From the NCBI RefSeq assembly GCF_000012285.1, contig NC_007181.1:960001-992000 (forward strand): a DNA stretch of 32,000 nt. Reading direction: 5' to 3'. This DNA is from Sulfolobus acidocaldarius DSM 639 (GTDB taxonomy: Archaea > Thermoproteota > Thermoprotei_A > Sulfolobales > Sulfolobaceae). Under the pieces are notes generated by a model. It was not told where the DNA came from. It searched no databases and saw nothing but the letters and a program-made list of their open reading frames with translations. Each line of letters opens with the position of its first letter. Positions within the stretch are counted from its first letter, which is position 1. Shown here in pieces: positions 1 to 32,000 of the stretch. Position numbers and translations under genes: made by a program.

Positions 1-714
1 AATGTTGTAGTAGGTAACTTGACAGTGGTTAACTCACAGGTTGGAGTAAGTAGTTCAACATTAAATTCACTGACCGCGAAGAACTCTAAATTATCAATAG
101 CCCAATCCACAATAGGTGGTGATCCTGACAGTGTAGCGATACAATTATATAACTCTAGCCTCATACTGACTTCTGTAGTAATAGCAAACTCGACTTATGC
201 ATTCAATCAGGTCAATAGTAATGTTGAGCTAAACGGAGTAAGCCTATCGAACGTACAACATGTATCTACAATATCACCTCCTACCATATCACCTCAATTT
301 GTAAATATAACGCAGAAAATAAGTGCACTAAACCTAACTGTCTCCGGTTATAACGCTAAGATACTGAACGTTTTAGTGAATGGAATATCGACAAGGTACT
401 CAGTTATTAGCTCATCACAAAATTCCACAACGATTTCAATACCCTTCTCTTCATCCGCTTTACCGTCGGGACAATACACTATAGTGGTTATGACATATAA
501 TGGATTACCGTATAATGTGAGTGCTACGGTATACAATGCTTATCCTCAAATATCACTATCAAGTTCATTGTCTAACGCGACAACCTCACTATCAAGTAAA
601 ATATCCAGTAATGCGTCTGACGTAGCGTTTTATAGAAATATCACCATAGCTTCCCTAATAATAGCCATAATATCATTGATCCTTGTCATATACTTGTTGT
701 TAAGAAGGAGGTGA
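1..714 (+). CDS. Cell-surface glycoprotein, 5'-partial (continues upstream of the window); repetitive beta-helix-like N-part, Ser-rich stalk, C-terminal membrane anchor
   Basis: Frame 1 is open from nt 1; the track ORF at 19 begins at an internal TTG. It has numerous N-x-S/T sequons and repetitive short V/N/S-rich strands. A Ser-rich tract (SLSSSLSNATTSLSSKISS) precedes the hydrophobic ITIASLIIAIISLILVIYLLL segment, followed by RRR at the C-terminus. Confidence 0.6.
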   Translation, partial: NVVVGNLTVVNSQVGVSSSTLNSLTAKNSKLSIAQSTIGGDPDSVAIQLYNSSLILTSVVIANSTYAFNQVNSNVELNGVSLSNVQHVSTISPPTISPQFVNITQKISALNLTVSGYNAKILNVLVNGISTRYSVISSSQNSTTISIPFSSSALPSGQYTIVVMTYNGLPYNVSATVYNAYPQISLSSSLSNATTSLSSKISSNASDVAFYRNITIASLIIAIISLILVIYLLLRRR

Positions 715-721
715 GACAAGA

Positions 722-2470
722 ATGAAAGCCCTCTTACTTATACTGGTTATTGCTCTTGGTATTACACCATTAACACTAATGGGGTCTACTACTTCATCCT
801 CCCATTATGGGGTCTATAATGATATGACGATTTACAACATAACAGGATTTCCTAACGGAGTGGATCCTGCATACTATTCTGAAGAGCCATTTTTCATAAA
901 GAGCAATGTTACACCTATAATAGTCAACGTAGCCCAAAACATGGTATTCAATAACACAGGAATAATTCCAAAAGTTGTAACATTATATATTCCGCCAGGT
1001 AATTACAGCATGATACTGCTGAACATATCTATCAAAGAGTACGGAGGTGCTCAGTTTGACAGACCTGTTTACATATTTGCAAATGGTATACCAATATTCT
1101 GGGGATCAACACAAGAGATCAGAAATAGTACAGCTCAGACTGATGTCACTATGTTTGAAAACTTGCTACAGGGTAATGTGACTTTCCAGCTTGTCTTAGC
1201 CACTTACTACGCCAAAAGTGTTGGTATAGTTGGTCTTTACTCAATGAACGTAACGCTGTTACTTTATCCAGGTAACAAACCTGCGGGACTACCAAATTAC
1301 TTCATACCGCTCTTCATGAACAGCTTAAACTACTCGAGGGTTGTTCTAAATCCATTAAATGATCAGGTAACCCAAAGTGTAGTAATGCCTAATGGAACAT
1401 TTAGGTCAGTTCTATTGCTCTACTATGAAGGCGGTGGTTTAGATGAATTTTGGTATACGAATATACCAGCCACTAGAAATATACTAGTATATTATAACAG
1501 CCTTTTGGCGGGAGTAGTGAATCCATATCCTATAATATATACAGGCGGGATAAACTTGTTCTGGTGGAGACCGGTAACCTCCATAAACACATTAGCTTTT
1601 GAGACACCACAATATATAGAGCTGACACCCCTCTTAGCAACTTCAACTAAGCCAAATATAACAGTAACAGTTAGTAATCTGTTAGCTTCTGCACAGGAGT
1701 TAGGTTCTACCGCGCTGTCATGGACAATTTCGGGTGTCCTGATGCTTTGGGTGAACAACTCTAACCCATTAATAAGTTCAAAGCTTATATCTGCCGATGC
1801 AAGGTATGTTGACTCTCAGCCGATATTTACAGGTTTATCTGGTTCCACATATTATCAACAGGGAGAATATTATTCAATAAACTACACATCTATACTGAAA
1901 TTCGAGAATGGGCAAGAGTTTGCTACCACTTATGAAGAAGGAAAAGTAACAGCTTACCAATCTTTCAATCCTAGTTTTATCTATCAACAGGCTATACTTG
2001 ATCAACAATTTAAAGAAATTAGTTTAATCAAGGGATTACACAACGCAGAGCTAATTTTGGAGGGAACGTTCCCAATAAATCTCCAGTTAACCTCCTTCGT
2101 TGTCCCCATAACTAATCCAAATATAATTCCATACAATGCTAGCTATTTACAGAATGGAACCCTGAGCTTAGGACTATTTTATAAATTCGGCTACGTATAC
2201 GATAACTATAACCTAACCATCCAGATCAGTGAGAATTCTAATGCTATAGGTGGGTTTTCAGGTATTTTAGAGATAATAAACAAGTATGGGGGAGCAGTTT
2301 TAGTGTCTATTACAAGTAACTATGCCCAAACCCAAAAGTCACTAAACGCTATCTACCTAGTGAATGGTAAGGGTTTTGAAGAGAACTTCTACGCATTAGG
2401 TGTGCAGAACTCCACTAACAATACTGCAGGATATCTGGTGAAATATGAGATAAATTATGAGTACATTTGA
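722..2470 (+). CDS. Secreted, heavily N-glycosylatable protein of the PNGase A (peptide-N4-(N-acetyl-beta-glucosaminyl)asparagine amidase A)-like family
   Basis: The 582-aa ORF starts 8 nt after the upstream stop. It has an N-terminal signal/TM segment (MKALLLILVIALGITPLTLMG). The block GGAQFDRPVYIFANGIPIFWGSTQEIRNSTAQTDVTMFENLL...GLYSMNVTLLLY aligns by eye with the conserved core I recall from almond PNGase A (GEQYDR..GGVELLRTSTAEP..KDVTRY..GVYHVNVTLHFY). Confidence 0.6.
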   Translation: MKALLLILVIALGITPLTLMGSTTSSSHYGVYNDMTIYNITGFPNGVDPAYYSEEPFFIKSNVTPIIVNVAQNMVFNNTGIIPKVVTLYIPPGNYSMILLNISIKEYGGAQFDRPVYIFANGIPIFWGSTQEIRNSTAQTDVTMFENLLQGNVTFQLVLATYYAKSVGIVGLYSMNVTLLLYPGNKPAGLPNYFIPLFMNSLNYSRVVLNPLNDQVTQSVVMPNGTFRSVLLLYYEGGGLDEFWYTNIPATRNILVYYNSLLAGVVNPYPIIYTGGINLFWWRPVTSINTLAFETPQYIELTPLLATSTKPNITVTVSNLLASAQELGSTALSWTISGVLMLWVNNSNPLISSKLISADARYVDSQPIFTGLSGSTYYQQGEYYSINYTSILKFENGQEFATTYEEGKVTAYQSFNPSFIYQQAILDQQFKEISLIKGLHNAELILEGTFPINLQLTSFVVPITNPNIIPYNASYLQNGTLSLGLFYKFGYVYDNYNLTIQISENSNAIGGFSGILEIINKYGGAVLVSITSNYAQTQKSLNAIYLVNGKGFEENFYALGVQNSTNNTAGYLVKYEINYEYI

Positions 2471-2490
2471 TAAAAGTAAAGACACACACT

Positions 2491-2500
2491 TCTTTTTTAT
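2491..2500 (+). terminator. Oligo-T tract downstream of the PNGase-A-like gene (archaeal intrinsic terminator type)
   Basis: A T6 run at 2493-2498 lies about 23 nt after the TGA stop at 2468-2470, in a convergent gene junction. Confidence 0.3.
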
Positions 2501-2553
2501 TCATTTATCTTTTAAATGTGATAGTAAAAAGCTCGATTGGGTTCTTGTTACGC

Positions 2554-4277
2554 TTAAAAAGTGTACTCGTTTTCGCTTTTCTCACCCTTTTTATATCTAT
2601 CCTCCTCCAGCTTCCTTAATTCATTCCTCCTTATTTTACCACTAATAGTCTTTGGTAATTCATTTACAAACTCTATTTTCCTTGGTACCTTATACGGAGA
2701 TAGACTCTTACTAACATGATTGACCAGTTCTTTGGCTAATTCATAAGAGGGTGAGTATCCTGGTTTAAGTACTACAAAGGCTTTAACGAGTTGCCACCTA
2801 ACAGGATCTGGTGAACCAACTACCGCAGCCTCAGCTACTGCAGGGTGTTCAATTAACGCGCTCTCCACTTCAAAGGGTCCCACCCTGTAGTCGGAGGTTT
2901 TTATCACGTCATCAGCCCTAGCAACAAAGTACCAGTTACCCTTATCGTCAAAATATCCCTTATCTCCAGTGAAGTAATAACCGTTTCTAAATGCCTCTTT
3001 GTTTTTCTCCTCATTAGAATATCCTTTAAACAGTGGAATAGCACGCCATTTAGTTAATCTAATAGCTATATGCCCAACATCGAAGGGTTTAGTTATCTCT
3101 TTACCTTCGTCATCGAGTAGAACAACGTCGTATAGGGGCGACGGTATGCCAAAGGATCCTGGAGTCACATCTCTCCACGGTGGATTGCCTATAATTGCGG
3201 TTGTTTCTGTCTGCCCATAGAAGTCTCTTATTGTCAAATCAAACTTATCCTTCCATACCTTTATTATCTCAGGGTTCAGAGGTTCACCAGCGGAAACAAC
3301 ATTCCTCAGCTTATGGAATTTAAACTTCCACAGATCCACTAAATTAAACAGTCTCCAGGCTGTAGGGGGTGCACAAAATGACGTTACATTGAAATTATCT
3401 ACAACACTCAAATATTCCTGGGCGTTTAGTCTACCCTCGTAGTTGACAGCCATTATTGTTGCTCCAACTATCAACGGAGAAAAGAATGAACTCCAGGCAA
3501 ACTTAGCCCAACCTGGTGCACTCAAATTCAGATGAATGTCCTCAGTCGACACCCCTATTATAGAGGCAGTGGATAAGTGCCCCAATGGATATGAAGTAGC
3601 AGTGTGAATAACCCTTTTAGGCAATCCTGTAGTACCAGACGTAAAGTAGTTTAAAATATCGTCCTCTGATGAGGTAGGATATGCCTCAGCGCTTTCACTT
3701 TCACTTTGAGTAAGCTCAAAGTCTGTCCAGCCATTAACTCTTCCTCTCACGACTATTTTTAAGGGTTTTAGATCCCCTAGAGCTTGGTCTATCCTTTCTG
3801 CACTTTTTGGATCAGCTATTATAACTTTAGGCTTAAGATCAGCAAATCTATAGCCTAATTCATAAGCTGTAAGATTATTCGCTGTAGGTACTAGCACAAA
3901 ACCAGCCTTTATAGTAGCTAAGAACGTAACCCACTGCTCAGGAAACACGGGTGTCATCAAGTAAACTGGATCTCCCTTACCTATACCACTGGATTAAGAA
4001 AGTTAATCAATTTATTAGCTCTGATCAGAAGATCTTGATAAGTGTAAATCTCCTCAACTTTGGTATCTAAATCGTACCACATGAGGGCTGTCTTCCCGCC
4101 TCTATCTTTCACATGGATTTCCTCATAAATATCCCTTACCCAATTAAAATCCTCTATCTTTCCGAGGAAATTTAATCTAGTAAACAAATCATTAATTCTT
4201 TCTGGTCTATCTAGAGGATTAAGTTTTTGTATATCTATGAAGTCTCTTACTAGATTTTTGATTAATTCGTTCGCCAT
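2554..4277 (-). pseudogene. AMP-forming acyl-CoA synthetase/ligase (adenylate-forming superfamily) split by a single frameshift
   Basis: Two co-linear minus-strand ORFs cover this gene: 3981-4277 (98 aa, N-terminal) and 2554-3960 (468 aa). The large fragment carries YFTSGTTGLPKRV, YGQTE, YFTGDKGYFDDKGNWYFVARADDVIKTSDYRVGPFEVE and PKTISGKIRR. The downstream frame is already open from 3993, reading SSGIGKGDPVYLMTP. The N-fragment ends ..LINFLNPVV* at 3981-3983. One extra nucleotide near 3984-3996 would give ..NFL(K/N)SSGIGKGDPVYLMTP.., the canonical junction for this family. Confidence 0.75.
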
Positions 4278-4554
4278 ATTTAATATTGAGCTTAATAATT
4301 TATTTAAAGATTTTGTTTAGTAATAATAGGAAATAAATACAATATGTATAAGATAGTTTTCGACAATAGAGAATATTAACAAGATAACACGTGAAAATTC
4401 CCTCAGTAAAAGCTTAATCGTTTGTCATATGTGTATAAGAATTGCACAACTTTAGTTATCTCTCTCAACATTCTCTAGAACTCAAGATCATCACGGCTTT
4501 CTAGCCTCTGTTCTCAAAACAAATTTAAATACATACTTGTTCTAAATTTTAACG

Positions 4555-5004
4555 ATGAATGACCTGGAGGATATCCTTAAAAAATTGGCTCTGTCTTATA
4601 AATTCATTTCTGTTCCTAATGCAAGGACAGTAAAAGATGCCTCAATGTCTTTAGGAGTCTCAGAAGATAGAATAGCTAAAACGATTTTGGTTATTGCAGA
4701 TAACAAACCATATGCAGTGTTCCTGAGAGGTAATAGAAGGGTTGACTTAGATAAATTAAAACTGTATCTTAACGTGAGAGAAATTAGAGTGGCTAAAGCT
4801 AGTGAAGTAAAGAAGATAACTGGATATGAAGTTGGTGGTTTACCACCTTTAATAAATGGAGTTGAGACTATAATGGATGAAGAACTTGCAGATGATGATA
4901 AAGAGGTATTTTGTGGCGGAGGTAACGAGACGACACTCCTTTCCATAATACCTAAAGAGCTAGCTGAAAAGTCAATGCTGAGGATATTTTCCGTAGGAAT
5001 TTAA
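4555..5004 (+). CDS. YbaK/ProX-type aminoacyl-tRNA trans-editing deacylase domain protein
   Basis: This is a 149-aa ORF. The pattern KTILV..KPYAVFLRGNRRVDLDKLK...ASEVKKITGYEVGGLPPL is typical of the YbaK/prolyl-tRNA-synthetase-associated editing fold. Confidence 0.7.
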   Translation: MNDLEDILKKLALSYKFISVPNARTVKDASMSLGVSEDRIAKTILVIADNKPYAVFLRGNRRVDLDKLKLYLNVREIRVAKASEVKKITGYEVGGLPPLINGVETIMDEELADDDKEVFCGGGNETTLLSIIPKELAEKSMLRIFSVGI

Positions 5005-5057
5005 GCTCCAGCACGAACTAATCAGATTTTTTAATTGACATACTTAATATTTTACAT

Positions 5058-5243
5058 ATGAGAGAAGAGGCAAAAGAGGAATTGGAAGACATAAGAGATA
5101 AATTAGAAAGGATATTGGACAAAATAAATGACATGATAAATGAATTGGACAGTGGTAAGGACATTGATTATGATGAGTTGGATCGGATTATAGACGAAGT
5201 TGGGATTCTGAGAGACGACTTGAAGAATTTGAAAAGAGATTGA
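5058..5243 (+). CDS. Small acidic coiled-coil protein, function unknown
   Basis: The 61-aa ORF is E/D/K/R-rich with heptad-like spacing (EELEDIRDKLERILDKINDMINEL). A TTTTTAAT element lies about 27 nt upstream of the ATG, consistent with a leaderless transcript. Support is ORF and promoter geometry only. Confidence 0.45.
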   Translation: MREEAKEELEDIRDKLERILDKINDMINELDSGKDIDYDELDRIIDEVGILRDDLKNLKRD

Positions 5244-5308
5244 AGAGTTTTTTAAAATGGCTTCTCTTAAAATCTTTATTCGACTATCATAACCACGCCT
5301 GATTTCAC

Positions 5309-5857
5309 TTAGAGAGCTTCTACCGTCATCAATGCAGCCTTATCAATCCTCACCCTGGGTGGAGGAGGAATTTCATTAACATAATACGTTCCCTCACCAT
5401 ATAAACGACCATATCTTAGTACGACCCCATTAGCCTCTTTCACGATACTTTCCATCTCATCTACTGCTCTTCCAGAATCACCATTCAATTTCCATGCAAC
5501 ACTTTCCATATAAATCCTACTTACTCCGATATCTTTAGATACTCGTATCAGATTTGCCGTTCCTTCTCTTCTAATCTTATTATTTAAAGGCGCAAACTCA
5601 TTAATCAGTTTCATATCATCTGGCAGATCAGTCAGAAAACTTATAATTACGTCTGGATTAGATTCCCTCACTACGTTATACAATCTCGGCATATCATATA
5701 CGTTACAGACTACTGGATGTGAGCCTAAGCTCCTGAGGATCCCGACTTTTTCAACTGACCTTGTGATTCCGGTTACTTCATAGCCTTCACGAACTAGTAA
5801 AGGTATGACATTCCTTCCCAGTACTCCACTAGCACCCACGACTAAAACTTTCATCAT
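5309..5857 (-). CDS. NAD(P)-binding Rossmann-fold protein (atypical/extended SDR, epimerase-like), possibly C-terminally truncated
   Basis: The N-terminus is MKVLVVGASGVLGRNVIPLLVREGYEVTGITRS (GxxGxxG). It also has NNKIRREGTANLI and VLRYGRLYGEGT blocks. At 182 aa it is shorter than the ~290-aa relatives I recall. Confidence 0.65.
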   Translation of the reverse strand: MMKVLVVGASGVLGRNVIPLLVREGYEVTGITRSVEKVGILRSLGSHPVVCNVYDMPRLYNVVRESNPDVIISFLTDLPDDMKLINEFAPLNNKIRREGTANLIRVSKDIGVSRIYMESVAWKLNGDSGRAVDEMESIVKEANGVVLRYGRLYGEGTYYVNEIPPPPRVRIDKAALMTVEAL

Positions 5858-6097
5858 TGAAACTCAAAATATACTAGTTGTCTGAAGGTTTTATAGATTA
5901 TATACACGGTCTCATGATTTATACGCTTGAATTATCAGTTAGTTTTCAGAACCATACAAACACTATTACATTTTAATGCCTAATTCAGGGTAGCCTTGTA
6001 GGTTATGGCACATTTAGACTTAAAATACACAGTCCATATTAAACTGGGATCCCTTATATCTACAAAACTTAATATGACGACAGTAGTTTATAATTGC

Positions 6098-6727
6098 ATG
6101 AACACTTTAGCCATATACAACCATCCTGTGGAAAGGCTGGGTATACTCAGTAGGTTTCTGAAAAATGTAACCGAAATATATGCTGAGGAAATAACGGGCG
6201 AAGAGAGATTTGATAACGTGGTCATTATGGGAGGACCCATGGGAGTATATGAAAGAGAAAAATACCGTTTTTTAGATCTAGAAATGAAGTTGATCAGGAG
6301 AGCTTACTCAGAGAAGAAAAGAGTTTTAGGTATTTGCCTTGGATCACAGTTAATTGCCGAAGCTTTAGGAGGAAAAGTAGTAAAGGGGCAGTTCGGAGTT
6401 GAAATAGGTGTTTCAAGAATAAGACTAGTAAATGATTTTAAGGACTATTTTGGATCAGATGAGTTACATGTGTTTCAATGGCATGGTGATACTTTTTCCC
6501 TACCCCATGGCGCTACACTACTGGCTTACAGTGAAAAATATTATCAGGCATTTAATATCGGAAGAGCCTTAGGAATACAATTCCATATAGAAGTGGATTC
6601 GGAGATGCTGAGAGATTGGTTAAGGGTTTACGGAGGAGATAGTAAGATGATAGAGGAAGTAAGGGAACAGGAAAACAATTTCGAGAAAATAGCGGATAAA
6701 TTGGTGAGATATTGGTTAAGCTTGTAG
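6098..6727 (+). CDS. Class I glutamine amidotransferase-like protein
   Basis: It contains the catalytic-Cys nucleophile elbow RVLGICLGSQLIAEALGG, plus FQWHGDTF and IQFHIE (His/Glu). The ORF is open from ATG 6005. I prefer ATG 6098 (MNTLAIYNHP..) because the fold begins there and an A/T-rich box lies about 27 nt upstream, so the start is uncertain (also ATG 6074). Confidence 0.7.
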   Translation: MNTLAIYNHPVERLGILSRFLKNVTEIYAEEITGEERFDNVVIMGGPMGVYEREKYRFLDLEMKLIRRAYSEKKRVLGICLGSQLIAEALGGKVVKGQFGVEIGVSRIRLVNDFKDYFGSDELHVFQWHGDTFSLPHGATLLAYSEKYYQAFNIGRALGIQFHIEVDSEMLRDWLRVYGGDSKMIEEVREQENNFEKIADKLVRYWLSL

Positions 6728-6890
6728 AGTTCACTCCTGCGCATCCTAGTGCATGAACTGAACCTAAAATAACGTTCACTCACGTTTCTAGGACAGAGAT
6801 TTTTTCTCTCTCCTCCTACTCTCATATACTACCGCGAGTCTATAACTAGTAAGATTAAAGCTTTATATATGGAGTTAATTAGTTGAATTT

Positions 6891-7697
6891 ATGAATGATA
6901 ATCTGCTCACATACCCTTTCACGAGAAGTGGTAAATCAGCTATTGTTCCTCCTCCGCCATGGTACTATGGTGTGACATATATTTCGGCTTATGTAAAATT
7001 TCAAAAAGACACTTTGTATCAGTTTTTACCAAACTTTCTCGATAGCAAGGGAGAAGGCTGGATATATATAGCTGAATTTATCTCCCCGTCTGAGGAGACT
7101 TGGGATCTTATGTATCAGGACCCAGATTTAACCCAGTATCTAGAGGGAGCCATAGGTTTACGAGTATACTATGAAGGGAAAAGCTACTTATACTTTCCAT
7201 TCATGTGGGTGGACAAGGACTGGGCTCTGGTAAGAGGATGGTTAGATGGATATCCTAAAAAGATAGCTAAGATCTCCATGACCAAACTACATCCTCTACT
7301 TCCTAAGTACAACAAACCAGAAAATGGACTAAAGCTTGGAGGATATGTTGTTAGAGGAGGAAATTTCCTGTTTAGACTACAGGTTGAGCTAAGGGAAAAG
7401 GTGGACGACGTGCCTCTGAGGAGCTTTGGTGCTCCTTTAAATGTTAGGATATATCCTGCAAGAGGGGAATCAGAGACCAGTGTCTTTGAACTGGTTAGCA
7501 GAGTTAGGGACGAGAATGTCCTAGGCGAGATATGGAAAGGAGATGCGAAGATAGAGCTTGGGGGATACGTAAATGATGAGCTCGACAAGTTGAAGATAGA
7601 AGACGTAATAGCAGGTTATTACTACACGACATACTTTAAGGTAAGAACTACAAGATTGCTTGCTAAGCTAGATAGAGAAACATTAGTGTCTAAGTAA
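6891..7697 (+). CDS. Acetoacetate decarboxylase (ADC)-family protein
   Basis: This is a 268-aa ORF. The N-terminal pattern [35 protein letters not shown] resembles the ADC-family N-terminal signature as I recall it. The assignment is by eye only. Confidence 0.5.
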
Positions 7698-7900
7698 TTT
7701 TAAACAAAACACAACTTTTTATATTAAGATTTTTAAACATATCATCTTAAACAGTTTCCTAATACTCTTTGTAGAGTAAAGAGACTAAAAATAAACAATT
7801 CCTCATTTACTCGTGAGAAAAATAATAACTTAATATAATTAGGTCGCTAAACTTGTATATTTTTTAAGATATAAAAATAGTTTATCTTTATACATGAAAA

Positions 7901-9610
7901 CTAACACTGTTGAAGATTTATCATCTTGTCTAGGAATTCCTCTAAAGGTAGAAGTTTGTAATCTTTTCCGCATTTAGCAGGTATCATAATCTTCAATTTT
8001 TCGAAGAGGTTATAGAGTCCTACTACTTTGTCTATATCCAATAATAACGGCAAAGGTCTCAGTACAACCCACACCTCGGTTACCTCATTTGTAATATTCT
8101 CATATTTAATACGCTTATATTTATTGTAAGCGTCAATTATTTCATCACCTGGCTCCTTTTCAATACTCGTCTTAGCATCTATGACTATATTTGAGTCTGA
8201 CACGTAGATATCTGGCACAACTCCTTCAATACGTGTCTCTACATGAATGTTTTCTGGCTTCACTCCTCGTTGTTGTATTAAATATCTTATTGCGACAGCT
8301 TTCATCTCCTTATGGTACTCAGATTCTTTTTCGCCAACTGATTCCACGTCCCACCACGGATAGGAGTTCTTTAGCCATTTACGGCTCTCACTCAATATTT
8401 CCTCAAAACTAGTATTTACATCCTTCATAGAGTCCCATCTATAAAGCACACTTACATCATTAACATTAAACCCTGAAGCGACATAAGCGATTTTCTGAAT
8501 TAGATCTTTGTTTACCTTATATACTTTTATAGGGCTTGGTAAGCCAGCTCCTCGTATAACATCAGCGTCAATAAATATTTTTGAGGGTTGACCACCTATC
8601 GTTTCTCTAAACCTATAATATAGGCATGAGGGCATAATGAGTATGGAAAACTGGTACCCCATAAGTCTTGATTCTAATACCTCCTTTACCTTGTCTTCAT
8701 CTTTATCTTCACGGACTGAACATAAGCTTTTATCTATCTTAAAGATACCAGGGTTACCCATCTGAGTTATATTGCCTAAGTTTATAGTTATTGGGTCAGG
8801 CTTAACTAGTAAACCACTTATTATTGCAATTTCCTCAGCAATCCTTTCTAACGAGTCTTCAATACCACGTTTATTTTCATCATAAACAATTACAATGACA
8901 CCATGTTTGGTCGATAATCCTGAGGAAAATGCACCAAGGAACTCTTTTATATCGTTAAGAATATTTATATCAATCTTTTTCTTAGGCTGAGTTAATGATG
9001 TCCTAACAACTTGAGGAGACTCATAAAGGCTAGGTTGTTCAACTCTCTCTTTTTCTGGACTAGTAGGCATTAAAGACTGTTGTACCCTAACTTTAAGATA
9101 AATTTCAGAATCAATAGAGCTAACTACAACTTGAGGTGGAATTGGGAACTGAAGAGATATTATTTGTGTACGCATAACACTGTCTCTTTTAACGCTAGCG
9201 CTTAGATAGTCTTCCATGTTTAATTCTGATAAAATCACTGATGGTGGAGGAGGAAAGTAAATAGGCACAATATTTGTTTCTCGTCTCTTTTGAACGAGCG
9301 ACGTTAGGTAGTTAGCAGTATCTAGACTTGAAGTGCTAACTTTAGGAGTACTTGGAAACGTTAAGGGTATGATCTTAACCTTTCTCATCTGGTCAAATTT
9401 CTGCTTTTTAACACTGGTTGAGGATTTTACATTTTCGGATGCAGAAAGTGTATTACTTTTTACGTCCTCTGTGCTCTTTACTTCAGGAGAGGTCACCGTA
9501 CTTTTCTCAATCTCCTCATAGTAAGCCTCTTCTTCCCTTCTTTGTTCAGTAGCTTTTTCCCTTTCCTTATCCGTATACATCACCATCCGATCACACTTCG
9601 TGGATCTCAC
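7901..9610 (-). CDS. Uncharacterised 569-aa protein: K/E/S-rich low-complexity N-terminus, three proline-motif repeats, a globular middle region and a C-terminal PD-(D/E)xK nuclease-like domain
   Basis: This is a long ORF. Its start is either GTG 9610, overlapping the upstream gene by 20 nt, or ATG 9586, 4 nt after the upstream stop. The C-terminal pattern is EKESEYHKEMKAVAIRYL..IHVETRIEGVVPDIYVSDSNIVIDAKTS, i.e. E / E / P-D / D-x-K with restriction-endonuclease-fold spacing. The codons for D467 (8210-8212) and D478-A-K480 (8171-8179) were checked on the sequence. Confidence 0.75.
   Translation of the reverse strand: MRSTKCDRMVMYTDKEREKATEQRREEEAYYEEIEKSTVTSPEVKSTEDVKSNTLSASENVKSSTSVKKQKFDQMRKVKIIPLTFPSTPKVSTSSLDTANYLTSLVQKRRETNIVPIYFPPPPSVILSELNMEDYLSASVKRDSVMRTQIISLQFPIPPQVVVSSIDSEIYLKVRVQQSLMPTSPEKERVEQPSLYESPQVVRTSLTQPKKKIDINILNDIKEFLGAFSSGLSTKHGVIVIVYDENKRGIEDSLERIAEEIAIISGLLVKPDPITINLGNITQMGNPGIFKIDKSLCSVREDKDEDKVKEVLESRLMGYQFSILIMPSCLYYRFRETIGGQPSKIFIDADVIRGAGLPSPIKVYKVNKDLIQKIAYVASGFNVNDVSVLYRWDSMKDVNTSFEEILSESRKWLKNSYPWWDVESVGEKESEYHKEMKAVAIRYLIQQRGVKPENIHVETRIEGVVPDIYVSDSNIVIDAKTSIEKEPGDEIIDAYNKYKRIKYENITNEVTEVWVVLRPLPLLLDIDKVVGLYNLFEKLKIMIPAKCGKDYKLLPLEEFLDKMINLQQC
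9077..9379 (-). repeat. Three tandem ~35-aa protein repeats inside the 569-aa ORF
   Basis: The repeats are KIIPLTFPSTPKVSTSSLDTANYLTSLVQK, NIVPIYFPPPPSVILSELNMEDYLSASVKR and QIISLQFPIPPQVVVSSIDSEIYLKVRVQQ. The consensus is I-[IV]-x-[LI]-x-F-P-x-x-P-x-V-x-x-S-x-[LI]-[DN]-x-x-x-Y-L. Confidence 0.8.
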
Positions 9611-10697
9611 GTTTAGGATCTAGCTCCATTATTATGGCATCTTGAGCAGTTGTAAACTTTAGATCATAATATAATAAGAGAGGTATTGAAAATTCTTCGA
9701 GCATTTCTATAAGGGTGTATGTTCTAGACCTATATTTAGCTTTATAAGCTTCACTATACGAATTATCACAAGTGATCTTAGAAGGATTCGATAAGGGTAT
9801 ATGGCACCTAACTGGGTTAGTCCAAAAAGCGAAATCTAATACTTCACTCAGATTTGAAGATGTAATGTAATAGCTAAGTAAAGATTCAAAGTCCTTTTCT
9901 ATGTTTCCATCCAGTCTTATAAACTCAGAACGAAAGTTTCGTAAAAAGTCATATGCCTGTTTATCTAGATCAGTAATATAACGACCTAAAGAGTTATCTG
10001 TGTAGCCATATATTGTATATCTTTCATCATTTAAGAACATCCTCAAAGGAACAACTCCAAATTTCCTAAACACACTATTCCTAATGCTCTTATCGTTCAA
10101 CTTATCATAAGCTTCTAGAAACGCCTTAAGAATATCACCTGTTAAAGAAGTTATGAAAAAAGTCCTAGGGTTATACACTGATGAAAATCTAGCTAGTGAT
10201 TCTAGTAGTTCTTTGAATGTATTAAAAACTCCATTTAAATCGCTTAAGGAAACTCTTTCTACTTCCCTTGGTCTAAAACCACTAGAGATTATAATTCTTT
10301 TAGATAAATCGTTGATTTCCCGGATATAATCTTTTATCGATTTAGAAAGCCGCATCTCCATCGGTTTCTTGCTTATAAGCCTTGCAACAATAGAAGTGCC
10401 TAACTGAAGTGATTGTAAATATGTACTGTAATCCATCGTTAGTCCAATAAAGTCAGCGTAAAACTTTGCACTGCTATTTTTTGTGTAGTCAAAGGAGCCA
10501 TCCTCATTTCTTGTGACACCTCCTAAAAGTATTCTCTTCAAGTTATCATCTAATTTATCATAAGTCAATTTAACAATCCTCTCAACTTGTTGGTATAGAT
10601 TAACAACCTTTGATGTTGTTTCATACACTTTCATTACATCTTCTTGTATGTACTGATCCCATGTTTCGTAATCTATATGAACCAACTCCCCACACAT
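9591..10697 (-). CDS. Uncharacterised 368-aa protein, first gene of the two-gene cassette
   Basis: The long ORF starts at ATG 10697 and has a TATA-like box about 25-30 nt upstream. It has no signal peptide or TM segment, and I recognise no catalytic motif (no P-loop, HEPN, helicase or methylase motifs). Confidence 0.7.
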   Translation of the reverse strand: MCGELVHIDYETWDQYIQEDVMKVYETTSKVVNLYQQVERIVKLTYDKLDDNLKRILLGGVTRNEDGSFDYTKNSSAKFYADFIGLTMDYSTYLQSLQLGTSIVARLISKKPMEMRLSKSIKDYIREINDLSKRIIISSGFRPREVERVSLSDLNGVFNTFKELLESLARFSSVYNPRTFFITSLTGDILKAFLEAYDKLNDKSIRNSVFRKFGVVPLRMFLNDERYTIYGYTDNSLGRYITDLDKQAYDFLRNFRSEFIRLDGNIEKDFESLLSYYITSSNLSEVLDFAFWTNPVRCHIPLSNPSKITCDNSYSEAYKAKYRSRTYTLIEMLEEFSIPLLLYYDLKFTTAQDAIIMELDPKREIHEV

Positions 10698-10720
10698 ATT
10701 CGTATTATTTTCACTTTAGA

Positions 10721-10734
10721 CATATAAATATTTT
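10721..10734 (-). promoter_or_regulatory. TATA-box-like element for the 368-aa/569-aa cassette
   Basis: The minus strand reads AAAATATTTATATG, centred about 30 nt upstream of ATG 10697. This geometry is typical of leaderless Sulfolobales mRNAs. Confidence 0.4.
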
Positions 10735-10904
10735 AATTAAAACTCATTCAGCCAATTAGAGGTCCCTTGTTAAATTAAATAGATTAACTAATTATTAGTC
10801 CTTGTGCTTTAAATGGATGATATGTAGACATAGTGCCGTTATGAAGGTGCTATTTATTATCACGTTTTGTATAAGTATTACCTATGGGTAGGAAGGAGGT
10901 CTAT

Positions 10905-11173
10905 ATGGACATAACTTATAAGAGTACAACAGCCATTACGTCGTTAAGGTCGGTAAGGTTAGGGGAAGACAGGAGTATAAGTGTGTCAATTGTGGTAGGA
11001 AGTTTCTCGAAAATGCTAAGCATAGGTATCATAAGGAGGTTAGGGATTTGGCATTAAAGATGTATTCCAATGGTATGAGAACTAGGACTATAGCAAGGGT
11101 ATTAAATTACGAGGGGGTACTTTGTTCACTTGGATTAAGAGATAATGAAAACAATTTTCATACTTTTCAATAA
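10905..11173 (+). pseudogene. Decayed N-terminal remnant of a transposase gene (zinc-ribbon + HTH, IS1/InsA-like architecture)
   Basis: GGAGGT (10895-10900) precedes ATG 10905. The frame starting at 10922 reads EYNSHYVVKVGKVRGRQEYKCVNCGRKFLENAKHRYHKEVRDLALKMYSNGMRTRTIARVLN. A further shifted frame reads GTLFTWIKR*. Joining these pieces needs at least two frameshifts, the first CxxC appears lost, and no catalytic (DDE) part follows. Confidence 0.6.
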
Positions 11174-11286
11174 CTTACAGTATCTTACCTTCGGGGAGGA
11201 ACAATAGACTTACAGATTGGTGTTTAGACCATTTTACTTTAACTTCCTGATATGTATATATAAACTAGCATGATAAAATATCATTT

Positions 11287-11874
11287 ATGGATCTACTAAG
11301 GATTAAAACTGACACTTATATCAAGGAATATTCGGACATTGAAAAATATATTGAACAATCGTTAGGCGGAAAATTTCCCTATGCGTTAAGTAAAACTAAA
11401 AGAATTATATTGTATGCGATAATAAAGGAGACTACGCCAAAGATTGCTATAGAGACGGGAGTAGGTCCCGGAGTATCATCAACCATAATCCTCTCAGCCT
11501 TACCTGAAGATTCTGTTCTTTACTCTATCGACGTGAGAAATAGGTTAGAAGACGGGAACGAAGTTGGATATATAATTCCACAAAAACTAAGGAAAAAGTG
11601 GAAATTCTTCCTTGGCGAGTCACGTCGTTTTTTACCTAAAATTCTCCAGGAGGTAAATGAGGTGAACTTCTTCCTTCATGATAGTGACCATAGTTATGAA
11701 AATGTGATGTTTGAACTCTCCACTATATGGTATAAGTTAAGTGAAGGTGGAGTGATATTGGTGGATAACTATAGGTTTAGTAATGCGACGATAGATTTTG
11801 TGAGTAGCAAAAAAGCGATATATTCTGAGCTGAGTGATGAAGCTGGAGGACTATTATTGATTTTAAAACCATAG
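11287..11874 (+). CDS. Class I SAM-dependent methyltransferase (small-molecule/O-methyltransferase-like, Methyltransf_24-type)
   Basis: It has the motif I sequence AIETGVGPGVSS, an acidic residue after beta-2 (LYSIDV), and FLHDSDHSYENV typical of this subfamily. There is no [DNS]PP[YFW] DNA-methylase motif. Confidence 0.65.
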   Translation: MDLLRIKTDTYIKEYSDIEKYIEQSLGGKFPYALSKTKRIILYAIIKETTPKIAIETGVGPGVSSTIILSALPEDSVLYSIDVRNRLEDGNEVGYIIPQKLRKKWKFFLGESRRFLPKILQEVNEVNFFLHDSDHSYENVMFELSTIWYKLSEGGVILVDNYRFSNATIDFVSSKKAIYSELSDEAGGLLLILKP

Positions 11875-11892
11875 AGCCAAAATATTTAAACC

Positions 11893-12582
11893 ATGAAACT
11901 AGTTGTAGGAAAATATGTCATAACTACTGACACACAGAACATTGGACAGCTATTAAACATACTGAACACATATAATGTAAAAGCTTTCAATTATAAAGTC
12001 AGGTTTATAGATGGAAAACTGACTGTAAACGTTGTAAAAGGAGATGTTATACTCTCCATAGAAAACTTAAGCCTATCTGAAGCAGAGTCCTTGCTCAAAG
12101 AGTCCACTGACGTAAATTTGAAGGATGACAGGTTTTCAATATTCTTCCACAATATGCCTACTAATCACGATATCATAAATAGACTTGAAAGTATTAAGCT
12201 ACCCTCATGTGTGGTACATTTTTATCGGGATAGAGTTAAGGTGAGAACACTGGACGGAATCTCGTTTGAAGACTCTTTAGACATGGAGGCAACTGAAGCG
12301 TTAAGCCTTATCATAGACAGGATCAAGACTCCCTTAGTTTTAGGTAAAATAAAGAGATATGAACATATGTACTTATACTCTTTGCTGAAGTCGTTCGGCA
12401 TAAGAGATCCTGAACTTATAGACAAGATAATGAGACAAAAATATGAAATAAGGGAGGAGAGGGATAAGAATGAAGTTGTAGTCATGGTCGGTGACTTCAA
12501 GATCAAAAAAGAAGGAGTTTACTTTAAAGATAAAGTAGTTAAAAAGACAGATCTGTATAAGTACTTTACGTCTAATTCTTAG
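11893..12582 (+). CDS. Hypothetical 229-aa protein, probably co-transcribed with the methyltransferase
   Basis: The ORF starts 18 nt after the methyltransferase stop on the same strand. It is soluble and K/E/D-rich, with no recognisable motif. Confidence 0.55.
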   Translation: MKLVVGKYVITTDTQNIGQLLNILNTYNVKAFNYKVRFIDGKLTVNVVKGDVILSIENLSLSEAESLLKESTDVNLKDDRFSIFFHNMPTNHDIINRLESIKLPSCVVHFYRDRVKVRTLDGISFEDSLDMEATEALSLIIDRIKTPLVLGKIKRYEHMYLYSLLKSFGIRDPELIDKIMRQKYEIREERDKNEVVVMVGDFKIKKEGVYFKDKVVKKTDLYKYFTSNS

Positions 12583-12699
12583 CTATTCAATTATTCAGAT
12601 TTAATACAAGAAATGAAAAATAGGAGTTATCCTGTTCAAATTGTAATAACCGCTTAATGCATATTTTTACTCAAATGTTGAAATAAATTGTTAGTTGTG

Positions 12700-14583
12700 C
12701 TAACCCTTATTCGGTCTCCTCATTACCTCAAATTTACTTTTATTTACTCCAGGTGAGATCTTCACGTTACCATTTTCATGGAGAATTTGTGTACCATCAC
12801 CTAATTCTATCTTTCCGCTGTTCCCGTAAACATTCAGTGTGATTAAGCCATTTCCATAGGGTACAACTGAGTTATATCTTAAGAATAATGGGAAATCATG
12901 GTCACTCTCTATCCAGTTCTTTCCCTCATACTCTTCATCAGTCCACCAATTCAACCACTTCCCTTCAGGTAAATAGATCAGCCTTTTGCCTTCCTTATTA
13001 ATTTGTGGAGCGTAAAGCAAGTATTCTCCTACCATATACTGGTCATTTATCTTGAAGGCATTTTCGTCCCTGAAGTAATGATAAGCCAAAGGTCTTATAA
13101 TCGGATGACCTGTTTTAGAAGACTCTCTTGCTAATGCGTTCAGGTATGGTAGGAACTGATATCTCATCTTAATTACTCTCTTAATTTTTTCCTTCCAGTA
13201 ATCTGGTATTGAGTAAATTTCTTGATCACTCCCCCCTTTATCCTTGTGATTTCTGAAAATGGGGAAGAACAGTGCAATTTGGAAATACCTGTATAACAGG
13301 AGGTAGTCAGTTGTCCTACCTATGAATCCACCCAGATCACAGCCCACATATGGCACACCTGAAATTGACAGACCGAGAGTTAATGCAAGCTGAAGAGTTA
13401 AATCACTCCAACTGGTGGTGTTATCACCTGTCCATATAGCAGCATATCTCTGTATTCCTGAGTAACCGGCTCTGCTCAGAACAAAATCTACGGATGGCTT
13501 AGTAGCCATTGCTTGAAATAGAGAATATAGATTATGAACACTCTCATGATATACCTGTGAATTATCGTCTAGTCTATGAATAGCTCTAGGATTGAAGGGC
13601 TTTTTATTAAGAGGAGAAGGTTCATTCATGTCCAACCAAATTCCATCTATGTTGTTCTCTTTAACCCATTTCTCCACTAGGTTTCTCCACCACTCTCTTG
13701 TCTTGGAATTCAGAAAGTCTGGAAATACAGACAAGCCTGGCCATAGTATATCTGCGTAAATAGTCCCATCCTCGTTCTCCACATAGTTACCTAACCCATC
13801 CTTAAATACATGATAGTTTTGATCTAACCTCACACAAGGGTCAACTATAGTTACGACCTTAACCCCTAAGGAGTGAAGTTTTTCAATTAATTCCTTAGGA
13901 GATGGAAATTTTGCTTTATCCCATGTAAACAGTCTATACTTTTCCATATAATCTATGTCGAGATAGATTGCAGACAAGGGTATATCCTCTTCAAGGTGTC
14001 TCCTCACAACCTCCTCTACTGTCTCTTGCGGATAATAGGAGTATCTACTTATCTGGTAACCTAAAGCCCATTCAGGAAGTTCAAACGGTTTTCCTGTTAA
14101 TTCAACATAATGCTCAATTACCTCTTGTACGGAATCTCCCTCGAAGACAAAGAATTCAACACTCTCCTCAGGAATTTTTACTATAATTTTGTCGTATCTC
14201 TCTAACCCCATGTCAAAAACTAGTTTTGAGGGACTATTAAAGAAATATCCTTTTATCGAACTATCCACAAGTATAAAAAACGGTATGCTAACATACAGTG
14301 GGTCAGAATACCAAGTGTAACCATAAGAGTCTGTATTCCACATAGTAACTCTAGTTCTTCTTCTGTCAAGCTCGAACGCTTTTTCACCAAGTCCAAGAAC
14401 GTGGGTCTTTGTATTTAACGGTAGAAGGACGTTTATGGAATGACTTGTAGTATCTTTTGTTACTTCAATATCTGATGGTATCATTTCTGATTGATCTGCC
14501 TTAAAATTAAACTTAATAACTGGATTAGGGTTGTTTATGAGTACCCTTACTACCTTTCCTTTTCTCTCTGCTTTAATCTCCAC
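12700..14583 (-). CDS. malA: GH31 alpha-glucosidase (maltase)
   Basis: The 627-aa ORF has a GTG start, with an in-frame stop 2 codons upstream. It carries the GH31 nucleophile region DGIWLDMNEP plus AIWTGDN and GCDLGGF blocks. It is adjacent to malR and the mal transporter. Confidence 0.9.
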   Translation of the reverse strand: MEIKAERKGKVVRVLINNPNPVIKFNFKADQSEMIPSDIEVTKDTTSHSINVLLPLNTKTHVLGLGEKAFELDRRRTRVTMWNTDSYGYTWYSDPLYVSIPFFILVDSSIKGYFFNSPSKLVFDMGLERYDKIIVKIPEESVEFFVFEGDSVQEVIEHYVELTGKPFELPEWALGYQISRYSYYPQETVEEVVRRHLEEDIPLSAIYLDIDYMEKYRLFTWDKAKFPSPKELIEKLHSLGVKVVTIVDPCVRLDQNYHVFKDGLGNYVENEDGTIYADILWPGLSVFPDFLNSKTREWWRNLVEKWVKENNIDGIWLDMNEPSPLNKKPFNPRAIHRLDDNSQVYHESVHNLYSLFQAMATKPSVDFVLSRAGYSGIQRYAAIWTGDNTTSWSDLTLQLALTLGLSISGVPYVGCDLGGFIGRTTDYLLLYRYFQIALFFPIFRNHKDKGGSDQEIYSIPDYWKEKIKRVIKMRYQFLPYLNALARESSKTGHPIIRPLAYHYFRDENAFKINDQYMVGEYLLYAPQINKEGKRLIYLPEGKWLNWWTDEEYEGKNWIESDHDFPLFLRYNSVVPYGNGLITLNVYGNSGKIELGDGTQILHENGNVKISPGVNKSKFEVMRRPNKG

Positions 14584-14604
14584 ATTATGCTAATTGATTC
14601 TCTA

Positions 14605-14613
14605 ATTTAAATA
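14605..14613 (-). promoter_or_regulatory. TATA box of malA
   Basis: The minus strand reads TATTTAAAT, followed by 21 nt and then GTG 14583. Confidence 0.4.
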
Positions 14614-14710
14614 GTTATCACTATATCAAAATTTTTACTACAATTCATTATTAATTAAGATTTGGAGAGAAAAAAAGATTTAAAAATTCTAACAGAGCTT
14701 TTATATATAG

Positions 14711-15760
14711 ATGTTTGAAGTCAATGATGAGTTTATAGATGCCCTTACAGTATTGGGAATATCGAAGAAAGAAGCTTTAGTTTTTGCTTATCTAACTTAT
14801 AAAGGAGGAGCTACTGCTAAAGAGATGATATCTGACCTTTACATACATCAGCCTCAGCTTTACAATATACTTTTATCCCTAGAGAGGAAAGGTCTAATAT
14901 ATGTTCAGAACAGTAAGCCGAAATTCTACATCCCAGCAAGGTTAAACATAGTATTGGAAAAGATAGACCAAGAGCAGACAAAGAGAAAACATGTTATTCT
15001 GGAACAGATCAAAAAGCTTGAAACTAATCACAGGAAATCTCAGGGAATGATGTGGATGACAAAGAGCACTGAAAACGTATTGAACAACTGTATATCTGTT
15101 ATTACGAGTGCTAAAAATGAGTTATACGTTGAAATTCCTAATAACTACCTTCAGAAGCTAATCAGCTACATTATTAAGGTTGCAGAGTCAGGCGTGAAAA
15201 CTTATCTAAATATTTATCCTAATGTGGATGAGTTTCTAGTGAACAAGTTATTGGAAAGTAAAGTGATGGAAGTAAAGGTACATTCTTTAGGACACTTTTT
15301 CTTGGTATCTGCTGATGCAGAGGAAAGCGTGTTTATGCCGAGAGTCATGAGCCTCTCGACGAATCCTAACATTTACAGTTATGTCTTTAGAGACTCGACA
15401 ATGAGTCTTTTCTTCATTCACTACTATTTCGAAGGATGGAGGACATCTAGGACTGTTTACAGGAAAGCTGTGACACAAAGTGATTTCCCTATGATATTTA
15501 GTGCCCATAGATTTGCTACATGGGAGATCATGAAGGCTAAAGAGCAGGGATTAAGATTAAAGGTAAAGGTGGATGGTGTAATAACCAGGACAGGAGAAAA
15601 TGTTGAGTTATTTGGTTATCCCAATAACGTTAATATCAGTAGTGAAGTGATTAATTTCGAATTAGTAGAGGAAAGGAGTGGTAGGAGTTACCTCATAGGA
15701 GGAGATAATGCACTCGTGGAGGACGTCTCAGCTGAAAAAATAGAAGTTTATACTCAATAA
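14711..15760 (+). CDS. malR: TrmB-family sugar-responsive transcription regulator (maltose regulon activator MalR)
   Basis: The N-terminal TrmB-type winged HTH is LGISKKEALVFAYLTYKGGATAKEMISDLYIHQPQLYNILLSLERKGLIYV. The C-terminal sugar-binding-type domain gives a length of 349 aa. The gene is divergent from malA and next to the mal transporter, as in the S. acidocaldarius mal regulon (from memory). Confidence 0.85.
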   Translation: MFEVNDEFIDALTVLGISKKEALVFAYLTYKGGATAKEMISDLYIHQPQLYNILLSLERKGLIYVQNSKPKFYIPARLNIVLEKIDQEQTKRKHVILEQIKKLETNHRKSQGMMWMTKSTENVLNNCISVITSAKNELYVEIPNNYLQKLISYIIKVAESGVKTYLNIYPNVDEFLVNKLLESKVMEVKVHSLGHFFLVSADAEESVFMPRVMSLSTNPNIYSYVFRDSTMSLFFIHYYFEGWRTSRTVYRKAVTQSDFPMIFSAHRFATWEIMKAKEQGLRLKVKVDGVITRTGENVELFGYPNNVNISSEVINFELVEERSGRSYLIGGDNALVEDVSAEKIEVYTQ

Positions 15761-15798
15761 AAAAGATTTTTTACCTTATATTTTAGTTATAAATTATG

Positions 15799-25725: not shown

Positions 25726-26256
25726 ATGGAAGTTGCAACTTTAGGCGGAGGTTGCTTCTGGTGCACAGAAGCAGTGTTTAAGAGAGTTAAAGGTGTAGTA
25801 AGTGTTAAACCGGGTTATTCCGGTGGAAAAGTTCCAAATCCAACTTATGAAGAAGTATGCACAGACGAGACAGGACATGCTGAGGTAGTCCAGATAACCT
25901 TCGATCCCTCAGTCATCACATATAGGGAATTGCTCGAGATATTTTTTGAAATTCATGATCCAACTACACCCAATAGACAAGGTAATGATGTAGGCTCTCA
26001 ATACAGATCAATAATACTCTATCATAGTGAGGAACAGAAGAAGATCGCCGAGGAGATGATTAAGCTTTACGAGAGGAAGTTAGGTAAAAAGGTCGTTACC
26101 GAGTTAGTACCTTTTGAAGCATTTTATGAGGCTGAGGATTATCATCATGACTTTTACGACAAGCACAAGAATTATCCCTATTGCAAATTAGTTATTGACC
26201 CTAAAGTAAAGAAATTTATGAAAAACTTCCCAGATAAGGCTTCAATAAGGATCTAA
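25726..26256 (+). CDS. msrA: Peptide-methionine (S)-S-oxide reductase
   Basis: It has the MsrA active site [12 protein letters not shown], plus [12 protein letters not shown] and [11 protein letters not shown]. The ORF is open from ATG 25690, but the family N-terminus fits ATG 25726 ([12 protein letters not shown]). Confidence 0.85.
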
Positions 26257-27056
26257 TGCACTGTACTGTTAATAGAATAGTGGTTGATTTATAAATGACT
26301 TTGTAAATAGATTATAAACTCAAGTGAATAAAAATTTTTAATCTTTTGATTTATGCTCCTTTCTTATACTATATTTATTAATTTATCGACACTGTATCAT
26401 TAAAATATTTTGAATGTGCACTTTTATACATATAAGAGACCATGTTATTGGCATTCAAAAATATTTAGTCATTGAAAATTGTGCTAAAACCCTGGTTTAA
26501 GGAGGATCTAGATGTTGAAAAAACTACAAAATAGTGATTTAGTTAGTTCGAGTCTTGACAGATTTTTTTAATTAATTACAACAAATTATACAATATTATA
26601 ATAGAGTAGGTAGGTGAACCTGGATTACTAATAGATTAGGGGGTAAATATTAAAAGCCTCAATTTTCTACCAACTATTTTCATGTAATAATATTTAAATA
26701 CATGTAAATTGAAAAACCGTTTACTTAAACTTTTTAAAACACTCCCAGAGGGATAGGGGCTAACAAGAGCAAATAATTTTTATCTGTATGTTCTAAAAAT
26801 TAAAGTAAAAATGATTTTTATAGTTGGAAATTTTCTAGTTCCTTGCAACTCTGTAGTATTATATAAGTATTGACGTGAATTTTGCGTTTAGTGAAATCAC
26901 GTAGAGCCGAATTTTGTACGCTTTTCAAACGTTAAACCTATATTAGAGTAAAAATAACAGCAGGGAATTCACAGGAGAGTTAAGCTTTCGGCCAAGATTT
27001 TAGGTGGTTATTATTTTTTATATTAATTAACCTTAAAAAGGACTAAAATTTTTACG

Positions 27057-27066
27057 TATTTAAATA
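27057..27066 (+). promoter_or_regulatory. Palindromic TATA-like box TATTTAAATA upstream of the ArnR-type regulator gene
   Basis: The element ends 20 nt upstream of ATG 27087 (centre about 26 nt upstream). An identical 10-mer also occurs at 26691-26700. Confidence 0.4.
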
Positions 27067-27086
27067 CCTGTGTATTATCATTATGA

Positions 27087-27896
27087 ATGTCTTCCATGAA
27101 TAAGAGAGTGTTTGACATACTTAGAGAATTAGACTCTCTTGTCGATTTCTCTAGGGCAAAACTACAGTGGGATATATTAATTATACTTGCAACCAAAGGA
27201 CCATCATCGACAACAGAAATCTCACAAACAATAAACACAAGCAGAAAATCCATAATAGACGCAATAAGAAAACTAGTTGACAAAGAACTTGTAACAAAAG
27301 TTAAAGGAGATATATATGGTCTATCTGAAAAAGGGGAGAAGTTACTAGAAAGTTTTGACTCTATAATGTCTATTAATGTAACAGATAAACCTGATTCTTC
27401 CATAGAAAGTAACAGTATCAGTTTGACCAACATAGCAGAATATTTTTACATGCTAGAGATCTTAAAGATGGCACTTTTAAATAAACAGATAACCATAGAT
27501 AAGGCTTCTCATGAACTCGGAATTTCTAAGCAGACCCTAAAATATTACATAGAGACCTTTACGGAAAATAAACTCCTGAAAGTAGTAAATCAGGAGAGTG
27601 TTTTAGGGAAGTCAAAAAAGATATATGTTTTAACTGATGAGAGCCGTAAGTTAGTATCTAGACTACCTGAGCTTACACGACTTAAGAGAAACCTACCCCT
27701 TAAGATCCTGTTAAAACTCACGGGAAGTTATAGATACGAGATCGCCTTAACTAAAGTAATGCTATTCAACGTGATATCAATTCCGGTTCTTATGTATCTC
27801 AAGGATCAGTTGGGTATATTGGAAGCGATATGGTTATATGTGATAATTCTACTTCCGTTACTTTCGATATTCGCAGAAATATTTAACAGGATATAA
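27087..27896 (+). CDS. arnR1: Membrane-bound HTH transcription regulator of the ArnR family (archaellum regulator; position matches ArnR1)
   Basis: It has two HTH-like segments (STTEISQTINTSRKSIIDAIRKLVDKELV and ITIDKASHELGISKQTLKYYIETFTENKLL). Two C-terminal TM helices follow (VMLFNVISIPVLMYL; AIWLYVIILLPLLSIFAEIF). It is convergent with flaJ, as I recall for Saci_1171. Confidence 0.7.
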   Translation: MSSMNKRVFDILRELDSLVDFSRAKLQWDILIILATKGPSSTTEISQTINTSRKSIIDAIRKLVDKELVTKVKGDIYGLSEKGEKLLESFDSIMSINVTDKPDSSIESNSISLTNIAEYFYMLEILKMALLNKQITIDKASHELGISKQTLKYYIETFTENKLLKVVNQESVLGKSKKIYVLTDESRKLVSRLPELTRLKRNLPLKILLKLTGSYRYEIALTKVMLFNVISIPVLMYLKDQLGILEAIWLYVIILLPLLSIFAEIFNRI

Positions 27897-27940
27897 TTTA
27901 AGGTCCTTTCAAAATAAGTACCTTTGGTCATATATTTTCA

Positions 27941-29377
27941 TCAAGTTGTATTCTGAATGCCACTAATTATACCTCCAGATGAAAAAGCTTGAAACAGTTG
28001 CGCGGTGAGCGTTAATATGACATAATACGATATCGCGCTCATAATCATAAGTAGACCTATAAAGTATAGGCTTGCATAAATAGACTTACCATAAGCCAAA
28101 GATATCGCCATCCCATTCGCAAAACTCATGACGAAAAGCATTATTAAAAATATTTTAGAAACAAATCCTATATCAATAGGGTTGAACGCTATTACCGAAG
28201 CCAATTCACCAATCGAAAATAAATTATTCAGCATACTAGTTATAGAGATTAAGGCAGCAGAAACGCCTGCTGAGGACACTTGAAGTGCGTATATAGAAGC
28301 CTCGAAAGCCCTACCGTTCTGCTCCTTTCTGGCTCTTATATTCAGTACTACATCACCTATTTTACTTAATATCTCTCCGGTGATCAACATATTACCTCCA
28401 TTACTAATTGTCTCGTACAAGATCTCACTGAGCATAGTTACGAGTACGCTTTTACTTTCTCTTCCCATAAGGGAAAAAATTTTGCTTTTATTAACTCCTA
28501 AGTTTAGCCTGTTTAATGCCCTTCTTATCATAGGTTTTGCAGAACCTAAATCACCCCTTAAAACAGCCATCAGTGACTCCTTTAGATTGTTTACAACTGA
28601 ATAATTTCTAGTAAAATAACGCGTAAATAACAAAAAATATCTCTCTAAATTATTTATTTTATTTTCAAATATCCTGTATCTCATTCCCACTCCTAAATAG
28701 AGAACTCCTGTTATTATCATTGTTATAAATGATGTATAGGTTAGATTTAATGCAATTCCCAGTAAAATTAAAGCAGTTAATAAAAGTCTGTCTCTACTAC
28801 TATATCGCATATAGCTTTCAGGTTTATATATATAGTACATGATTACAGTTAAATTAACTAAGATGACCGTGGAGAGAAAGAAAATCTGTAATAGTATACT
28901 AGAACCACCAGAGTAAAGAACTGATAGGACAGTCATGTCTGCTACGAGAAATGCTAAAGAACTATTCAAGGTTGCATAGACTGTGAGGAAATTGTTCATA
29001 GATTCAATAACTCTAGCTGAGTGAGAACTGTACTCAGCCAATGAGAAATCTATTTCCCTCTCTAGAAACTGAACCATGTCGTCTCCAAAAGTAACGGCCT
29101 GTGATAATCTTACCAGAAATTCACTTAGAAATTTTACTTTAGAATTTCTTATAGCATAGTTTATTCCTTGTGAAAATTTATATCTAAATCCTGATACTAA
29201 ATTCTTTATTCTCCTAAAGACCTTCAAATACGGATGAAAAGAGTCCTTATTTGATACTTTTAACAAAACCGTTTCAGGGGGCAACCCTGCAGAAAAGAGA
29301 GCCATCATGAAAGCTAACATAAAGATATATTTAGAGTCCATTTCCTCTTTTTTATTCCTGTCAAATATTACTGACAT
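27941..29377 (-). CDS. flaJ: Archaellum polytopic membrane platform protein FlaJ/ArlJ
   Basis: This 478-aa multi-TM protein alternates cytoplasmic blocks with TM bundles (TadC/GspF-like). It lies immediately downstream of flaI, overlapping it by 17 nt. Confidence 0.85.
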
Positions 29378-30902
29378 ATTTTATCGCCTCCTCCAAACCC
29401 ATCTGTCTCGCTCTTAAAATATAATCCCAAACATCATAATAGTTGAATATCTTCTTCTCTACAAGAAGATTTAAAAACCTGGATCGCATCTGCAACTCAT
29501 CATATAACAAGCCGATATTCCTTCTATCTATGCCCCTCTTGACTGCTATCTTGTTCTCGATTAGATATGAAGATCCTTTTCCAGCAAATAACATCTTATC
29601 CTGAACTGAATCATACGTAAATGCAGGGATATAAACTACGTCATTTGTCACAGGATCTATGTCTATTATTTCGTCGACCTCGACAACCCTCCTGATTAGA
29701 TTCCCTTTCTTATCGTATAAGGCAGTTTGAAATAACGCAATATTCAAGTTATTAATATAACTCTTTGGAACCTCTATAGGATAACCAGTAAGTCGCTGTA
29801 TTAACGTCGTTATATTCGCTGCATGAAACGTTGCCATTACTGAGTGACCAGTTTGCATAGCCTGAAAGGCGACATTTCCCTCCTTGTCTCTAATTTCTCC
29901 CACAAGTATGTAGTTTGGTCTTTGTCTTAATGCAGCTTTAAGTAAGTCAAATAATTTTATTGTACCTTCACCACCAGTTTCTCTAGTGACCTCTGCAACC
30001 CAATTTGAATGCGGAACCGTCAATTCTGGAGTGTCCTCAATAGTAACTATCTTTAGATTTGGGGGAATGAAAGCAGTTATGGCATTTAATGTAGTTGTCT
30101 TTCCAGATGCGGTTTCTCCACATACAAAAAGATTCATTCCCTCATCCAGCATAGTCCATATATATGCCGCCATCATAGAGGATAATGTTCCAAACATGAT
30201 GAGTTGAGTTATACTGGTTGGAACTCTACTAAATTTCCTGACAGTTAGATTTGATCCTCTTCTACTTATATCAACACCGTACACAAAATTTACCCTAGAA
30301 CCGTCAGGCAGACTCGCATCAACTACTGGTCTGTTATGAGAAACGGGCCTATATGACTTTTCACTGAGGGAAACTATTAGATTATCTAACTCTTCATAAT
30401 TCTCAAATTTAATTGAAGTTCTCATTGGACCGAAAACCTTATGAACGATATATACATGTCCTAGCCCTGGTATTGATATATCTTCTATGTAAGGATCTCT
30501 AATGAGAGGTTCTAATGAACCTGTATATAACTTATCCCTGATGAAATGGTAAATAACATATTCCTTTGGAACAGAAAGCCTCATTCTTAGAAGGATTTTA
30601 TCTAATATTGAGCGTATTAATTTTTCTTTCTCCTTAGTATCTTCTGGTGGTTCCTTATCGCCGATAGATAAGGCAAACTTCTCCTCTATTTCCTCCATTT
30701 CATCATGAGTAGGTCTAGGAGGTTCTATAACATTATATTGATTATAGCCATCCTCACTTTTTATACTCTGAATATGAATATAAACAAAATCGTCTACTCT
30801 ATAGATTGCATTAAATATTTTGCTCCCCTTCAAGATATTTGGGTTTTCTATTATTGTAGGTCTTTCCTGAAGTTTTGTTAAATAGTCTTCCACGAAGCTC
30901 AT
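29361..30902 (-). CDS. flaI: Archaellum motor/assembly ATPase FlaI/ArlI (type II/IV secretion ATPase superfamily)
   Basis: This is a 513-aa ORF. It has Walker [10 protein letters not shown], Walker B/Asp box ILVGEIRD, and a His box (ATFHA). It lies between flaH and flaJ. Confidence 0.9.
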
Positions 30903-30905
30903 GAC

Positions 30906-31607
30906 TTATGCCCTCGATAAGGATAATGGTACAACCTTAATGCCCAGCGCAGGATCCACATCAAAAGAAATTGTGTCTGAACCAGATATTCCTCCTGTAG
31001 TTTTTACTCTTTCTAGGATCTTTACTCTTCTTCCACCTATAGTCGCAGCCGAGAGCTTAAGATACACATCAACTATACTAGTTATTTTACTCTTCATTTC
31101 CTCGTCAAAAGTATCTGGATGAATAGTGAATAGAATCATTTTACCCGTATTAACTAAGACCCTGATGTCCTTCATAAATTGTAATAACTGCTTCTCCTTT
31201 GAGAAAGCAGCTAGTATTGACAAACTATCGATTACGATGAAGTCTATATTTTTACTTCTTATAAAGTTTACAATAACATCTAAAATTTTCTCAGCTAAAC
31301 TAGAGTTCCAATTAAATTTCTTCGTATTCAATGGAGCAATTCTTAGTTTTCCCCTTATAAAGTATGGTATTAAATCGATCTTTATTTCCTTCATCTTAAT
31401 CAAGTAATCTTTAGTAGTCTGCTCCGTAGTAATCACATATCCCTTCTTATCTGACAATAGAAAACCTAATACGAATTGAGCAGATAACACACTCTTACCC
31501 GTGCCATGATCTCCTTCTATCATTATCGATGCTGGATATGGTATTCCTCCTAGTCTTCTATCTAGATCGTCATTACCGGTACTTATAATCATAGGCTTCC
31601 CCTCCAT
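30906..31607 (-). CDS. flaH: Archaellum RecA/KaiC-like ATP-binding protein FlaH/ArlH
   Basis: It has Walker A GDHGTGKS within a KaiC/RecA-like core. The alternative start ATG 31592 (MIISTGNDDL) forms an ATGA overlap with the flaF stop. Confidence 0.85.
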   Translation of the reverse strand: MEGKPMIISTGNDDLDRRLGGIPYPASIMIEGDHGTGKSVLSAQFVLGFLLSDKKGYVITTEQTTKDYLIKMKEIKIDLIPYFIRGKLRIAPLNTKKFNWNSSLAEKILDVIVNFIRSKNIDFIVIDSLSILAAFSKEKQLLQFMKDIRVLVNTGKMILFTIHPDTFDEEMKSKITSIVDVYLKLSAATIGGRRVKILERVKTTGGISGSDTISFDVDPALGIKVVPLSLSRA

Positions 31608-32000
31608 ATTACCGATGGACCATAGTTTGTTACAATGACTACTGTAGCTTGAGTATTTGGATACGGAGGATATGGCAGAATGATAGTTAAAGTAGCCTGA
31701 GAGCCTGGAGCTAACAAAGGAGTATTAATTGTCCAATAATAAGGGCTAGGGTTAGAGTTCTTTGTGTAGTTATATAACGAGAGATTGAAAGTTGAGATAT
31801 TGCTAATGTTAGCATAGTATTGTACTATAACGGAAAAACCTTGAAAATCATACAGATTAGTAGATCCATTATTTTCTAACACAACATTCAAAGTACTTCC
31901 CGTTAATGATACGGAGCTTACAGTTATCTTCGTTTCTAACTGTTCTAATTCCAATTCATGATTTAATTCTTGTGCTTGATTCAAAATTTGCTGGCTCTTA
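31589..32000 (-). CDS. flaF: Archaellum stator/S-layer-binding beta-sandwich protein FlaF/ArlF, 5'-partial (N-terminus beyond the window)
   Basis: The reading frame stays open to nt 32000 (..KSQQILNQAQELN..); the track start is an internal TTG. Beta-rich sequence follows a helical segment. The position directly upstream of flaH matches the crenarchaeal order flaG-flaF-flaH-flaI-flaJ. Confidence 0.7.
   Translation of the reverse strand, partial: KSQQILNQAQELNHELELEQLETKITVSSVSLTGSTLNVVLENNGSTNLYDFQGFSVIVQYYANISNISTFNLSLYNYTKNSNPSPYYWTINTPLLAPGSQATLTIILPYPPYPNTQATVVIVTNYGPSVIWRGSL

What the first reader, a model, noticed from the sequence alone, without database searches (positions are those of the whole stretch)
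7901..10697. Uncharacterised two-gene cassette: an unknown 368-aa protein coupled to a 569-aa repeat-plus-nuclease-like protein
These are two long, clearly coding minus-strand ORFs whose families I cannot recognise. They form one unit. The upstream stop (TGA 9591-9593) overlaps GTG 9610 or lies 4 nt before ATG 9586, and a TATA-like box sits about 30 nt upstream of ATG 10697.

The second protein is modular:
- a K/E/S-rich disordered head;
- three proline-motif repeats;
- a globular middle region;
- a C-terminal E...E...PD...DxK pattern.

The pair lies beside a decayed transposase gene in an islet of orphan genes. A partner of unknown function plus a nuclease effector with a variable N-terminus is the design of many prokaryotic anti-mobile-element cassettes, for example Shedu-type nucleases. 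I see no ATPase, helicase or DNA-methylase motif, so it fits none of the named systems I know. Alternative explanations are a DNA repair or recombination factor, or a relic of an integrated plasmid or virus.
Basis: partly seen in the sequence, partly recalled or inferred. Interest (0 to 1): 0.75.

Follow-up and report, generated by a model that had tools for sequence, protein, structure and literature searches.

The report
Conserved archaeal nuclease-plus-partner gene pair
Two unnamed genes of the model archaeon Sulfolobus acidocaldarius (Saci_1157 and Saci_1156) form a real, expressed operon found patchily in many hot-spring archaea; it encodes an orphan helical protein and a predicted DNA-cutting enzyme, and is a plausible but unproven new defence module.

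Summary
The window is S. acidocaldarius DSM 639. The two ORFs are Saci_1157 (A, 368 aa) and Saci_1156 (B, 559-561 aa rather than 569). Both are annotated as hypothetical. They are transcribed at equal levels, and both proteins are detected by mass spectrometry.

- **Pair conservation.** A followed by B is conserved with constantly changing neighbours in Sulfolobales. At deep divergence it recurs in Ignisphaera, in Desulfurococcaceae and Caldisphaeraceae MAGs, and in about 70 hot-spring metagenome loci.
- **Protein B.** It has a disordered head, three 29-residue proline-motif repeats, a Rossmann-like domain without a Walker A motif, and a C-terminal alpha-beta-beta-beta-alpha-beta domain. That domain carries H...E...PD...(D/E)x(K/E), which is almost invariant across 188 relatives.
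- **Protein A.** It has no invariant column across its relatives and no sequence or fold match, so it is probably not an enzyme.
- **Databases.** Neither protein matches Pfam, NCBIfam, PADLOC, PHROGs or PDB, or any phage, plasmid or viral contig.

The best reading is a chromosomal two-component nuclease module. It is probably involved in conflict with mobile elements, but the defence role rests only on patchy distribution and modest context. It is not Shedu. Membership of the Card1-type CARF nucleases is not supported, and the marginal fold resemblance remains unresolved.

The parts
10722..10733 (-). TATA-like promoter element (AATATTTATAT) about 28 nt upstream of the ATG of gene A. The spacing fits a leaderless archaeal transcript.
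   Evidence: Read directly from the sequence. Function is inferred from the usual spacing of Sulfolobus promoters (my own knowledge).
9591..10697 (-). Gene A = Saci_1157 (SACI_RS05510, Q4J9M6), 368 aa. Mostly helical orphan protein and the conserved upstream partner of B.
   Evidence: ORF. Identity. Homologues, all hypothetical. AF2 model pLDDT 81.7. No fold match in PDB or BFVD. No Pfam or PDB match even with a 45-sequence profile. Protein detected by MS.
9587..9590 (-). 4-nt spacer between the TGA of A (9591-9593) and ATG 9586 of B. GGTGA lies just upstream of the alternative ATG 9580.
   Evidence: Sequence. In homologous loci the A-to-B gap or overlap is -98 to +18 nt in my own ORF calls and about 4-12 nt in database gene calls.
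7901..9586 (-). Gene B = Saci_1156 (SACI_RS05505, Q4J9M7), 561 aa as annotated (559 from ATG 9580; 569 from GTG 9610). Modular nuclease-like protein.
   Evidence: Protein detected by MS.
9374..9586 (-). N-terminal K/E/S/T-rich head of B (residues 1 to about 71); low-complexity, read as probably disordered (no prediction was run for it).
   Evidence: The first 210 residues are 13% S, 10% V, 9.5% E and 9% K. The region is poorly conserved in alignment A1.
9077..9373 (-). Three tandem proline-motif repeats with consensus hhPLxFPxPPxVxVSSLDxExYL: 9287-9373, 9185-9271 and 9077-9163.
   Evidence: Pairwise scores are 52-59 against 20 +/- 4.4 for shuffles, 0 of 1000 reaching them. A repeat HMM finds 2-4 copies in 25 of the 188 B-like proteins; the hits checked were Sulfolobales-clade members.
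8354..8968 (-). Central Rossmann-like alpha/beta domain plus helical segment. Conserved VYDExK, PSC and IGG(K) loops in the close clade. No Walker A.
   Evidence: AF2 model md78e3c7026ac, pLDDT 85.8, with alternating beta/alpha elements at residues 24-202. Invariant columns. Weak Foldseek hits to Card1 and to AAA+ cores. Walker A absent.
7904..8341 (-). C-terminal PD-(D/E)xK-type nuclease-like domain. H425 (8312-8314), E450 (8237-8239), P458-D459 (D at 8210-8212), D470 (8177-8179), K472 (8171-8173).
   Evidence: Predicted order is alpha(217-232)-beta(241-243)-beta(254-256)-beta(261-266)-alpha(273-285)-beta(298-303), with the motif residues on the expected elements. Residues are nearly invariant in 188 relatives. 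Coordinates.
10930..11170 (+). Neighbouring truncated transposase remnant (Zn-finger plus HTH, IS1 InsA-like). Not part of the cassette.
   Evidence: Frame-3 translation reads ...YKCVNCGRKFLENAKHRYHKEVRDLALKMYSNGMRTRTIARVL.... The IS1 assignment comes from my own reading and was not tested against a profile. A locus tag, SACI_RS12055, is listed between Saci_1157 and Saci_1158 with baseMean 67; that it corresponds to this remnant is my inference from its position in the list.

Best explanation
Saci_1157 and Saci_1156 form a bicistronic operon encoding a two-component nuclease module. The module is accessory and horizontally shuffled, but it is chromosomal and constitutively expressed. It is widespread in thermophilic Thermoproteota.

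B is the effector. Its C-terminal domain is a restriction-endonuclease-fold (PD-(D/E)xK) metal-dependent nuclease. Its site has the form His...Glu...Pro-Asp...(Asp/Glu)-x-(Lys/Glu). The Rossmann-like middle domain, which has no ATPase motifs, most likely mediates oligomerisation or regulation. The disordered N-terminal tail carries repeated proline motifs and most likely acts as a multivalent docking region.

A is a helical protein with no invariant column across its superfamily. It most likely binds B, possibly on the repeats, and acts as sensor, targeting subunit or inhibitor.

The most likely biological role is conflict with mobile genetic elements, that is, innate defence by DNA cleavage.

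Shown here: the operon, its expression, co-conservation of the pair, conservation of the motif, and the predicted fold topology. Inferred: nuclease activity, A-B contact, and the defence role.
For: **Unit.** Both genes are in the same predicted operon, Op635. DESeq2 baseMeans are nearly identical, 11336 and 11686, against 1256 and 5246 for the neighbours. Both respond in parallel to heat shock and both proteins are detected by TMT-MS.

**Co-conservation.** A is followed by B in 6 of 6 Sulfolobales-type contexts, each with different neighbours. In Ignisphaera aggregans the gene upstream of the B relative matches the A profile at E 8e-16. In metagenome loci a detectable A lies immediately upstream on the same strand in 50 of 70 loci where an upstream ORF could be assessed; several of the rest carry a same-strand 300-490-aa ORF that is probably a divergent A, or a ~211-aa ORF between A and B.

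**Nuclease.** The alpha-beta-beta-beta-alpha-beta order is predicted with the motif residues in canonical positions. In 188 relatives His is present in 188, the Asp of PD in 187, an acidic residue on beta3 in 182, and Lys or Glu in 182. A lysine is always present either on helix alpha1 or on beta3, and never missing from both. The top PDB Foldseek hit is the CARF-nuclease Card1 (E 1.6e-3). There is a weak Pfam hit of the motif region to the bunyavirus L-protein endonuclease (E 0.16).

**Accessory and conflict flavour.** The species distribution is patchy. Neighbours include an IS110 transposase, PaREP1, VapBC, MazE, AAA_15/OLD-type ATPases, PLD, pAgo, a GHKL ATPase, Csx1 and a TIR-like protein.

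**Not carried by mobile elements.** There are no hits in phage or plasmid records or in IMG/VR contigs.
Against: - No experiment links the pair to defence.
- There is no hit to any PADLOC model.
- Most of the 148 sampled neighbours are housekeeping or unannotated, and enrichment of defence genes was not measured against a background.
- In S. acidocaldarius the flanks are metabolic genes.
- High constitutive expression is equally compatible with a housekeeping role.
- The nuclease assignment has no statistically significant sequence or fold match to a known nuclease.
- Contact between A and B was not tested.
Confidence: 0.45

Rival explanations
1. The pair is a host DNA-metabolism factor, for example a repair, recombination, replication-restart or chromatin-processing nuclease with a helical partner, and is not an immune system.
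For: - Both transcripts are abundant and equal, and both proteins are detected under standard growth.
- Both are down-regulated on heat shock, like the Orc1/Cdc6-3 (cdc6-3) transcript listed in the same table.
- The pair is chromosomal, with metabolic genes on both sides in S. acidocaldarius.
- It is old and widespread in Thermoproteota: 162 representative clusters.
- It is absent from viruses and plasmids.
Against: - The distribution is patchy and not universal. Named isolates are a scatter of species, and only 4 loci were found by close-pattern scan among 185,579 species genomes.
- The neighbourhood differs in every genome.
- There are paralogous copies: two B relatives in Acidianus manzaensis and tandem A genes.
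- The N-terminal tail diverges rapidly.
Confidence: 0.25
2. The pair is a selfish addiction-type module. B would be a toxic nuclease and A its antidote, behaving like a toxin-antitoxin pair or a restriction-like enzyme without a methylase, and it would persist by horizontal transfer without benefit to the host.
For: - Compact two-gene architecture with overlapping or abutting genes.
- Mobile, variable contexts next to IS elements and other toxin-antitoxin pairs.
- A has no invariant column across its relatives, which suits a neutralising binder.
Against: - Both proteins are large (368 and 561 aa) and modular, unlike typical toxin-antitoxin pairs.
- The putative antidote is encoded upstream at equal transcript level.
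- No carrier element, terminal repeats, or plasmid or virus copies were found.
- The pair is retained in S. acidocaldarius sequences seen on more than 200 contigs.
Confidence: 0.12
3. B is a Card1/Can2-like effector. Its Rossmann-like middle domain would be a divergent CARF-type sensor that binds a cyclic oligonucleotide and switches on the C-terminal nuclease. A would make, degrade or relay the signal.
For: - The top PDB Foldseek hit is Card1 (6wxw_A), with the same order of an alpha/beta domain followed by a nuclease domain and a similar size (E 1.6e-3, prob 0.72).
- Conserved loop residues follow the predicted beta-strands (VYDExK, PSC, IGG) in the close clade.
- Csx1 genes are among the neighbours, matched by two of the 148 neighbour proteins sampled.
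Against: - The score is marginal (TM 0.23), and AAA+ cores score almost as well.
- No CARF Pfam family is hit by any of 19 close or 80 distant members.
- For most distant relatives the profile match covers only the C-terminal nuclease region, not the middle domain.
- No cas or cyclase gene recurs beside the pair.
- A has no nucleotidyltransferase-like motif and no invariant column.
Confidence: 0.06
4. The C-terminal domain keeps the fold but is not catalytic. It would be a DNA-binding or scaffold module, and the pair would have a structural or regulatory role.
For: - Most of the superfamily has Glu instead of the canonical Lys in the (D/E)xK triad: 142 of 188.
- No significant match to any characterised nuclease.
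Against: - The metal-ligand-type residues His, Glu, Asp and Asp/Glu are almost perfectly conserved over very deep divergence.
- A compensating Lys on helix alpha1 is always present when the beta3 Lys is absent. This is the pattern expected for an active site under selection.
Confidence: 0.05

Closest known systems
PD-(D/E)xK (restriction-endonuclease-fold) nucleases, especially the His-containing variant of viral cap-snatching endonucleases (influenza PA-N, bunyavirus L protein N-terminus)
   Same: The predicted core is alpha-beta-beta-beta-alpha-beta. A helix His, a beta1 Glu, PD on beta2 and (D/E)x(K/E) on beta3 are present. The only Pfam signal on the motif region is PF15518 L_protein_N (E 0.16). 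The match of the H...E...PD...ExK pattern to PA-N comes from my own knowledge.
   Different: There is no significant sequence or fold match. The protein is cellular and archaeal, has a partner protein, and carries two extra N-terminal modules. In most relatives the triad Lys is replaced by Glu, with a Lys on helix alpha1 instead.
Card1/Can2 (CARF + PD-(D/E)xK nucleases activated by cyclic oligoadenylates from type III CRISPR systems)
   Same: Same domain order and size for the last 355 residues. It is the best Foldseek PDB hit.
   Different: The score is marginal. There are no CARF sequence signatures and no recurrent CRISPR or cyclase linkage. B has an obligatory upstream partner gene and a long repeat-bearing tail that Card1 lacks.
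Shedu (SduA, DUF4263 nuclease with variable N-terminus)
   Same: A PD-(D/E)xK-type effector domain at the C-terminus with a variable N-terminal region. The possible defence role is analogous.
   Different: There is no DUF4263 or PADLOC Shedu hit. Shedu is a single-gene system, whereas here a second protein is conserved with the nuclease.
Two-gene defence cassettes that pair a nuclease with a partner (general design of systems catalogued in PADLOC/DefenseFinder)
   Same: Compact operon, nuclease effector, patchy distribution, variable neighbourhoods with some defence genes.
   Different: Neither protein matches any of 5027 PADLOC models. There is no ATPase, helicase or methyltransferase partner. 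No phenotype is known.

Membership tests
PD-(D/E)xK nuclease superfamily | Core alpha-beta-beta-beta-alpha-beta fold | tested here: met
   AF2 model (pLDDT 85.8) gives H217-232, E241-243, E254-256, E261-266, H273-285, E298-303. This is a predicted structure, not a solved one.
PD-(D/E)xK nuclease superfamily | Acidic residue on beta2 (PD) and the (D/E)xK triad on beta3, conserved among homologues | tested here: met
   D459 and D470-x-K472. Across 188 relatives the Asp of PD is present in 187, an acidic beta3 residue in 182, and K or E in 182. A Lys is always present on beta3 or on helix alpha1.
PD-(D/E)xK nuclease superfamily | Significant sequence or structure similarity to a characterised member | tested here: inconclusive
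PD-(D/E)xK nuclease superfamily | Metal-dependent phosphodiester cleavage | not testable with these tools
   Needs purified protein and active-site mutants.
Shedu (SduA) | DUF4263 nuclease domain recognised by the Pfam or PADLOC models | tested here: not met
   No hit at E up to 1 in Pfam or PADLOC for B. None at E up to 10 among 19 close members.
Shedu (SduA) | Single-gene system | tested here: not met
   B is accompanied by A in about 56 loci.
Card1/Can2 CARF nucleases | N-terminal CARF domain with its sequence signatures | tested here: inconclusive
   No CARF-family Pfam hit. Only a marginal whole-chain Foldseek match, which competes with AAA+ cores. Strand order could not be inspected.
Card1/Can2 CARF nucleases | Genomic or functional link to a type III CRISPR or other cyclic-oligonucleotide source | tested here: not met
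   No cas10 or cyclase gene recurs beside the pair. PADLOC Csx1 models matched 2 of the 148 sampled neighbours.
AAA+/P-loop ATPases (raised by Foldseek hits to the middle domain) | Walker A (GxxxxGK[ST]) motif | tested here: not met
   Absent in B and A. Present in 1 of 188 B-like and 0 of 45 A-like proteins.
Catalogued anti-phage systems (PADLOC-DB v2) | A match of either protein to any system model | tested here: not met
   0 families at E up to 1 for both proteins.
Restriction-modification | Linked DNA methyltransferase conserved with the nuclease | tested here: not met
   The adjacent Saci_1158 methyltransferase (Methyltransf_24) is divergently transcribed and does not recur in other loci. 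One type II MTase was found among 148 neighbours.
Transposon or integrated mobile element | Terminal repeats around the cassette, or copies on viruses or plasmids | tested here: not met
   No flanking inverted or direct repeats beyond chance-size matches. No phage, plasmid or IMG/VR relatives.

The most novel reading that the evidence does not exclude
Saci_1157/Saci_1156 would be the founding, genetically tractable example of a previously unrecognised immune system that is widespread in Thermoproteota. An orphan-fold helical sensor (A) would control a His-type PD-(D/E)xK nuclease (B) through B's multivalent proline-repeat tail. Some lineages would add a proteasome-like peptidase and a 211-aa protein, pointing to regulation by proteolysis.
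Probability: 0.3. Interest if true: 0.75.

Novelty: new variant of a known kind. Interest (0 to 1): 0.58.

Why it matters
A recent survey reports that Thermoproteota generally show lower prevalence of known defence systems, apart from CRISPR-Cas, restriction-modification and Argonautes (PMC12988326). An archaeal-specific module with more than 160 diverged protein clusters, and no annotation at all, is therefore a good candidate to fill that gap.

If it is not defence, it is still an uncharacterised and abundantly expressed nuclease complex in a model archaeon. Because it sits in S. acidocaldarius, where markerless deletion and expression tools exist, every hypothesis here can be tested directly.

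Protein A may also represent a new fold. It gave no match in PDB or BFVD with a confident model.

Tried and rejected
**Family and structure searches that found nothing**
- Pfam, NCBIfam, PADLOC and PHROGs on both proteins gave nothing significant.
- Pfam gave nothing consistent on 19 close B members, 80 distant B members and 45 A-like members.
- PDB sequence and profile searches with A2, A4, A6 and A7 gave nothing.
- Foldseek of A against PDB and BFVD gave no hit better than E 0.05.

**A-B fusion hypothesis**
- B forms of 760-896 aa carry an extra N-terminal region of about 450-520 aa, and in the one long-form locus I inspected (Acidianus copahuensis, L019) there is no upstream A gene.
- Neither hmmsearch nor hhalign against the A profiles is significant (E 0.11-0.19, probability below 1%).
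- Homology to A is therefore not shown.

**Other ideas tested**
- GHKL ATPase as a third component: present only in the Ignisphaera locus.
- Transposon hypothesis: no terminal repeats.
- Virus or plasmid origin: no relatives.
- Literature: no paper text mentions Saci_1156, Saci_1157 or the homologues' locus tags. The two genes are listed only in the gene-annotation tables of the iModulon supplements that are held, and those files were truncated when stored.
- The first metagenome scan with the 80-sequence alignment failed for lack of a conserved stretch. It was repeated with a 10-sequence alignment.
Full report
**What is there**

The window is Sulfolobus acidocaldarius DSM 639, NC_007181.1 positions 960001-992000. 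The ORF at 9591-10697 (-) is Saci_1157/SACI_RS05510, here called A (368 aa). The ORF ending at 7901 (-) is Saci_1156/SACI_RS05505, here called B. Both are annotated 'hypothetical protein, function unknown' and are placed in one predicted operon, Op635. MalA (Saci_1160) three genes away fixes the numbering.

B is annotated from ATG 9586 (561 aa), 4 nt after A's stop codon. Another gene call uses ATG 9580 (559 aa). A TTTATAT box lies about 28 nt upstream of A's ATG.

**The genes are real and expressed together**

- In a heat-shock study both proteins have TMT-MS abundances at 75 C, roughly 850-1050 for B and 980-1170 for A.
- In that study the transcripts fall in parallel: log2FC -0.94/-0.81/-1.16 for B and -0.80/-1.02/-1.36 for A at 15, 30 and 60 min (PMC10653856 Data Set S2).
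- In an independent re-analysis their DESeq2 baseMeans are almost identical, 11336 and 11686. The flanking genes are lower, at 1256 and 5246 (PMC12817955 File S2).
- No paper text mentions either gene.

**The pair is a conserved unit**

Close homologues of A (14 clusters) and B (19 clusters) are all unnamed. They come from Sulfolobaceae isolates, MAGs and hot-spring metagenomes. In every context I fetched, a 354-370-aa A is followed within 4-12 nt by a 508-578-aa B, and the surrounding genes differ each time. The contexts are S. acidocaldarius, Sulfolobus sp. S-194, Metallosphaera tengchongensis, a Sulfolobaceae MAG and two metagenomic lineages.

An exhaustive HMMER search with the B profile found 162 representative clusters at E <= 1e-3. 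Most share only the C-terminal domain. They include proteins of Ignisphaera aggregans (Igag_0717) and of Desulfurococcaceae and Caldisphaeraceae MAGs. In Ignisphaera the gene immediately upstream (475 aa) matches the A profile at E 8e-16.

A metagenome scan returned 80 further loci. My ORF and HMM analysis finds a detectable A-like gene immediately upstream on the same strand in 50 of the 70 loci where an upstream ORF could be assessed. Several of the remaining 20 have an adjacent same-strand ORF of 300-490 aa that forms its own cluster (probably a more divergent A), a ~211-aa ORF inserted between A and B, or an ORF cut by the contig end.

**Anatomy of B**

1. The first ~70 residues are rich in K, E, S and T and poorly conserved.
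2. Three tandem repeats follow, at residues 72-100, 106-134 and 142-170, with consensus hhPLxFPxPPxVxVSSLDxExYL. They align pairwise with scores of 52-59, against 20 +/- 4.4 for shuffles. A repeat HMM finds 2-4 copies in 25 of 188 B-like proteins; the hits I checked were Sulfolobales-clade members. Distant relatives have other proline-containing, low-complexity tails.
3. The last 355 residues fold confidently (AF2 pLDDT 85.8, pTM 0.87) into two domains.
   - **Middle domain.** It is an alternating beta/alpha Rossmann-like domain. It has conserved loops (VYDExK, PSC, IGG) in the close clade and no Walker A motif.
   - **C-terminal domain.** Its predicted order is alpha-beta-beta-beta-alpha-beta. 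H425 lies on the first helix, E450 on beta1, P458-D459 at beta2 and D470-x-K472 on beta3. This is the canonical layout of PD-(D/E)xK nucleases (established knowledge).

**Conservation of the putative active site**

| Residue | Present in (of 188 B-like proteins >= 450 aa) |
|---|---|
| His on helix alpha1 | 188 |
| Asp of PD | 187 |
| Acidic residue on beta3 | 182 |
| Lys or Glu at the third triad position | 182 (40 Lys, 142 Glu) |
| Glu on beta1 | 175 |

Wherever the triad Lys is replaced by Glu or Asp (148 proteins), a Lys is present on helix alpha1. The alpha1 Lys is missing only in 17 proteins, all of which keep the triad Lys. No protein lacks both. These counts follow clades and are not independent events, but this is what an active site with a relocated lysine would look like.

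**Anatomy of A**

- The AF2 model has pLDDT 81.7 and is mostly helical with small beta elements.
- There is no fold match in PDB (best E 0.2) or BFVD (best E 0.05).
- A 45-sequence superfamily alignment has no invariant column. Its only nearly invariant columns are three Gly, one Tyr and one Pro.
- There is no Pfam or PDB signal.

I read A as a non-enzymatic partner. This is an inference.

**Context and function**

The family is absent from 50,697 phage records, 72,556 plasmid records and, by pattern scan, 2.9 million IMG/VR contigs. The cassette has no flanking terminal repeats. It is therefore a cellular module and not a virus or plasmid relic.

Its distribution is patchy and its neighbourhood changes constantly. 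Neighbours include the following:
- an IS110 transposase and PaREP1;
- VapBC, MazE and a DUF3368/UPF0175 pair;
- a PLD-like protein;
- AAA_15/OLD-type ATPases;
- Csx1;
- a type II methyltransferase;
- a Zn-ribbon/TIR-like protein directly upstream of A in one lineage;
- in Ignisphaera, a pAgo next door and a GHKL ATPase directly downstream.

Most neighbours are nevertheless unannotated or metabolic, and I could not compute a proper enrichment statistic. In S. acidocaldarius the only mobile trace is a truncated Zn-finger/HTH transposase remnant between Saci_1157 and Saci_1158.

**Verdict**

- The defence interpretation is the best available but unproven. I put it at about 0.45. The rivals are a housekeeping DNA-metabolism nuclease (0.25), a selfish addiction module (0.12), a Card1-like ligand-gated nuclease (0.06) and a non-catalytic scaffold (0.05).
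- The pair is not Shedu, and it matches no catalogued defence system.
- I classify it as a new variant of a known kind: a PD-(D/E)xK effector with an unknown obligatory partner. It sits in two unannotated protein families, in a tractable model organism.

Noticed in passing
L072:4329-5135, L062:4139-4945, L079:6644-7441, L098:4262-5113, L069:5607-6164 (downstream of B); L052:1069-1887, L063:4857-5672, L066:977-1798 (upstream of A): A ~268-aa gene recurs on the same strand beside the A-B pair in 11 metagenome loci. It starts M-T-L and has invariant Thr2, Asp19, Lys33 and a G-x-G-x-x-T-G-G stretch. Six of the 8 members scanned match Pfam Proteasome (best E 3e-06), so it looks like a divergent proteasome-beta/HslV-like peptidase. 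The PDB profile search found nothing. It is absent from the S. acidocaldarius cassette.
   Followed up: partly
L057:5956-6603, L088:4775-5401, L098:624-1271, L084:3523-4176 (upstream of A); L022:2450-3094, L024:715-1350, L070:1754-2389 (just upstream of B; between A and B in L022 and L070): A ~211-aa protein with no Pfam or PDB match recurs in 10 loci as a further operon member of the distant (ExE) clade.
   Followed up: partly
L017:3549-6014 (-) and L017:9832-12708 (+) (Ignisphaera aggregans): The A-B pair sits between a pAgo (Piwi) gene and a directly downstream 948-958-aa GHKL ATPase (HATPase_c_3/SACS). The ATPase C-terminus reads like a small endonuclease motif (GWDI...VEVKG). This third gene was found only in this locus.
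   Followed up: partly
L044:3302-4195; also L038:1-732, L043:1430-2320, L045:1-336: A Zn-ribbon plus TIR_2-like protein (26.6 bits, just under Pfam's 28-bit cut-off) lies immediately upstream of A in one metagenomic lineage.
   Followed up: no
B relatives, alignment of 188 proteins (window residues K429 on helix alpha1 and K472 on beta3): The catalytic-type lysine appears to have moved. 148 proteins have E or D in place of the beta3 Lys and all of them keep a Lys on helix alpha1. The 17 that lack the alpha1 Lys all keep the beta3 Lys. None lacks both.
   Followed up: yes
P0035, P0038, P0042, P0044 (Acidianus copahuensis, L019:8001-10691), P0046: Long B forms (761-896 aa) carry an extra N-terminal region of about 450-520 aa. 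In the one such locus I inspected (L019) there is no separate A gene upstream. This suggests a fused or substituted partner, but similarity to A is not significant.
   Followed up: partly
L093:617-1732 and 1734-2879; L088:8858-10120; L090:10066-11328: Some loci carry two A-like genes, either in tandem upstream of B or with one on each side of B.
   Followed up: no
window 10930-11170 (+): A truncated transposase remnant (Zn-finger plus HTH, IS1 InsA-like by eye) with stops and no clear start. A locus tag, SACI_RS12055 (baseMean 67), is listed between Saci_1157 and Saci_1158 and probably corresponds to it.
   Followed up: partly
window 11287-12582 (+): Divergently transcribed from the cassette are Saci_1158 (class I SAM methyltransferase, Methyltransf_24) and Saci_1159 (229 aa, no Pfam). 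They are not conserved next to the pair elsewhere.
   Followed up: partly
window 12700-23038: The maltose regulon of S. acidocaldarius: MalA GH31 (Saci_1160), a TrmB-type regulator, a GH57 enzyme and ABC transporter genes. It served to anchor the locus tags.
   Followed up: partly
window 23001-24000 and 26001-27000: Composition dips: GC 0.318 with GC skew -0.32, and GC 0.295. Not examined.
   Followed up: no
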